Source: an uncultured Gemmatimonadales bacterium
GTDB lineage: Bacteria > Gemmatimonadota > Gemmatimonadetes > Gemmatimonadales > GWC2-71-9
Direction: 5' to 3'
DNA: 64,000 bases
Assembly: GCA_963730185.1 (NCBI GenBank)
Contig: CAVSQW010000003.1
Coordinates: 1 to 64,000 of the forward strand
The notes below the pieces were generated by a model, which worked only from the letters and a program-made list of their open reading frames with translations, did not search any database and was not told where the DNA came from. Made by a program: the position numbers and the translations under genes. The number at the start of each line of letters is the position of its first letter. Positions within the stretch are counted from its first letter, which is position 1. Positions 1 to 64,000 of this stretch are shown here, one piece after another.

Positions 1-297
1 CTCGAAGACGCGGATGCGCTGAAGGACGAGGACGATCTCCGCCGTGCCCGCGAGGGCGCACCGGCGTGGCTCACGACATCCCAGGCGCCGCACCACGGCA
101 GACCCCGTGAACGCCTACGCCCTGAGCCTGGGGGCATGCCGCGTCCAATCCGGTGGACATGCGGCCGACGACCGAGCGTCTCGCCGCGCGACATCGGGGC
201 GGTCCTCACGAGTCCGGGCCCCGGCGTGCCGTCGCGTCGTGTACCCTCTCGGGCTTGCACGTCTCGGCGGAGGCCGCGACGGCGATGGAGGTGGACG

Positions 298-1618
298 ATG
301 ACGGGACGTGGGATCGGTACGCTCGTGGCCGCTGGCGTGGTGGCCCTGGCGATGGCCTTTGCGACCACCGCGGGTGCGCAGGCCAAGGGCAAGTCGAGCA
401 AGGCCTCGAAGAAGTCGGGCACGTGCGACCAGCCCGATTGCGGCGCCAGGTCCGGCAAGCACTGCAGGTCGGGCAAGCACGGCAAGTCCGGCAGGGCGCC
501 CCCGCTCGGGCAAGTCCCGCAAGCACTCGTCGAAGTCGGGCAAGAGCCGCAAGCACTGCGACTGCACGCAGCCGCCCGTCGAACCGCCGGCCCCGGCGGT
601 GTGCGAGCCTGGCATGGTCCCGGACGTCTCGGTCGTGACGCTCGACGGAGGCGACGTTCGCATCGTCGCCGGACCTCTGCGCCAACGAGGTCCACATCCA
701 GCCCAAGGGGGGCAGTGGGAACGCCGAGATCGTGGTTCCCCCGGGTCAGTCCCTCAACGGCGTGCCCGGACCCGCCAGGCTCGATGTGACGTTCACGGAT
801 CGGTTCAGATCGACCTCGGTGGCGGCGACGACAAGCTCTACTTCGAGCGGGTGTCGGTGGCGGGTGACGTGACCATCGACACGGGCGAGGGGGACGACTT
901 CGTGCGCCTGTTCGACATCGACGTGGGTGGGGATCTGGACGTCACCTACGGCCAGGGCGACGACTCGCTCACCACGACGGCACTCCGCGTCGTCGGCTCG
1001 ATGACCTGCGACTTCGGCGCGGGGAACAACAACGTCGCCCTCGACGCCAATGCCGGGGGGGACATGACCCTGACGTCCGGGGCCGGGAACGACAGCGTCG
1101 CCCTGTACGACGGCACCAGCGCCATGGGCAACGTGAGCATCGACGTGGGCGATGGCGACAACGCCGTCCGGTTCAAGTACGGCTCCGGCGCGGGCACGGA
1201 CCTCGAGATCTTCACGGGGAACGGGGACGACCTCGTCGAGCTTCTGGACTGCCCTCCCGTCGGCGGGAGTGCCCTCATCGCCACCCACGGCGGCGCGGAC
1301 CGCGTCGTCCTGGAGGGCGGCGCCATCGGCGGCGATCTCTTCATCGATACGGGGAGCGGTGCGGACGAAGTCGCGATCGGGCCCTCGACCAGCCCTCCCA
1401 ACCCCTGCGATCTGTCGGTCCTCGGCCACACGGACATCGACCTGGGTCGTGGCGACGACAGCCTCTCGCTGGGGGGCCTGGGATCCGGGGCCACCACCTT
1501 CGGGGGCCGATTCAGGGCCGACGGTGGGCCCGGCTCGGACGTCCGCGCCGAGCTGCTCGGCATCACCTACGGCGTGCCGCCCGGCTACGCGCACTTCGAA
1601 GCCGTCGCCATGCCATGA
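298..1618 (+). CDS. Secreted protein with Lys/Ser/His-rich linker and Asp-rich GxGxD beta-helix-like repeats (frameshifted near 500 and 670-780)
   Basis: ATG at 298 gives a signal peptide (MTGRGIGTLVAAGVVALAMAFATTAGAQA). Coding then switches to the 308..1618 frame, which has about 11 repeats such as IDLGGGDDKL, IDTGEGDDFV and IDLGRGDDSL. Confidence 0.65.
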
Positions 1619-1710
1619 CCGGGTCCGGAGGTCTTCGCAGCCCCGGCCGGAAGGCGGCAGGGAGGTGTCTCTCCGGAGGGGCCCGCTTCGGGCCCCACGG
1701 GCGACTCGTC

Positions 1711-2098
1711 ATGCGCCGAGCCCTGCGGTTCGCCTTCGGGCCGACCACCTACCTGCCCTGGCTCCGTCCCGCGCTCGAGGCCAAGGGCCTGAAGGTCGCC
1801 GGGGGATCACCGCTCTGGCCGAGGTCCCTGCGGTTGCGGTCGTGAGCCCGGTACCTGCCGCTCGGACAGTCACGTCCGGATGCGGCGGCCCGGGCTGCGT
1901 CTCCAGGCGCGCTCCACATCGGCGAGTGGCTTTCGCTGCCGGTGGAGAAGAAGGAGACCGACCGCGACCACGCCCAGGAAGCACCGGAGACCGCCCCGCA
2001 GCATCCATGCGTAGCACCCCACCGGGCGAAGGAGCCCGGACCCAATCGTGATCCTGGATGGTGGCTGCGCGGATCTCCGGCCACCGTGCCCGCATGAG
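1711..2098 (+). pseudogene. Possible degenerate coding remnant
   Basis: GC3-biased codons (RPALEAKGLKVAGG; HIGEWLSLPVEKKETD) lie in one frame, interrupted by TGA at 1843. No recognisable family. Confidence 0.2.
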
Positions 2099-2166
2099 CC
2101 GCAGGACTTCCTCCAGGCCTCGGCACCCGCGCGTTGCGATGCGGGGGCCAGGAGCCGGCGCGCGTC

Positions 2167-3328
2167 CTACGCCAGCCATGCGAATCGCTCGATCAGGTAG
2201 GGCGCGACGCGTGCCGGCGTGGTGGTGATCAGCGCTCGCCGCCACGCACGCAGCACGACCTCGGGGACGCGCCCGAAGCCCGGGCGTACGAGCGGCGAGA
2301 GATGCACGAAGTCGCGCGTGCCCAGGTCCAGGCTCGCGAGGAGGGCGACCGTCGCGTCGCGATGCCGGTGCTCGTCGTCGTGCTCGCCGAGACCGACGAG
2401 CACGGTGAGTCCCACGCCGACGCCGGCCGTTCTCATCGCGTCGATCGCCGCCCGGACGTCGGAGAGGTCGGCGCGCTTGCCGAGACGGCGCCGCAGGTCG
2501 GGCTGGCCCGTCTCCAGACCCAGCGTCGCCTCGACGAGTCCGGCCTCGCGCAGCGCGGCGAAGGCCTGCGCCGAGCGCGAGGGTGCGCGGTCGGGATCGA
2601 GGAAGGCGGCGACGCCGCGGCGGGGGATGCCGATCGCCGTGCGGACGCGCGCCAGGCGTTTGAGCAGCAGCGTGTCGTTCAGCGAGAGCGCGGAGGCCGA
2701 GCCCAGGAAGAGGCCGTCGCGCTCGGCGATCGCCACGCCCAGGGCGTCCACGACCGCCTGCAGGTGATTCTCGAAGGCCTGGTCGTCGAGCACGCGGAAC
2801 GGGCGCTTCTTGTAGAACGCGCAGAACCCGCAGCCGTGGTTCGGGCAGCCGGTCGCCGGCAGGATCACGAGATCCCGGTAGCGATGCGGTGGGAGGATGC
2901 GCGTGGGTTCCGGCCAGGCGCGCTGCAGCGCCACACCGTGGGCGCGCATGCGCAGCGGTCGTCCACGTGCGCGCCCGCTCGAGTCGGGCGAGAAGCTCGG
3001 CGCGCGTACCGATGAGCTCGCGCGACGCGTCCTCTCTCGCCTCCAGGACCTCGGCCGCCCGCGCCGCGGTGCGCACGGCGGCATTGTGGACCATGTCCGC
3101 CTCGCCGGGTCGGCAAGCCAGGAACCGTCCGCGCACCCGCCGCACGACGCGACCGTCGAGGGTGCGGCGAAACGTCCCGTGCTCGTCGGCGTAGGCGGTC
3201 CAACGACCGGCGGCGTCCAGCCTGGTGTAGGGGCCCGGCTCGAACTCGAGGACCGTGGCGTGGCGTGCGGCTCGCGCACGCAGCAGAACGTCCGCAGGCG
3301 GGCGGCGACGGACGGTGGCATGCGCCAT
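2167..3328 (-). CDS. Radical SAM protein with N-terminal extension (frameshift near 2945)
   Basis: ATGCPNHGCGFCAFY (CX4CX2C), FLGSASAL and GLETG motifs. The N-terminus (MAHATV...FRRTLDGRVV) is in the neighbouring frame. Confidence 0.8.
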
Positions 3329-3396
3329 GGGCCCATCCTCGCGCGACCGGCCCGCAACCGCAACCGGTGTCGGGGCGTGCCGCTTCCGACGGGCCC

Positions 3397-4242
3397 CTAC
3401 CTGAGGAAGCCGGCGTCCTCGCGCAGGATGTGGGCCAGGGCCCGCCATAGTCGGGTCACCCCCTGGATCACGTCGGCGTCCTCGTAGCGGATGCCGAGGC
3501 GGCCGAAGGGCTCGCCCCCCAGCTCCAGGCCGCGCTCGCGCATCTCGTCGCGGTGGACCTCGAGTTCCAGGGTGACGGGCCCGTCGAAGGTCAGGGGCGC
3601 GGGCAGGCGCCGGAGGGCATTCTCCGCGCCCGCCCGGATGAGGGCGTGAGCGCGCTCGGGCGTGAGCGTGACGACGGCCGTCGGCCCGAGGGTCTGCTTC
3701 ACCTCGACGGTGACGATGTCCTCACCGAAGTCCTCTCGCATCTGCCGGCAGTGATCGTCGGCGCCGCACGCAAAGACCAGGGGCGTGTTGTAGTGGCCGA
3801 AGATGGCGGCGTTGAGGTAGCCCTCGCTGGCGGGCTTGCCGTTCAGGCGGATCTCGTGCACGACGGCCCCGACCCAGGTGTGGGCCAGGAGTCCACCCGC
3901 CGTGCCGGCCCGCGCGTGGTGCCCGACGAGAAACGCGGCGTCGAACACGCCGTGCTCCAGCGCGCCGAGTTGGACGAGCGGTCGTTGCCGCGCCTGGGCG
4001 GGTCCGGTCAGAAGCCGTGCCTGCGGGTGGAGCTCGTCCAACAGGATGTTGCGCATCGTGCCGTGGCCGTCGGCGACGAGGACGTCGGTTGCGCCGGCGG
4101 CGACGGCGCCCTCCACCGCCGCGTTGACGTCACCCGTCAACCAGTGGCGCGCTTTCTCGTAGTCCTGCCCGCCGGGCATGAGGTGGTCGCGGTGGCAGAC
4201 GCCGGTGGCCCCTTCCATGTCGACGCTGATGTAGATGCGCAT
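3397..4242 (-). CDS. dppA: M55 family D-aminopeptidase
   Basis: MRIYISVDMEG (DxE), ADGHG, GHHARAG and LAHT metal-ligand motifs; 281 aa. Confidence 0.9.
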   Translation of the reverse strand: MRIYISVDMEGATGVCHRDHLMPGGQDYEKARHWLTGDVNAAVEGAVAAGATDVLVADGHGTMRNILLDELHPQARLLTGPAQARQRPLVQLGALEHGVFDAAFLVGHHARAGTAGGLLAHTWVGAVVHEIRLNGKPASEGYLNAAIFGHYNTPLVFACGADDHCRQMREDFGEDIVTVEVKQTLGPTAVVTLTPERAHALIRAGAENALRRLPAPLTFDGPVTLELEVHRDEMRERGLELGGEPFGRLGIRYEDADVIQGVTRLWRALAHILREDAGFLR

Positions 4243-4266
4243 GCGGGGATTGTAGGGAGAGTCGCG

Positions 4267-4838
4267 CTACTTGGAGGTCGGCTGCCCGGGGGTGGCCGAG
4301 GCGTCGCGCAGCTTCTCGAGCAACTTCTTGCGGGCTTCGGGATCATCCGGGAGGCCGTGGTTTCGTCGGATCAGCTCCATGTACTCCTGGACGGGATCCG
4401 GCTCGTCCTGCTTCTGCTCCGTCCGTACCCACCCCAGGTAGATCACGAAGCCCGCCCAGACCAGGATCAGCAGCCCGAAGCCGATACCCGAGCCCCCTGC
4501 CCCTTTGCACGCGCCGCCATCCGCGCGCCCACGCGCTCGATCGGCGTGGCGTTCTCGAGGTCGCGCCGGGGCCGGCCCAGCCGCGCCAGCGAGAGCAGGC
4601 CCCACACCCCCAGGACCACCGCTGCCAGGCCCGCGGCGACTCCGCCGCCCGGCGGAGCGAACGGCAGGACCATGAGGATGAGTCCCGTGATGGCGACGTA
4701 CATCGATGCCGAGCACAGCTTCGCCGCGCGGACCCGGGCGTGACCCTTCAACTCCTCCGGCGACTTCTCGCGGCTGCGATGGCGTACGGGTGCCTTGGCC
4801 TTGCGCCGCAGCGGCGGGGGGCGGGACGTGTCACCCAT
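4267..4838 (-). CDS. Hypothetical membrane protein (frameshift near 4495)
   Basis: Two TM segments in ORF 4467..4838 continue into GIGFGLLILVWAGFVIYLGWV in ORF 4267..4716. Confidence 0.6.
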
Positions 4839-5040
4839 GGCCGGCCACCCTACCAGGGACGCGCATCGCCCGTGGGTGGCCAGCCTCCCGGATCGACGTG
4901 TCGGGATCCTCCCGCGGGTGTGGGTCTCGATACCCCTCCCCGGGCCGCGGGGCAGCGTGGTAGCGCGCGCGAGGGTGCCACCCGCGCCCGATCCGGGAGG
5001 GTCCCTGCCTGCCTACGGAAGTTCCGTCCTGGACGGAACT

Positions 5041-6428
5041 TCAGGCCAGGTAGAGGGTCTTCGCGTTCACGAACTCGCGAATGCCGTGCGCGCCGAGTTC
5101 TCGGCCGTAGCCGCTTTCGCTTGATGCCGCCGAACGGCAGGCGCGGGTCGGACTTGCACGAACGCGTTCACGAAGCAGGATGCCGGCGTCCAGCGCGCGC
5201 GGGCGATCTGCTCGCCCTCGTCGAGGTCGCGGTGAACACCGCCGCGCCCAGGCCGTACGTCGGGTGCGTTGGCGAGCGCGATGCGCGTGGCACTCGTCGC
5301 GCGCGGCGATGACGGCGGCGACCGGACCGAACATCTCCTCGTCGAACGCCGGCATGCCGGGCGCGCACGTCGGTCGAGCACGCGTCGGCGGGTACCAGGC
5401 GCCCGGCGCCGTCCGGCACCTCGCCGCCGAGCACCAGGCCTGCGCGCCGGCCGCACGCTGCGTCTCCACCTGGTCGTGCAGGCCGTCGCGCAGGTCCACG
5501 CGCGCCATGCGGCCCGACGTCGGTGTCCTCGTCCGCGGTCGGCCATCCGCGCCGCGCTCCATCCGGCTCGACACCCGCTCGCGTCGAACGCGCTCGCGTA
5601 CCGCCTCGACCACGATGAAGCGCTTGGCCGCGATGCAGCTCTGCCCGCTGTTGATGAAGCGGCTGGTGACGCACGCGTCGGCGGCTGCTCGAGGTCGGCG
5701 TCCGCGAGTACGACGTAGGGTCGCTGCCGCCGAGCTCGAGCACGCCTTCTTGAGCACGCTCGCCGGCCTCGGACGCCACCGCCCGACCGGCGCGGGTGCT
5801 GCCGGTGAGGGTGACGGCGGCGTACGCGCCGGATCGCGGATCACCTCGCGCGGCCTGGTCGCGGATCGATGAGCAGCGTCGTGGACGAGTCCGTCGGGCA
5901 CGCCGGCCTCGCGCGAAGATGCGCTCGATGGCCAGCGCGCACCCGGGGACGTTGGGGGCGTGCTTGAGCACGCACCGCGTTGCCCGCCATCGAGCGCCGG
6001 CGCGGCGAAGCCGGAACACCTGCCAGAAGGGGAAGTTCCACGGCATGATCGCGAGCACCACGCCCAGGGGCTGGTAGCTGACGTAGCTCTTCGTGGCATC
6101 GGTCTCGACGTGCTCGTCGAGCGAGGAACGCCGCGGCGTGCTCGGCGTAGTACTCGCAGACCCACGCGCACTTCTCGGCCTCGCCCACGCCTTGCGCTGA
6201 TGGGCTTGCCCATCTCCTGGCCATCAGGCCCCCGAGCTCGTCCTTCTCGGCTCGCAAGCCGGCGGCGCATGCGCGCAGCACCGCAGCACGCTCTGCGAAC
6301 GACGTCTGGCGCCACGCGCGCTGCGCAGCCGTGGCCCTGGCAAGGACCTCGGCGAGGGCCTGTCCGTCGAGGGTCTCATACGAGGTCCCGAGCTCACCGG
6401 TGGCGGGATCGACCTGCTGGAATTCCAT
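5041..6428 (-). CDS. sad: NAD(P)-dependent succinate-semialdehyde dehydrogenase-like aldehyde dehydrogenase (many indels)
   Basis: Motifs are spread over three frames: MEFQQVDPATGE, IMPWNFPFWQV, LKHAPN, TLTGSTRAG, LELGGSDP, FINSGQSCIAAKR, EEMFGPVA, SGYGRELG. Confidence 0.85.
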
Positions 6429-6617
6429 GAGTGCCTCCGCGCACGTCGATCCTACGCCACCGGGAGCGTGTCCGGAATCCGACCTCCCGGCCGATCGCGT
6501 GCTTGCGTCCAAGGGAGGTCGGGCGGCGCGCTTCGTGCTGCACCCGATCGCATCCACATCGCACTCGGCCGACGGGGGTTTCCCGGTCCTGCCTACGGAT
6601 TCGTCCGCGACGAATCA

Positions 6618-7676
6618 TCAGCGATAGACCACCTCCACCTTGCGGATCTGGGCCTGGCAGCCCTGCGCGAGGATGCCCACGAAGCCGCCATCGCGCGCTT
6701 TCGGACGGTCGATCGAATGGACGTCCCTGCCGCCTACCACGGCCGTGATCGTGTCCTTGCGGAAGCGCAGCTCGTAGGTGTTCCACTTCGCGGGGTCGAT
6801 GGGCTTGGGCAGGCTGGCGAAGTCGCAGCGGTAGACGACGTCGGAGTGGTCCTTGCCGTTCTTTTCGTACCAGTACAGCGCCTTGCCCAGGGCTCCGAAG
6901 CGGGAATGGACGTACTCGCCCTTCCACGCACCCATGATCGCGATGAAGGGCGACTCGTCGTAGGTCTTGGTGATGCGCGCCTCCATGACGACGTCGAAGT
7001 TGCCCGAGACCTCCTTCTGCGTGCGGATGTAGGAGGCGAGGCCCTTGGTCTCGGCGACGATGATTCCGTCCTTCACCTGCCACCAGTCCGAGCGTCCTCC
7101 GTCCCAGTCGTCGATCTGCTTGCCGTCGAAGAGCGCCTCGCGGCGCAGGCCCTGATCGGTCATCTTCCGGCGCAGCTCGTTTGCGCGCTCGTGGTCGGGG
7201 CGCAGCGTGAGGGCGAGGTCCAGGGCCCGGTCGGCGAGATCCGGGTCCTTCCGGCGGTACTTGGCCGCGAGCTTGACCAGGGCCTCGACGTGGTCGTCGA
7301 GGATGCCGTCGAGCTCGTGCCCGTTGTCGTCCAGCTCCTGCAGGTGCCGGCTCGCGCGTTTCACGTCGTCATTCCACGCCGTCGGGAAGGCCTCGCCCGA
7401 TTCCGCGACGCGGACGGTCTTGCGAAACGCCACGATGGCCTCGTGCTCCTTCTCCTGGGCGAGGAGGGATTCGCCCAGACCCTCCAGCGCGGGGAGGCAG
7501 GTCTCCATCTTGCCCACGGCTTGTCGGAAGAGCGTCTCGGCGGTGCCGTACTCGTGGTCCTTCATGGCGGCCTGGGCCTTGTCGACCAGCTCGACGGCGT
7601 CCGGCCCTGCAAGCCCAGGAGAGGCCAGCAGGGCGGCGAGGAGCAAGGCGGCCAGGAGGCGGCGGACCACGGTCAC
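6618..7676 (-). CDS. Secreted TPR-repeat protein with C-terminal DUF1080/3-keto-disaccharide hydrolase-like domain
   Basis: Signal peptide, helical TPR-like N-half, then LFDGKQIDDW..WQVKDGII..KWNTYEL..GFVGI..IRKVEV. Confidence 0.65.
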   Translation of the reverse strand: MTVVRRLLAALLLAALLASPGLAGPDAVELVDKAQAAMKDHEYGTAETLFRQAVGKMETCLPALEGLGESLLAQEKEHEAIVAFRKTVRVAESGEAFPTAWNDDVKRASRHLQELDDNGHELDGILDDHVEALVKLAAKYRRKDPDLADRALDLALTLRPDHERANELRRKMTDQGLRREALFDGKQIDDWDGGRSDWWQVKDGIIVAETKGLASYIRTQKEVSGNFDVVMEARITKTYDESPFIAIMGAWKGEYVHSRFGALGKALYWYEKNGKDHSDVVYRCDFASLPKPIDPAKWNTYELRFRKDTITAVVGGRDVHSIDRPKARDGGFVGILAQGCQAQIRKVEVVYR

Positions 7677-8458
7677 TCCTTCGTCCCCAGGCGCAGCGCG
7701 CGCACCTCGGCGACGCAGCGCTGGTGGAAGACGCCGATCGGTCCGGCCAACGTCTTGCGACCCGGAACGGAGGAGGACAGGACCTTCTTGCCGTCCAGGT
7801 ACACGTGCGCCTTGCGCCCCTCGACGGCGACCGTGAGGCGGTGCCAGGCCTCCATCCGGATCGGGTGGATGCTCGTCTGCCCGACGTCCACGTTCTTGCC
7901 ACCCGACGACTGCGTCATGGTGACCTCGCTCTTCTGGGCGAAGGCCATGACGAATTCCTGACGACCTGCCTGGTCGTCACGGGCGAATGCCACGCCCAGC
8001 AGGTAGCCGTGGGCGTGCTCCTTCAGGAAACGGAATTGCATGTCGTAGACGAAGACGTCCGGTGCGCGAAGCGTGGGATCGGTCCAGAAGATGCTCCCAC
8101 CTTTCTGGTCGATCGTCAGCACCTTGCGGTCGTAGGACGTGCGGTCGCCGGCGGGAATGGCCTTGTCGGCCAACATGTCCACCCACTTCGTGATGCCGGG
8201 GATGGGGACGTCCTCCGGGGCCGCTCCCTCGGGCTTGGCGTCGGTGCTCACGCCCAGCTCCACGAGCATGCGCCTCGCTTCTGCGTCATCGGGCTCGACG
8301 GAGAGGAGGCGGCGCAGGGCGTCGATGGCGATGTCGGCGTCGGCCTTCGCAAACTGGCGGGAGAACGCGTGGATCTGCTTGGCGAAGCCCGCCTGCAGGT
8401 CATCCAGCTCGGCTTCGCCCTTGCCGAGGACCCGGATGCGCTTGAGCGCGCGCGTGAT
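7673..8458 (-). CDS. TPR + concanavalin/DUF1080-like protein, 5'-truncated
   Basis: The frame stays open upstream of ATG 8269 (ITRALKRIRVLG..ALRRLLSVEPDDAEARR) to about 8458. The C-terminus has WHRLTVAVEG..VYLDGKKV..GPIGV. It overlaps the next gene by 4 nt. Confidence 0.6.
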   Translation of the reverse strand: MTRALKRIRVLGKGEAELDDLQAGFAKQIHAFSRQFAKADADIAIDALRRLLSVEPDDAEARRMLVELGVSTDAKPEGAAPEDVPIPGITKWVDMLADKAIPAGDRTSYDRKVLTIDQKGGSIFWTDPTLRAPDVFVYDMQFRFLKEHAHGYLLGVAFARDDQAGRQEFVMAFAQKSEVTMTQSSGGKNVDVGQTSIHPIRMEAWHRLTVAVEGRKAHVYLDGKKVLSSSVPGRKTLAGPIGVFHQRCVAEVRALRLGTKE

Positions 8459-8460
8459 GG

Positions 8461-8709
8461 AAGGACGTGCTGATGGACGCGGCCGGCACGGTGGTCGAGG
8501 TGGAGGAGCAGGTGGCGCTCGACGCGCTGCCGGCGGCCGTCCGGACGGCCCTTCAGGCCAAGGCGGGCAAGGGGACGATCCGGCGGGTGGAGTCGCTCAC
8601 CAAACACGGCAGCCTGGTGGTGGTACCGAGGCCCAGGTGGTGACCGGCGGGAAGCGGTCGGAGGTGCAGGTCGGGGCCGCACGGCGAGACGCTCGAGACG
8701 GAGCAGTAG
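8461..8709 (+). CDS. PepSY-like domain protein, C-terminal part only (indels)
   Basis: KDVLMDAAGTVVEVEEQVALDALPAAVRTALQAKAGKGTIRRVESLTKHG..EAQVVTGGKRSEVQVG, ending TAG 8709. No start codon context. Confidence 0.55.
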
Positions 8710-8870
8710 TCCCGACCAGCTTCGAGGCGTCCTCGACGCCGACGGCGCCTGTTGTGCCCGCGCGGCCGAAATCGGCCGGCCGGGGCGCCGCGGACGAAAT
8801 GGCCCGGGCGGGAAGGGATTGGTGGCGCTCTATACTGATGGGCGCCACCACGACTGCAGCGGAGCCGGGA

Positions 8871-9534
8871 ATGCCTCGTTTGCCGCTTGGCCTGCTGACG
8901 CTCGGCTTGACGGCGACGCTCAGGCGCAGCGGCCATCCTCGGTCCCGCCGCGCGGCAGTTCGTCTCCGTCGACACCACCGCCGTCGCGCTGACCCACGTC
9001 CGGGGATCAGGGCACGGCCGGGCGGCGACGACGGACCAAACGATCGTCATCCAGGACGGCCGGATCGCGTCGATCGGCCGCTCGGCGACGACGCCGGTGC
9101 CCGCCGGCACGCTGATCATGGACCTGGCCGGCAAGTCGGTGATTCCCGGCCTCGTGATGGTTCACGAGCACCTGCACTATCCGACCGGGCCGGGCGTGTC
9201 CGGGAATCTCACCCAGTCGTTCTCGCGCCTCTACCTCGCCGGGGGCGTGACGTCGATGCGCACGGCCAGCAACATGAACGGCATCGGGGAGATCAAGCTC
9301 AAGCAGGCGATCGACGCCGGCGCCCAGGCCGGCCCGTGGATCGACGCCACGGCGCCCTATCTCGAAGGGCGCCCCGGCATCGGTCTCGGACAGGTCTACG
9401 AGATCGAGGACGCCGCCGCGCCGATGGGCGAGTTTCGCGACGGCGCATTCGTCCCAGTGCGGGCTGGACGCGGATTGTGGGCAGAGCGCGAGAGGCTGGA
9501 GCAGGAATACGAGCAGGATTTCGCCGCGCTGTAG
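8871..9534 (+). pseudogene. Truncated amidohydrolase family protein
   Basis: TIVIQDGRIASIG, DLAGKSVIPGLVMVHEHL (HxH) and LAGGVTSMRT. Frameshifted at the 5' end, and homology stops near 9420, so the C-terminal barrel half is absent. Confidence 0.7.
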
Positions 9535-9700
9535 CCGCGGGCTGAGCTCGGAGTCAGCACCTGAGGGACGACGCGTCGATGCCGTGCCCCAGGCGGAGCT
9601 GGACGCCGCGACCCGAACGCCAGAGCCACTTGTACTTGACATTTCGCAACGCCCGCTCGTGGCCACCAGATCTGTTGCAAAAGCGGCAGGTCAACCTCCG

Positions 9701-10340
9701 CTAGCGCCGCGCGCGACCGGGCGCCGGCTCGGCCATCACGGTTACATGCACCGCGCCAGAGTCCGGCTTGGGAGCCAGGACCCTCGGCAGCACGAACGCC
9801 GCCGCCAGCCGCCCGCCCGCGACCGACAGAGCGGTATAGTCGCCCTGGGTAAAGCCATCCGGCCGCGATCGGCGGCACGGGGTGAGGGCGTGGATGCCCC
9901 CCCGGTCCGGCTTTCGGTCACCACGAACTGACCGAGATACCAGCCCCGATCCGTCCCGGCCGCGGCCGGCCACGCCTCCGCGGCCCTCGCCTGTTCGACC
10001 GGCCGGGGAGCCGACCACCTCCCACCGGCGGGCCGAGTGGCGCAGCGGACCGGTTGCTCCGATCGTCGCTGCGGTTGCCCTCTGACCAGCAGGCCAGGAG
10101 GTCGCCGTTAGGCCGGCCGGCCAGGACCGGGCTGTCGAGCAGCATGTCGCCGGTCATGACGACGACCGGTGCCGCGGTGCGTCGTGGCCCCGGTGGCGGA
10201 GTCGCGGCTGTTCACGAAGACCGGCACGGCCTCGGCGGAAGCGAACTCGCCCGGGACGCGCGAGAGGAAGACGCCCATGGACTCGCCCACGCCGGACATC
10301 GAGGGACGACCAGGCGTGGATCCCGGTGCCCTTGCCCGCG
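9701..10340 (-). pseudogene. Fragmented BNR/sialidase-like propeller remnant
   Basis: Pieces in different frames: GIHAWSSLD, PVLAGRPNGDLLACWSE, QGDYTALSVAGGRLAAAFVLP. Confidence 0.35.
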
Positions 10341-10421
10341 GGGTCCGCAAGGCGATCCGCGGTCCTTGGCGAACTCGTCCATTGTCGGTACAGTGTATGA
10401 CCCCGACAGCGGAGACAGGCA

Positions 10422-10883
10422 ATGTCCAAAGTGACGCCCTTCCTGATGTTCAACGACCAGCTCGAAGCCGCCATCGCCTTCTACACCGCCACGTTCCCGG
10501 ACTCCAAGGTCAAGAACGTCGCCCGCACCGGCAAGGACGGCCCCATCACGTCCGCCGAATTCGTCGTCGGCGGTCAGTCGTTCATGGGCTACAACGGCGG
10601 GCCGTACTTCACCTTCTCCCAAGGGTTCTCGCTCTTCGTCGACTGCGAAGACCAGGAAGAGGTCGACGAGTACTGGAACAAGCTCGTCGATGCCGGCGCG
10701 ACCCCCTCGCAGTGCGGCTGGATTACCGATCAGTTCGGCGTCACGTGGCAGATCGTGCCGAGGCGGTTCATGGAGCTGATCAACGACCCCAATGCCAAGA
10801 AGGTGCAAGGGGTGATGGAGGCCATGCTGAAGATGGTGAAGCTCGACGTCGCGGCCCTGGAGAAGGCGTACGAGGACGCCTGA
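10422..10883 (+). CDS. VOC family protein (PhnB / 3-demethylubiquinone-9 methyltransferase-like)
   Basis: MSKVTPFLMF..AIAFY, NGGPYF, CEDQEEVDEYW, CGWITDQFGVTWQIVP; GGAG RBS. Confidence 0.9.
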   Translation: MSKVTPFLMFNDQLEAAIAFYTATFPDSKVKNVARTGKDGPITSAEFVVGGQSFMGYNGGPYFTFSQGFSLFVDCEDQEEVDEYWNKLVDAGATPSQCGWITDQFGVTWQIVPRRFMELINDPNAKKVQGVMEAMLKMVKLDVAALEKAYEDA

Positions 10884-10887
10884 CATC

Positions 10888-11752
10888 GTGAGACACTTTC
10901 TTGCCCTGGCGTTGCTCCCGATCTCGTTCGGGGCGGGCGCCATCGTCATCCGGAGCGACGTCAGCGACGCGAAGTATCGCGTCCCGGCGTCGGCCTACCC
11001 CGCGCTGGCCGACATGCCCGGCGAAGCCCACGGCGTGCTGATCGCGCCGCGGTGGGTCGTCACCGCCGCTCATGCCGCTCCGATGCAGGGCAGGGACGAC
11101 GAAATCTCCATCGGCGGCGTGGCGCGCAAGATCCAGCGGGTGGTGGTCTATCCGGGCTACCAGAAGCTGCCCGCCAAGCTGGTCAAGGAGGCCCTGGCCT
11201 CCGGCGACTTCTCCAAGGCGCACGCGTTTTTGGCGGCATCCAACGACATCGCGCTGATCGAGCTGGCGGCGCCGGTGACGGACGTGACGCCGGTTCCCCT
11301 CTATCGCGGGACACGACGAGGTGGGGATGACCGTCCAGCTGGTGGGGAAGGGCGCCACGGGCAACGGCGCCGACGGCCAGGACCCGGAGAGCCCGCATCG
11401 CACCGTGTTGCGCCGGGCCTTCAACGTGCTCGTCGGCGCCGACTCGCGCTATGTCTGGTATCGGTTCGACCCGCCGTCGTCGGCCCTGCCGCTCGAGGGC
11501 GCCACGGGGAGCGGCGACAGCGGCGGGCCGCTGCTCGTCGGGGAGGGGAGCGCACAGCAGCTCGTGGGGCTGGCCTCGTGGAGCAGGTATCCGCCGGGTC
11601 ATCCGTTCTTGAAGGAGTACGCGGCGGGGCGGGCGTTCAAGGAGGGGCTCTACGGCGAGATCGTCTACGGCGTTCGGATCTCCAGGTACGTGGAATGGAT
11701 CGAAAGGGTGATGTCGGCGCCCGGGAGTGCCGAGAGCCAGCGTCGGCCATGA
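10888..11752 (+). CDS. Secreted trypsin-like (S1) serine protease (frameshift near 11310)
   Basis: Signal peptide, WVVTAAH and NDIALIEL in the first frame; GDSGGPL in the second frame. Confidence 0.85.
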
Positions 11753-11768
11753 ACATTCGGGGCACCTG

Positions 11769-12176
11769 TTAGCCGGAGCGCCCCGATCTGGTCTTCTTGC
11801 TCCGCTCACCCACCCAGGTTGCCAGTTCAGCTTCGCTCAACGCCCCAGCAGCCAGCGCCACCATGGCTTCGACAACATCGGCTTCCGTCGCCGAGAAACG
11901 CCATCCGTTCAATTCCAGGAACACGACCATTGCCACGAACGCCACGCGCTTGTTGCCGTCCCGGTACGGGTGGCTTCGGCTGAGGCCAAACCCGTATGCC
12001 GCGGCGAGCTCTGGCATCGTCGTGCCGGGCTCGTAATGCCACTTCTGCCGCGGCCGAGCCAACGCCGCCTCGAGGGCGTTCTCGTCCCGGAGGCCTGCCA
12101 AGCCGCCGTGCTCCCGGATCTGATCGAGATGGATGGCGTCCGCCACGATCCGAGCGACCCACCGGGGCTCAGCCAC
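11769..12176 (-). CDS. doc: Doc/Fic family type II toxin
   Basis: HPYRDGNKR Fic motif and GGLAGLRDENALEAALARP. Confidence 0.9.
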   Translation of the reverse strand: MAEPRWVARIVADAIHLDQIREHGGLAGLRDENALEAALARPRQKWHYEPGTTMPELAAAYGFGLSRSHPYRDGNKRVAFVAMVVFLELNGWRFSATEADVVEAMVALAAGALSEAELATWVGERSKKTRSGRSG

Positions 12177-12183
12177 GGGGAGC

Positions 12184-12411
12184 CTACTTCGCGAGCTGAC
12201 GAAGGGCGTTGCGGTACTTCTTGGCGGTGCGGGCGGCCAAGGCGAGCGCCTTCTCGACCGTGGGGTCGTAGGGGCTCAGGAGGATCCCCTGGTCCGTCTC
12301 GACGGCGAGGACCCGGTCGCCGACGCCGAGATTGAGCCGGTCGGCCATGTCCTTCGGAAGGGTGGCGCCGACGGAGCCGCCGACCTGACGGAGCTTCACC
12401 TCGCGGACCAT
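12184..12411 (-). CDS. AbrB/MazE-type antitoxin
   Basis: MVREVKLRQVGGSVGATLPK..KKYRNALRQLAK, directly upstream of doc. Confidence 0.9.
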   Translation of the reverse strand: MVREVKLRQVGGSVGATLPKDMADRLNLGVGDRVLAVETDQGILLSPYDPTVEKALALAARTAKKYRNALRQLAK

Positions 12412-12440
12412 CGCGGTCTCCGGGAGTAGACGCCCGAATA

Positions 12441-12458
12441 GTAGCACTGCCGTGCTAC
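12441..12458. promoter_or_regulatory. Inverted-repeat operator of the TA operon
   Basis: GTAGCAC-TGCC-GTGCTAC overlaps a minus-strand TACTAT -10-like hexamer (12438-12443). Confidence 0.55.
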
Positions 12459-12489
12459 ACGCGCCAGGCCGGGCAAGGGGCTCCCTCGG

Positions 12490-12979
12490 TCAGCAGCCCG
12501 GCACCAGCCACTCCTCGATCCGAAGGTCGTTGGCGCCCCCCTGGGGCACGCCCACCGCGAGGCCGCAGGCGTTGGCCGCTCGAAGTGCCAGGCCGCCGGG
12601 CAGAACCTCGCCGTGGTCGCGGTACCAGACGTACGGTGCTCGGGCCGCCGCTCGAGACGTTGCCATACACCACGCCCAGCGAGTCGATCCCATTCACCTG
12701 GACGACGGTGATTCCGGCCGGGACCGGAAGGGTGGCGAACCCGCCGGCGGCGGTCCATCGCCACCCGACGTTGGTGCCTGGGACGCTGGTTGTGGCGGTG
12801 CCGGCCACGACGCCGCAGTCGTTGATGGCGTTGGCGCCGGCGGACACCGTCCCCGGCGGGCGCCCGATGCCGTTCATGCCGGACGCCGCCGTCCAGATGA
12901 AGACATCGGAGGTTGCCGCCGTCGAGGTCTGCGACGTGCCGGCCACCTGACCCAGCTCGTTGACCGCGGGCCTACGCAT
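12490..12979 (-). pseudogene. HAF-type extracellular repeat protein fragment
   Basis: AVNELGQVAG, FIWTAASGM, ANAINDCGVVAG and WRWTAAGG repeats. Frameshifted and lacking a signal peptide. Confidence 0.55.
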
Positions 12980-13161
12980 TGGACACCTCCGCGAACGTCC
13001 GGGAGAGACGCCGGTCGCGCCCGATCAGCATGGCGCCGAGCACCGCGGCCGCGGCGAAGTCATAGCTGGCGCAGAAGGCCGGCCACCAGGTCGGGACGCC
13101 ACGGTTGGTTATGACCGCACCCGCTGCTGGGAAGCAAGGTCGCGAACGGGGCCGAAACCGG

Positions 13162-13180
13162 CTTGAACGGAGGGGCTGAC
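13162..13180 (-). promoter_or_regulatory. Putative AraC-regulator box, copy 1
   Basis: CTTGAACGGAGGGGCTGAC, 18/19 identical to 14333-14351. Confidence 0.5.
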
Positions 13181-13214
13181 CTCTCCTGTCGGCCGGACCG
13201 ATCGGCCGGTAGCT

Positions 13215-14054
13215 TTGTCCGACCACCACCCGGGAGGGTCGTTGGCCAGGGCGATCGGCGACATCGAGATGTTCCGGTGGGACGGGGGCTGCATCTTCGT
13301 GGGCGCGGCCACCGGCCTGGTGCCGGTCCACGCCCACCAGGCGATCCAGGTCTGTGCCGGACGGGACGCCCCCATCCGGTTGCGGGCCGCCGACGGCGAT
13401 CCGTGGCGGGATTTCCCGGTTGGGATCGTCGCCTCGCAGCAGCCGCACGGCATGGATGCCACGGCCGTGTCGCTCGGGTTCGTGATGTTCGTGGAGCCGG
13501 AGACGCGGGAGGGCAGGGCCCTCGCCGAGAGGCATCTCGCGCAGGGGCTCGCCGCCGTCGATCGAGCCGTCATCGCGGCCGAGATGACGGAGCTCTTGAG
13601 CCGATTCGTGGGGCGGCGGAGTGACGAGGCGATGGTCGAGTCGGCACGGGGCATCATCGCCAGGCTGACCAAGGGGGTCGAGCCGTCGGTGGTCTCGGAC
13701 GAACGCATCCTGCGAGCCATGGCGTGGATCAACACCCACCTGGACCAGCCCCTTAGCCTCGATGCCGTCGCCGCCCAGGTGTTTCTCTCGCCCGGGCGGT
13801 TCCGGCACCTCTTCGCGGAGCAGGTCGGGATGGGGCTGAGGCCCTATGTGCTCTGGCGCCGGCTCGCCAGGATCTGGGAGCTGGGTATGCGGGACGTCGC
13901 GATCTCGCGGGCAGCGCACGAGGCGGGGTTCGCCGATGCCGCCCACCTTACCCGCACCTCCAAGCGGATGATCGGCCTGGCGCCGTCGATGTTCAGGGTC
14001 TCGCGCACGCCCGATGCCCGGATTCGGGAGCAGATTCGGGCGGCGAAGCCCTGA
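13215..14054 (+). CDS. AraC family transcriptional regulator
   Basis: N-terminal HAHQAIQ and SQQPH cupin-like His motifs. C-terminal LSPGRFRHLF and AGFADAAHLTR. Confidence 0.9.
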   Translation: MSDHHPGGSLARAIGDIEMFRWDGGCIFVGAATGLVPVHAHQAIQVCAGRDAPIRLRAADGDPWRDFPVGIVASQQPHGMDATAVSLGFVMFVEPETREGRALAERHLAQGLAAVDRAVIAAEMTELLSRFVGRRSDEAMVESARGIIARLTKGVEPSVVSDERILRAMAWINTHLDQPLSLDAVAAQVFLSPGRFRHLFAEQVGMGLRPYVLWRRLARIWELGMRDVAISRAAHEAGFADAAHLTRTSKRMIGLAPSMFRVSRTPDARIREQIRAAKP

Positions 14055-14081
14055 CTCGGCTCCGCCGCCCGATCGCCGTGC

Positions 14082-14279
14082 TCAGGCGCCGACCCCCGCG
14101 CATTGGCACCGTTCGCAGTTGCAGTCGGCGGCGCAGCGGCAGGCCTCGCCGCTCTCGCAGGGGGTGCAATCGCACCCCTTGCCCGACTCGGCGCACCGAC
14201 ACGCCCCGGGACCCTCGGCGCAGGTGCAGAGGCCCACGCAGCTGACTCCGGTTGGAGCGACATTCCGTTCGAGAGACAT
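14082..14279 (-). CDS. Cys-rich metallothionein-like peptide (65 aa, 14 Cys)
   Basis: Six CxC motifs, no aromatic residues, and a GAGGT RBS just upstream of the ATG. Confidence 0.7.
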   Translation of the reverse strand: MSLERNVAPTGVSCVGLCTCAEGPGACRCAESGKGCDCTPCESGEACRCAADCNCERCQCAGVGA

Positions 14280-14332
14280 GTGACACCTCAGGTTAGTGGT
14301 TGCCTGATTCTAGGGCCGGCGAGCCGATCGGA

Positions 14333-14351
14333 CTTGAACGGAAGGGCTGAC
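14333..14351 (-). promoter_or_regulatory. Putative AraC-regulator box, copy 2
   Basis: CTTGAACGGAAGGGCTGAC, 53 bp upstream of the Cys-rich ORF. Confidence 0.5.
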
Positions 14352-15047
14352 TTGCAGCGCGACAATCCTGGCCTCGGTCTTTCTCGGGTGGCGGTTCTCG
14401 GCGCGGCCGGCGGCCTCGGCCAGGGCATCCTGGCGGCGTGCCGGGATGAGGGGGTCGGTTTCACCGCCATCGTCCGATCGCGACCGGAGCGCATCGCGGA
14501 GGTTCCGCCGGGCTCGCGGGTCACGGTGGTCACCTCGCTGGCGGACCGCCCCGGACTGGCCGCCGCGTTCGCCGGGGCCGACGCCGTCCTGACCGCACTC
14601 GGCGTCACGGCCACGAGCCGGGACGGATCGGCGTCACTGTCGGCGAACATGCCGGTGGTGGAGCAGGCCATGAGGGACGCCGGGGTGGACCGGATCGTCA
14701 TGATCAACACGCTCCTGACGTCCTTGCCCGGCAAGCCGGCCAGCCTCTCGATGCGGTTCTTCTCGAGGATGCCGGGGACCATCGGTCGCGGGGCCAGGGA
14801 GCAGCAGTCGGTGGCCGACGCGCTCGGGCGCGGTGCCTTCTCCTCGCTCCGCTGGACGCTGGTCCGGGGAGGCCTGAATGCGCGGGGCCGTGACGAGCCT
14901 CCCGTGGCCTCGGCGGATTGGGCAGGCGCCCGGAACTCGTGGATGCCCGTCTCGTACCGGGCGATGGGGCGATGGATGCTCCAGGAGGCCGCGTCGAACG
15001 CATTCGTTCGGATGGCTCCCCTCGTGTCGCGCGCCCGCCCCGGGTAG
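14352..15047 (+). CDS. NAD(P)H-binding oxidoreductase (atypical SDR)
   Basis: RVAVLGAAGGLG Rossmann motif, AFAGADAVLTALG and LRWTLVR. Start uncertain. Confidence 0.8.
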   Translation: MQRDNPGLGLSRVAVLGAAGGLGQGILAACRDEGVGFTAIVRSRPERIAEVPPGSRVTVVTSLADRPGLAAAFAGADAVLTALGVTATSRDGSASLSANMPVVEQAMRDAGVDRIVMINTLLTSLPGKPASLSMRFFSRMPGTIGRGAREQQSVADALGRGAFSSLRWTLVRGGLNARGRDEPPVASADWAGARNSWMPVSYRAMGRWMLQEAASNAFVRMAPLVSRARPG

Positions 15048-15133
15048 GCAATACTGTGAGGGCGTCGACGTTGGTGCCTTGGGCGGACCAGGGGAGCCGC
15101 GGGAGTGTCACTACGACGACTGGACCCAGGCCG

Positions 15134-15502
15134 GTGAACCAATCGATCCGCCACCTCGCGCTCGTGGTCCGTGACTACGATTCGTCAACTCCTCGACCAG
15201 TGCGCCGAGTGGAAACCCGAGCTGGTGATGAACTGCGCCTCCTCGAGCGCTCGCTTCCGAACGTTGCGCGGGCGACCAACGAGGACACGCGGGCACGTTT
15301 TCGTGATCTCCTGACCAACGCCGCCCGGTTGCCGGAAGGCGACGCCAAGTGGGCCGAGGCCCAGCTGGCAGAGCGATTGCTCGAGGAACTGGCTCCGCCA
15401 GCTCTGAGCATCTTGGCGACCGTCGCCCGGTACGACGGCCCCAAGCCCATTGCCATCGTCTCACGGCCCAAGTGCCAGCTCCCCGGCGGTCGAGGTCCCT
15501 GA
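15134..15502 (+). pseudogene. Chimeric remnant: VOC N-terminus fused to an unrelated helical fragment
   Basis: VNQSIRHLALVVRDYD (glyoxalase-like start) is followed abruptly by ATNEDTRARFRDLLTNAA. Confidence 0.35.
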
Positions 15503-15545
15503 AAACGACGAAGCCCCGCCGGACCTAACGATCGGCGAGGCATTC
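15502..15545 (-). terminator. Intrinsic terminator after tRNA-Arg
   Basis: Minus-strand GCCTCGCCG...CGGCGGGGC hairpin followed by TTCGTCGTTTT. Confidence 0.5.
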
Positions 15546-15557
15546 GGTTACCACCAG

Positions 15558-15631
15558 CGGGCCCGGCGAGATTCGAACTCACGACCTCTTGCTCCGGAGG
15601 CAAGCGCTCTATCCAGCTGAGCTACGGGCCC
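15558..15631 (-). tRNA. tRNA-Arg(CCG)
   Basis: GGGCCCG acceptor stem, CTTGC-CTCCGGA-GCAAG anticodon arm, GTTCGAAT T-loop. No encoded CCA. Confidence 0.95.
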
Positions 15632-15679
15632 TTGAGAGGGTTGTCAACTTATACCGACCCCGCCCCGATCGCCACCTGA

Positions 15680-17192
15680 TCAGGGGCGTCCCCCGGCGGC
15701 CGCCGGGACCGCTCCGGCCGACCGCCGGGCGCTCCATACCAGCTCGCCGTCCAGCCTCTCCGGCATCGGCTCACCCAGCCAGTCGATCATGGTGGGGAAG
15801 AGGTCCACGGTCCGGAGCGGCACGTCCGCGATCGGCCGGTTGCTCCAGAGCGGCGTTTGCATGTGGGCCCGGATCAGGCTGCCATGGCCGGACTTGATGC
15901 TCCGGGACCTCCCACTTGTCCCGGAAGTCGTAGCCTTCCCGGGCCACCACGACGAGGTCGCCGGTCCGGGGCGAGCGGAACTGGTCGAGGAGCTGGCGGG
16001 GCGCGTCGGGGTAGGGGCCGTCGAAGGTTCGCTCCAGCCAGCCCCGGTCGTCGGTGGAGCCGGGCCCGAGCTCCAGCGGGTCGCCGGTGACCGGCTGGTA
16101 GCCGATCGATCCGCCGCTTTCTCGGAGGCGGGCCTCGCCGTCCCGACCCACGATCGCGAGGCCGCCCTGGGCGGACTCGCCGGCCACGAATGCCACGCCT
16201 GGCTCTGCGGCCAGCCGGGCCACCAGGTCGGTCCCGGCGCCGAAGGTCCCGGGATCGCGGAGCCGTTCCAGGGGCCACCGGTCCGCCCGCGGCGCGCCCG
16301 GGGCGGCATAGACCATGGCCGACCCGTTGCCGGCCACCATCACGGCGGCCCGCGGGTCGCGTCGCCAGAGCTCCGGATGGGAGAGGGTGGGGACGCCGGC
16401 TTCCCGGAACCACCGGGCCAGGTCGAGATGCCGCCTGACCCGGGCGGCGCCGTGGTCGCTGACCATCAGGATGAGGGTGTCCTGGAGCAGCTCGCGCCGG
16501 GCCAGAGCGTCCACCAGCGCGCCCACCGCGGCGTCGACCTGGTGGAGCGACCGGACCACCTTCCGGTGGCTGGGATGAGTCTGATGGGTGTAGCCGTCGA
16601 CCGCCGGGAACTGGGCGAAAAGGAATCGCCAGTCGGGGTCGCGGTCGATCCAGCTCAGGAGGTTCCGGGCGACCGTGTCGTCGCCGGGCTGATGCCAGAG
16701 GAGATAGTGCGAGATGGCTCCCCAGAACTTGCGGGCGCCCTGGGTCGGGTCCCGGCCGGGGCCGAGCCCTCGGGTGATCATGGTGAAGAAGGCGGCGCTC
16801 TCGGGCACCAGCTCGAAGATGGTCCGGACGTCCGGGGCGATGTCGCCGTCCAACCGGCCGGCCTGGTAGCCGCAATAGCTCCGAACCGCCTCGCGGTCGC
16901 GCCACCAGCGGCCGCCGTAGGCCTGCCGGTCGAGCCAGCGAATCGAGGGGACGTTGCACCGGCCGGGAAGGCAGCCGGTGAGGAACGGCAGATACGAAAC
17001 GCTGGTGGTCGACGGGAAGGCGGTGATCGCCCGGGTCCGGCCGCCGCCGGCGACCAGCTGGGCCAGGTTCGGCAGGTGGCCCGCCAGGAGCTCGCTCTCG
17101 GCGACGTCCGGCCGGAGGCCATCGACCAGCAGGAGGATGACCCGTTTCCTGGAACCCCGCCCGCGGCGGGGCGGGAGGCTATCCTGGGTCAC
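15680..17192 (-). CDS. Alkaline phosphatase superfamily (NPP-type) phosphodiesterase (frameshift near 15897)
   Basis: LLVDGLRPD, FPSTT, DGYTH and SDHG, with a C-terminal KSGHGSL..RTVDLFPT in the next frame. Confidence 0.85.
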
Positions 17193-17393
17193 GGTTGGCT
17201 CCTTGAGGTCCGCGCGGGCCTCGAACTTGGCGGCGAGCGAAGGGTCGGGGGTCATCGGCCCCGACGGGGACACGGCTGGGAAGTTTCGGAGCGACCGTCC
17301 CCTGGCCGTCCCTTGCCCGTCCGACCCCCCGGTCGGACGGGCACCGACGACCGGTGCCGCCGCCGGTCCCGGGGGACCGGCGGGTCAGGCTTG

Positions 17394-17423
17394 AAAACAA
17401 AACCGCCATCACGACGATGGCGG
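17394..17423 (-). terminator. Intrinsic terminator of the tRNA cluster
   Basis: CCGCCATC-5 nt-GATGGCGG hairpin plus TTTTGTTTT on the minus strand. Confidence 0.8.
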
Positions 17424-17439
17424 CTCGGGTGTCATGCGA

Positions 17440-17514
17440 TCGGGGCGCCGGGATTTGAACCCGGGACCTCCTGCTCCCGAAGCAGGCGCGCTAACCGGGC
17501 TGCGCTACGCCCCG
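17440..17514 (-). tRNA. tRNA-Pro(CGG)
   Basis: CGGGGCG acceptor and CCTGC-TTCGGGA-GCAGG anticodon arm. Confidence 0.95.
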
Positions 17515-17516
17515 TA

Positions 17517-17590
<74 letters not shown>

Positions 17591-17601
17591 TCGAGTCTCC
17601 A

Positions 17602-17675
<74 letters not shown>

Positions 17676-17679
17676 GAGC

Positions 17680-17780
17680 CAGACGGACGAACGGACAGAC
17701 GGTCTGGCGGACAGGTTGGGAGTCGCGACTCGCTTCGCGCCGACCAGCTCCGTCCGTCGGTCCGGCTGTCCGTCTGTCCA
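17680..17780. repeat. GGAC/GTCC tetramer-rich imperfect inverted repeat
   Basis: GGACAGACGG pairs perfectly with CCGTCTGTCC. Similar arrays occur near 17325, 17900, 25575, 37890 and 52805. Confidence 0.6.
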
Positions 17781-17786
17781 CTGCCA

Positions 17787-17860
17787 TGGCGGGGGTGGGA
17801 TTTGAACCCACGACCTCCGGGTTATGAGCCCGGCGAGCTACCAGACTGCTCCACCCCGCG
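17787..17860 (-). tRNA. Initiator tRNA-fMet(CAT)
   Basis: C1 mismatch and three G-C pairs in the anticodon stem (CCGGG-CTCATAA-CCCGG). Confidence 0.95.
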
Positions 17861-17934
17861 TCGATGTCTGCATCGGCCGGCGATCGGTCGCCTTCCCGGT
17901 CCTTCCGTCCGACTGTCGGTCCGTTCCTACTCAG

Positions 17935-18007
17935 AGCGGGAAACGGGACTCGAACCCGCGACCCCAACCTTGGCAAGGTTGTGCTCTACCAACTGAGCTA
18001 TTCCCGC
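17935..18007 (-). tRNA. tRNA-Gly(GCC)
   Basis: GCGGGAA acceptor and CAACC-TTGCCAA-GGTTG anticodon arm. Confidence 0.95.
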
Positions 18008-18027
18008 ACAAGACCCAGCGGGCCACC

Positions 18028-18056
18028 ATAGTAGTACGCTGGACCGACGTTGGCAA
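18028..18056 (-). promoter_or_regulatory. Sigma70-like promoter upstream of tRNA-Gly
   Basis: TTGCCA-17 bp-TACTAT. Confidence 0.6.
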
Positions 18057-18068
18057 CCAGGCACCTGA

Positions 18069-18141
18069 TGGAGGCGAGGGGGATCGAACCCCTGACCTCG
18101 TGAATGCCATTCACGCGCTCTCCCAACTGAGCTACGCCCCC
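18069..18141 (-). tRNA. tRNA-Ala(GGC)
   Basis: GGGGGCG acceptor with G3:U70 and CGTGA-ATGGCAT-TCACG anticodon arm. Confidence 0.95.
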
Positions 18142-18185
18142 GCTATATTGATTTTTCCATCGGGGTGCTCGGGTTGCAACGCGGC

Positions 18186-18214
18186 AAGCTAGCCGCCGCT
18201 CCGAGGCGTGTCAA
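18186..18214 (-). promoter_or_regulatory. Sigma70-like promoter of the tRNA cluster
   Basis: TTGACA-17 bp-TAGCTT. Confidence 0.6.
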
Positions 18215-18258
18215 GCGAAAGTCGTGCCGCGTTCCCCGTACCGATCGACTCCATCCAC

Positions 18259-19143
18259 ATGGCCAAAAAGCGGACCCGGACACGCCAGACGGCCGCCTCG
18301 CTCGGCCGCCACGAGGCCGAGCGGGACATCCTCGATCTCTATCTTCACGACGTCAGCAGGAAGGCGCTCCTCACCGCCGAGCAGGAGGTCGCCGTCGCCC
18401 GGCGAATCCAACAGGGCGACGAGGCCGCCATGCACGAGTTGGTGACCAGGAACCTCCGGTTCGTCATCTCGGTCGCCAAGAAATATCAGAACCGGGGCCT
18501 CGCCCTGGTGGATCTGATCGGCGAAGGCAACGTCGGTCTGATGACCGCCGCCCGGAAGTTCGACCCCGACCACGGCGTCAAGTTCATCTCCTACGCGGTG
18601 TGGTGGATCCGGCAGGCCATTCTGGCCGCCATCGCCCGGCACGGCCGGACCGTCCGGGTCCCCCTCAACCGGACCGCCGACCTCTCCCGCATCGTGCGAA
18701 CCGCCGAGGTGCTCCGCCAGGAGCTGGGCCGGGAGCCGACCGCGGAGCAGATCGCCGAAGCCGTGGGTCTCACGGTCGAGATGGTGCAGTCGCTCGCCGC
18801 CCTCAACACCACCGAAGTGCGGCTCGACGCGCCGCTGGCCGCCGAGGGCGACCGGGCCACGATCGAGCGGTTCATGGTGGACGGCCACAACGGCGCCGAG
18901 GACGAGGCGATCGACCACTTCCTGGCCGAAGAGATCGCGGTGGCGCTCGAGACCCTGGCGCCGCGCGACGCCCGGGTGCTCCGGCTCTATTTCGGGCTGG
19001 ACGGCGGTCGAGAGCACACCCTGGAAGAGATCGGCTCGATCTTCGGCGTCACCCGGGAGCGGGTCCGGCAGCTCCGCGACCGTGCCCTCAAGCGGCTCCG
19101 CGAAGGCGCGGCCGGGCGAGCCCTCGCGAGCTACGCGGCGTGA
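18259..19143 (+). CDS. RNA polymerase sigma factor, RpoD/SigA family lacking region 1.1
   Basis: NLRFVISVAKKY, DLIGEGNVGL, KFISYAVWWIRQ and TLEEIG..VTRERVRQ. Confidence 0.92.
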   Translation: MAKKRTRTRQTAASLGRHEAERDILDLYLHDVSRKALLTAEQEVAVARRIQQGDEAAMHELVTRNLRFVISVAKKYQNRGLALVDLIGEGNVGLMTAARKFDPDHGVKFISYAVWWIRQAILAAIARHGRTVRVPLNRTADLSRIVRTAEVLRQELGREPTAEQIAEAVGLTVEMVQSLAALNTTEVRLDAPLAAEGDRATIERFMVDGHNGAEDEAIDHFLAEEIAVALETLAPRDARVLRLYFGLDGGREHTLEEIGSIFGVTRERVRQLRDRALKRLREGAAGRALASYAA

Positions 19144-19901
19144 GGGAGCACCTCAACGCCCTCGGCGTCGCCCAACTCGGGTTCATCCGACGGCTTGGAC
19201 GCTGGGCGGTCGATGCCGGCCGGGCCTTCGCGATGCCCCGCACCTGGGGTCCCCAGCTGATCGTCCAGATGCGCCGGCTGGGGGTCGACTCGATCCCGAT
19301 CGCCATCTTCCTCGCGGTCTTCACCGGCATCGTCCTCGCCCTCCTCGCTTCTTACATCTTCACCGGCGCGGTTCCGCTCTACTTCGTCGGCGCGCTGGTG
19401 GCCAAGACGGTGATGATGGAGCTGGGCCCGGTGCTCACCGGGATGGCGCTGGCCGGCCGGGTGGGCGCCAACATCGCGGCCGAGCTGGGCACGATGAAGG
19501 TCACCGAGCAGCTCGACGCGATGGAGACGCTGGCCATCGACGTGCACGCCTACCTGGTGGTGCCCCGCGTGGTCGCCGCGATCCTGATGTTTCCGGTGGT
19601 CACGGCGATGGCCGTGGCGGTCGGGGTGATCTCGGGCTGGCTCACGTCGATCAACCTGATCGATCTTTCCACCGCCGAGTTCTTCAAGGGCGTCCGGCAG
19701 TTCTACCACTTCAAGGACGTGTGGTTCGGTCTGCTCAAGAGCGCGAGCTTCGGTGGCGCGGTGGCCCTGATGGGCGCCCTGACCGGGCTCCGGACCCAGG
19801 GCGGCGCCGAGGGTGTGGGCCGGGCCACGACCCGGGCCGTGGTACTCGGCTGCGAAGCGATCCTGGTCCTGGACGCCTTCTGGGCGTTGGTGCTGTTATG
19901 A
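19140..19901 (+). CDS. mlaE: MlaE-type ABC permease
   Basis: ELGPVLTGMALAGRVG..AELGTMKVTEQLDAM and GGAEGVGRATT. The GTG start overlaps the sigma stop. Confidence 0.9.
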   Translation: MREHLNALGVAQLGFIRRLGRWAVDAGRAFAMPRTWGPQLIVQMRRLGVDSIPIAIFLAVFTGIVLALLASYIFTGAVPLYFVGALVAKTVMMELGPVLTGMALAGRVGANIAAELGTMKVTEQLDAMETLAIDVHAYLVVPRVVAAILMFPVVTAMAVAVGVISGWLTSINLIDLSTAEFFKGVRQFYHFKDVWFGLLKSASFGGAVALMGALTGLRTQGGAEGVGRATTRAVVLGCEAILVLDAFWALVLL

Positions 19902-20024
19902 GATGGAAGAGCTGGGGGGGGATGCGGGGGGATGGGGTGGGGGTCGAGCGCGTGGGGCTCCGGCCCTCCCGCGGTAATGCCCCCCATCTCTCCGCATCCC
20001 TCCCCATCCCTCCCCATCCCTTCC
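19902..20024. repeat. G-rich/C-rich palindromic repeat (10-nt CCCTCCCCAT unit)
   Basis: A GGGGGATG-rich arm then CCCTCCCCAT tandem copies, filling the mlaE-mlaF gap. Confidence 0.75.
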
Positions 20025-20025
20025 G

Positions 20026-20748
20026 ATGATCCGCTTCGTCGACGTCCACAAGGCTTTCGGCGACAAGGTCGTCCTGGACGGGTTCACGCTCGACGTGCCG
20101 GACCGGCTCACCACCGTGCTGCTCGGCTATTCGGGGACCGGGAAGAGCGTGGCGCTCAAGCACATCGTGGGGCTGCTCGAGCCGGACGAGGGGTACGTCG
20201 AGGTCGACGGCCTCCGGGTTGCCGACCTGTCCCGTAACGAGCTGACCGAGCTCCGGGGGCGGATCGGCTACGTCTTTCAGTTCGCCGCGCTGTTCGACTC
20301 GATGACCGTCGCCGAAAACGTCGGGCTGGCGCTGGTCCGGCGGGGCCTTTCACCCGACGAGGTCGCCGAGCGGGTGCGGGCAAGTCTGGCCCTGGTGGAG
20401 CTCTCGGACTCGGCCGATCGCTACCCGGCCGCGCTCTCCGGCGGGATGCGGAAGCGGGCCGGGATCGCTCGGGCGATGGCGCTCCGACCGGACTACATTC
20501 TATACGACGAGCCGACCACGGGACTCGATCCGGTCACCGCAGCGGTCATCGACGCCTTGATGCTCCGCGCCAAGCACGAGCTGGGCGTTACCGCGCTGAT
20601 GGTGACCCACGACTTGAGGAGCGCCTACGCCGTCGGCGACCGGATCGCGATGCTCTACGAGGGCAAGATCCGTCAGGTCGGGACCGTCGCCGAGATCAAG
20701 GAGACCACGGACCCGGTGGTCCGTCAGTTCATCGAGGGCCGCCCATGA
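20026..20748 (+). CDS. mlaF: MlaF-type ABC ATP-binding protein
   Basis: GYSGTGKS, LSGGMRKR and YDEPTTGLDP. Confidence 0.92.
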   Translation: MIRFVDVHKAFGDKVVLDGFTLDVPDRLTTVLLGYSGTGKSVALKHIVGLLEPDEGYVEVDGLRVADLSRNELTELRGRIGYVFQFAALFDSMTVAENVGLALVRRGLSPDEVAERVRASLALVELSDSADRYPAALSGGMRKRAGIARAMALRPDYILYDEPTTGLDPVTAAVIDALMLRAKHELGVTALMVTHDLRSAYAVGDRIAMLYEGKIRQVGTVAEIKETTDPVVRQFIEGRP

Positions 20749-21752
20749 AGCGACGCAATGAGTTCCTGGTGGGTCTGTCGGTGATCGCCGCGTTCGCGCT
20801 GGTGATCTTCGGCGCCATCTGGCTCAGTGAGGTCAGCTTCAGCGGCTCCGACGTGATCAAGTCCGCCCGGTTCCGAGAGATCGGCGGACTCAACGTCGGT
20901 GCCCCGGTCACCGTGCGCGGCGTCCGGGTCGGGCGGATCGACGCCATCCGGCTGGCCGAGGGCGGCTGGGTGGAGTGCGACCTCAGGATCAAGGTGGACG
21001 CGGACCTCCCCGCCCGCCCGGTGGCGATCGCCGCGTCGCAGAGCCTCTTCGGCGAGTGGCAGGTCACCGTCCTCGATCTCAAAGACACCCCGACCGACCC
21101 GACCCTGCGGGCCCAGCTGGCCGATGCCGCCCAGCCCGGCGGCGACGTCTGGCCGGGCGCCACGCTGCCCGATTTCGGCCAGCTGACGCAGCAGGCCAAC
21201 CGGATCGCCGGGGACATCAGCACCCTGACCGGCCGGGTGTCCGGCGCCCTCGACTCGGCCGCGATCGCCGACGTCCGCCGAAGCCTGGGCGACCTGCGGG
21301 AGGCGGCCGACCGCCTGGCCGAGTTCGCTCGCCGCCAGACCGGGCCGTTCAACGAGACCGTCAACAACCTCGCCACGACCTCGGCCGAGGTCGGTGCCGC
21401 GTCGAAGCGGGTCAACACCCTGCTCGGGCGGGTCGAGGCCGCCACCGACTCCGGGCAGGTCACCGCGATCATGAACTCGGCCCAAGCCACCACGGCCGAT
21501 CTCCAGGCCGCGTCGTCCGATGCCCGTGAGCTCCTCTCCACCATCCGCCAGCACCAGGCCACCCTGGTCCGGGTTCTCGAGACCACCGATTCGCTCCTGG
21601 TCCGGGTCTACTCCGGGAAGGGCACGCTCGGCCTGATGGCCCGCGACTCGAGCCTCTATCTCGAGACCACCCAGGTCGTCGCCCAGATGCGGCAGCTCCT
21701 CGCCGACATCCAGGCGAACCCTCGCCGGTACTTCCGCTTCTCGGTCTTCTGA
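20745..21752 (+). CDS. mlaD: MlaD/MCE family protein
   Basis: N-terminal TM, GLNVGAPVTVRGVRVG MCE motif, helical C-terminus ending NPRRYFRFSVF. Confidence 0.88.
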   Translation: MKRRNEFLVGLSVIAAFALVIFGAIWLSEVSFSGSDVIKSARFREIGGLNVGAPVTVRGVRVGRIDAIRLAEGGWVECDLRIKVDADLPARPVAIAASQSLFGEWQVTVLDLKDTPTDPTLRAQLADAAQPGGDVWPGATLPDFGQLTQQANRIAGDISTLTGRVSGALDSAAIADVRRSLGDLREAADRLAEFARRQTGPFNETVNNLATTSAEVGAASKRVNTLLGRVEAATDSGQVTAIMNSAQATTADLQAASSDARELLSTIRQHQATLVRVLETTDSLLVRVYSGKGTLGLMARDSSLYLETTQVVAQMRQLLADIQANPRRYFRFSVF

Positions 21753-21759
21753 GCTCGGC

Positions 21760-22236
21760 ATGGGCGGCGGCAAGTCCTCGGGAACCCGCGGCGGCAAGCC
21801 CCAGCGGGCCAAGAAGGAAGTGAGCGCTGGGGGGGTGGTGTTCCGCCGGACCCCAGACGGCGCGATCCACTTTCTCCTGATCCGCGACAGCTACGGCCAT
21901 TGGGGCTTCCCCAAGGGCCACGTCGAATCGGGCGAGTCGGCCGAGCAGGCCGCGGCCCGCGAAACGGAGGAGGAGACGGGGCTCGGCTCCCTCCGCCTCC
22001 ATGCCCCGATCGCGGTGATCGACTGGTACTTTCGCCTTCGGGGCCGGCTGATCCACAAGTTCTGCCATTTCTTCCTCTTCGAGTCGGCCAACGGCGAACC
22101 GGTGCCGCAGCTCGACGAGGGCATCACCGAGTGTCGTTGGTGCCCGTTCGGCGAGGCGGTCGCCGAGGTCGATTACGCCAACGCCCGTGAGGTGCTCCGT
22201 CGGGCCGGCGACATCACCCGCACGCTCCCCGCCTGA
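21760..22236 (+). CDS. NUDIX hydrolase (Ap4A hydrolase-like)
   Basis: SAGGVVFR and WGFPKGHVESGESAEQAAARETEEETGL. Confidence 0.9.
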   Translation: MGGGKSSGTRGGKPQRAKKEVSAGGVVFRRTPDGAIHFLLIRDSYGHWGFPKGHVESGESAEQAAARETEEETGLGSLRLHAPIAVIDWYFRLRGRLIHKFCHFFLFESANGEPVPQLDEGITECRWCPFGEAVAEVDYANAREVLRRAGDITRTLPA

Positions 22237-22238
22237 TC

Positions 22239-23012
22239 ATGGGCGCGGTCGCGACCCTGCTCGACAGCCGGGCGGCTGGGGCGACGCTCCGCCGCGGGCT
22301 GGCGGGGGCCCGGGTGTCGACCCTCACCTGCCGGGCCGGGCGACAGCTGGCCCGAACGGTCGAGAACCGGCTGGTCGACTGCGTCGTCCTCGGTCCCCGG
22401 GCGCTCCGGGGCAAGGAGATCGGCGAGCTCCGGAGCCGGTTCCCCCGGATCCCGCTGGTCGTCTTCGGCCCGATTCGGACTAGCGACTACGGGTCGCTCC
22501 GGGACTGGTATCGAGGGCTCGGGGCGGAGACGGTTCTGGTAGAGGGGGTCGACGATCCGATCGCGGGCGAGATGGTGCTGCGCTCGGGGCTCGCGGCCCG
22601 CCGGCGGCGCCTCCTCGCGGGCGCGCCTGGTCGCCTCCGGCTCACCGAGCCGCTCCAGCGGAGCACCTGGGACCTGCTGACGGCCACGGTGGCGCCGCCG
22701 CCCTCGACCGCCGTCCTGGCCCGGCGCCTCGGGGTGAGCCGCGAGCACCTCTCCCGGCAGTTTGGTGCGGGAGGTGCTCCCAACCTCAAACGTGTCATAG
22801 ACTTGCTACAGGTCGTGGTGGCCCGGGAGCTCCTGGCCAACCCCGGCTGCTCGACCCTCCAGGCCGGCCGGCTCCTGGGTTACTCCTCCCTCGCCCGATT
22901 CCGGGCGGTGGTGCGCCGGGTGGCGGATTCGCGTCCCGCCGACCTCCCGGGAATGGCAGTGCCGGACCTGGTTCGCCGATTCGTTCGGGGACGGATGCGA
23001 AGTCGTTCTTGA
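22239..23012 (+). CDS. AraC-type HTH regulator with degenerate receiver-like N-terminus
   Basis: LARRLGVSREHLSRQF and GRLLGYSS double HTH. Confidence 0.7.
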   Translation: MGAVATLLDSRAAGATLRRGLAGARVSTLTCRAGRQLARTVENRLVDCVVLGPRALRGKEIGELRSRFPRIPLVVFGPIRTSDYGSLRDWYRGLGAETVLVEGVDDPIAGEMVLRSGLAARRRRLLAGAPGRLRLTEPLQRSTWDLLTATVAPPPSTAVLARRLGVSREHLSRQFGAGGAPNLKRVIDLLQVVVARELLANPGCSTLQAGRLLGYSSLARFRAVVRRVADSRPADLPGMAVPDLVRRFVRGRMRSRS

Positions 23013-23042
23013 GGCCCGGGCTCCCTTGTTTGGGGAGGGCCT

Positions 23043-23060
23043 TTGTGATAAAATTCACAA
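23043..23060. promoter_or_regulatory. TTGTGA-N6-TCACAA palindrome (Rex/CRP-type operator)
   Basis: TTGTGATAAAATTCACAA, 57 bp upstream of atpA. Confidence 0.7.
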
Positions 23061-23117
23061 GCTTGGGACGCACCCTGCGTCCGGCTATCCGACCACCACA
23101 TTCACGTTTCCGAGCCC

Positions 23118-24695
23118 ATGGCGACTGATTCCGCACTGCGTCCCGGCGAGATCAAGGACATCCTGCTCAAGGAAATCGCGGCCGCCGACTTGTCGGCGGT
23201 GGACACGGCCGAAGTCGGCACCACGCTGGAGGTGCGCGACGGCGTGGCTCGGGTGTACGGGCTCCAGTCGGCGGTGGCGGGCGAGATGCTCGAGTTCACC
23301 GTGGCGGATACGGGTGAGACGATCACCGGCCTGGTGCTGAACCTCGAGCAGGACAACGTGGGCGCCGTGATTCTGGGCGACTACCTCAAGCTCAAGGAAG
23401 GCGACGAGGTCCGTTGCACCGGCCGGCTTCTCGAAGTCCCGGTGGGCGAGGCGATGCTGGGCCGGGTGGTGGACGCGCTGGGCCGGCCGGTGGACGGTCT
23501 CGGGGCGATCAAGACCTCCGCGGCGCGGCCGGTGGAGATGATCGCCCCGGGCATCATCGTGCGGCAGCCGGTGAAGGAGCCGCTCCAGACGGGGCTCAAG
23601 GCGATCGACTCGATGATCCCGATCGGGCGGGGGCAGCGGGAGCTGATCATCGGCGACCGCGGCACCGGGAAGACGGCGATCGCGGTCGACACGATCATCA
23701 ATCAGAAGGGCCAGGGCGTCGTCTGCGTGTACGTCGCGATCGGGCAGAAGCGCTCGACCGTGGCGATGGTGGTGGAGCGGCTGAAGGCGCAGGGCGCGAT
23801 GGACTACACCATCGTGGTGGTGGCCTCGGCGTCGGATCCGGCGCCGCTCCAGTACATCGCGCCGTACTCGGGGTGCGCGCTGGCCGAGCACTTCATGTAC
23901 GAGAAAGGGCAGGCGACGCTCTGCGTCTACGACGACCTGTCCAAGCAGGCGGCGGCGTACCGTCAGCTCTCGCTGATTCTCCGGCGTCCGCCGGGTCGGG
24001 AAGCCTACCCCGGTGACGTGTTCTATCTCCACAGCCGGCTCCTCGAGCGGGCGGCGAAGCTCTCGGAGGACGCGAACGTGGTGAAGCTCGACCCCCGGAT
24101 CAAGAAGCCGGGCGGGTCGCTGACCGCACTCCCGATCATCGAGACCCAGGCCGGTGACGTCTCGGCCTACATCCCGACCAACGTGATCTCGATCACGGAC
24201 GGCCAGATCTACCTGACGACCGATCTCTTCTTCTCCAATGTCCGCCCGGCGGTCGACGCGGGGATCTCGGTGAGCCGGGTGGGTGGCAACGCCCAGATCA
24301 AGGCGATGAAGCAGGTGGCCGCGCCGCTCCGGCTGGCGTTGGCCCAGTTCCGGGAGCTGGAGGCGTTCGCGCAGTTCGGCTCGGACCTCGACGCGGCGAC
24401 CCAGCGGCAGCTGGCGCGGGGCGGCCGGCTGGTCGAGGTGTTCAAGCAGCCGCAGTACCAGCCGATGCCGGTGGAGCGCCAGGTCGCGATCATCTACGCG
24501 GTGACCAACGGTCATCTGGACGACGTGGAGGTCGGTCAGATTCGTCAGTGGGAGCGTGATTTCCTGGCGTACCTGGAGGCCCAGCACCCGGAGATCTTCG
24601 AGACGATCCGGGTCAAGAAGGTTCTGAGCGACGATCTCAAGGGCCAGCTGGACCGGGCGATCAAGGCCTTCAAGCCGCTCTTCCGGCCCGAGTAA
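23118..24695 (+). CDS. atpA: F1 ATP synthase alpha subunit
   Basis: GDRGTGKT and [22 protein letters not shown]. Confidence 0.98.
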
Positions 24696-24696
24696 C

Positions 24697-25575
24697 ATGG
24701 CCAAGGGTCGCGAGCTCAAGGGCCGGATGCGGGCGGTCGAGAACACCCGCAAGATCACCCGCACGATGGAGCTGGTGGCCACGTCCAAGCTCAAGCGGGC
24801 GCAGGATCGCGTGGTGGCCGCCCGGCCCTACGCGGAGGCGTTGCGCGACGTGCTGGCCGACTTGATCAACCCGGACCTGGCCGCGCAGTTCCCCATGCTC
24901 CGGCACCCGGCGCCGCCCTCCAAGGGCGGGCCGGCCCGGGCGGCGGTGGTGCTGATGACCGCCAACGGCGGGCTCTGCGGCGCGTTCAACAGCAATCTGA
25001 TCAAGGAAGCCCGCCGCACGCTCGAGGCGCTCGAGGGAGCGGGCTATGCGGTCGACCTCCACTGCGTCGGGAAGCGGGGCGCGGGGTTCTTCCGCTATCT
25101 GGGCCGTCCGCTGGCGGCGGTCCGGACCGATCTCTTCGACCGGGTCACGGCCGACGACGCGGCCGGGCTGGTGGCCGACCTGATCGCCCAGTACGAGGCG
25201 GGCAAGCTGGCGAGCGTGGATTTGATCCACGCCCGTTTCAAGAGCGCCATCTCGGCCCTGCCCACGGTCACCCGGATCCTTCCGGTCGACGCGCCCTCGG
25301 GCACGACCGGCCGGCCGGACTACATCCTGGCGCCCAATGCCGAAGCCATCCTCGAGCAGCTGCTGCCGCTCTACGTCCGGAACACGGTGTACCGCGGGCT
25401 GGTCGAGACCGTGGCCGGGTTCTACGGGGCGCAGCGGACGGCCATGAAGAACGCGACCGACAACGCCGGCGAGCTGATGGACGCGCTCCGCCGGACCTAC
25501 AACCGCACCCGCCAGGCCCAGATCACCCAGGAGATCGCGGAGATCGTGGGTGGCGCGGCGGCGTTGCAGGGATAG
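24697..25575 (+). CDS. atpG: F1 ATP synthase gamma subunit
   Basis: KITRTMELVA, GLCGAFN and RQAQITQEIAEIVGGA. Confidence 0.97.
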   Translation: MAKGRELKGRMRAVENTRKITRTMELVATSKLKRAQDRVVAARPYAEALRDVLADLINPDLAAQFPMLRHPAPPSKGGPARAAVVLMTANGGLCGAFNSNLIKEARRTLEALEGAGYAVDLHCVGKRGAGFFRYLGRPLAAVRTDLFDRVTADDAAGLVADLIAQYEAGKLASVDLIHARFKSAISALPTVTRILPVDAPSGTTGRPDYILAPNAEAILEQLLPLYVRNTVYRGLVETVAGFYGAQRTAMKNATDNAGELMDALRRTYNRTRQAQITQEIAEIVGGAAALQG

Positions 25576-27320
<1,745 letters not shown>

Positions 27321-27353
27321 CGGTCGGCGTACTCCAACCCCGAGGAGTTGCCT

Positions 27354-27965
27354 GTGCAGCGTCGAGCTCTTGCCCTTGTCGTTTTCGCCGTCCTTCTCGT
27401 CCTTCTCGCCGTTCCCGTCTCCGCCCAGACCACCACGACCCCCGTTTTCCTCGCCCCGTACCGGGCGTTCGACCGGACCGAGTTCGGGGTGTCGCTGTCG
27501 GATCCTGGCGCCGGCTACGCCCTCGAGGGGTTCTACCGGTTCGCGAGCGGCAGCCGCTACGATTTCGGGTTCAGGGGCGGGTTCCAGAACTACCGCTCGG
27601 GCGACACCCGCTTCCTTGCCGGGGTGGACTTCCGGACCCGAGTGATCGACCATTCGGAGCAGTTTCCGCTGGACGGGGCCTTCACCGCCGGGATCGGCGG
27701 GTCCTTCGGCAATGGCCGGAGCGTCGGGACGATCCCGATCGGCGTCTCCTTCGGCCGGCGGATCCAGCTGGAGGATTCGAACGTCGAGTTCGTCCCGTAT
27801 TTCCACCCGGTGCTGGGCCCCGAGTTCGGTGACGTGCAGGGCCGGTTGGTGTTCAGTCTCGGTCTCGGCACCGACATCCGGTTCAGCCGTCGCTTCGAGC
27901 TCCGGGTGAGTGGGGCGCTCGGCGACTATTCCGGCATCGGCATCAGCGCCGCCTTCGAGCGCTGA
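27354..27965 (+). CDS. Putative outer-membrane beta-barrel protein
   Basis: GAGGAG RBS, signal peptide, alternating Gly/aromatic strands, C-terminal GISAAFER. Confidence 0.65.
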   Translation: MQRRALALVVFAVLLVLLAVPVSAQTTTTPVFLAPYRAFDRTEFGVSLSDPGAGYALEGFYRFASGSRYDFGFRGGFQNYRSGDTRFLAGVDFRTRVIDHSEQFPLDGAFTAGIGGSFGNGRSVGTIPIGVSFGRRIQLEDSNVEFVPYFHPVLGPEFGDVQGRLVFSLGLGTDIRFSRRFELRVSGALGDYSGIGISAAFER

Positions 27966-28000
27966 GCCGGCTGCCCCTATCACTTCGAGGAGCGCGACCC

Positions 28001-28720
28001 ATGCGACGGCTCCGAGCGCTCTTTGCGGCAGGCCTGATGGCGGGCGTCTCGACGCCCGCCATGGGCCAGGCCATCGGGATGCCGGTGACCGTGCCCGGGG
28101 TCCCGAGCGGGGTCACGTTCCACGGGGGTGCCGGGCTCTCGAACGCCGATGCCGGGAAGGGCCAGGCGGCCCAGGTGGGCGTTTCCCTGGGCGGTCGCCG
28201 ACTCGCCGTCACGGGCTACGTAGGCCGCCGGTTCGGGCAGGAGAGCGGACCGGACTTCACCAGCGCCGGCGTCTCCCTCACCAACAAGATCTTCGGCGGC
28301 CCGCTGGTCCCCTTCGCCGTGAACCTGCAGGTCGGGGCCGCGTACGGCGCACCTTCGGCTTCGGGCGTCATCTACGAGGTCGGCTGGGCGGGTGGCGACG
28401 TGCCGGCGGCCGACTTCTCGGTCGCGGCGGGTGGCTATGGCTCCGGGACCAAGGTGTGGCACGTCCCGGTGGCGGTGGGGGTCTCCTGGGTCTTTCCGCA
28501 GCCGGTGGTCGCGCTCAAGCCGTGGATCGCGCCCCGCCTCGATGTCGTCCGCGTGTCGGCGGGCGGGACCGGGACGACCGACGCCAACTTTGGCCTGTCG
28601 GGCGGCCTCTCCTTCGGGTTCCTGAACGGTCTCGGCATCGACCTGACCTACGACCGCGTGTTCGCCGCCGGCGCCTCCCCGGCGATCCTGGGCCTCGGGC
28701 TGAGCTTCACGCTCAAGTGA
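28001..28720 (+). CDS. Putative outer-membrane beta-barrel protein
   Basis: Signal peptide, FGGPLVP / KPWIAPR / FLNGLG, C-terminal GLGLSFTLK. Confidence 0.7.
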   Translation: MRRLRALFAAGLMAGVSTPAMGQAIGMPVTVPGVPSGVTFHGGAGLSNADAGKGQAAQVGVSLGGRRLAVTGYVGRRFGQESGPDFTSAGVSLTNKIFGGPLVPFAVNLQVGAAYGAPSASGVIYEVGWAGGDVPAADFSVAAGGYGSGTKVWHVPVAVGVSWVFPQPVVALKPWIAPRLDVVRVSAGGTGTTDANFGLSGGLSFGFLNGLGIDLTYDRVFAAGASPAILGLGLSFTLK

Positions 28721-29388
28721 CGAACCGACTGCTCCGGGCGTCGCTCGCCCTCGTCCTGGGCGGGGTGGGAGCGGCCGGGGCGCTCCAGGCGCAGGCCACG
28801 GTGCTCCCGCTCCGAAACGCCGGCATCTCCACGGGCATCTCTCTCTCAGGGGAGTTGGGGTTCGCGCGTGTCAAGCATCCGACGCCCGCGCCGGACGACA
28901 AGGGATGGGCCGTCGGCGCCACGCTGGCCGCGGGGCTCGGTCCCTTCGGGGCGACGGCCACGCTGGCTCGCTCGAGCATCGATCGTGGGGCCGGCGCCAC
29001 CCATCAGACGACCGCGACCGGCACGGCCGCCCTCCGGGTGTTCGGAGGCCCGCTGGTGCCGCTCTCGATTCAGTGGCAGGCGGCCGGGTCGGTTCGGCTG
29101 GACGGGAGCGGGTCCAAGCCCTGGCGCGGGTCGGTCGGACTCGGGGCGGCGTTGACCATCCCGATCCCGGTCCTTTCGATCAAGCCGTGGATCGCTCCCC
29201 GGGCCGAGTATTACGGGGGACAGTCGATCGCGGGGTCGTCCCTCAAGGCGGCGGTGAGCGCCGGCGTGGATCTGGGTTTCCTCAATGGGTTGGGCCTCCG
29301 GGTGGCGTATGATTCCCGGGTCGGGTGGGACCTGCCCGACGATGGGCCGGCGGGGGTGAGCGTCGGCGTGAGCTACGGTTTTCGATGA
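28717..29388 (+). CDS. Putative outer-membrane beta-barrel protein, paralog of the previous gene
   Basis: GTG overlaps the previous stop. It has the same FGGPLVP / KPWIAPR / FLNGLG motifs and ends VGVSYGFR. Confidence 0.7.
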   Translation: MTNRLLRASLALVLGGVGAAGALQAQATVLPLRNAGISTGISLSGELGFARVKHPTPAPDDKGWAVGATLAAGLGPFGATATLARSSIDRGAGATHQTTATGTAALRVFGGPLVPLSIQWQAAGSVRLDGSGSKPWRGSVGLGAALTIPIPVLSIKPWIAPRAEYYGGQSIAGSSLKAAVSAGVDLGFLNGLGLRVAYDSRVGWDLPDDGPAGVSVGVSYGFR

Positions 29389-29414
29389 CGGATGACGCAC
29401 GGGGAGAGCATATC

Positions 29415-29774
29415 GTGAGACGGACCGGAACCGCGGTGCTGTTGGCCTCCGTCCTGCTGGGCGGCTGCGCACAAACCTTCGATGCGACCGCTCTCGGCGT
29501 CCCGGCGACGATGGCGTCGGAGGCGGGCGAGACGCCGGCGGGGCAGCCGTTCCACGTCACCACCCACACGGTCCACGCGCTGTTCGGCCTGATCCCCCTC
29601 AAGAAGGCGTCGCTCAAGAAGGCGCTGGCCGCCGAGCTGGTGGGCGGTACGGCGGTGGCCCAGGTCAGGATCAAGACCAAGAGCCGGTTGCTCGATCTCC
29701 TGGTGACCGGGCTCACCCTGGGGCTCGTGGCTCCCAAGACGGTCATCTACGAAGGGATCATCGTCGGCCGTTAG
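29415..29774 (+). CDS. Small lipoprotein (Bor/Iss-like)
   Basis: Lipobox LLGGC, HALFGLIP and LTLGLVAPKTV pattern. Confidence 0.65.
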   Translation: MRRTGTAVLLASVLLGGCAQTFDATALGVPATMASEAGETPAGQPFHVTTHTVHALFGLIPLKKASLKKALAAELVGGTAVAQVRIKTKSRLLDLLVTGLTLGLVAPKTVIYEGIIVGR

Positions 29775-31063
29775 GCACCCATCAGGAGCCTCACCAGACC
29801 GGCATTCCGCGCCGCCGCTCCACGCCCTGCCTCCACCACGCTCCGCGCCGCCCGGCCAGCCTCGAGCCGCTCGGCGTCGTCGTTGAGCCATTCGCTCCAC
29901 CGGACGGTCAGGTCGTCGACGGGGCCGAGCGCCGGCAGCGCGACGGCGCCGCCCGCCATCAACAGGAGCCCCGCCTCCCTGCTCGACTGCCAGCGCGGCC
30001 CCATGATGGTGGGCACCCCCGAGGCCGCGGGCTCGAGCACGGAGTGAAGGCCGGCCCGGCCGAACCCGCCTCCGACGTAGGCCAGCGTGGCCGCGCGGTA
30101 GAGGGTGGCCAGGACGCCCACCCGGTCCACGACCATGACCGGGGCCGGCTGGTCCGGGCTCTCGCTGAGGCGGATCGGGCGGGGAACCCCGAGGCTGGCG
30201 GCCCGCCGATCGAGCCCGGCGAGGTGGGACGGCGTGGGCTCGTGGGGCACGACGATCAGGCGCGCCCCGGGGTGATCTCGCCGGACCTCCTGAAAGGCCC
30301 CCAGCAGGACCGCTTCGTCCCGCGGCCAGGTGGACCCCGCCACCAGAGTTGCCCCACCCGCGCCGAGCCGGAGCAACGGTTCGTCGGCCGGCCCGGCCCG
30401 GGCCCGGTCCAGGGCACTGTCGAAGCGGGGGTCGCCGGTGACCGTGATCCGGGCCGGGTCGGCGCCCAGCCGGGCCAGCCGCTCGGCGTCCTCGGCGGCG
30501 ATGGCGCCGACCCGGTCGAGCGCAGCGTAGCCGGACCGGGTCAGGTCCCGGGCGGGCCAGCGGAGCCGGCCGCTCACCGGGCTCACCGTGCCGGCCACGA
30601 GCCCCACCTTCACCCCCGCGGCCCGGGCGGCGGTGGCGAAGCCGGGCCAGAGGTCGAGCTTGGTGAACACCAGCGCTCGGGGGGCCAGGGCTGCGAGCAG
30701 CGCCCGCGCGGCGCCGGGCGTGTCGTAGGGCAGGTAGTCGGCCGCGTCGGCCGGGATCCGTCGAGCCAGCGCTTCGGCCGACGGGCTGAAGAAGGTGTAG
30801 GCGATCTGCCAGTCGGGGTGCGCGGTCCGGAGAAGCCGGAGCACGGCGTCGGCCTGGAGCCCCTCGCCCACCGAGGGGGCATGGCACCAGAGCAGGGGGC
30901 GGCTCCGATCCCGATGAGCCGTGGCCCAGGCACCCCACCGGGCCGTCGCGCCGCGCCGAGCGAGGTCACCCCGGCGGAGCTTGGGAGCGAACGGCCGTCC
31001 GAGCGGGAGCAGGGCGGAGGCGAGGCCGGTCAGGGCGCGATAGAGGAGCGGCGTTTCGGGCAC
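29771..31063 (-). CDS. waaA: Kdo transferase
   Basis: WCHAPSVGE, YLPYDT, GDPRFD, VAGSTW, AYVGGGF and HSVLEPAA. Confidence 0.92.
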   Translation of the reverse strand: MPETPLLYRALTGLASALLPLGRPFAPKLRRGDLARRGATARWGAWATAHRDRSRPLLWCHAPSVGEGLQADAVLRLLRTAHPDWQIAYTFFSPSAEALARRIPADAADYLPYDTPGAARALLAALAPRALVFTKLDLWPGFATAARAAGVKVGLVAGTVSPVSGRLRWPARDLTRSGYAALDRVGAIAAEDAERLARLGADPARITVTGDPRFDSALDRARAGPADEPLLRLGAGGATLVAGSTWPRDEAVLLGAFQEVRRDHPGARLIVVPHEPTPSHLAGLDRRAASLGVPRPIRLSESPDQPAPVMVVDRVGVLATLYRAATLAYVGGGFGRAGLHSVLEPAASGVPTIMGPRWQSSREAGLLLMAGGAVALPALGPVDDLTVRWSEWLNDDAERLEAGRAARSVVEAGRGAAARNAGLVRLLMGA

Positions 31064-31154
31064 GCCCGAATGTCGAAGGGAGCGGGGTCTCGGGCAAGCG
31101 GGGTGGGCTGGAGCGGGGTTGTTTTTTCGCCGCCGTCTTCCCTACTTTGGAACG

Positions 31155-31366
31155 CCCCTCAGGTGGTTCAGTCGAACCCTGCAAAAAGGAGGTGATCCAT
31201 TGTCTAGTGTAAGTAGTCGTTCGAGCCTGGACTGGGCAAGCGATCGCCAGGTGATCGCGTAAGTTTCCCCCGAGCGTGACGTAGCGCCGGGTCGCATTCC
31301 AGGCGTTTCGCTCCAGGCTCGAAGGACACCGGTCGCGCCGTCCGCCCTCGAGGTGGGCGGCGCGAC
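31155..31366 (+). ncRNA. Structured RNA / leader containing a 20-codon ORF (31200-31262) with extended Shine-Dalgarno
   Basis: AAAGGAGGTGATCCA, then TTG...TAA. A 12-bp inverted repeat (31220-31231 / 31312-31323), inner hairpins, and a 15-bp terminal hairpin (31332-31366). Confidence 0.55.
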
Positions 31367-31394
31367 GCACATCACCCTCCGGATGCGGGTCACG

Positions 31395-32705
31395 ATGAAG
31401 CGTCCCATGCTCAGGCGATTGGCGCTGTTTCTGATCCTTCCCCTGGCGGCGGCGGGACCAGACCCCTCGGCCAAGGTGGTGCTGGCGCTCGCCATCATTT
31501 ACGCGGCGGCGCTGATCTTCGGCGAGCTGGCCGTGCGGCTCGGGCAGCCGGCGGTGTTGGGCGAGCTCGTGGCCGGCGTCGTCCTGGGCAACCTGCATCT
31601 GATCGGGATCGACTCGCTCAGCTTCATGGCGGACGAGCCCGGGATCGACCTCCTCGCCCGGCTCGGGGTGCTGCTTCTCCTCTTCGAGGTCGGGCTCGAA
31701 TCGACGGTCCACCAGATGCTGACCGTGGGCCTCAAGGCGGTGGCCGTGGCGGTGATCGGGGTGATCGCGCCGTTCGTGGTGGGCTGGGGGGTGGGCGCCT
31801 GGCTCCTGCCGACCGAGTCGTCGTACGTGCACGCCTTCCTCGGGGCGACGCTCTGCGCCACCAGCGTCGGGATCACCGCCCGGGTGCTCAAGGATCTGGG
31901 ACGCTCTCAGACCCGAGAAGCCAGGATCATCCTGGGCGCGGCGGTCGTGGACGACGTGCTGGGCATCGTGATCCTGGCGGTGGTGACGGCGGTGATCGCG
32001 GCGGCCGACACCGGGGCGAGCGTGAGCTACGGCGCGATGGGGCTGATCATGGCCAAGTCGGTCGGTTTCCTGGTGGGCGCGATCCTGGTGGGCGTGTGGC
32101 TCGCGCCCCGGATCATCCAATGGTCGGCGGGGCTCAAGGCGCATGCGGCCGGGTTGGCGGTGAGTCTGGCGTTCTGCTTCCTGACCGCGTATCTGGCCTA
32201 TGCCATCGGCCTGGCCGCGATCATCGGGGCGTTTGCGGCCGGGCTGGTGCTCGAGTCGTCGCACTACCGGCCGTTCACGGCCCGGGGTGGGCAGCCGATC
32301 GAGGAGCTGCTCCACCCGCTGATCCAGATGCTGGTGCCGGTGTTCTTCGTGTTGATGGGCATGCGGACCGATCTCCAGGCCTTCGCCGACGGCGGAGTGC
32401 TGCTCCTGGCCCTGGTGCTGAGCGTGGCGGCCATCGGGAGCAAGATGATCTGCGGCGTGGCGGCTGGCCGAGACACGAACCGGCTGGCGGTGGGGCTCGG
32501 GATGGTGCCGCGGGGCGAGGTGGGGCTGATCTTCGCCAACATCGGCCTCGGCCTGGTGCTCGCGGGACGGCCGCTGATCAGCGAGACCACCTACTCCGCG
32601 GTGGTGGTGATGGTCATTCTGACCACGATGGCCACGCCCCCGGCCCTCAAGTGGAGCTTCGGCCGGCGAGAGACGACGTTCCCGGCGGGAGGCCAGTCGG
32701 GATGA
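31395..32705 (+). CDS. Cation:proton antiporter (CPA2/NapA-like)
   Basis: QPAVLGEL, LFEVGLE, ATSVGIT, AAVVDDVLG and GMVPRGEVGL. Confidence 0.92.
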   Translation: MKRPMLRRLALFLILPLAAAGPDPSAKVVLALAIIYAAALIFGELAVRLGQPAVLGELVAGVVLGNLHLIGIDSLSFMADEPGIDLLARLGVLLLLFEVGLESTVHQMLTVGLKAVAVAVIGVIAPFVVGWGVGAWLLPTESSYVHAFLGATLCATSVGITARVLKDLGRSQTREARIILGAAVVDDVLGIVILAVVTAVIAAADTGASVSYGAMGLIMAKSVGFLVGAILVGVWLAPRIIQWSAGLKAHAAGLAVSLAFCFLTAYLAYAIGLAAIIGAFAAGLVLESSHYRPFTARGGQPIEELLHPLIQMLVPVFFVLMGMRTDLQAFADGGVLLLALVLSVAAIGSKMICGVAAGRDTNRLAVGLGMVPRGEVGLIFANIGLGLVLAGRPLISETTYSAVVVMVILTTMATPPALKWSFGRRETTFPAGGQSG

Positions 32706-32737
32706 ATCCCTGGGCCGGCCGGCTCGTAGGATAGCCG

Positions 32738-33472
32738 ATGAACACCTCGTCCTATTGGGCCCGCACCCGGGCGCCGCGCTACAGCCTGACCTTCGCGCTG
32801 CCGCTGCTGCTCCTCTACGAGGCGCTGGCCTTTCTCCTGAGTGGCGACGCCATGGCCGGAGTCCGGAATGGCGCCGACGTGCTGCTCAAGAGCGTCTTCA
32901 CGACCTTCGGCGGCCGGCACGGGCTCACCGTATTCGGCGTGCTGCTGCTCGGATTGGGAGCCTGGCTGGTGATCCGCGACCGTCGGCGAAGCGGGCCGAT
33001 CGAGGCGCGGCTCTTCCTCGGCATGCTGGGCGAGTCGATCGGCTATGCCCTCGTTCTCGGCGGCGTGGCGAGCACTCTCACCTCGCTGGTCCTTGGCCGG
33101 CTCGGCTTCGCGCTCTCGGCCGGCGGGCTTCAACAGTTCGGGTTCCCAACCCAGATCATGATCTCGCTGGGCGCGGGGATCTACGAGGAGCTGTTGTTCC
33201 GGGTGATCCTGGTGTCGGGACTGGCCTGGCTCGGCCGGTCGGTCTTCGGCTGGAAGGCTCTGCCCTCGGGCATCATGGCGACGGTGGTGGGCGCGCTGGT
33301 CTTCTCGGCGTTTCACTACGTTGGCCCGTTCGGCGACCCCTTCGCCCTCGACTCGTTCGTCTTCCGGGCGATCGCAGGCGTGCTGTTCAGCGCGCTCTAT
33401 CTCTTGCGCGGGTTCGGCATCGCCGCCTGGAGCCATGCGCTGTACGATGTGTTCCTGGCAGTGGTGGGGTAG
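32738..33472 (+). CDS. CPBP (CAAX/Abi) intramembrane glutamic protease
   Basis: YEELLFR, FSAFHY and HALYD motifs. Confidence 0.88.
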   Translation: MNTSSYWARTRAPRYSLTFALPLLLLYEALAFLLSGDAMAGVRNGADVLLKSVFTTFGGRHGLTVFGVLLLGLGAWLVIRDRRRSGPIEARLFLGMLGESIGYALVLGGVASTLTSLVLGRLGFALSAGGLQQFGFPTQIMISLGAGIYEELLFRVILVSGLAWLGRSVFGWKALPSGIMATVVGALVFSAFHYVGPFGDPFALDSFVFRAIAGVLFSALYLLRGFGIAAWSHALYDVFLAVVG

Positions 33473-33479
33473 GCGGGCC

Positions 33480-33514
33480 ACCCACTCCATCCCTCCCCAT
33501 CCCTCCCCATCCCT
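33480..33514. repeat. CCCTCCCCAT tandem repeat
   Basis: Same 10-nt unit as near 20000 and 34270; lies between convergent genes. Confidence 0.7.
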
Positions 33515-36500
33515 CACCTGAAATCCCTCGATCGGAACGAGAGCGCCGCTCGCGGCCGAATCGGCTTGAGCCGTTCCGCCAGGATCTGGATCACCGGCCC
33601 GTCGCGCTGGATCTTGCCCAGGACCAGCAGGAACGGGGCATGCCGGACGACCTCCCGGTAGGTCTGCTCCACCTCCCGCCGCACGATCACGTTCAGGAAC
33701 CCGAACTCGTCCTCCATCAGGATGAACAGCACTCCGGCTGCGCTCTCCGGCCGTTGCCGGGTCACGACCAGTCCGCCCGCCAGCACCCGCTCGCCGTGGC
33801 GGGTGCCGGCCAGGTCGCGGCTGTCGAGCGACCCGAACCGGGTCAGCCGGGGCCGGAGATGCTCCATCGGGTGCCCGATCAGGCTCGACCCGGTGCTGAA
33901 GTAGTCGAGGAAGATCGACTCGGTCCGGCCCAGAGGGCGGGGGGAGTGTCGGGAGGGACGTGATGGGGCGAGGGGGAGGGTGTCGGCCACGTGGCGGAGG
34001 GCCTCCCAGGCGGCTTTCCGGCGGTCCGGCTCCCAGGCGCCGAACGCGCCGGCCCGCGCCAGCCCCAGCGCGTCGGGCTTGCCGAGCCGAGCCCGGAGGA
34101 CCACGTCGGCGATGCTCTCGAAGAGGCTCTCTTTCCGGGCCCGGTCCAGGGTAGCGATGGCCTGGTCGCCGACGCCCCGGATGAAGCGCCAGCCCAGGCG
34201 GAGGGGTGGGGAGGGATGGGGGGAGATGGGGGGAGATGGGAGGGTGGGGGCATTTCCCCGGACCCCCTCCCTCCCCATCCCTCCCCCTCCCTCCCCATCC
34301 CCCCCCATCCCTCCCCCTCCCTCCACCCGGCATTCCGCCTCTCCCTCCAGCAGACACGGCCCCGCCACCACCACGCCCGCGCGACGGGCATCGTGAATCA
34401 GGGTGGCGATCGGGTAGAACCCCATCGGCTGGGCGTTGAGCAGCCCCAGCAGGAACTCGGTCGGATAGTGGCACTTGAGGTACGCCGTCGCATAGGCGAT
34501 CAGCGCGAAGCTCCAGGCGTGCGACTCCGGGAAGCCGTAGTTGGCGAAGCTCATCAGGTCTTCCTCGATCCGTTCGGCCACCGGTTCGTCGATCCCGTTC
34601 GCGATCAGCCGTTCCCGGAGCTGAGCCAGGGCCTCGAGCAGCTTGGTCCGCTTCCGCTGGTGTCCCATGGTCCGGCGGAGGAGATCGGCCTCGGCCGCGG
34701 AATAGCCGGCCAGCGCCATCGCGATGGCCATGGCCTGCTCCTGGAAGATCGGAATGCCCTGGGTCCGCTGGAGGATCGGCTCCAGCGCCGGGTGCAGGTA
34801 GCTGACCGGCTCCTCGCCCCGGCGGCGCTTGGTGTAGGGATGGACGAACTTGGCCTGGATCGGTCCCGGCCGGATCAGGGCCACCTGCACCACCAGGTCG
34901 TAGAGGCGCTCCGGCTTGGTATGGAGGATCGAGGCGATCTGAGCTCGGCTCTCGATCTGGAAGGTCCCGATGGTCTCGCCCCGGGAGATCATGGCGTAGG
35001 TGGCCGGGTCGTCGTCGGGCAGCTGGTACATCGAGAGCGTGGTGCCGGTCCGGGCCTCGATCGCGTCGAAGGCGCGGCGGATCAGCGCCAACCCGCCGAG
35101 GCCGAGAAAGTCGAACTTCGGAATCCCGACCGAATCGAGGTCGTCCTTGTCGAACTGGACGATGGTCCGTCCCATCGAGGTGGACTCGATCGGGAGGTAG
35201 TCGCCTAGGGGGCGGAGGACAGCACGAACCCGCCGGGATGGGTGGAGCGGAGCCGGGGCAGGTCGTCGAAGGCGCGAATGGCCTGGAGCACGGTCCGGGC
35301 CCGCTCGTCGGTCAGATCGAAGCCTTGGGCCTGGGCCAGCCCGCCCTCCAACTGCTCGGCGCCATCCAGGCACCCGTAGCGGTGGAGCCGCTTCGAGAGC
35401 TTGAACGCCAGCTCGGCCGGATAGCCGAACGCCCGCATGGTGTCCTGGACCGCGGTGCAGGCGCTGTAGATCTGGGTGACCCCGGTGATCGCGGAATGTT
35501 CTCGCTGGTAGCGTCGGTAGACGTAATTCAGGACCTCCTCGCGCCGGTCGTGCTCGAAGTCCACGTCGATGTCCGGCGCCTCGGTCAGCCCGTCGACCCG
35601 GGCCTCCGAAAGGAAGCGCTCGAAGAGGAGCCCGTGTTTGACCGGGTCGACCGCGGTAATGCCGAGACAGTAGGCCACGGCCGAGTTGGCGGCGCTGCCC
35701 CGGCCCTGGGCCAGGATGCTCCGTTCCCGCGCGAACCGGACGGCGTCCCACATCACCAGGAAGAAGCCCGAGAACCCCAATCGGGCGATGACCTTGAGCT
35801 CGTGCTCGAGTTGAGCCGTCTCCCGCGGGCCCGGGGTCCCCCAGCGCTCTCGGGCGCCGGCGAACGTCAGCTCTCGGATCCAGGAGTCGTCGTCGTGGCC
35901 CTCCGGACATTTGAACGTGGGCAAGGGGGGACGCACCCAGCGGAGCTCGAAGCCACATTCCGCCGCGATCCGATCGCTCTCGCCAAGCCCAGCTTCGGCG
36001 CCCCGCCAGCGGCGGGCCAGCTGTTCGGGTGGGAGCAGGCGCCAGTCGCCGTTGGGGTGGAGCAGTCCCTTTCGGGTGGCGGACGCGATGTCGGTACCGT
36101 GACGAAGCGCGGTGAGCACCTCGTGCACCAGCCGCGAATCGTCATCGAGGTAGCGGGGATCCTGGGCCACCACCCAGGGCACGCCGTGCCGCCGGGCCAG
36201 CTCGATCAGCGCGCCGGCGAGCGCCTCCTCGTCGCGGCCCGTGTGGTGGAGCTGTACCTCCACGGCCAGCCGGTCGGAGAACGTCTCGCGGTAGCGGGCC
36301 AGGAGCTGAGCGGCGTCGGCTCGACGGCCCTGCCGGACCAGGGTGGCCAGCGCGCCCGACGCGGGGCCGGTGAGGAGGTGGACACCCTCACTGCGTTCCA
36401 GCAGATCGTCCCAGGTGAGCCCGGGCCGGCCCCGGGTGGCGGTCCGGCGGGTCCAGCGCCGGAGCCGGCCGACTCGTGAGCGGGTGACGAGGCCGGCCAC

Positions 36501-36755
36501 GTGACGGAAGCCCGCGTCCGACCGGGCCAGGAGCGCCAGCGGCCGGCCGTCGACCACCAGCTCCGCGCCGGCGATCGGCCGGATGCCCTGCTCCCGGCAG
36601 GCGAGCCCAAAGCGAACCACCCCGCCGAGATCGGCGTGATCGGTGAGGCCGATCGCCGAGTAGCCGAGCCCGGCGGCCCGGCGGGCCAGGGCCTCGGGGG
36701 CGACGGCGCCGTCGCCGAACGAATAGGCGGAATGGCCACGAAGCTCGGTGGGCAT
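33514..36755 (-). CDS. dnaE2: Error-prone DNA polymerase III alpha (frameshift near 35210)
   Basis: PHP HSAYSF, GRGSAANS, PDIDVDF, HPGGFV, FQIESRAQ, YGFPESHA and C-terminal SRDFR. Lies downstream of imuAB. Confidence 0.93.
34201..34327. repeat. In-frame G/C palindromic repeat inside dnaE2
   Basis: GGGAGATGGG arm and CCCTCCCCAT arm, encoding GGGGMGGDGEGGGGMG...PSPPISPHPSPP. Confidence 0.8.
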
Positions 36756-36761
36756 CGGCGG

Positions 36762-38174
36762 TCAGTCCCACCAGCCCGCCAAATACCAGTGATTGTCGAT
36801 CAAGTCGCGATAGAGCAGCACCGGTACGCCGTCGGTGCGGATGCCCTGGAAGTACTCGCGATCGTAGCGAGACTCGCCGTAGCCGCCCGACACCCGGTCC
36901 GGCCCGAGCGCGTCGCGGATCGAAAAGACGACCCCGCCGTCGCGATACCGGGTGGGCACCTCGCCGTCCTGTCGTGGCGACGACCGTACCTGAACCGCTC
37001 GGGGCGCTTCGAGCAGGGCGAGCGCGAGCCGGGGGGGGCGCTCGCGCAGCGCCCCGGCCCGACGGCCGGTGTGGGGCGCTGGGCCGGTCTGGACCGCCCG
37101 CCACCTGACCCGGCGCTCCGGCAGCGGATGCTCGGTCCGCTCGGCCTCGACCAGGGCGTCGTCCTGTTTGTCGAGCAGGTGCGCCAGCGCGGCTTCGGTG
37201 GCGCGCGCGGTGGCGAACCCCTGGTCGAAGAGATCGCCCTGGCGATCGGCCAGTGGGGTCAGCGCCTCGACCCGGAGGGCGATTTTCGTGACCGGCGCCG
37301 AGAAGGTGACCTGCTCGAGCGTGGCCCGCACGATCCGGAGCCAGGTCCGCCGGTCGGCGGTGGGCGTCGACGCGTGGAGCGGATGGATCACCGCGGAGCG
37401 ATCGGACAGCGCGAACTCGAGCGCCAGGGCATGCGCTCCCTCACCCCGGGCGGCCAGCGCGTCGCACACGGTGCCGAGGAGCGAGTGGACGATGAAGACC
37501 ACCTGCTCTTGTCGCTCCAGCTCGTAGTCCACCCACTCGAGCTCGGCTTCCGGGAGCGAGCGGGCCCGGGGGGAGAAGAGGAGCCGGTCGTCGTCGGCCC
37601 GGGCCAGCCGCCAGAGTCTCACCCCCTCGATCCCGAAGCGGACCTCGACCGACTCGCGATCGAGCCGGGCCAGGTCGCCGCAGCACTCGAGGCCGGTGCC
37701 CGCGAGCAGGGGGTAGAGGTTGGGCGGCGGAAGCGGGTGCAGCATCCCGAGGTCGAGCGGGGCGAGGAAGGCGCGGTCGGTGTCGGGGGGAACGACGAGA
37801 AGGTGGCCAGGTGAGACGCGGGCGGCGGCCTCGGCCGCGACCGGCGTCGTGGCGACGCCCGCGCTGATCCAGCCCTCGCCTCGGGTTTCGCTTGTCCGTT
37901 CGTCCGTCGGTCCGTCTGCCCGTCCAGCTTCCCGTTCACCCGTCTGCCCATCCACCCGTCCAGCTTCCGGTCCGCCCGTCCACCCGTCCGCCCGTCCAAT
38001 CTCCCCCAGCATTCTCTCCGCCACCTGCCGCCCATCCAACCCGCGTGCGTCCGCCCACACCACGTCTCGCTCCAGGCGGATCCGGGGTGCGTGGGAAAGG
38101 AGCCGGGCGGCGAGCTCAGTCGAGCGTCCCGCGGCGATCGGCCAGTCCGGGCTCCAGAGACAGACGCAGGTCAT
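36762..38174 (-). CDS. imuB: ImuB-like Y-family polymerase homolog
   Basis: MTCVCLWSP, RAFLAPL, GDLARL..RFG, QGDLF clamp motif, GPDRVSGG..REYF and WYLAGWWD. Confidence 0.85.
   Translation of the reverse strand: MTCVCLWSPDWPIAAGRSTELAARLLSHAPRIRLERDVVWADARGLDGRQVAERMLGEIGRADGWTGGPEAGRVDGQTGEREAGRADGPTDERTSETRGEGWISAGVATTPVAAEAAARVSPGHLLVVPPDTDRAFLAPLDLGMLHPLPPPNLYPLLAGTGLECCGDLARLDRESVEVRFGIEGVRLWRLARADDDRLLFSPRARSLPEAELEWVDYELERQEQVVFIVHSLLGTVCDALAARGEGAHALALEFALSDRSAVIHPLHASTPTADRRTWLRIVRATLEQVTFSAPVTKIALRVEALTPLADRQGDLFDQGFATARATEAALAHLLDKQDDALVEAERTEHPLPERRVRWRAVQTGPAPHTGRRAGALRERPPRLALALLEAPRAVQVRSSPRQDGEVPTRYRDGGVVFSIRDALGPDRVSGGYGESRYDREYFQGIRTDGVPVLLYRDLIDNHWYLAGWWD
37890..38000. repeat. 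In-frame CCGT/CCGC tetramer array inside imuB
   Basis: GTCCGTTCGTCCGTCGGTCCGTCTGCCCGTCC...CCGTCCACCCGTCCGCCCGTCC. Confidence 0.7.
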
Positions 38175-38880
38175 GGGACACGAGTGGGAGGTGTAAGGTG
38201 GTGGCCGCTTTCCAACCGGGCGCGCGGGCCTCGATCGCGACGGCGACCGAGGCGAGCTGGGCGGCGTGCCCGAACGGTCCCGGGACGGTCCGATGCTCGA
38301 GCGGCAGAAAGCGGGAGGTGATCCGGAGGCTCGCGGTCAGGGAACGACGGGTGACGGCGAGAAAGCCGCCGCCGCCCTCATGGGCCATTCTCGAAAGTCG
38401 GAGCATAGCCGTGGATTCGGGGTCGACCCCGGCCAGCACCACCAGCGCGAACCCTCCGGAGCGGAGCAGGATCTCGGTCGCGCGGAGGGCCAGCTCGAGG
38501 GAGTCCGGCCGGACCACCAGCGGCCCGTCGTCCCAGTGGTGGCCCAGGGTCCGGGCCCCGTCGATCCAGGCCACCCGCTCCCCGCGATCCAGGATCGAGG
38601 CTGCCGCCGCGCGGAGCAGCGCGCTGGCGGCCCCATGGAGGCTCTGCCACACGGTGAGGCGACCTCGGGGGAGCCCGCCGTTGGGCAGGATCCCATCCAG
38701 GATCCTGAGGCCCGTGGGGATCGGAGGGACGACCCGGTCGGGAAGAGGGACCGCATCCGGAAACCGGTCCCGAAGGATTGCCCTCAGCGCCCCCGGCGCG
38801 GGCCCCCGGCCCCCCGCGGCCTCGGGGACCGTTTGGGGGGAGCGGAGGGCGTCAGGCTCGAGGAGGGGAAGGGCGGTCAC
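38116..38880 (-). CDS. imuA: ImuA / RecA-like protein
   Basis: PTGLRILDGILPNGGLPRG, degenerate Walker A, VAWID and ILLRSGGFALVVL. Confidence 0.8.
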   Translation of the reverse strand: MTALPLLEPDALRSPQTVPEAAGGRGPAPGALRAILRDRFPDAVPLPDRVVPPIPTGLRILDGILPNGGLPRGRLTVWQSLHGAASALLRAAAASILDRGERVAWIDGARTLGHHWDDGPLVVRPDSLELALRATEILLRSGGFALVVLAGVDPESTAMLRLSRMAHEGGGGFLAVTRRSLTASLRITSRFLPLEHRTVPGPFGHAAQLASVAVAIEARAPGWKAATTLHLPLVSHDLRLSLEPGLADRRGTLD

Positions 38881-38903
38881 GGGACACCTTGAAACGGGGT
38901 CCC

Positions 38904-38932
38904 ATGATAGCCCGAAGAAAAACCGAAGTCAA
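38904..38932 (-). promoter_or_regulatory. imuA promoter with direct-repeat operator
   Basis: TTGACT-17 bp-TATCAT, with CTTCGG-N5-CTTCGG (38912-38928) across the spacer. Confidence 0.7.
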
Positions 38933-38939
38933 GAAATCG

Positions 38940-39560
38940 CTACTTCGACGCCTTGGTCCGGGCGGTGTAGATCGAGTCGAGCACCGCCCGGAACACCTCC
39001 ACCGGCTTGACCCCCACCATGAGCCCGCCCTCGATGTAGAAGGTCGGGGTGCTCTGGGCGCCGCTCTTGTGGGCGTTTTCGGCGTCGCTCCGGATGGCGG
39101 GCAGGGTCTCGGCCTTCTCGAGGCAGGTCGACATCGGGGCTTTGGGAAGCCGGAGCGAGTCGATCAGGGTGAGGAGAAACGGCGCCGGGTTCTTGAGCGG
39201 GGCCCAGGTGGGCTGGTGCTCGTAGATCAGGTCGTGGGCCGGCCAGAACTTGTCGAACCGGGCGGCGCACATCGCGAACTCCGCCGCCGCCACCGCGTTG
39301 GGATGGATCGAGGTGAGCGGGAAGTTGATGAAGATCCACTTGACCTTGCCGGTCTTCACGAACTCCTGCTCCAGGGCGGGGAAGACCGCGAGCGCGTGTT
39401 GGCGGCAGTAGGGGCACTGGAAGTCGGACATCTCGTACACGGTCACCGGGGCCGAGGCCGATCCCATGGTCCGGGCGGAGAGCGGGATCGCCTGGGCCGC
39501 GGCCCCCGACACGCCGAGCGTGCCTAACGAAAGGAGCGTCACCAGCCAGCGACTGAACAT
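38940..39560 (-). CDS. dsbA: DsbA family thioredoxin-fold protein
   Basis: Signal peptide, SDFQCPYC, FPL..HPNA and STPTF. Confidence 0.88.
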   Translation of the reverse strand: MFSRWLVTLLSLGTLGVSGAAAQAIPLSARTMGSASAPVTVYEMSDFQCPYCRQHALAVFPALEQEFVKTGKVKWIFINFPLTSIHPNAVAAAEFAMCAARFDKFWPAHDLIYEHQPTWAPLKNPAPFLLTLIDSLRLPKAPMSTCLEKAETLPAIRSDAENAHKSGAQSTPTFYIEGGLMVGVKPVEVFRAVLDSIYTARTKASK

Positions 39561-40285
39561 CAGTACCTCGGCCGGTTTCGGCCGGTTCGGGGATTCAGGG
39601 AGACGGTATCGCTCGTGATCCGAACGTTCCAGTACCACTCGGCGTTGGGGTCGCCGGCGTCGATCGAACGGGCGGTCACCCACCAGGCGCCGTCGGTGAG
39701 CTGGATCGTGGCCCAGCCACCGGCGTCGGTGGTGTCGGCGACCGGGTTGCCCATCCTCCGCCCGGGTAGACCGGCCACCAGGGTGTCGTATCCCTGGAAC
39801 GCCGTATTCTCCCAGCGTCGGACCTGACTTCGGAGGCTGTCCATCACCGGCCAGAGCGTGGCGCGAGCCTGATCGAGCGCGGCCCGCGCGCGTCCCAGCG
39901 CCGGGGCGATCTCGGCCAGCGAATCGCGCACGATCGCGAGCGGCGAGCCCGCGGGTGCCTCTTGCGCCGATTGCCCGGTCGCCACCAGACTGTCTCGGGT
40001 GCGGCGCAAGCGCTCGTCGGCGGCCGACAACGCGAGGAAGGCGCTGAACGGCTGCCGGAAGCGGTGGAACAAGCTGTCGAGCTCGGCCGTATTCGGTCGG
40101 GGACTCGACGCCCGGGCCTCCAGGCTTTGGATCACGCTGTCCCGGTCGTACGGAAGGAACGTGAGGACCAGGTTGGGGATCGGCGTCTCCACCCCCTCCA
40201 GATTCGGGATGGTGACCCGGACCGCAACTTCCCGCCCGGAGCAGGCGGAGGCAAGGAGCAGGCAAGCGAGTGCTGCACGGCGCAT
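39560..40285 (-). CDS. Hypothetical lipoprotein
   Basis: Lipobox LASAC, coiled region and TTDAGGWA prealbumin-like tail. Translationally coupled to dsbA. Confidence 0.7.
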   Translation of the reverse strand: MRRAALACLLLASACSGREVAVRVTIPNLEGVETPIPNLVLTFLPYDRDSVIQSLEARASSPRPNTAELDSLFHRFRQPFSAFLALSAADERLRRTRDSLVATGQSAQEAPAGSPLAIVRDSLAEIAPALGRARAALDQARATLWPVMDSLRSQVRRWENTAFQGYDTLVAGLPGRRMGNPVADTTDAGGWATIQLTDGAWWVTARSIDAGDPNAEWYWNVRITSDTVSLNPRTGRNRPRY

Positions 40286-41169
40286 CCCGGAAAGTTAGCG
40301 TTCTTGGCCTCGCCCTCCAATGCATGGCGGGGGGGCTGGTCGCCCAGTCCAGCGGGGGGATCGACCAGCTCTTCCCCGAGCGGCCCAGCGGTTATCTGAC
40401 CGACGTGGCGGGAATCGTCCCCGCCGCCTCCGCCCAGACCATTGCCGGCCTGGCCGAGCGCCTCCGTCGGGCCACCGGCGCCGAGATCGCCGTCGTCACC
40501 CTGCCGACCATCGGCGACTACGCCCCGGTCGACGTGGCGGTGGCCATCGGCCGGAAGTGGGGCGTGGGGGCCGCGGCGGAGCAGGGCGACCCGCGCCGGA
40601 ATGCTGGGGCGGTCGTCCTGCTGGTGCCGCGGACCGACGAGCAACGGGGCCGCCTGTTCATCGCCACCGGCCGCGGGCTCGAGGGGATCGTCACCGACGC
40701 CATCGCCGGACGGGTCCGCGACCTGATGCGGCCCGCCCTCGCCGCCGGCGACTACGGCCAGGGGCTCGAGATCGGCGTCCGGGCCCTGGTCGGCGTCGTC
40801 GCGCGCGGGTTCGGGGTGACCGACTCCACCCTGGCCGGCCTGGACCGCTCGATCCGTCCCCAGGGCGGCACGGGGAGTGGCGGACTCGGTGCCCTGGTCA
40901 TTCTCGCTCTGGTGCTCGTGATCGTGATCATCGCGATCGCGTCCCGGGGCGGACCGCGCGGGCCGCCCGGCCCCCGGGGCCCCGGGCGACGCCATCCCAA
41001 TCTGAGCGTCCTGCCGTGGTTGATCTGGGGCAGCGGGCTCGGCGGTCGCGGCGGGCGCGGTGGCTTCGGGGGCGGCGGGTTCCGAGGCGGTGGGTTCGGG
41101 GGTGGCGGCTTTGGCGGGTTCGGAGGCGGTGGCGGATTCAGCGGCGGCGGCGCGGGAGGCGATTTTTGA
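40270..41169 (+). CDS. TPM domain protein with Gly-rich tail (start uncertain, alternative ATG 40324)
   Basis: YLTDVAGIV, EIAVVTLPT, WGVG, IATGRGLEG and GFGGGGGFSGGGAGGDF. Confidence 0.85.
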   Translation: MLHGASRKVSVLGLALQCMAGGLVAQSSGGIDQLFPERPSGYLTDVAGIVPAASAQTIAGLAERLRRATGAEIAVVTLPTIGDYAPVDVAVAIGRKWGVGAAAEQGDPRRNAGAVVLLVPRTDEQRGRLFIATGRGLEGIVTDAIAGRVRDLMRPALAAGDYGQGLEIGVRALVGVVARGFGVTDSTLAGLDRSIRPQGGTGSGGLGALVILALVLVIVIIAIASRGGPRGPPGPRGPGRRHPNLSVLPWLIWGSGLGGRGGRGGFGGGGFRGGGFGGGGFGGFGGGGGFSGGGAGGDF

Positions 41170-41891
41170 TGCAGCCACATCTCCAGCAGATGGTCCAGCC
41201 CTTTCTCGACGGCGCCCGCTCGGCGCTCGGGCCGGGACATTCGGTGGTGCTCTACGGTTCCGCCGCCCGGAACGAGCACGTCGAGGGCTTCTCCGACCTG
41301 AACCTCCTCGTGATCGTCGACGATCTCAGCCCCGGGCGCCTGACCCGGCTCGGCGAGGCGCTCTCGCCCCTCGAAGGCCGGTCGCTGACCCCACCGCTCC
41401 TCTTGACCCGGGCCGAGTGGGACCGGGCGGCCGACGCGTTTCCGGTGGAGATCACCGACATGCAGCTGGCGCACGTCGCCCTCGAAGGGCCCGATCCGGT
41501 GACGGGCCTGGCCATCGATCGGGCGGAGCTCCGGCAGGCGATCGAGCGCGACCTCCGGGGCAAGCTGCTCCGCCTGCGTCAGGGCTATGCCGTTCTGACC
41601 CACCAGCCGGAGGCGCTCGGCGGTCTCGCCGTGCGGAGCGCCGCCACGGTCGGCGTGCTCCTCCGGGTGGCGCTCGCGCTGGCCGGCGGTCCCGCCCCGG
41701 TCCCGACCGCGGAGACCCTCGTCGAAGCGGGCCGCCGAATGCGATTCGACGCCGGCCCCGCGACCACCTATTTCGCGGCTCGGGGCGGCGATCCGCCCCC
41801 AGGCGACGGCGACCTGTTCACGCGGTATCTCGCGGCGGTGGAAATCGCCGTCGGGTTCATCGACCAATTCGACGTCGGAGGGACGCCATGA
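41169..41891 (+). CDS. Nucleotidyltransferase-fold protein
   Basis: VVLYGSAAR..SDLNLLV and DAFPVEITDM. Confidence 0.8.
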   Translation: MQPHLQQMVQPFLDGARSALGPGHSVVLYGSAARNEHVEGFSDLNLLVIVDDLSPGRLTRLGEALSPLEGRSLTPPLLLTRAEWDRAADAFPVEITDMQLAHVALEGPDPVTGLAIDRAELRQAIERDLRGKLLRLRQGYAVLTHQPEALGGLAVRSAATVGVLLRVALALAGGPAPVPTAETLVEAGRRMRFDAGPATTYFAARGGDPPPGDGDLFTRYLAAVEIAVGFIDQFDVGGTP

Positions 41892-42454
41892 GGCCTCGGG
41901 TACGATTCATCGGGCTGGCGCTGTTCGGGGTGCTCCTCGCGAGTGGCTGCGGCTACAACCAGATCCAGGCCAAGGACGAGACCGTCAACAAGGCACTGGG
42001 CGACGTGAAGGCGCAGCTCCAGCGACGAGCCGACCTGATCCCGAATCTGGTGGAGGTCGTGAAGGGCGTGGCCCGGCAGGAGTCGACCGTGTTCATCTCC
42101 GTGGCCAATGCCCGGGCCAAGCTCTCGGGGGCGATCCAGACCGGCACCCCCGCCGAGCTGGCCCAGGCCGACCAGGCGATGAAGCAGCCGCTGGCCCGAC
42201 TCCTGGCCCTGGTGGAGAACTATCCGGAGCTCAAGTCGAACCAGAACTACCTCGACCTCCAGAGCCAGCTCGAGGGAACCGAAAATCGGATCTCGGTCTC
42301 GCGCCAGGACTACAACGACGCGGTCCGGGGCTACAACACCTACATCCGGACCTTTCCTTACAACCTGACCGCGAAGATCTTCGGCGCCTCCAAGCCGCAC
42401 CAATACTTCGAGACCAGTCCCGGCGCCGAGGAGGCGCCCAAGGTCAAATTCTGA
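41888..42454 (+). CDS. lemA: LemA family protein
   Basis: GCGYN, QRRADLIPNLV, ENYPELKS and LEGTENRI. Confidence 0.93.
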   Translation: MRPRVRFIGLALFGVLLASGCGYNQIQAKDETVNKALGDVKAQLQRRADLIPNLVEVVKGVARQESTVFISVANARAKLSGAIQTGTPAELAQADQAMKQPLARLLALVENYPELKSNQNYLDLQSQLEGTENRISVSRQDYNDAVRGYNTYIRTFPYNLTAKIFGASKPHQYFETSPGAEEAPKVKF

Positions 42455-42499
42455 GGAGGGATCGAGCGGGAATGAGCTCGGCGGCGCGCCGGGCTCGGG

Positions 42500-43423
42500 T
42501 CAGTCGGTGACGACCGAGGGCAGGATGTAGCGGAGCGGGTTGACCGGCCGGCCGTTGACGTGCACCTCGTAATGGAGGTGCGGGCCGTCGGCCAGACCGG
42601 TGCTCCCCACCAACGCGATGCGCTGACCACGGGTGACCTTCTGGCCGACCTTGACCAGGAGACGCGAGGCGTGCGCGAAGCGGGTCACGATCCCGTAGCC
42701 GTGGTCGATATCCACCATGTTGCCGTATCCCGTCTCCCACCCGGCGTACACCACCTTCCCGTTGGCGGGCGCCTCGATCGGCGTGCCCTCGGGCGCGGTG
42801 ACGTCGATCCCCTCGTGGGGCCGGCTCTTGTGGAGGATCGGGTGGAACCGCATCGACGAGAAGGCGCTGGTGAGCCAGCCCTGCGTCGGCATGATGGACG
42901 GGGTCGCCTCGAGCCGCTTGTGGTGCGAGGTGAGGCTGTCGGCGGCTTCACGGAACGACTCCGCCAAGAGGTCGGCCCGACGGATCAGCGCGTTGAGGTC
43001 GACTCGGACTTCGCCGGCCCGCTCGACCAGGACGCTGTTGGCCTCCGGGTCGTTGGCTCGGGGCGGCCGAGGCCCGCCGATGCCCACCGCCTGCACCTGC
43101 GGGTCGATCGGCTCGAGGTTGGCGAGGAGCCGGTACTGGGCGTCACGCCGTTCCAGGTGGGCGATGGTGTCGTTGAGAATGCTGAGCCGACCGTGCAGGG
43201 CCGCCAGCTCGGTCGCGAGCCGCTGGTTCTCGCGCTCCACCCGGCTGGCGCGCCCCATGTCGACGGTTTTGGTGATCGTGGCGTAGCCGAGGACCAGGGC
43301 GAGGCCCAGCGCCGCCACCACGAGGCTTCCGACCAGCTTGACCGCGGTGGGCGACACCTCGAGCATCCGGGATGCGGAGGCCCCTTGCGGGACGACGATG
43401 ATGGTCCAACGGCCCTTGGGCAT
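42500..43423 (-). CDS. M23 family metallopeptidase
   Basis: TM + coiled coil, HEGID, GYGN and GPHLHYEV. Confidence 0.92.
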   Translation of the reverse strand: MPKGRWTIIVVPQGASASRMLEVSPTAVKLVGSLVVAALGLALVLGYATITKTVDMGRASRVERENQRLATELAALHGRLSILNDTIAHLERRDAQYRLLANLEPIDPQVQAVGIGGPRPPRANDPEANSVLVERAGEVRVDLNALIRRADLLAESFREAADSLTSHHKRLEATPSIMPTQGWLTSAFSSMRFHPILHKSRPHEGIDVTAPEGTPIEAPANGKVVYAGWETGYGNMVDIDHGYGIVTRFAHASRLLVKVGQKVTRGQRIALVGSTGLADGPHLHYEVHVNGRPVNPLRYILPSVVTD

Positions 43424-43574
43424 GCCTGTCCCGAAACGAGCCTAACGCCCGGTCAAAGGCGTCCGGCTTCCTGGCTGATGTCGAATCGAGTGCCAATTCC
43501 CGCGTCGCGGGCCCCCCGGCACTCCGGCGAAGTCATTCCGGCTCTGAAGGCGTAGCAGCCAGCGTGCCGGGACA

Positions 43575-43603
43575 AGTATGCCCCCCGGTCGGGGGGCTGT
43601 CAA
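43575..43603 (-). promoter_or_regulatory. Sigma70-like promoter of the M23 gene, with palindromic spacer
   Basis: TTGACA-GCCCCCCGACCGGGGGG-CATACT (17-bp spacer). Confidence 0.65.
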
Positions 43604-43652
43604 GCGTTAGGATCTGTGCCTCTAAATTAATACACCGCAACAGCTTATGAGG

Positions 43653-45174
43653 CTACTTCGCGGTCGATTCCGGCTTCGGAAAGAGGATCGCCGGCCGGCT
43701 CGCCCGGACCCCGTCCATCGGGGGGTTCTGCGCCAGACGCAGGGCATCCGCGAGAGCGGTTTCCGGCTGTCCCAGGGCCTGCCAGAGATTGCGCGCCGTG
43801 GCGGGCATGAAGGGGACGATCAGGGCGGTGATCCGAAAGAGGGTCCGGTAGAGCGACGTGAGTGCGGCGTCGAGCTCGGCGTCCCTGCCAGCCTTGGCCA
43901 GGCCCCAGGGGGCGGTTCGCGAGATGTAGAGGTCGGCGGCCCCGACCAGGGCCCAGGCGGCCTCGAGCGCCGCCCTTGAGGTCGAGGGCGTCCATGGCCC
44001 GGCGGTAGGCCGGCAGGTGCCGCTCGAGGGCCTCCTGGTCGAGCGCAGTGGGCTCGCCCGCGGGGATGCGCCCCTCGCGGTAGCGCTCGATCATCGCCAG
44101 CGACCGGGAGGCCAGGTTGCCGAGGCCGTCGGCCAGGTCGGCGAGGTAGCGGGCGTCGTAGCGATCCCAGGTGAAGTCGCCGTCGTTCTCGAAGCCGACC
44201 TCGCGCATCAGGAAATAGCGGAGCGGATCGGGGCCGTAGCGGTCGATGGCGTCGCCCAGATTGACGGCGGTGCCGGCGGTCTTCGACATCTTGGCGCCCT
44301 GCCATTGGACGTAGCCGTGAGCCCAGATCTTCCGCGGGGTGGCGATCCCGGCGCTCAGGCACATGGCCGGCCAGAGCACGCAGTGGAACCGGGTGATTCC
44401 TTTGCCGATGACGTGGAGGTCGGCCGGCCAGAGGCGCTCGTACCCCGGGTCCGGGAAGCCGGTCGCGGAGAGGTAGTTGATCACCGCGTCGAACCAGACG
44501 TAGATCGTGTGGCCGGCGCTCCCGGGGAAGGGAATGCCCCACGGCAAGCGCGAGCGAGAGATGGAGATGTCCTGGAGGCCCGCCTCGAGGAGCCGGAGGA
44601 TCTCGTTCCGCCGGATGGCGGGCTCGACCGCCAGCTCGCCCGAGTCGATCATCCCGCGGATCCGCTCGCCATAGGCGGAGAGCCGGAAGAAGTGGTTCCG
44701 CTCTTTGGTCGGGACCAGGTCGAGCGTGGGGTGCTCGATGCAGTGGCCGTCGACGATCTGGCTCTCGGTCTTGAACTCCTCGCACCCGGTGCAGTAGAGC
44801 CCCTCGTAGTCGGCGAGGTAGACGTCGTCGGGGTGGCTCTTCCGAATCCGTTCCAGGAGCTCCTGGACCGCTCGGGTGTGCCGGGGGTCGGTGGTCCGGA
44901 ACCAGATGTCGTTGCTGCACTCGAGCCGCTCCCAGTAGCCGGCGAACCGGGCCGACATGTCGTCGACCCAGGCCTGAGGCGTGACCCGGAACTGCTCCGG
45001 CATCTGGATCACGCTCTGGGAGTGCTCGTCCATGCCCATCAGGAAATGGACGTCGTCGCCGGCCAGGCGGCGATACCGGGCGATGCAGTCGGCGCCGATC
45101 TTCTCGAGCGCGTGGCCGAGGTGCGGGTCGCCGTTGGAATAGTCGATGGCGGTGGTCAGGTAGTACTTGGCCAC
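43653..45174 (-). CDS. metG: Methionyl-tRNA synthetase (frameshift near 43975)
   Basis: HLGH, CTGCE, YVWFDA and KMSKT. The shifted frame supplies YISRTAPW..PFMP..LFPK, with TAG at 43653. Confidence 0.95.
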
Positions 45175-46355
45175 TAGGTCTCCGGCGTGTCAGGGCCGTC
45201 GCTGCCGCGGGGGCGGCGTTTTCGCCGCCGTCGGGGGCGCCGGCGCCGCCGGCCGCCCTCGCCGGTGGACGCGTCCTCACCGGCGTCGGTGTCGGGGGCG
45301 CCGGTCGGGGCCGGCGTCGTCGTCGGCTCCGTAGCGGCCTGGTCGGCGGTGGGGCGATCGGCGCGGGCTTCCTCCCGGGCGGGGCGATCGGTGCGGCTCT
45401 CCTCCCGAAGGGGTCGCGCGGGACGGTCCTCCCGTCGGCGGCGCGGTCGTTCCCGCTCGGCGGGGCGGGCGGGCGTCGTCTCGGTCGCGGGGTCGGTCGG
45501 TCCCGCGGCGGCGGCCCGCTCCATCTCGTCCTTGAGGTCGACCAGCATCACCACCCGGGGGCCTTCCGCGCCCCGGAGGAAGACCCGTTCCCGAAAGATG
45601 TCCACTGCCACCACCTTCTCGGATCCCTGGAGGGTCCGGATCAGCTTCCCTTCCTTCGGGAACCGCTTCCGGGTGGTGACGTAGAACTCGTGCTCGTACT
45701 TCAGGCAGCAGAGCAGGCGGCCGCACCCGCCGGAGATCTGGGCTGGGTTGAGCGAGAGGTACTGGTCTTTGGCGAGGCTCAGGCTCACGGGGTTGAGCTC
45801 TCGGAGCCAGGTGGAGCAGCAGTACTCCTTGCCGCACCGTCCCACGCCGCCGAGTCGGGCCGCTTCGTCGCGGACGCCGATCTGGCGGAGCTCGATCCGA
45901 GTCTTGAAGGTCGAAGCCAGGTCGCGGACCAGGTTCCGGAAGTCGACCCGCTTCTCGGCCGTGAAGTAGAACGTCAGCTTCTTCTGGTCCCACTGCCACT
46001 CGGCGTCGCTGACCTTCATGTCGAGCTGGTGGTGCTTGACCCGCTCGATCGCACGGCGCCGGGTCTCTTCTTCGGAGCGCCGGAGGTCGTTGGCGGTTCG
46101 GATCTCGTCCTGGGAGGCGAGCCGGACCACCCGCCGGGGATCGGTCGGGGCTCCGCCCGGCGCCGCCGAGCAGCCGCAGCCGGCGGCGCACTTGGTGGCC
46201 GCCCGCTCACCGGTGACGCTGACCCGGCCGAAATCCTGGCCGCGCTCCGCCTCGACGATCACGGGATCGTTGAGGCGAAGCCGCTCGGTCTCGTCCGACC
46301 AGACGAAGTAATCCTTGCGGTTGCCCTTGAAGCGGACTTCGACGGTAGTGGCCAT
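45174..46355 (-). CDS. ricT: PSP1/RicT (YaaT) Fe-S regulatory protein with Arg-rich tail
   Basis: RVDFRNLV, RIELRQIGVRDEA, GRCGKEYCCS and ISGGCGRLLCCLKYE. Confidence 0.9.
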   Translation of the reverse strand: MATTVEVRFKGNRKDYFVWSDETERLRLNDPVIVEAERGQDFGRVSVTGERAATKCAAGCGCSAAPGGAPTDPRRVVRLASQDEIRTANDLRRSEEETRRRAIERVKHHQLDMKVSDAEWQWDQKKLTFYFTAEKRVDFRNLVRDLASTFKTRIELRQIGVRDEAARLGGVGRCGKEYCCSTWLRELNPVSLSLAKDQYLSLNPAQISGGCGRLLCCLKYEHEFYVTTRKRFPKEGKLIRTLQGSEKVVAVDIFRERVFLRGAEGPRVVMLVDLKDEMERAAAAGPTDPATETTPARPAERERPRRRREDRPARPLREESRTDRPAREEARADRPTADQAATEPTTTPAPTGAPDTDAGEDASTGEGGRRRRRPRRRRKRRPRGSDGPDTPET

Positions 46356-47314
46356 CAGGCTTCGGCGAAGACTCCCATGGCGGCGAACTTGTCGGCCCGT
46401 CGCTTGAGGAGCTTGTCGGCCCGGGTGCGACGGAGCTCGGCGGTGTGCCGGGCCAGCGCCTCGCGCAGGGCTTCCCCGGCGGCGTCGGGATCCTGGTGGG
46501 CGCCGCCCAGCGGCTCGGGGATGATCTCGTCGATGACCTTGAAGCCGAGCAGGTCGTTGGCGGTGACTTTGAGCGCCTCCGCGGCGCGCTCCCGCTGGGT
46601 GGCGTCTTTCCAGAGGATGGCCGCGCACCCCTCGGGCGAGATCACCGAGTAGACCGAGTTCTCGAGCATCAGGACCCGGTCGGCCACGCCGAGCGCGAGG
46701 GCTCCGCCGGAGCCGCCCTCGCCGATCACGCAGGCCACGATCGGGGTCGGGAGCGACGCCATCTCGAGGATGTTGGTGGCCAGCGCTTCCGCCTGACCCC
46801 GCTCCTCGGCGCCGATCCCGGGGTAGGCGCCCGGGGTGTCGATCAGGGTCACGACCGGGGCGCCGAATCGGGCGGCCAGCTTCATCAGCCGGAGGGCCTT
46901 GCGGTAACCCTCGGGGTGGGGCATCCCGAAGTTGCGCTTGATGTTCTCGCGGGTGTCGCGGCCCTTCTGGTGGCCGATGACCATCACCGACTGGCCGGCC
47001 AGGCGGGCCCAGCCGCCGACGATCGCGAGATCGTCGCGGTAAAGGCGGTCGCCGTGGAGCTCGATGAAGTCGGTGAAGACCGAGCCGAGATAGTCGAGAG
47101 TGTAAGGCCGCTTGGGATGACGCGCCACGCTTACCCGCTGCATCGGGGTGAGGTCGCCGTAGATCTGCTGGCGGAGGGCGTCCAGCTTGCCGTGCAGGGT
47201 GCCGAGCTCCTGGGCGACGTCGATCTCCCGTTCCTCGCCCATGCGCTTGAGCTCCTCGATCTGGCGCTCCAGCTCGAGGAGAGGCTTTTCGAATTCCAGG
47301 GTGTAGATCGCCAT
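46355..47314 (-). CDS. accA: Acetyl-CoA carboxylase carboxyltransferase alpha
   Basis: LEFEKP, ELHGDR, PEGYRKA and IGEGGSGGAL. Confidence 0.97.
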   Translation of the reverse strand: MAIYTLEFEKPLLELERQIEELKRMGEEREIDVAQELGTLHGKLDALRQQIYGDLTPMQRVSVARHPKRPYTLDYLGSVFTDFIELHGDRLYRDDLAIVGGWARLAGQSVMVIGHQKGRDTRENIKRNFGMPHPEGYRKALRLMKLAARFGAPVVTLIDTPGAYPGIGAEERGQAEALATNILEMASLPTPIVACVIGEGGSGGALALGVADRVLMLENSVYSVISPEGCAAILWKDATQRERAAEALKVTANDLLGFKVIDEIIPEPLGGAHQDPDAAGEALREALARHTAELRRTRADKLLKRRADKFAAMGVFAEA

Positions 47315-47319
47315 TCAGG

Positions 47320-50300
47320 TCATCCCGCCTTGACGAGTCGCACGGCGTCGGGGCCCAGCAGGCTCCGGAGGGCGTGCACGACTTCTTCGTTCGGCGTGAT
47401 CCGGAGCCGGCGCGACCGGAGCCGCACCGAGTCGCCGTTGCCGTCGGACCACTCAATATAGACCGGGGCCGGCCCCGGATGGCCGGTGCAGATCGAGGCC
47501 ACCGCCTGAAGGTCGCCGGGCGGCGGCGCTTGGGCACAGGCCCAGCGGAGCGCCAGCGCCACCGCGCCCGAGGCCCGGAACTGGTCGAGCGGGCGGACCG
47601 ACTCCACGATGAACGGCGCCCGGTCCTCGCCCCGGTCCCGCTGGCTGTATCCCCCGGTCAGGAGGAGGCAGGCGTCTTCCGTGATCGCCTGGTTGAGCTG
47701 GGCCCAGCTTTCCGGAAAGACGATCGCCTCGGCCGTGCCGTGGAAGTCTTCCAGCACGAGCCGGGCGTACTCCTTGCCGGTCTTCTTCGAGATCTGCCGC
47801 CGGATGGCGGTCACCACGGCCCCGATCGTCACCGGCTGCTCGCTCCACTGGCCCAGCGTGGCCGTGGTCCGGGTGCCGAAGAGCTCCACCTCGCTCCGGA
47901 ACCGGGCCAGCGGGTGTCCGGAGATGAAGAAGCCGATCAGCTCTTTCTCGCGGGCCAGCCGCTCGGCCTCCGACCACTGGGGCACGTCGGGCAGACCCGG
48001 CGGCTCGGGCTGGGCGTCGGCCGGGGCTTCCCCGAAGAGCGACCCCTGGCCCGCCTCCCGTTCCTGATGGAGAAGTTGCGCCTCCGCGAGCACGCTGTCG
48101 AGGGCCGCCATCTGCTGGCTCCGGTGCCCCTCGAGCGAATCGCAGGCGCCGGCCGCCACCAGCGATTCGACCACCCGCTTGTTGACGAGCCGGAGGTCGA
48201 TCCGGTCCGCCAGGCCGTTCAGGGTCTCGAAGCGAGCGTCCGCCCGGCCCGCGATGATCGAGTCGATGGCGCCCCGGCCGACGTTCCGAACGGCCCCCAG
48301 CCCGAAGCGGATCCGCTTCTCGCCCACGACGGTGAACTTGAAGCCCGACTCGTTGACGTCGGGCGGCAGCACCTCGAGGCCGAGGTCGCGGGCCTCGTTG
48401 ATGTACTGGACCACCTTGTCGGTGTCGCCGATTTCCGAGGAGAGGAGCGCCGCCATGAATTCGGCCGGATAGTGCGCCTTGAGCCAGGCGGTCTGGTAGG
48501 CCAGGACCGAGTAGGCCACCGAGTGCGACTTGTTGAAGCCGTAGCGCCCGAAGGTCTCGATCTGGCCGGCCAGGTCCTCCATCAGCCGGCGCGGGTGTCC
48601 GAGGGCCAGGCCCCGCTCCACGAACTTACCCAGCTCCTTCTTGATCAGCTCCGCGTCCTTCTTGCCCACCGCCTTCCGGAGCACGTCGGCTTCGGCCAGG
48701 CTGAACCCGGCCAGGATGTTGGCGATCCGCATCACCTGTTCCTGGTAGGTGATGACGCCGTAGGTCGGCTCGAGGGTCTCTTTGAGGAGCGGGTGCGGGT
48801 AGGTCACCGCCTCCTGGCCCAGCTTCCGCTTGATGAACACCAGGTGCATGCCGGTGTCGAGCGGGCCGGGGCGGAGGAGCGCGTTCGAGGCGACCAGGTC
48901 GTCGAACCGGTCGCAGCGCATCTGGCGGAGCGTCTCGGTCGCGAGGGCGGACTCGAACTGGAACACTCCCGCCGTCCGGCCCCGGCGAAGCAGGGCGTAG
49001 ACCTCGGGATCGTCGAACGAGAGGGTGCTCATGTCGAGGGTCACGCCGTGGCGCTCCTGCACCATCGTGACCGCGTCATGGATCACCGTGAGCGTCTTGA
49101 GCCCGAGGAGATCCATCTTGAGCATGCCGACCTTCTCGAGCGCGACCATGTCGTACTGGGTGATGATCGCGTTTTCGCCGTCGGCGGTCTGGCCGGCGCC
49201 CTTGGTCGGCGCGGTGCAGACCGGGACGTAGTCCGGCAGCGGTCCCGGGGCGATGACCACGCCGGCCGCGTGGACCGACAGGTGCCGGGAGATCCCCTCG
49301 ATCCGGGCCGCCAGGCTCGCCATCCGCTCGTAGACCGGGGAGGTCCGGACCAGCTCGCCGAGCTCGGGCACCTTCTTCACGGCGTCGGCCACCGGCAGGC
49401 TGTAGCCGGGCCCCGACGGGATGAGTTTGGTGATCCGATCGGCTTCGCCGGGTGGAATCTTGAGCACCCGGGCCACGTCCTTCACGGCGGCCCGGGCCTT
49501 CATCGTCCCGAAGGTGACGATCTGCCCCACGCTATCGCGGCCGTACCGCTCCCGGACGTACTCGATGACCTCGCCTCGGCGCTCGAAGCAGAAGTCCACG
49601 TCGATGTCGGGCATCGACACCCGCTCGGGATTGAGGAATCGCTCGAAGAGGAGGTCGAACCGGAGCGGGTCGACGTCGGTGATCCGGAGCGCGTAGGCCA
49701 CCAGGCTCCCGGCGGCCGAGCCGCGGCCCGGCCCGACCGGGATGCCGCGCTCGCGGGCGGCGTTGATGAAGTCCTGGACGATCAGGAAGTATCCGGCGTA
49801 GCCCGCCGTGGTGATGACCGAGAGCTCGTAGGCGAGCCGCTCCTGCACCGGGTCCGGCAGCGGGCTCCCGTATCGCTGCGCGGCGCCCCGGGTGGCCAGG
49901 TCGGTGAGGTAGGCGTCTTCGTCCGGGTATTCGGCCGGCCGCGGGAAGCTCGGCACGAAGTAGCGCTTTTCGAAGTCGAACTCGCAGAGGTCGGCGACCT
50001 TGACCGTGTTGTCGACCGCGTCGGGGTAGGCCGAGAAGAGCTCGCGCATCTCGGCTTCGGTCTTGACGTACGACTCTTCGCCCGTGAACCGGAACCGCTT
50101 GGGGTCGTCGAGGTCGGCGCCGGTCCCGATCGCCAGGAGCACGTCGTGCGCCTCGGCGTCGGACCGCTTCAGGTAGTGGGCGTCGTTGGTGGCCACCACC
50201 GGGAGGCCCAGGTCGTGCGAGAGCCGGATCATCCCGTCGAGGACCACTCGCTCCTCGGGGATCCCGTGGTCCTGGATCTCGAGCCAGAAGCCGTCGGGGC

Positions 50301-50802
50301 CGAAGGTCCGGGCGAACCATTCCGCCGACTGTTTCGCCTCGTCGTAGCGCTCCTGCCGGATCGCGTGGGCCACTTCGCCCGACATGCAGGCCGCCAGGCA
50401 CACGATCCCCTCGGCGTGCTGGGCCAGGACTTCCTTGTCGATCCGGGGACGGCGGTAGAACCCCTCCGTGAAGCCGATCGAGCTCAGCCGGATCAGGTTC
50501 TGGTAGCCGACCTTGTTGCGGGCCAGCAGGACCAGGTGGCTATAGTGGGCCGGGGCGTCGGCCGGCTTCTGGTTGCTGCGGCGATCGCCGTAGGCGAGAT
50601 AGGCCTCGAAGCCGAGAATCGGTCGGAGTTGCCGGGCTTTGGCGGCCGCGTGGAAGTGCCAGGCGGCGTGGAGATTGCCGTGGTCGGTCACCGCGAGGCT
50701 GTCCATCCCGAGCTCGAGCACCCGGCTCACCAACTCGGGAATCCGGTTGGCGCCGTCGAGGAGGGAGTACTCGCTGTGGGTATGGAGGTGGACGAATCCC
50801 AT
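47320..50802 (-). CDS. dnaE: DNA polymerase III alpha subunit
   Basis: FVHLHTHSEYSLLDG, GRGSAAGS, MPDIDVDF and YGFNKSH. Confidence 0.97.
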   Translation of the reverse strand: MGFVHLHTHSEYSLLDGANRIPELVSRVLELGMDSLAVTDHGNLHAAWHFHAAAKARQLRPILGFEAYLAYGDRRSNQKPADAPAHYSHLVLLARNKVGYQNLIRLSSIGFTEGFYRRPRIDKEVLAQHAEGIVCLAACMSGEVAHAIRQERYDEAKQSAEWFARTFGPDGFWLEIQDHGIPEERVVLDGMIRLSHDLGLPVVATNDAHYLKRSDAEAHDVLLAIGTGADLDDPKRFRFTGEESYVKTEAEMRELFSAYPDAVDNTVKVADLCEFDFEKRYFVPSFPRPAEYPDEDAYLTDLATRGAAQRYGSPLPDPVQERLAYELSVITTAGYAGYFLIVQDFINAARERGIPVGPGRGSAAGSLVAYALRITDVDPLRFDLLFERFLNPERVSMPDIDVDFCFERRGEVIEYVRERYGRDSVGQIVTFGTMKARAAVKDVARVLKIPPGEADRITKLIPSGPGYSLPVADAVKKVPELGELVRTSPVYERMASLAARIEGISRHLSVHAAGVVIAPGPLPDYVPVCTAPTKGAGQTADGENAIITQYDMVALEKVGMLKMDLLGLKTLTVIHDAVTMVQERHGVTLDMSTLSFDDPEVYALLRRGRTAGVFQFESALATETLRQMRCDRFDDLVASNALLRPGPLDTGMHLVFIKRKLGQEAVTYPHPLLKETLEPTYGVITYQEQVMRIANILAGFSLAEADVLRKAVGKKDAELIKKELGKFVERGLALGHPRRLMEDLAGQIETFGRYGFNKSHSVAYSVLAYQTAWLKAHYPAEFMAALLSSEIGDTDKVVQYINEARDLGLEVLPPDVNESGFKFTVVGEKRIRFGLGAVRNVGRGAIDSIIAGRADARFETLNGLADRIDLRLVNKRVVESLVAAGACDSLEGHRSQQMAALDSVLAEAQLLHQEREAGQGSLFGEAPADAQPEPPGLPDVPQWSEAERLAREKELIGFFISGHPLARFRSEVELFGTRTTATLGQWSEQPVTIGAVVTAIRRQISKKTGKEYARLVLEDFHGTAEAIVFPESWAQLNQAITEDACLLLTGGYSQRDRGEDRAPFIVESVRPLDQFRASGAVALALRWACAQAPPPGDLQAVASICTGHPGPAPVYIEWSDGNGDSVRLRSRRLRITPNEEVVHALRSLLGPDAVRLVKAG

Positions 50803-51060
50803 GCGGGTATCACGGCGCGGGCGGCCAGCGGGCCACTCGCGACTGGCTATTCACCGTCGGCATGGTCCGGCTCCGGGCGCGGAACCGGTCGGGGGACGGT
50901 AACGTTCGGGTGTCCCGGAACGAGGGCGCTCCCGGACGGCGGCTGACCAGCCGATATTACCGTCATGGGCCCTCGGGTCGCACGAGGAAGCTAACGTCGC
51001 TCCGAAGATGTTGTCAAAGTCGTTGCAACGGGCAGGCTTGCACTTCACTGGAGGAACGGG

Positions 51061-52797
51061 ATGAGGCGTGGCTCCTGGCAGCTCTCGGTCGGCGTGGGCA
51101 CGGTGCTCGCGGCTTGTGGCGGGTCGCCGACCGGGGTGGTTCCGCCGCCCCCTCCGCCCCCTCCCGCGGCGCTCGACTGTAGCTCGGCGACGCCTCTCCA
51201 GCTCTCCCTCGGTGAGCACCAGGTGGTCGATCCGGCCGGCAGCGACGGCTGCGTCCGGGTGCCGGCCGCCGGCGCCAACGGGGCGGAGTACGTGGTGGTC
51301 GTCGCGTCGACGGCGTCGAACCGGACCCAGAACGGAGTCAGCGGACCGTACGTGATCAAGGCCGGGAATCCGGGCGCCGCCTCGGCGCCGGCCGCGACGC
51401 CCTCGTTCGAGGTCGGGGACATCATCACCCCGGCGCCGACGGCCCAGCAGCAGTTCCATGACATGCTTCGGGCCCGCGAGGCGGAGCTTTCCCGGGATCG
51501 CGCCAACTTCGTCGTCTCGCCGCCCCAGGCCGCCACGATGGCCGCGCCGACGCCCCCGGTGGTCGGCGACGTCCGCACCTTCAAGACCTGCGCCAACCTG
51601 ACCTGCACCAGCTTTGCGGACGTCACGGCCACCGCCCGCTACGTGGGCACCAAGGCCGCCATCTACATGGACAACACCGTCCCCCAGAACGACACCCTCC
51701 AGGCGCCCGACTACGTCGACCTGGGGACGACCTTCGACACCTATCACTATCCGATCGACAACGCCGCGTTTGGGGCCGAGTCCGACGTGGACGGCAACGA
51801 ACGGATCGTGATCCTGATGACGGACGCGGTCAACGCGTTGACGCCGGACTGCACCAACGGCCGGGTGCTGGGATACTTCTTCGGCCTCGACCTGACCCTG
51901 TCCGGAAGCCAATCGGCCAACTCGAACAAGGCCGAGATCTTCTACACCTTTGTCCCGGCACCCGCCAAGGGCAACTGCCAGGAAATCAGCAGATCCGCGA
52001 CCCTGAGCGCCATCAAGCCGACTCTGATCCACGAATTCCAGCACATGATCAGCTGGAACCAGCACGTCCTGGTCCGGGGCGGGTCGTCGGAGGAGACCTG
52101 GCTCAACGAGGCTCTGTCGCACTTCGCCGAGGAGCTGGGGGGGCGGGAGATCCCAGCTCAGGAATGCCCGTCACCGGTGCCTGGGCGGGACCCTTCGTGT
52201 CGGAGCCAGTACATTTCGTCAGACATCGTAAACGCCTATCAGTATCTACAGAGTCCCGAAAGCGATTTCCTGGTTTATCCGATCTCGTCCCAGGGCACGT
52301 TGCCGGAGCGGGGAGCCAGCTGGCTGTTTCTTCGGTGGCTGGTGGATCACTTCGCCCAGGATACGATCATCGGCAACGACTTCACCACCCGGATCGTCGA
52401 GACGCCGAACACCGGGGCGGCCAATCTGATCGCCGCTACCGGGGAGACCTTCGCGCGGATGGTCGTGGAGTGGCAGCTCGCGAACTATCTGGATGACGAC
52501 AGCACCATCACCGCCCCGCTTTCGGACCGGCTTCGCTTCAAGAGCTGGGGTCTTCGGAGCATCTGGCTCGATTCGCGGAACGCGCAGATCTTCCCCAACG
52601 GCTTTCCGCTCCAGCCCGACGTGGTGAGCGGGTCGTACACCCACAGCGGCAGCCTCAAGGCGGGGAGCGGCCGCCACCTCCGGCTGGTCCAGGCCGCCAA
52701 CGGCCCGGCGATCGACGTCCAGGTCAGGAAGAACGCGGCCGGCGACCCGCTCGATCCGGCGCTCGCGGCTCGGATCGGGATCGTGAGGATCCATTAG
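51061..52797 (+). CDS. Lipoprotein zinc metallopeptidase (M30-like gluzincin)
   Basis: Lipobox LAAC, poly-Pro linker, HEFQH and downstream WLNEALS. Confidence 0.8.
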   Translation: MRRGSWQLSVGVGTVLAACGGSPTGVVPPPPPPPPAALDCSSATPLQLSLGEHQVVDPAGSDGCVRVPAAGANGAEYVVVVASTASNRTQNGVSGPYVIKAGNPGAASAPAATPSFEVGDIITPAPTAQQQFHDMLRAREAELSRDRANFVVSPPQAATMAAPTPPVVGDVRTFKTCANLTCTSFADVTATARYVGTKAAIYMDNTVPQNDTLQAPDYVDLGTTFDTYHYPIDNAAFGAESDVDGNERIVILMTDAVNALTPDCTNGRVLGYFFGLDLTLSGSQSANSNKAEIFYTFVPAPAKGNCQEISRSATLSAIKPTLIHEFQHMISWNQHVLVRGGSSEETWLNEALSHFAEELGGREIPAQECPSPVPGRDPSCRSQYISSDIVNAYQYLQSPESDFLVYPISSQGTLPERGASWLFLRWLVDHFAQDTIIGNDFTTRIVETPNTGAANLIAATGETFARMVVEWQLANYLDDDSTITAPLSDRLRFKSWGLRSIWLDSRNAQIFPNGFPLQPDVVSGSYTHSGSLKAGSGRHLRLVQAANGPAIDVQVRKNAAGDPLDPALAARIGIVRIH

Positions 52798-52888
52798 GGG
52801 CGCTCAGACGGGCGGGCGGCCAGCCGGGCAGAGGCGTTCGACCCGGCCTCTTGGTGGATCGGGGGGCCGGTTCGATCTTTCCGGGACC

Positions 52889-53773
52889 ATGCATCGGCTG
52901 TTCGCGCTCGTCCTCGTCGGCTCGACGGCGGTCGGCTCCGGGCTCGAGGCCCAGGAGCGGCCGCTGCCGGCCGTGCTGTCGTATCCGGCCAACGTGCGGT
53001 CGGCAGGGTTGGCGGGCGCGGGGGCGGCCATGATCGGCTACGCGGGATCGGTGTTCAACAACCCCTCGGGCCTGGCCCCGATCCGGAGCCTGAGCGTCGA
53101 GGCCGCGCTGGCCCAACGCCCCGACGGCCCGACCTACACCATGGGCGCCGCGGCCGTCCGCGTGGGCTCGTTCAACGTCGGGGGCGGCTACCAATACCTT
53201 CGGTTTCCGAAGGGCGGCCCCGTGTACGACAACCTCTCCTGGACCGGCGCGCTGGTGTACCGCTGGAGCGGGATCGCCTTCGGCTCGGCGGCCCAGTACG
53301 TGTCGGTGGAAGACTCCTCCGGTGCCATCAGTCGGGCGATCACCAGCGACCTCAGCACCACGGTCGCCTTCTTCGACATCGCGGCCCTGGCCCTGAGCGT
53401 CCAGAACGTCGGCGACGTGACCATTTCCAACCCCGGGCTCCGGTTGCCGCGGACCGTCCACCTGGGGTTCAGTCTGAACTTGCTCGACACCTACTCCAAC
53501 GGCCGGCTTCTCGCCACGATCGAAACGGTCTGGCGTCAGGGCGAGGAGCGGCGCACCGTCGTCGGGGTGGAGGCGGGGGCCGTCTTCTACGGTCTCGGCG
53601 TGGTCGCGCGGGTCGGGACCGGTGGGGAGCCGGGCACGCCGGTCACCCCGTTCTCCACCACCACCTACGGCGGCAGCATCGTTGCCGGCAAGGCGCGGCT
53701 CGACTACGCCTATCAGAAGCAGAGCGCCCTCGGCCGAGGCGTGCATCTCTTCGGTATCCGCTGGACGCCGTGA
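52889..53773 (+). CDS. PorV/PorQ-like (FadL superfamily) outer-membrane protein
   Basis: Signal peptide, RSAGLAGA..SVFNNPSGLA plug motif, and LDYAY..HLFGIRW terminus. Confidence 0.65.
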   Translation: MHRLFALVLVGSTAVGSGLEAQERPLPAVLSYPANVRSAGLAGAGAAMIGYAGSVFNNPSGLAPIRSLSVEAALAQRPDGPTYTMGAAAVRVGSFNVGGGYQYLRFPKGGPVYDNLSWTGALVYRWSGIAFGSAAQYVSVEDSSGAISRAITSDLSTTVAFFDIAALALSVQNVGDVTISNPGLRLPRTVHLGFSLNLLDTYSNGRLLATIETVWRQGEERRTVVGVEAGAVFYGLGVVARVGTGGEPGTPVTPFSTTTYGGSIVAGKARLDYAYQKQSALGRGVHLFGIRWTP

Positions 53774-54858
53774 CCGGGAAACGGATCCTCATGGGCATCC
53801 TCGTGGCGGCCGTGCTGCTGTTCGCCGGGTTCGGCACGGCCTACGTAGCCAGCGCCGACGTGCGGTACCTGACTCGGGCGGGGCTGGAGCAGACCCGGAT
53901 CCTCGAGCGGCGGGAGCCCCTCGAGCACCTGGTCGACGACCCCGCCCTCCCGGCCGCCGACCGGGCCTACCTCCGGCTGGTGATGGACGTCCGGACCCAC
54001 GCCGCCGGTCTCGGTCTCAAGGCGGGCGACACCTACACCACTTATACGGACGTAGGCCGGGATACCCTGCTGCTCTCGCTCACCGCCTCCAAGCGGGACT
54101 GCATCTGCCCCAAGACCTGGAAGTACCCGATCGTGGGCCGGGTGCCGTACAAGGGTTTCTTCGATCCGGCCATGGGCGAGAAGGAAGCCGAGAAGCTGCG
54201 GGATCAGGGCGACGACGTCTGGCTCCGCCCCGCGGCCGCCTACTCGACCCTCGGCTGGTTCAACGACCCGCTGCTCTCGACCGCCATGGTGCGCGACTCG
54301 GTCGAGCTGGCGGCGCTCGTGTTTCACGAGATCGCCCACAACACCCTCTACGTGAAGAGCGCCACGCCCTTCAACGAGAGCTTCGCGCAGCTGGTGGGCT
54401 ACCGGGCGGCGGAGCAGTTCTTCCGCCAGCGGGGCGACACCGCGCTGGCCGATCGGGCCGCGAACCGGTGGCTCGACGAGGTCGTCCTGGCCGGCTACTA
54501 CAAGCGGTTGATCGACACCCTCACGGTCTTCTACGACACCAAGCCGAAAGGTCGGGCGCTGGAGGACGGGCGGAACCGGATCGCGGCGTGGTCCCGGCAG
54601 GAGCTCCAGGACGTCTACGGCCCCCGGCTCAGGACTTACCGGATCGGGCGGCTCACGGATCGGCCGCTCAACAACGCCCAGCTGGTGGGGGTGCTGATCT
54701 ACCGCACCCATCTGGATTGGTTCGAGCGCTGGTACCAGGCCAACCACGACGACATCGCGGCGGCGGTGGCCAAGCTCCGGACCGTGGAAGAGGGTGCCTC
54801 GGGTGACGAGGCGTTCGCCCGGCTGGACCGAGCCCTCGCCGCCGACTCGACGTCCTAG
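53770..54858 (+). CDS. Putative zinc aminopeptidase
   Basis: VPYKGFF, AYSTLGWFNDP, FHEIAH and FNESFA. Confidence 0.85.
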   Translation: MTGKRILMGILVAAVLLFAGFGTAYVASADVRYLTRAGLEQTRILERREPLEHLVDDPALPAADRAYLRLVMDVRTHAAGLGLKAGDTYTTYTDVGRDTLLLSLTASKRDCICPKTWKYPIVGRVPYKGFFDPAMGEKEAEKLRDQGDDVWLRPAAAYSTLGWFNDPLLSTAMVRDSVELAALVFHEIAHNTLYVKSATPFNESFAQLVGYRAAEQFFRQRGDTALADRAANRWLDEVVLAGYYKRLIDTLTVFYDTKPKGRALEDGRNRIAAWSRQELQDVYGPRLRTYRIGRLTDRPLNNAQLVGVLIYRTHLDWFERWYQANHDDIAAAVAKLRTVEEGASGDEAFARLDRALAADSTS

Positions 54859-57800
54859 ACCGCCACGCCGGTCAGGGCGTCCTCGACCCGCCGGAGCAGC
54901 TCGGCCGGGGTGAAGGGCTTCCGCACCACCGACGGGGTGTCCGGATCGGCCAGCCCGTTCCGGCCCAGGACACCGTCCGTGTGCCCCGACATGAACAGGA
55001 CCCTGGTGCCGGCGCGAACCGCGGTGATCTTCGCGGCGACCTGCCGGCCGTTGAGCCCCGGCATGATCATGTCGCTGAGCAGCAGGTCGATCGGGTCGGG
55101 GAACCGCCCGGCGAGCGCGAGGGCCTCGTCGCCGTCGCGCGCCTCGAGGACCTGATACCCCGCGCGCGCCAGGGTCCGGCAGACCAGCTGGCGGACGCCC
55201 TCCTCGTCTTCGACGACCATGACGACCCGTCCGCTGGACGGGGTCGGCGGCCGGGGCGGCCGGGCGTCCGGCAGGGTCGGCATCGGGCGGGGCGCCGTCG
55301 CTCGCGGCAGGTGGAGCCGGAAGATGGTGCCCTGACCGGCGTCGCTCTCGACGGCGATGTGCCCGCCGTTCTGCTTCACGATCCCGTACACCATCGCCAG
55401 TCCCAACCCGGTGCCCTTGCCGACGCCCTTGGTCGTGAAGAACGGCTCGAAGAGCCGGGCCCGGGTGTTGGCGTCCATCCCTTGGCCGGTGTCCGACACC
55501 CGGAGCATCACGTACTCGCCGGCCGGGACATCCTCGGCCAGCGAGTCCGTGGCCGTGATCAGCTCGGTGCCGATCGCGAGCCGTCCGCCGCCCGGCATGG
55601 CGTCGCGGGCGTTGACGGCCAGGTTGAGGAGGATCTGATCGAGCTGACCGTGGTCGGCCAGCACCCAGGCGGCCTCCGGCGCCAGCTGGAGGTCGACCTC
55701 GATGTCGGAGCCCAGGACCCGCTGGAGCATCCGGACGGCCTCGGCGCAGATCACGTTCAGGTCGATGGTGCGACGCTTGGCCAGTTGTTGCCGGCTGAAA
55801 GCCAGGAGCTGCGCCACGAGCGACGTGGCCCGGTCAGCGGCGCGCTGGATCTCGGAGAGGTCGGCCTGGATCGGATGCTCCCGGTCCAGGGTGCCGGTCG
55901 CGAATTCGGCATGGCCCACCATCACGGTCAGCAGGTTGTTGAAGTCGTGGGCGATCCCACCGGCGAGCCGGCCCACCGCCTCCATCTTCTGCGCCTGGCG
56001 GAGCTGCTGCTCCAGGCGCTGTTCGGTCTCCCGGGCCCGCTTCGCCTCGGTGATGTTGGTGAGCGATCCCACGATCGCGACCGTTCGGCCGTCCTTCACG
56101 ACCGGCGCCTCGTTGACCTCGACCCAGATCGGTCGGCCGCCCCCGCCCACCAGCTCGAGCTCGTAGGGCGGTTGCTTCTCCCCGGTCCGGATCGCCCGCT
56201 GGGTGGCGTCGACGCCCGCTTGGTTGGCCGGGTGCCGGGTCAGGAGGGTGGTCCACCGGCCGGCGAGCTCGTCCGGATCCAGCCCGAAGAACTGCCGAGC
56301 CTGGGGGCTCACGTAGGTGAGGACGTTGTCGGGCGTGTGGGCGTAGAAGAGATTGGTGGTGTTGCTGAGCACCTCTTCGAGCCGCTGCTGCTGCCGCCGG
56401 GCCGCTTCCTCCGCCGCGATCCGCTCGGCCACTTCGCGCTCGAGCTCCACGTTCTTGGTGGCCAGGAGCACCGTGTGCTGCGCCACCAGGGTCTCCAGCC
56501 GTCGGTTGTCCCGCTGGAGGTGACGCTGCCGGAGCCAGGGGATCAGCGCGGCCGTGCCGGCCAAGGCCAGCCCGAGGAGGACTCGAAACCACCAGGTCTG
56601 CCAGAAGGCCGGCCGGACCACGAAGTCGAAGGCGGCCGGGGTCGGGCTGGTGAGGCCGTCGGCGTCGACGGCATTGACCTCAAAGGTGTAGTGTCGGGGC
56701 TCGAGGCCGCCGAAGCTGAGGCTCCGCTCGGGGGTCAGCTCGGACCACGCTTCGTCGGTGGGAAGCAGGCGATAGCGGAAGCGGAGCCTGCCGGGATCGC
56801 GGAAGCTGGGTGAGACGTACTGGATCCGAAGCACTCCACTCCGGAGCGACAGAGCCGAGCCGGAGGCCACCGGCCGGCCGCCGATCGACGCGCCGGCCAC
56901 GTAGATCGGTGGCGGGACGGCCAGCGACGGCCCCGGGGCGTGGTGGTACCGGAGCACCCCCGACCCGGTGCCGAACCAGAGGTCGCCCTGCGGGTCTTCC
57001 CATGACGCCCCGGCGCTGCCCTCCAGGTCGATCAGGCCGTCGGCCCGCCCGAAGTGCTCGAAGGTGGTGCCGACCAGCCGGTCCAGACCCTGGCTGGTGA
57101 AGAGCCAGATCGCCCCGTCGCGGTCGGGAAGTACCTGCCAGACGAAGTCGTTGACCAGCCCGTTCGCGGCGGTCAGCTGTCGCACGGCCCCGCGGTCGTT
57201 CACCGCCAGCACGCCGTCGCCGTTGGTGCCGATCCACATCACCCCGGCCGAGTCGGCCGCCATGGCCCAGATCGGCTGGTCGGAGAGGCCGTCAGCCGCG
57301 TCCAGCCGCTGGGACGTTCCGTCTGGGTCGCGGACCACCAGGCCACCCGACCGGCGCCCGACCCAGAGCCGACCCCGGTGATCGTAGGCCAGGGCGGTGA
57401 CGAAGGCCCGACCGAGGACCGAGTCGGTCACGGTGGTGACCCGGCCGCGATCGTAGCGCGCCAGACCGGCGGCCGTCCCGATCCAGACGCCGCCGGCTGG
57501 GTCGGCCACCAGGCTGGTGACGAACTCGTCCGGCAACCCGTCGCGACGGTGGTACACCTGGCGCACCCCGCCGTCGGATCGCGCCAGGCCCTGGCGCGAT
57601 CCGATCAGCAGGCCCCCGTCCGGGAGCGCGGCCAGGGCGTAGATTCGCTGGTCGGGCAGGCCGCGGATCGGAACCGCTCGGAAGCCGTTGTTCTCGCGAA
57701 CCGCGATCCCGTCCCGGGTCGCGACCCACATCCGCCCGGCCCGGTCGGCGGTAATCGCTCTGACGAAGGCGTGGGGAAGACCTTCGCGGGTCGTGAATTG

Positions 57801-58775
57801 CTCGAACCCGCCGGGTCGGTACTTGCTGAGTCCGGTCTCGGTGCCGAGCCACACGTTCCGTTCCCGATCGACGACGACCGCGTTGACCGCGTTGTCCGGG
57901 AGTCCGTTGCTTCGGGTCAGGAGCTGAGGGCCGGCCGCGGCCAGGCGGAGCACGCCGTTCCGGGTCGCGATCCAGAGGGTTCCGTCGCGGCTTCGCGCGG
58001 CGTCGACCGGCTCGAGCTCGTCGAGCCGGTCCGCTCCGGGGACCGGGGTCAGCCGATCGCCCGCGAGGACGAACAGCCCGTGCCCGGTGCCGACCAGCAG
58101 GCCGTCGGGGGTCGGCCGAAGCACGTGAATCGACTGGCCCCGAAGCTCGGGGTGGTCGTCGGTGACGAACCGGGCCCCGTCGAGGCGGGCCAGGCCGGCG
58201 GCGGTGCCGACCCAGAGGCGGCCCCGGCGGTCGCGCGCCACCCGAGCCACCTGGCGGGCCGGCAACCCGTCACGGACCGTGTAGGCCGTAACCCGGTCCC
58301 GGTCGTCCACGAAGGCCAGGCCGCCGTCGGTCGCCACCCAGAATCCACCCGGCTCCGGCAGCAAGTCGGCCACGTCCTGGTTGGGGAGGCCCGCCTGGGT
58401 GCCCAGACAGGAGAACGCCTGGGCCCGTCGGATGCAGACCCCGCCGCCAATCGTCCCCACCAGGAGTCGGCCTTGCCGGTCCTCGGCAATGGCCGCCACG
58501 GCCGTGGCGGAGAGCCCGTCCCGTCGGGTCCAGGTTTGGAAGCTGGTGCCGTCGAACCGGGTCAGCCCGCCGTAGGTTCCGAGCCAGATGAAGCCCAGGT
58601 GGTCCTGGTGGAGCGCCAGGACCTGGGCTTGGGGGATGCCTTGCGCCGCGTCGTAGTTGACGAAGTTGAGGACCTGGGCGGCGAGCACGGCCGGTGCCCC
58701 GGCCTGGAGCAGACCGGCGATCGCCACCCACAGGGTAGCGCGGCCCTGCGGTCCTCGTCGTTTCGTTCGCGTCAT
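54855..58775 (-). CDS. Hybrid sensor histidine kinase (Reg_prop propeller, Y_Y_Y, TM, PAS, HisKA, HATPase, REC)
   Basis: Repeated D..G.LWVGT blades, AHDFNNLL, NARDAM, FEPFFTTK..GTGLGL and SDMIMP. Confidence 0.93.
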   Translation of the reverse strand: MTRTKRRGPQGRATLWVAIAGLLQAGAPAVLAAQVLNFVNYDAAQGIPQAQVLALHQDHLGFIWLGTYGGLTRFDGTSFQTWTRRDGLSATAVAAIAEDRQGRLLVGTIGGGVCIRRAQAFSCLGTQAGLPNQDVADLLPEPGGFWVATDGGLAFVDDRDRVTAYTVRDGLPARQVARVARDRRGRLWVGTAAGLARLDGARFVTDDHPELRGQSIHVLRPTPDGLLVGTGHGLFVLAGDRLTPVPGADRLDELEPVDAARSRDGTLWIATRNGVLRLAAAGPQLLTRSNGLPDNAVNAVVVDRERNVWLGTETGLSKYRPGGFEQFTTREGLPHAFVRAITADRAGRMWVATRDGIAVRENNGFRAVPIRGLPDQRIYALAALPDGGLLIGSRQGLARSDGGVRQVYHRRDGLPDEFVTSLVADPAGGVWIGTAAGLARYDRGRVTTVTDSVLGRAFVTALAYDHRGRLWVGRRSGGLVVRDPDGTSQRLDAADGLSDQPIWAMAADSAGVMWIGTNGDGVLAVNDRGAVRQLTAANGLVNDFVWQVLPDRDGAIWLFTSQGLDRLVGTTFEHFGRADGLIDLEGSAGASWEDPQGDLWFGTGSGVLRYHHAPGPSLAVPPPIYVAGASIGGRPVASGSALSLRSGVLRIQYVSPSFRDPGRLRFRYRLLPTDEAWSELTPERSLSFGGLEPRHYTFEVNAVDADGLTSPTPAAFDFVVRPAFWQTWWFRVLLGLALAGTAALIPWLRQRHLQRDNRRLETLVAQHTVLLATKNVELEREVAERIAAEEAARRQQQRLEEVLSNTTNLFYAHTPDNVLTYVSPQARQFFGLDPDELAGRWTTLLTRHPANQAGVDATQRAIRTGEKQPPYELELVGGGGRPIWVEVNEAPVVKDGRTVAIVGSLTNITEAKRARETEQRLEQQLRQAQKMEAVGRLAGGIAHDFNNLLTVMVGHAEFATGTLDREHPIQADLSEIQRAADRATSLVAQLLAFSRQQLAKRRTIDLNVICAEAVRMLQRVLGSDIEVDLQLAPEAAWVLADHGQLDQILLNLAVNARDAMPGGGRLAIGTELITATDSLAEDVPAGEYVMLRVSDTGQGMDANTRARLFEPFFTTKGVGKGTGLGLAMVYGIVKQNGGHIAVESDAGQGTIFRLHLPRATAPRPMPTLPDARPPRPPTPSSGRVVMVVEDEEGVRQLVCRTLARAGYQVLEARDGDEALALAGRFPDPIDLLLSDMIMPGLNGRQVAAKITAVRAGTRVLFMSGHTDGVLGRNGLADPDTPSVVRKPFTPAELLRRVEDALTGVAV

Positions 58776-58880
58776 CCGCTCCCCCACGGCGGCGCCCCGG
58801 CCGGCTCCACGATGAGCCAGCCGGTGTCAGCACCCCATGTCCCAAGTATCGGCAGGGGAAGAGGTTTGTTTATCGGGGGG

Positions 58881-61800
58881 TTATCGAGCGGTTGTCGATG
58901 GTGGTCTGGAAGTCGGCGAGGGGGCTGGGGCGCCGGGGGGCGGGGCGGCCGCCGGCTCGGCCGGCTGGCGGAGTTCGGCCAGCCGAGCCTGGTAGCGGGC
59001 TACGCCGGCCAGCTTGACGGATTCGTAGCCCCGAATCAGGTCGGGGAGCGAGGCCACGGCGACGGCGTGCTCATAGCGGTCCTTGGCCAGGCTCGCGACC
59101 GTGTCGTCGATCAAGGCGCGATACTCGCCGACCAAGCGGCGCTCCAGCTTCCGGATCGGATGGTAGCCGAAGGGGTCGAACGGGGTTCCCCGGAGCCCGC
59201 GGAGGCGGCGGAGCAGGCCGAGCGGGAAGTCGAACCACCGGCCGAGGGCGAGCTTCCGCTTGAGGCCGAGGCCCCGGAGCAGCGGCGGGTGGAAGCGGTA
59301 GGCCCGATCGGCTCCGGCGCCGAACCGGTTTGTGAGCTCCCGCCGGAACCCGGGGTCGAAGGCCAGCCGGGCTACCTCGTACTCATCCTTGTAGGCCATC
59401 AGCTGGTACAGGTACCGGGCGACCGCCCGGCTCAGTCGGAAGTCGGTCCCGAGCTCGCGTTCCCGGGCGGCCACCCGGCCGACCAGCTCGGTGTACTGCC
59501 GGGCATAGCCGGCGTTCTGGTAGGCGATGAGGTCGGGCACCCGGACTCGGAGCAATCGCGCCAGCTCGCCGGTGGCGCCGATCGGATCGATCAGGGCCTT
59601 CGCGTCGGGACCGGGCTCGGGCTCGGGTGGGGCGGTGTCGCTGGCGGTTCCGCCCAGGGTGTCGGTCCAGGTCGGATCAATCGCCACCTGTCGCCCGACC
59701 CGGAAGGCCTGGACGTTCATCGCCACGGCGGTGCCGTTGAGCTCGATCGCCCGCTCGATGCTCGCCGCGGAGAGCGGCACCAGCCCTAGTTGGTAGGCGG
59801 CGCCCACGACCACCAGATTGGCCGGGAAGTGCGAGCCGAAGCACCGGTCGGCCAGCGTTTCGGCGTCGAGGTACAGGTTCCGGGCGGCGTCGGTGACGGC
59901 GTCGATCCGCTGGTGCAACGCGGAGTCGGCCGGGAACTCGACCGCCCGGTTCCGGACCATGAGCCCGGTGGGTACGTGGCTCGACGAGATCACCCCGACC
60001 GTGCGATCGGGACGGGCCCGGGTCAGGTGACGGGCGTCGCTCGCCGTCAGCACGTCGAACGCCAGGTAGGCATCGGCGGCGCCCACGCCCACCTTGTTGG
60101 ACGACTGGTGGGCTCCCGCGGTGATCTTGCAGTGGGAGACGACGGCGCCGCCCTTCTGACTGAGACCGGTCTGGTCGAGGCAGCGGGCCCACTTGCCGTC
60201 GAGCAGCGCCGCGGTTCCCAGGATCTGGTTCACGGTCACCACGCCGGTCCCGCCGATGCCCATCAGATAGAGACTGCCCTCCGCCGGGGCCGGCCGCTCG
60301 GGCTCGGGCAGGTCGGGACCGATCGTAACCCGGGACGCCGGCCGGTTCCGGCCGACGGTCGGATCGGGCGTCACCGTGACGAAGGCCGGACAGTCGCCCT
60401 CGAGGCAGGAGTAGTCGGTGTTGCACGACGACTGGTGGATCCGGGTCTTCCGGCCGAACTCGGTCGCCACCGGTTGGACGCTGAGGCAGTTCGACTTGAC
60501 GCCGCAGTCGCCGCATCCCTCGCAGATCCGCTCGTTGATCACCACCCGCATCGGGCGTTCGGGCGCCAGCCCTCGCTTCCGGAGCCGGCGGAGGTCGGCG
60601 GCGCAGTGCTGGTCGTAGATCAGGGCCGTCACCCCGGACATCTCGCGGAGGAGGCGCTGGGCCTCGTCGAGCCGCTCGCGGGGCCAGACCTCCACGCCGG
60701 GCGCCAGGGTCACGCCATCGTACCGCTCCGGCTCGTCGCTCAGCACCAGGGTGCGGCGAACCCCCTCGGCCTCGAGCTCCCGGGTCAGCGCCGGCACCCC
60801 GAGACCGCCGTCGACCGGCTGGCCGCCGGTCATCGCGACCGCGCCGTTGTAGAGAATCTTGTAGGTGACGTTGCTGCCGGCCGCCACCGACTGGCGGATC
60901 GCCAGCGACCCCGAGTGGAAGAGGGTGCCGTCGCCGATGTTCTGGAAGAGGTGCGGCGTCTCGGTAAAGGGCGCGATGCCCACCCACTGCGCTCCTTCAC
61001 CGCCCATCTGGGTGAAGCCGGCGCCGCTCCGCTCCATCGTGACGGCCATGCCGTGGCAGCCGATCCCCACCGCGGCGATCGACCCGTCGGGAACGACGGT
61101 CGAACGGTTGTGCGGACAGCCGGAGCAGAAGTACGCCAGCCGCTGCGCCGTCAGCCCCATCGGCTGGACGCTCGGGGGAACGACGGGGGCGAGCCGCGCC
61201 AGCCGGGCGTCGAGATCCTCGGCAGCGAGACGCTGGGCCAGCCGTCGGGCGAGGAGCGGCGCGATCACGTCGGCCTCGAGCTCGCCGTGGGCCGGAATGA
61301 GTCGCCCGCCCAGGTCGTCGGCCTTGCCGACCACCCGGGGGCGTTCGGTCTGGTGGTAGAGCGCGTCGCGAAGGAAGACCTCCAGGAAGGGCCGCTTCTC
61401 CTCGACCACCACGATCTCCTCCAGCCCCCGGGCGAACTCGCGGACCACGCCGGGCTCGAGCGGATAGAGCATGCCCACCCGGAGCAGCCGGATCCCGACC
61501 CGCTCCAGACCGGCGTCGTCGAAGCCGAGGCGGTGGAGCGCTTCCCGGACGTCGAGATAGGTCTTGCCGGCGGCGGCGATGCCCAGCCACGCGCCCGGCG
61601 ACGAGACGGTGATCCGATTGAGGCCGTTCGCGGCGGCGAACCGCCGGGCCGCTTCGAGCTTGCCCTCGAATTGCTCCTCCTCCAGGGCCAGGTTGTACGG
61701 GGGGTAGAGCGCCTGGTTCTGGGTCGGCTGCCAGGGCTGGCCGCGGTACTCGAAGTCGGGGCGGATGAAGCGTCCCTGTTCCGCCGACACGGCAACCGTC

Positions 61801-62435
61801 GCGAACTCGTCGGCCACGTTGGTCACGATCTTGAAGCCGACCCAGAGCCCCGAATAGCGCGACAGCGCGAAGCCGGCGAGGCCCAGGTCGAGCACGTCCT
61901 GGACGTCGGCCGGGAAGAGCACCGGCATCTGGGCGTCGGACAGCGCGATCTCGGAGGCCGACGGCACCGTCGACGACTTGGAGGCGGGATCGTCGCCCGC
62001 CAGGGCGAGCACCCCGCCGTGCCGGCCGACGCCGGTGAGGTTGGCGTGCTTGAATGCGTCACCCGAGCGGTCGACCCCCGGGCCCTTGCCGTACCAGATC
62101 CCGAGCACGCCATCGTACTTCGGATTCGGAAAGGTGTTGGCCAGCTGCGATCCGAACACCGCGGTGGCCCCCAGCTCCTCGTTGACGCCGGGCACGAACC
62201 GGACGTGGTGCTCGCGGAGGAGGTCGGAGTGCAGGGTGAGCTGCACGTCGTAGCCGCCCAGGGGCGAGCCCCGGTAGCCCGAGATGAAGGTGGCCGTCCG
62301 GAGACCGGCCCGGCGGTCGGCGCGATGCTGGTCGAGCGGCAGCCGCACCAGTGCCTGGACGCCGGAGAGCGCCACCCGGCCCTCGTCGAGCGTGAAGCGG
62401 TCGAGGAGGGAGAACGTCTGCGATGAAGTGGCCAT
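58881..62435 (-). CDS. Indolepyruvate ferredoxin oxidoreductase, fused alpha-beta type
   Basis: SGYRGSPLGG, WYGKGPGVDR, FCSGCPHN, GDGT, CEGCGDC, GIGGTGV and MAYKDEYEVAR. Confidence 0.93.
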   Translation of the reverse strand: MATSSQTFSLLDRFTLDEGRVALSGVQALVRLPLDQHRADRRAGLRTATFISGYRGSPLGGYDVQLTLHSDLLREHHVRFVPGVNEELGATAVFGSQLANTFPNPKYDGVLGIWYGKGPGVDRSGDAFKHANLTGVGRHGGVLALAGDDPASKSSTVPSASEIALSDAQMPVLFPADVQDVLDLGLAGFALSRYSGLWVGFKIVTNVADEFATVAVSAEQGRFIRPDFEYRGQPWQPTQNQALYPPYNLALEEEQFEGKLEAARRFAAANGLNRITVSSPGAWLGIAAAGKTYLDVREALHRLGFDDAGLERVGIRLLRVGMLYPLEPGVVREFARGLEEIVVVEEKRPFLEVFLRDALYHQTERPRVVGKADDLGGRLIPAHGELEADVIAPLLARRLAQRLAAEDLDARLARLAPVVPPSVQPMGLTAQRLAYFCSGCPHNRSTVVPDGSIAAVGIGCHGMAVTMERSGAGFTQMGGEGAQWVGIAPFTETPHLFQNIGDGTLFHSGSLAIRQSVAAGSNVTYKILYNGAVAMTGGQPVDGGLGVPALTRELEAEGVRRTLVLSDEPERYDGVTLAPGVEVWPRERLDEAQRLLREMSGVTALIYDQHCAADLRRLRKRGLAPERPMRVVINERICEGCGDCGVKSNCLSVQPVATEFGRKTRIHQSSCNTDYSCLEGDCPAFVTVTPDPTVGRNRPASRVTIGPDLPEPERPAPAEGSLYLMGIGGTGVVTVNQILGTAALLDGKWARCLDQTGLSQKGGAVVSHCKITAGAHQSSNKVGVGAADAYLAFDVLTASDARHLTRARPDRTVGVISSSHVPTGLMVRNRAVEFPADSALHQRIDAVTDAARNLYLDAETLADRCFGSHFPANLVVVGAAYQLGLVPLSAASIERAIELNGTAVAMNVQAFRVGRQVAIDPTWTDTLGGTASDTAPPEPEPGPDAKALIDPIGATGELARLLRVRVPDLIAYQNAGYARQYTELVGRVAARERELGTDFRLSRAVARYLYQLMAYKDEYEVARLAFDPGFRRELTNRFGAGADRAYRFHPPLLRGLGLKRKLALGRWFDFPLGLLRRLRGLRGTPFDPFGYHPIRKLERRLVGEYRALIDDTVASLAKDRYEHAVAVASLPDLIRGYESVKLAGVARYQARLAELRQPAEPAAAPPPGAPAPSPTSRPPSTTAR

Positions 62436-62562
62436 GGAATGGGAAATATACTGGCTCGCTGGTCGGCGGGGTGCGATCGGGCTAGCTTCGATCCGTCGGG
62501 AGCGCCCGCTTCTGCGACCCCACCCCGGATTACAGCCGACGACCATCAGCCGGAGCCTGTGC

Positions 62563-63693
62563 ATGTCGACCAGCCGACGCGAGTTTCTCGACCGGAGTCT
62601 GACGCTCGCCGGGGCGCTCGCGGTCCCCAGCGTCATTGGCCGGGGCGGCCCGCCGGCCCGCCGGCCCGATCTGATCCGGGCTCCGGCTCCGCCCAGCGTC
62701 CGTCCGCTCAAGATCCTCTTCCTCGGCGGCACCGGCTTCATCGGTCCCCACATGGTCCGCTACGCCATGTACCGCGGCCACGCCGTCACCCTGTTCAATC
62801 GGGGCAAGACGGCGCCGGAGCTCTTTCCCGGGGCGGCGACCCTGATCGGCGACCGTGACGGTAAGCTCGATGCCCTGAAGGGCGGCCAGTGGGACGCCGT
62901 GATCGACAATTCGGGCTATGTGCCCCGACACGTGCGCGACTCCGCCCGACTGCTCCGGGACTCGGTGGGGCGCTATCTCTTTACCTCGACGGGGTCGGTC
63001 TATCAGTTCGATCAGGACGAGATCGATGAGGACTCCCCGCTCCTGCCGCTGCCCGAGCCGACCAGCGAGGACGTCAACAAGTACTACGGCCCGCTCAAGG
63101 TGCTCTGCGAGGAAGCGGTGCGTGAGGCGTACGGCCCCCGGGGCACGATCGTCCGGCTCCACGTGGTGGCCGGCCCCGGCGATCCGACGGACCGCTATAC
63201 CTATTGGCCGCTTCGCGTCGATCAGGGCGGTGACGTGATCGTCCCCGGCACGGTCGCGAACCCGATCCAGTACATCGACGTCCGCGACCTGGCGGAGTTC
63301 GTAGTCCACTTGGTCGAGCGGGACACGCCAGGCACCTACAACGTCGCCGGCCCGACCCTCGCCGAGACCGGGATGGCCGAGTTCGTGTACGGGCTTCGGG
63401 CCGTGACCAGCGCGCCGCTGGCGTTCCATTGGCTCGACCAGGCATTCCTGGCGGAGCAGAAGGTTCGATTCCCGCTCTGGATTCCGGAGCAGGGCCCGAT
63501 GCGGGGTGCCTGTCACGTGCGGTCGGCCCGGGGTGTCGCCGCGGGGCTCCGCTTCCGGCCGATGGCCGTGACGGCGTTCGACACGCTGGAGTGGATCAAG
63601 AGCGAGCCGGCGGAGCGCCAGGCCAAGGTGGGCGTGGATCCAGCCCGTGATGCCAGGGTCCTCGCCCAATGGCGGGCCAAGGCCGGCCGCTGA
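62563..63693 (+). CDS. NAD-dependent epimerase/dehydratase with Tat signal
   Basis: SRREFL twin-arginine motif, LGGTGFIG and YGPLK. Confidence 0.88.
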   Translation: MSTSRREFLDRSLTLAGALAVPSVIGRGGPPARRPDLIRAPAPPSVRPLKILFLGGTGFIGPHMVRYAMYRGHAVTLFNRGKTAPELFPGAATLIGDRDGKLDALKGGQWDAVIDNSGYVPRHVRDSARLLRDSVGRYLFTSTGSVYQFDQDEIDEDSPLLPLPEPTSEDVNKYYGPLKVLCEEAVREAYGPRGTIVRLHVVAGPGDPTDRYTYWPLRVDQGGDVIVPGTVANPIQYIDVRDLAEFVVHLVERDTPGTYNVAGPTLAETGMAEFVYGLRAVTSAPLAFHWLDQAFLAEQKVRFPLWIPEQGPMRGACHVRSARGVAAGLRFRPMAVTAFDTLEWIKSEPAERQAKVGVDPARDARVLAQWRAKAGR

Positions 63694-63703
63694 GTGCCGG
63701 GTG

Positions 63704-64000
63704 TCAGGTCAGGACGTTGACCTGCTGCGCGATGCCGGTGGTGCCGTTCTCGTTCAGGTAGATCCCCGACCGCGCCAGGCCCCCCACCGGTTGGTTGTTC
63801 GGGTCGGTGTAGGTGTACGGCGTCGCGACCGAACCGGTGTAGATCGCGCCGACACCCTGCTGGCCGAGCGAGGTCGCGGTGATGCCACCGTTCGCGCCGC
63901 CCGAGACGATCGCCAGCTTGCCGAACGCCGCGTCGCCCTGGTCGATGAAGCCGTTCCCGTCCTGATCGAGTCCCGCCAGCTCGGCGAATCCGTTTCCGCT
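63704..64000 (-). CDS. C-terminal part of a hypothetical protein with an EF-hand-like loop (runs off the window)
   Basis: NGFAELAGLDQDGNGFIDQGD..GVGAIY..SGIYLNENG..QQVNVLT*. Confidence 0.65.
   Translation of the reverse strand, partial: SGNGFAELAGLDQDGNGFIDQGDAAFGKLAIVSGGANGGITATSLGQQGVGAIYTGSVATPYTYTDPNNQPVGGLARSGIYLNENGTTGIAQQVNVLT

Follow-up and report, generated by a model that had tools for sequence, protein, structure and literature searches.

The window, i.e. the whole stretch of 64,000 nucleotides that was analysed, contains a gene for a small Cys-rich peptide (14082..14279, minus strand, ATG to TGA, 65 amino acids), which is convergent with a gene for an AraC-family regulator (13215..14054, plus strand, start codon uncertain), with 27 nt between the two stop codons. 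Upstream of the peptide gene and on the same strand are located a Shine-Dalgarno-like GAGGTG (14284..14289), which ends 4 nt before the ATG and corresponds to the ribosome-binding site noted in the preliminary description of this DNA, a -10-like hexamer TAGAAT (14307..14312), to which a promoter role may be assigned, and a conserved box, TCAGCC-N5-GTTCAAGT (14332..14350), which precedes the hexamer by 19 nt and is the predicted AraC binding site. A second copy of the box (13161..13179, minus strand) lies directly upstream of the AraC gene and divergent from it, with GACCTT in the -10 position. It precedes the remnant of a membrane-protein gene (12972..13112, minus strand), namely the last ~35 codons of a gene for a ~138-aa protein (42% over 33 aa, E 6e-7 pairwise); the intact form, which has no Pfam match, is found near the AraC gene in L022:11247-11660, L025, L026, L045, L055 and L058. 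Divergent from the peptide gene is a gene for an NAD(P)H-binding Rossmann protein (14388..15047, plus strand, PF13460, start uncertain). Its copies in genomes G008 and G011 are 77-78% identical and ~5.5 kb away from the peptide gene; the Rossmann gene is an island neighbour, which may or may not belong to the peptide/AraC module. Judged from its sequence, window 8139-15631, up to a tRNA-Arg (15557-15631), looks like a decaying island, with fragmentary-looking amidohydrolase, trypsin-like and 12455-12979 genes. A pair of genes for an AbrB/MazE-type antitoxin and a Fic/Doc toxin is present at 11769-12447 (minus strand), and six further tRNAs at 17440-18141.

Translation of 14279-14082 (minus strand) gives a peptide of 6.4 kDa (pI 4.6) with 14 Cys in positions 14, 18, 20, 27, 29, 36, 38, 41, 47, 49, 53, 55, 58 and 60. 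This agrees with the length and the Cys motifs given in the preliminary description, as does the composition count (no His, Phe, Trp or Tyr), and by inspection no signal-peptide h-region is seen in the N-terminus, in line with the signal peptide having been reported as absent. A variable N-terminus of 17 residues is followed by a 7-Cys block, CxC-x6-CxC-x6-CxC-x2-C (C18-C41), and a 6-Cys block, CxC-x3-CxC-x2-CxC (C47-C60). Among the 15,073 ATG-initiated ORFs with a length of 30-150 aa that the 5.27 Mb assembly contains (genome 82% complete), the peptide ranks at the top with six CxC motifs, the next ORF having four, and only one other ORF contains at least 20% Cys. Six CxC motifs together with the absence of CC pairs, as in the real peptide, were obtained in only 0.24% of shuffles. 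The codon adaptation of the gene (0.65) resembles that of the neighbouring genes (0.68 and 0.64), whereas the overlapping plus-strand frame has 0.27. No match to the peptide was found in Pfam at E 1, in NCBIfam or in PDB sequences, and the family profile gave only matches with E>1 in PDB. The AlphaFold2 model of the peptide has a mean pLDDT of 44 (13-row alignment; a shallow alignment alone also gives low confidence), and the fold search was dropped owing to the poor model.

A search for homologues, which the preliminary description had proposed as a check, identified about a dozen related peptides of 45-72% identity, referred to here as type A. They occur in 3 of the 21 genomes of the same genus (G008, G011 and G005); in the search of 41 genomes at E 1 these three best non-self matches were accepted, and four weaker ones, when inspected, had no Cys-rich ORF. 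The GTDB scan and the metagenome scan yielded four candidate loci each; two of the metagenome loci were discarded for lack of a Cys-rich ORF, and a third encodes a peptide identical to that of the window. The matches discarded for this reason include a viral-contig match of 15 residues (L001), L031, L032, G116, G123 and G402. Among 1.84 billion protein representatives three type A matches were found, and seven when the profile was used; wherever the title of a type A record names a taxon, it is Gemmatimonadota. Profile searches of 401 genomes of the phylum and of 301 genomes of the family gave three accepted matches each, the window genome counted in both times, with two weak matches discarded in the former. 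The type A family is rare.

The conservation pattern of this family is dominated by Cys. Nine Cys are invariant in the 13 aligned members (C18, C27, C29, C36, C38, C49, C53, C55 and C58), C20 and C41 are near-invariant, and C14 is present in only 2 of the 13, so the core of the family comprises 11-13 Cys starting from C18. In the first 17 columns of the alignment only the Met in position 1 is kept. The spacers consist of small or polar residues, with invariant Gly, Asp and Asn; 13 of 14 members are without His and 9 of 14 without aromatic residues, and the number of Cys varies from 12 to 32. The upper limit is set by the G005 homologue (L005:1309-1680(-)), a protein of 122 aa with 32 Cys in which CxCGxx hexapeptide repeats are inserted between the two ends of the family sequence, and which may be a bacterial case of the modular, tandem-repeat expansion of metallothioneins. 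In all 15 pairs formed by six type A genes pN is lower than pS over a 41-codon core (0.12 and 0.55, respectively, between the window gene and L030), and the non-coding frames of the locus are interrupted by stops in the homologues. Type A is under purifying selection, and ORF 14082-14279 is a real gene, conserved and selected. Two database members, P0004 and P0007, carry N-terminal extensions of 42 residues that seem to run across the promoter, with the translated box inside them; their database starts are probably too early.

The upstream region is conserved in its geometry. All seven type A loci with enough flank (the window, G008, G011, G005, G059, L025 and L030) contain the box with the consensus TCAGCC-N5-RTTCAAG, whose AGCC lies exactly 69 nt from the ATG, a TANNNT (or TANNAT) hexamer in the -10 position, separated from the box by 19 nt, and a GAGG in the same Shine-Dalgarno position. 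When a matrix derived from 13 boxes in other genomes was run over the 5.27 Mb assembly, four high-scoring sites were obtained: the peptide promoter, the copy at 13161..13179, an orphan site and C7:293753, the last of which was rejected because it looks like coding sequence of the opposite strand. The orphan site (G000:C2:199632-199650(-), L077) is a perfect box with a -10-like hexamer, downstream of which no gene was called; the genes read by eye in its vicinity are a PhzF-like one and, within 2 kb, a Fur/PerR-like and a catalase-peroxidase-like one. No intact gene other than that of the peptide was found downstream of a strong box in this genome (82% complete). Since the box accompanies the AraC family wherever the latter occurs, it is presumably the AraC binding site. 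A generic scan for sigma-70 promoters and terminators detected neither a promoter nor, between the convergent peptide and AraC genes, a terminator. A TCAGG...CCTGA inverted repeat upstream of the Shine-Dalgarno sequence was rejected as an operator, as it is not kept in the homologues.

The same seven loci all have the AraC gene tail-to-tail with the peptide gene, and the AraC genes of type A loci are 52-72% identical to window 13215-14054. On the tree they form a 100/100 clade of eight rows, seven with the peptide and an eighth (G167) whose sequence ends early. The N-terminal beta domain of the regulator contains H39-x-H41-x3-Q45...H78 (codons within 13329..13448, plus strand), a predicted cupin-type metal site, whose four residues are invariant in 20 of 20 aligned relatives. 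The structure model (pLDDT 90) matches AraC regulators; its closest full-length folds are those of the fatty-acid-binding ToxT/Rns, and metal cupins such as DddQ and TM1459 appear among weaker matches (E 1e-3 to 4e-3). Ten plasmid loci with more distant relatives (27-40%) have the HxHxxxQ motif in nine cases, the box in six and a Cys-rich peptide in one; three of the ten are located beside sterol-desaturase-family genes, and ZIP, ArsR or CadR genes occur close to three. Because these distant regulators keep the His motif beside non-metal genes, possession of the His site does not establish that a regulator senses metal.

Cys-rich peptides behind the box are not confined to type A. At 16 of 31 AraC loci (29 genomes together with L025 and L030) a Cys-rich peptide is encoded within 1.5 kb of the AraC gene, and at 15 there is none; by comparison, the entire window genome contains one such ORF. 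The 16 loci comprise seven type A peptides, eight peptides of another kind, here called type B (one truncated), and a single 23-aa peptide, all behind the box. Type B peptides (L043:1145-1297(-), L061:2398-2544(+), L052:2415-2579(+), L068:4775-5050(+) and P0014-P0039) are ~50 aa long, His-poor and mostly with 12 Cys, arranged as CxCxxC-x4-CxCGC followed by CxCGxxCxCGxxCxC. No profile similarity between type B and type A is detectable (hhalign 1.4%), and type B reaches no Pfam cut-off. The range of type B is broader than that of type A, with 26 further database matches, one of which is a Thermoanaerobaculia protein, and type B is unannotated; behind the box and next to the AraC gene it is present on pMTS1 of Cupriavidus sp. 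P-10 and on a Gemmatirosa kalamazoonensis record. A tblastn search of plasmids gave for the type A peptide only matches with E>1 inside other genes and for type B none; as type B sits on two records of that collection, this search is insensitive. P0044, a 610-aa membrane/TPR-like protein in a 90% cluster with type B peptides of 47-50 aa, was set aside, having no visible similarity to them; it looks like a clustering error. The 23-aa peptide, with 7 Cys (L096:8083-8250, minus strand, in G216), is preceded by the box and followed by a multicopper oxidase gene. On the AraC tree type B occupies separate places from type A, requiring about three changes (one tree search, long-branch outgroups). Of the 401 sampled genomes 25 are AraC-positive; these account for all 10 accepted peptide matches, and the remaining 376 have none. 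Six of the matched loci had served to build the type B profile, and related loci are not independent of one another, so a Fisher value overstates the association and the information lies in the 376 genomes without a match.

The genes surrounding the regulator were considered as a guide to its signal. Gene calls in type A loci include no copper or zinc transporter or oxidase; the neighbours are DJ-1/PfpI, alpha/beta hydrolases, the Rossmann protein and an unnamed membrane protein. Among 20 wide AraC loci, 8 encode by motif a YtkA-like lipoprotein (PF13115 confirmed on all five tested), usually accompanied by a di-haem MauG/CcP-family gene (PF03150 on four tested) and also by an ArsO/MSMEG_0569-like flavoprotein (below cut-off); no YtkA was found in the 82%-complete window genome. 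YtkA is a copper chaperone, and MauG-like proteins are partners of copper proteins. As a recurrent arrangement we observed AraC, the ArsO-like flavoprotein, the YtkA-like lipoprotein with a Met/His motif and the di-haem MauG/CcP gene, sometimes with a multicopper oxidase (L088:9156-10827, L089:4393-6177, L095:9057-13437 and others); this module looks uncharacterised, and we take it to recall MbnP/MbnH-type pairs. Multicopper oxidases are present in 3 of the 20 wide loci (raw count); that of G216 immediately follows the short Cys peptide, that of G300 immediately follows the box, and in G080 CusA/CzcA-like RND genes follow 1.3 kb after the peptide (raw occurrence, first 500 residues compared). 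Multicopper oxidases and CusABC belong to the standard defences against copper (PMC11672702, in part). The wider AraC regulon looks metal-related and is probably copper-related. Near the same AraC there are also GNAT-like proteins whose C-terminal tail is Cys-rich and conserved (CxxC...C...CxC...C; L088:6035-6676, L091:2766-3428, L093:4654-5319, L042:3251-3757). The strongest context of the peptide is absent from the preliminary description, which mentions neither the partnership with AraC and its box nor the type B peptides nor the copper-type genes next to related AraCs.

We consider it probable that the peptide is a Cys-only bacterial metallothionein under AraC control, copper accounting for about two thirds of that probability. 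Copper(I) is the most likely metal and zinc or cadmium is possible. The peptide would be cytoplasmic and its apo-form may be unfolded (the pLDDT of 44 being weak evidence), and on binding of a thiophilic metal it could fold around metal-thiolate clusters by means of its 7-Cys and 6-Cys blocks. The box presumably lies over a weak -35 position, so that the promoter would need an activator; AraC, whose N-terminal 3-His-1-Gln cupin site may bind a metal, would occupy the box and activate the peptide gene. An excess of thiophilic metal, or a stress that releases metal, would in this way switch the gene on and the peptide would sequester the ions. In fungi, a 7-Cys box forms a Cu5 cluster and a 6-Cys box is taken to bind ~4 Cu(I) (PMC4755600, in part), so by analogy the 7+6 layout would hold ~9 Cu(I); for Zn or Cd we estimate a capacity of 4-5 ions. 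Several observations weigh against the metallothionein reading: no metallothionein cut-off is reached, 15 of 31 AraC loci are without a peptide within 1.5 kb, and a Pseudomonas metallothionein is neither metal-induced nor needed for metal resistance (PMC7387436, in part). A simple copper role is opposed by the neighbours of the type A genes, by the missing YtkA in the 82%-complete genome and by the distant AraC relatives beside sterol-desaturase-family genes. A farther-reaching proposal is offered as tentative, possible rather than probable: that the AraC subfamily is a direct sensor of copper (a thiophilic metal) that separately recruited two unrelated Cys-only, eukaryote-style metallothionein families, one of them repeating the fungal tandem expansion.

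Other explanations have to be weighed against the metallothionein. It is hardly credible that the frame arose by chance in GC-rich DNA and is not a gene: such DNA does yield many spurious ORFs, and an amino-acid-sensitive codon score of the peptide gene is negative, as expected with 22% Cys, but the homologues with their identity of 45-72%, the excess of pS over pN, the stop-broken other frames and the fixed promoter geometry largely refute this reading. A RiPP precursor, the alternative already named in the preliminary description, or a disulfide-rich exported peptide is highly improbable. Its small size and Cys content would suit such a role, a radical SAM gene is present in the window (2167-2934, 11 kb off), and the genome is only 82% complete. 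However, the radical SAM gene is unmatched in the seven other type A loci tested (three of them under 4 kb), no CxxxCxxC radical SAM motif occurs in those loci, and DUF692/MNIO was not found in the window genome, so that no maturase travels with the peptide, as the statement that none is adjacent had implied; in addition, there is no conserved leader, no export signal is seen by inspection, and a number of Cys ranging from 12 to 32 is difficult to reconcile with a precursor.

Two further proposals leave the gene and its regulation in place and change the task of the peptide. It could be a regulator partner, a small carrier delivering metal to the cupin site of AraC or withdrawing it and setting the threshold of AraC, instead of acting as a bulk store. 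This would be favoured by the tight co-inheritance with one AraC clade and by the confinement of all 10 accepted peptide matches to the 25 AraC-positive genomes, but around half of the AraC loci lack a peptide in their vicinity, and the tolerance of dissimilar peptides and of a 32-Cys expansion fits capacity better than a specific interface; this proposal is quite improbable. Unlikely, though less so, is a sacrificial thiol buffer, where AraC senses an oxidant, a reactive electrophile or an organic compound and the peptide mainly quenches, bound zinc being secondary. On the one hand, the island neighbours (DJ-1/PfpI, hydrolases, NAD(P)H-/FAD-dependent oxidoreductases and a di-haem peroxidase-like protein), the desaturase-family genes beside distant AraC relatives, the fatty-acid-binding ToxT/Rns as closest full-length folds of AraC, and the Fur/PerR-like and catalase-peroxidase-like genes near the orphan box all agree with such a role. 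On the other hand, the strict CxC spacing without CC, the invariant Gly, Asp and Asn and the modular repeats are better suited to cluster geometry, and multicopper oxidases and a heavy-metal RND system are located behind or near the same box.

If the metallothionein reading is true, this Cys-only family would mean that clusters of the animal/fungal style are in use among bacteria as well, and that genes for Cys-only metallothioneins escape annotation. The conserved box provides a directly testable regulon, and the cultured hosts of the sister (type B) module, Gemmatirosa kalamazoonensis and Cupriavidus sp. P-10, make both the signal for induction and a potentially new metal sensor accessible together. 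The rarity of type A limits its ecological weight.

Type A shares the features of the metallothionein superfamily, being small and Cys-rich, with CxC/CxxC motifs and few or no aromatic residues. With E-values up to 10 the sole Pfam matches were eukaryotic metallothionein models, PF12749 for 9 and PF00131 for 4 of 13 members. The best PF12749 match (P0003, E 0.002) has 18.5 bits against a cut-off of 22, and no member exceeds the cut-off of PF12749, PF00131, PF02067 or PF02068, the window peptide reaching 9.3 against 23. The term 'eukaryote-style' used in the preliminary description therefore stands as a resemblance to eukaryotic models, but all of these matches are below cut-off. Cys-rich sequences match metallothionein models by composition. 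The nearest named ESM clusters of the peptide are also metallothioneins (0.80-0.84, leads only), and the peptide is best called a putative metallothionein. Type A thus appears to be an undescribed, rare, Cys-only family of bacterial metallothionein-like peptides, in no curated family, which forms a two-gene module with AraC. The literature searched contains no paper on a Gemmatimonadota metallothionein or an AraC-linked metallothionein, and a member may previously have been listed in metagenome-mined sets. A metalloregulator class of AraC type is not covered in the metal-homeostasis reviews searched; the word AraC has no occurrence in the consulted text of PMC7558416 or in half of PMC11672702.

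Few bacterial metallothioneins have been characterised, namely the SmtA/BmtA-like and Pseudomonas proteins and MymT (PMC7558416, PMC10612145, both in part), and it is the metallothioneins of bacteria and plants that most commonly have His ligands (PMC10612145, in part). SmtA/BmtA and the Pseudomonas proteins resemble type A in being bacterial, small and Cys-rich, and SmtA too adjoins its own regulator. However, SmtA/BmtA have His ligands and an aromatic zinc-finger core, whereas the window peptide has neither His nor aromatic residues. The Tyr-Cys core pattern is absent from all 14 members, the window peptide is below the cut-off of PF02069 (SmtA/BmtA), and this model has no match in the window genome; the suggestion that the family stands outside SmtA/BmtA is thereby upheld for a conserved, selected and His-free group. 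The regulatory arrangement differs as well: SmtA has the divergent repressor SmtB (PMC7387436, in part), whereas type A has a convergent AraC and a divergent Rossmann gene with no SmtB/ArsR adjacent. Pseudomonas metallothioneins are without a metal regulator, and one of them is neither metal-induced nor needed for metal resistance (PMC7387436, in part).

Type A has no sequence match to MymT in Pfam, NCBIfam or PDB searches, and the taxon is different. CsoR-type regulation and the His content also set MymT apart from type A. Nevertheless, MymT of mycobacteria is likewise a small, unannotated bacterial ORF, with a Cu(I)-thionein role (PMC7558416, in part). Environmental small Cys-rich ORFs have also been mined from metagenomes (DeepMetagenome, PMC11705764, in part), some of them conferring Cu/Cd resistance in E. 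coli; such metagenome-mined candidates are described as richer in His, and four short type A/type B motifs had no match in the text of four supplement PDFs of that paper (pictured and GitHub sequences being outside this scope).

In layout, type A also resembles eukaryotic proteins. The fungal Cu-thioneins (Neurospora MT, Cryptococcus CnMT1/2 and Tremella TmMT) are likewise small and CxC-dominated, their 7-Cys box consists, as does the N-terminal block of type A, of three CxC and x2-C, and the tandem-repeat lengthening of the G005 homologue resembles that of the long modular fungal proteins (PMC4755600, in part). The spacing differs, however: the fungal CxC-x5-CxC-x3-CxC-x2-C (PMC4755600, in part) is found in none of 14 type A members, whereas 11 of 14 have CxC-x6-CxC-x6-CxC-x2-C. 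Unlike the fungal proteins, type A is bacterial and has a second, 6-Cys block; the likeness is one of layout and need not reflect homology. In plant metallothioneins the spacing of the 6-Cys C-terminal domain is CxC-x3-CxC-x2-CxC. The C47-C60 block has this spacing, and the full pattern is kept in 7 of 14 type A members. Plant MT1-3 have a long Cys-free linker (31-44 aa in oat; PMC10603854, in part), whereas type A is without one. For the likeness to eukaryotic and plant metallothioneins, convergence is as likely as descent.

What the first reader, a model, noticed from the sequence alone, without database searches (positions are those of the whole stretch)
31119..31366. Structured RNA with a 15-nt perfect complement to the 16S rRNA 3' end and a 20-codon ORF
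Seen in sequence: a candidate promoter (TTGTTT-18-TACTTT), a small hairpin (GGTTC/GAACC), then AAAGGAGGTGATCCA (31185-31199), the exact complement of the canonical 16S tail TGGATCACCTCCTTT and far longer than any other RBS noticed here. It is followed by TTG-started MSSVSSRSSLDWASDRQVIA* (31200-31262). The ORF is embedded in a 12-bp stem (TTCGAGCCTGGA/TCCAGGCTCGAA) with an inner GCGATCGC/GTGATCGC hairpin, and a 15-bp hairpin lies just before the antiporter. Inference: a ribosome-binding or sequestering small RNA, or a leader-peptide attenuator controlling the Na+/H+ antiporter. I cannot assign it to a known family.
Basis: partly seen in the sequence, partly recalled or inferred. Interest (0 to 1): 0.8.

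Follow-up and report, generated by a model that had tools for sequence, protein, structure and literature searches.

The report
Ribosome-docking mini-mRNA (rre type), Gemmatimonadota
This is a conserved, free-standing small RNA gene whose start can pair with nearly the whole free tail of the ribosome's 16S RNA and which carries a tiny reading frame that seems to matter for being translated rather than for its peptide; it is a Gemmatimonadota variant of the unexplained 'rre' small mRNAs published for Alphaproteobacteria, not a dedicated regulator of the neighbouring antiporter.

Summary
Observation confirmed. The 15-nt match is the genome's longest complement to its own 16S tail outside the rRNA gene. 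The ~213-nt RNA (about 31154-31366) has relatives in 74 of 150 phylum genomes. Its long stem and terminal hairpin covary (25 of 27 pairs). The short frame is kept in 87 of 87 distinct relatives, yet the peptide drifts (pN/pS 0.90). A near-invariant 15-mer inside the frame can pair back over the SD and start codon in 98.8% of cells, without compensatory changes. The antiporter follows in only 7 of 84 loci, and 30 of 79 have a convergent neighbour, so this is not a general antiporter attenuator; read-through in this genus stays possible. Closest known: rreB/rreR (PMC5711450) and Rfam CC2171 (25.9 bits, threshold 75). Best reading: a 30S-docking, weakly translated mini-mRNA that switches between masked and open folds; its physiological output is unknown. 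Similar elements occur in sampled Planctomycetota and a gammaproteobacterial family. This scan has noted the family before in other genomes, including Gemmatimonadota.

The parts
31119..31148 (+). Putative sigma-70-type promoter (-35 at 31119-31124, -10 at 31143-31148)
   Evidence: Not found by the consensus scan; same arrangement in 11 of 11 genus loci checked; TTG and the last T invariant in the 11-sequence genus alignment. Start site inferred, not measured.
31154..31366 (+). Small structured mRNA of rre type, about 213 nt (ends inferred)
   Evidence: Fold z -5.35; model R1 85.2 bits; relatives in 74 of 150 phylum genomes; three 152-185 nt RNA-library contigs of relatives lie on it.
31185..31199 (+). 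Extended Shine-Dalgarno, 15-nt complement of this genome's 16S 3' tail
   Evidence: computed duplex -26.8 kcal/mol.
31200..31262 (+). 20-codon frame with TTG start; frame conserved, peptide not
   Evidence: Frame kept in 87 of 87 distinct relatives, 16-24 codons, starts TTG 78, GTG 7, ATG 2; pN/pS 0.90.
31220..31231 (+). P1 5' arm (inside the frame), pairs with 31312-31323
   Evidence: 12 of 12 pairs with changes on both sides, 87.5% of cells paired, 50 sequences.
31234..31248 (+). Near-invariant 15-nt core inside the frame; complementary to SD and start (31191-31197 with 31242-31248; 31200-31205 with 31234-31239); alternatively pairs in P2 (31240-31243 with 31308-31311) or a local hairpin (31240-31247 with 31251-31258)
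   Evidence: Masking helix 98.8% of 650 cells paired, no compensatory change; P2 98.5% paired, 2 of 4 pairs with changes on both sides; local hairpin in the genus consensus.
31308..31323 (+). P2 and P1 3' arms
31332..31366 (+). Terminal 15-bp hairpin; terminator-like in relatives, no U-run here
   Evidence: 11 of 11 counted pairs with changes on both sides; U-run counts.
29771..31063 (-). Divergent neighbour: KDO transferase (PF04413)
31353..32705 (+). Downstream neighbour: Na+/H+ exchanger (PF00999); real start probably an ATG at 31383, 31395 or 31407; context only
   Evidence: follows the RNA in 7 of 84 loci.
32738..33472 (+). Rce1-like/CPBP membrane protease gene (PF02517); directly follows the RNA in many relatives that lack the antiporter; context only

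Best explanation
A stand-alone rre-type mini-mRNA that docks the 30S subunit and reads out translation through its own fold. Shown by comparison: own promoter-like and terminator-like ends, an over-long SD, a weak start codon, a conserved short frame with a drifting peptide, a covarying stem P1 that ties the frame to the 3' end, and an in-frame core complementary to the SD and start. Inferred: (1) the nascent RNA folds closed, with the core over the SD/start; (2) once the 3' arm is made, P1/P2 draw the core away and the SD opens; (3) a 30S subunit binds through 12-15 bp with the 16S tail and initiates slowly; (4) the occasional ribosome that clears the start melts P1/P2, which lets the RNA re-close or be degraded, as start-codon-dependent decay was shown for rreB. 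The RNA's level and state would thus track free, initiation-competent 30S subunits. What the cell gains is not shown; the act of docking and translating, not the peptide, is most likely what is selected.
For: Distribution and single copy; covariation score 0.579 versus 0.256 in shuffles and 0.09-0.14 in slid controls; start-to-core distance only 31, 34 or 37 nt in 87 of 87, other frames give 18-25 codons in 9 and 2 of 48; core codons change amino acid (W/R, D/G) while third positions stay fixed; pN/pS 0.90; SD/start-to-frame duplex better than shuffles (z<-1.5) in 71 of 75 phylum elements across three unrelated frame types; predicted SD:frame pairing falls from 0.65 (RNA cut at the stop) to 0.31 (full length), lower in 74 of 77; masked and open folds of the window RNA lie within 6 kcal/mol of the minimum (-97.0, -96.9, -102.6); rreB co-sediments with 30S, is weakly translated, and is stabilised by loss of its start codon (PMC5711450).
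Against: No ribosome binding, translation or transcript ends measured for this RNA. The masking helix has no compensatory change (500 of 500 shuffles equal it), and its SD side was fixed by my search pattern. The folding program allows no pseudoknots, so part of the nascent-to-full drop is forced; in the 11-codon type the drop is small. Core-to-3'-tail pairing is not better than shuffles in the 18-25-codon type (mean z -0.32). In this genus a local hairpin and the 5' leader also compete for core and SD. Long SDs alone are not special: 94 of 114 viral matches precede long or truncated frames. 20-fold rreB overexpression had no growth effect (PMC5711450).
Confidence: 0.6

Rival explanations
1. 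The RNA is an RNA 'parking' or quality-control factor for 30S subunits: the long SD duplex covers the single-stranded 16S 3' tail, protecting it from RNase R, or selectively captures subunits lacking bS21 or with an immature platform. Compatible with the best explanation and would supply its missing output.
For: An SD oligonucleotide protects 16S from RNase R in vitro (PMC10901742, passages); a 13-bp SD helix excludes bS21 in Flavobacterium (PMC13000457); bS21 is argued to hinder extended pairing in E. coli (PMC13009471 discussion); this genome has 3 bS21 matches; two or more bS21 matches in 29 of 72 element-positive versus 18 of 77 negative genomes.
Against: The bS21 association is weak (p 0.034, kin not independent, genome size not controlled; it was much stronger, 46 of 99 versus 31 of 202, before model-found members were added); 43 of 72 positive genomes have one bS21. 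Ribosomes far outnumber rreB and overexpression had no growth effect (PMC5711450 discussion). A conserved stop codon and frame are not needed for mere parking.
Confidence: 0.22
2. A cis leader that sets read-through into the downstream Na+/H+ antiporter (and CPBP gene), at least as a genus-specific co-option.
For: The antiporter start lies within about 17-41 nt of the hairpin, leaving no room for a promoter; U-run absent in 5 of 5 antiporter loci and 5 of 6 other genus loci scored; one genus member has a different cation-antiporter-like subunit gene there (L074, PF00361/PF00662).
Against: Antiporter in 7 of 84 loci; convergent neighbour in 30 of 79; unrelated neighbours elsewhere; no conserved sensing codons; the terminal hairpin has no conserved competing pairing in the column scan; no nhaA or Na+ riboswitch hit.
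Confidence: 0.1
3. The product is a functional 20-residue peptide whose expression is kept low by the SD, start codon and fold (type I toxin-like logic).
For: Frame and length conserved; a W/R-A-S-D/G-R stretch recurs; Hahn et al. read RreB/RreR as conserved small proteins.
Against: pN/pS 0.90, with more changes at codon positions 1 and 2 than 3 (93, 99, 79); the recurring residues sit on the invariant RNA core; lengths of 11, 14-15 and 16-25 codons occur in the phylum; codon 2 varies (Ser, Pro, Thr, Ala, Ile); the peptide is polar, not membrane-like (sequence).
Confidence: 0.08

Closest known systems
rreB (Bradyrhizobiaceae) and rreR (Rhodobacterales) small mRNAs, Hahn et al., RNA Biol 14:1353, PMC5711450
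   Same: Stand-alone 150-250 nt gene; 15-17 nt complement of the 16S tail running up to a non-AUG start; short frame (14 or 18 codons there); SD partly buried in predicted structure; context not conserved; the sequence from just upstream of the SD through codon 2 is nearly the same as the rreB primer sequence in the paper's supplement.
   Different: Different phylum (paper names only Alphaproteobacteria); mostly TTG rather than GTG start; unrelated frame sequence; own 15-nt core and covarying P1/P2; peptide shown here to drift; model R1 scores alphaproteobacterial loci only 8-32 bits, overlapping a phage long-SD control at 19 bits, so common descent is not shown.
Rfam RF01867 CC2171 (Caulobacter sRNA)
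   Same: Begins with the same extended SD, start codon and Ser codon and ends in a terminal hairpin; the only Rfam hit spanning the element (E 0.0029). A full-scoring CC2171 member (L108, 81.2 bits) has a 25-codon frame and a predicted self-masking fold.
   Different: 25.9 bits against a gathering score of 75; the middle stems do not align. An rreB-type locus also stays below threshold (47.4 bits).
rpsU extended SD of Flavobacteriales (PMC13000457)
   Same: Very long SD helix (13 bp) used to respond to ribosome state.
   Different: There it heads the bS21 gene as a cis autoregulatory site in ribosomes with a sequestered anti-SD; here it heads a free-standing mini-frame; none of this genome's three bS21 genes shows such an SD.
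Leader-peptide attenuators; nhaA-I/nhaA-II and Na+ riboswitches
   Same: Short frame and hairpins upstream of an antiporter gene in this genome.
   Different: No Rfam hit; no conserved downstream gene; often convergent neighbour.

Membership tests
rre small mRNAs (Hahn et al.) | At least 16 nt complementary to the 16S 3' end (the paper's search criterion) | tested here: not met
   15 nt exact; TTG start cannot add the 16th; relatives keep about 12 nt. Misses the stated cut-off by one base, so filed as a variant that works like rre.
rre small mRNAs (Hahn et al.) | Complementary region runs up to the start of a short ORF with a weak start codon | tested here: met
   TTG at 31200, 20 codons; frame kept in 87 of 87 relatives.
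rre small mRNAs (Hahn et al.) | Stand-alone gene with own promoter and terminator, context not conserved | tested here: met
   (computational; terminator lacks U-run in this genus).
rre small mRNAs (Hahn et al.) | SD region partly sequestered in RNA structure | tested here: inconclusive
   98.8% pairing but no compensatory change; z<-1.5 in 71 of 75.
rre small mRNAs (Hahn et al.) | Discrete transcript | tested here: inconclusive
   Three 152-185 nt contigs of relatives in one RNA library lie on the element; contigs cannot show ends, strand or level.
rre small mRNAs (Hahn et al.) | 30S co-sedimentation, weak translation, start-codon-dependent decay | not testable with these tools
   Needs bench work.
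Rfam RF01867 CC2171 | Score at or above 75 bits | tested here: not met
   25.9 bits; two other phylum loci 25.4 and 25.6, two more not listed at E 0.5.
Leader-peptide attenuator of the antiporter | Conserved position upstream of the same regulated gene | tested here: not met
   7 of 84 loci; 30 of 79 convergent.
Leader-peptide attenuator of the antiporter | Conserved sensing codons and terminator/antiterminator alternative | tested here: not met
   pN/pS 0.90; no conserved helix of 5 bp or more competing with the terminal hairpin in the column scan.
   No such hit at gathering score in the window or at E up to 10 in 30600-31700.

The most novel reading that the evidence does not exclude
rre-type RNAs are one widespread, multi-phylum class of ribosome-platform RNAs: two-state RNAs that seize the 16S 3' tail of idle, bS21-free or immature 30S subunits, shield or tag them, and are reset by a round of translation through a frame whose peptide is irrelevant - an RNA counterpart of hibernation and quality-control factors.
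Probability: 0.2. Interest if true: 0.85.

Novelty: new variant of a known kind. Interest (0 to 1): 0.55.

Why it matters
rreB has been a functional orphan since one paper. A version in a distant phylum, with enough diversity to separate what is kept (docking site, frame, RNA pairings) from what is not (peptide, neighbours), turns the puzzle into testable statements: translation matters but not the product, and the RNA has an in-built anti-SD. Presence in about half of sampled Gemmatimonadota and in sampled Planctomycetota and a gammaproteobacterial family suggests an overlooked, broadly used layer of control at the 30S platform. The tests can be run in cultivable Alphaproteobacteria with the known relatives.

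Tried and rejected
Rfam at gathering score: only 7 tRNAs in the window. Promoter/terminator consensus scan: nothing. A stray 16S fragment: rejected, the match stops after 15 nt and the flanks are unrelated to the rRNA gene. Invariant Ser at codon 2: an artefact of my first pattern; a pattern excluding it found 11 more members among 30 loci fetched of 31 matches, with Pro, Thr, Ala or Ile. Two pattern hits (L047, L058; frames of 39 and at least 100 codons) were dropped as chance matches before all counts. Pairing-maximised register search was biased and replaced by a plain alignment. Phage-borne copies as a class: 94 of 114 viral matches precede long or truncated frames; 3 of the 20 short ones are rreB-like. 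bS21 paralogue link: weakened once model-found members were included; inconclusive. Homology to alphaproteobacterial rre by model R1: scores overlap a long-SD control; inconclusive. Sequencing runs: one RNA run with share 0.08; laid contigs were of relatives (4-8 differences), the kdtA side and 31315-31518 had no cover, which shows nothing. Not in print beyond Alphaproteobacteria as far as nine searches go: (771 papers, swamped by 16S primers, 30 listed); most subscription journals are not in the library, and only the primer table of the Hahn supplement was held, so its extended alignments were not seen.

Full report
1. Observation. The 15-mer at 31185-31199 occurs twice in the 5.27-Mb genome: here and as the reverse strand of the 16S gene's own 3' end. 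Of 20,551 GGAGG sites, it is the longest match to the tail apart from the rRNA gene; in a crude set of 2,757 long GC3-biased ORFs the best upstream match was 9 nt. The region folds better than 200 of 200 shuffles (z -5.35). The consensus scan found no promoter or terminator. Rfam gives no hit at gathering score other than 7 tRNAs elsewhere; the best permissive hit is CC2171 over 31176-31363 at 25.9 bits against a threshold of 75.

2. Distribution. An SD-plus-start pattern hit 11 of 41 relatives and 89 of 301 phylum genomes, against 1 for the reversed control. Two fetched hits (L047, L058) were chance matches and were dropped. A pattern excluding Ser at codon 2 added 11 members among 30 loci fetched. 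A covariance model from 62 sequences hit 74 of 150 phylum genomes, almost always once; a few of these are weak (E 0.002-0.01), and 0 of 12 genomes in two distant families were hit. Named records with the same subtype are titled Gemmatimonadota, one with the same kdtA/CPBP/dsbA neighbours (L092, L104), which is my basis for the phylum. A single scan of the genome collection stopped at 120 rows; of the 80 with titles shown most are Alphaproteobacteria, and 116 of 120 have frames of 27 codons or fewer, one of them cut by a contig end. Follow-ups found such elements in 6 of 201 genomes in the phylum of a Planctomycetaceae record and pattern hits in 17 of 41 genomes in the family of a Pseudohongiella record, 13 of 15 fetched having 23-26 codons.

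3. The frame. Among 81 phylum loci, 53 carried the 15-nt core (48 distinct); the core was in the same frame in 48 of 48, and the frame had 18-25 codons in 48 of 48 versus 9 and 2 of 48 in the other two frames. With later loci, 87 of 87 distinct sequences kept the frame, with start-to-core distances of 34 (70), 37 (14) or 31 (3) nt and starts TTG 78, GTG 7, ATG 2 (the start was taken 12 or 11 nt after GGAGG). Kin share indels, so the independent events are few (several lineages by inspection), but all are multiples of three. The peptide is not conserved as such: pN/pS is 0.90 over 52 nearest-neighbour pairs (1.04 and 0.67 in the shifted frames), and changes fall 93, 99 and 79 at codon positions 1-3. 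In the core, amino acids change while third positions stay fixed. I infer that being translated is selected, the product largely not.

4. The fold. On a plain 50-sequence alignment, P1 (12 bp), P2 (4 bp) and the terminal hairpin (11 bp counted) are 90.5% paired, 25 of 27 pairs have changes on both sides, and the covariation score is 0.579 versus 0.256 in shuffles and 0.09-0.14 when slid. A column scan showed a second helix: the core pairs with the 3' half of the SD and the first two codons (13 bp). It is 98.8% paired in 650 cells but has no compensatory change, so the shuffles equal it; the SD side is tied to the 16S sequence and was fixed by my pattern. An independent test, duplex energy of SD/start against the frame body versus dinucleotide shuffles, gave z below -1.5 in 71 of 75 phylum elements, including 11-codon and 14-15-codon types with unrelated sequences, and in 55 of 103 other elements. 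I had seen the phrase 'self-masking start' in an earlier scan note before this test; Hahn et al. also predicted a buried SD for rreB. Predicted SD:frame pairing averages 0.65 in RNA cut at the stop and 0.31 at full length, lower in 74 of 77. Against this: nested-only folding forces part of the drop, the 11-codon type changes little, and core-to-tail pairing is no better than shuffles in the main type. For the window RNA the minimum fold is -102.6 kcal/mol, the forced masked fold -97.0, the forced open fold -96.9, and the SD:16S-tail duplex -26.8.

5. Context. The antiporter follows in 7 of 84 loci, all in the window's genus; many relatives have the CPBP gene or a convergent dsbA-like gene directly after the RNA. 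By a GC-frame gene call the downstream gene is convergent in 30 of 79 loci, and a Pfam scan of 63 of those 79 downstream frames gave many unrelated families. A U-run of at least 5 in 8 follows the hairpin in 14 of 18 convergent loci, 11 of 21 other same-strand loci, 0 of 5 antiporter loci and 1 of 6 other genus loci (hairpin end approximate). So the family is not an antiporter leader, but in this genus the hairpin may leak and the promoter may also feed the antiporter.

6. Expression. One metatranscriptome held a small share of the words. Three short contigs of relatives (152, 185, 160 nt; 4-8 differences) lie on 31171-31308. This is a weak hint only: contigs show no ends, strand or level, and DNA can be in such a library.

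7. How it most likely works. See Best explanation (0.6): a 30S-docking, weakly initiating mini-mRNA that alternates between masked and open folds and is reset or degraded by translation. Shown: anatomy, conservation pattern, covariation of P1 and the hairpin. Inferred: masking, switching, 30S binding (by analogy with rreB). Unknown: the physiological output. Rivals: protective or quality-control capture of 30S (0.22), cis read-through control (0.10), functional peptide (0.08). The bS21 link was tested: two or more matches in 46 of 99 pattern-positive versus 31 of 202 negative genomes, falling to 29 of 72 versus 18 of 77 once model-found members were counted; with kin and genome size uncontrolled this is inconclusive.

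8. Comparison with what is known. It works like rreB/rreR. It misses the paper's 16-nt criterion by one base and the CC2171 threshold by 49 bits, so it is a variant, not a filed member. Model R1 scores alphaproteobacterial loci at 8-32 bits (72 sources searched, a chosen subset), overlapping a phage long-SD control at 19 bits, so common descent versus convergence is open. Long SDs also head ordinary phage genes (94 of 114 matches). Papers seen: PMC5711450, parts 1-4 of 6 (abstract to discussion) and two rows of its one held supplement file; bioRxiv 10.1101/2022.01.24.477521, six passages, CC2171 expressed in Methylorubrum; PMC13009471, abstract and discussion part 1 of 2; PMC13000457, abstract, one results section and discussion part 1 of 2; PMC10901742, twelve passages; PMC5082802, two passages, nothing relevant; all others as search listings only. 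I found no paper describing the element outside Alphaproteobacteria in nine searches; unseen supplements and subscription journals could hold one. Earlier notes of this scan report the same kind in three other Gemmatimonadota genomes and in other phyla; these are unchecked leads, not support.

9. Verdict. Real, conserved, and a new variant of a known but unexplained kind. Interest 0.55. The boldest reading not excluded, a multi-phylum class of RNA factors that hold or vet 30S subunits, has probability about 0.2 and would merit 0.85.

Noticed in passing
L355:2252-6601 (G112:C129): A 4.3-kb island (cytochrome c peroxidase PF03150, PAP2 PF01569, and a recombinase-looking remnant without a Pfam hit; that label is my recall) splits the RNA gene at a 15-nt direct repeat that is the extended SD plus start codon; the island supplies a new leader. 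The SD appears to have served as an integration site.
   Followed up: partly
L356:1077-1112 (G093:C1): A CRISPR-like array of 34-36 repeats has one spacer containing an extended SD followed by GTG; source unknown, may be an ordinary strong phage SD.
   Followed up: no
G000:C15:581965, C7:341155, C8:210756: Three bS21 matches in this genome; 298 of 301 phylum genomes have at least one.
   Followed up: partly
L234-L239: In the phylum of a record titled Planctomycetaceae, 7 of 201 genomes match the pattern and 6 carry 10-19-codon frames in GC-rich hairpin contexts.
   Followed up: partly
L402-L416: In the family of a record titled Pseudohongiella, 17 of 41 genomes match; 13 of 15 fetched have 23-26-codon frames, most ending in a U-tailed hairpin.
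   Followed up: partly
L017-L031; L042-L054: Shortened Gemmatimonadota variants with 11-codon and 14-15-codon frames and different core sequences that still pair with the SD.
   Followed up: partly
L392, L394, L398, L399: One genus has a core with a changed base that could pair with the upstream GGAG of the SD instead; a possible register shift of the masking helix.
   Followed up: no
window 33514-38880 (-): Cluster that looks like an imuA/imuB/split dnaE2 mutagenesis cassette from the ORF translations (labels from my own knowledge, not scanned).
   Followed up: no
window 23118-27320 (+); 15558-18141 (-): F1 ATP synthase alpha, gamma, beta, epsilon genes (recognised from own knowledge) and seven tRNA genes.
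   Followed up: no
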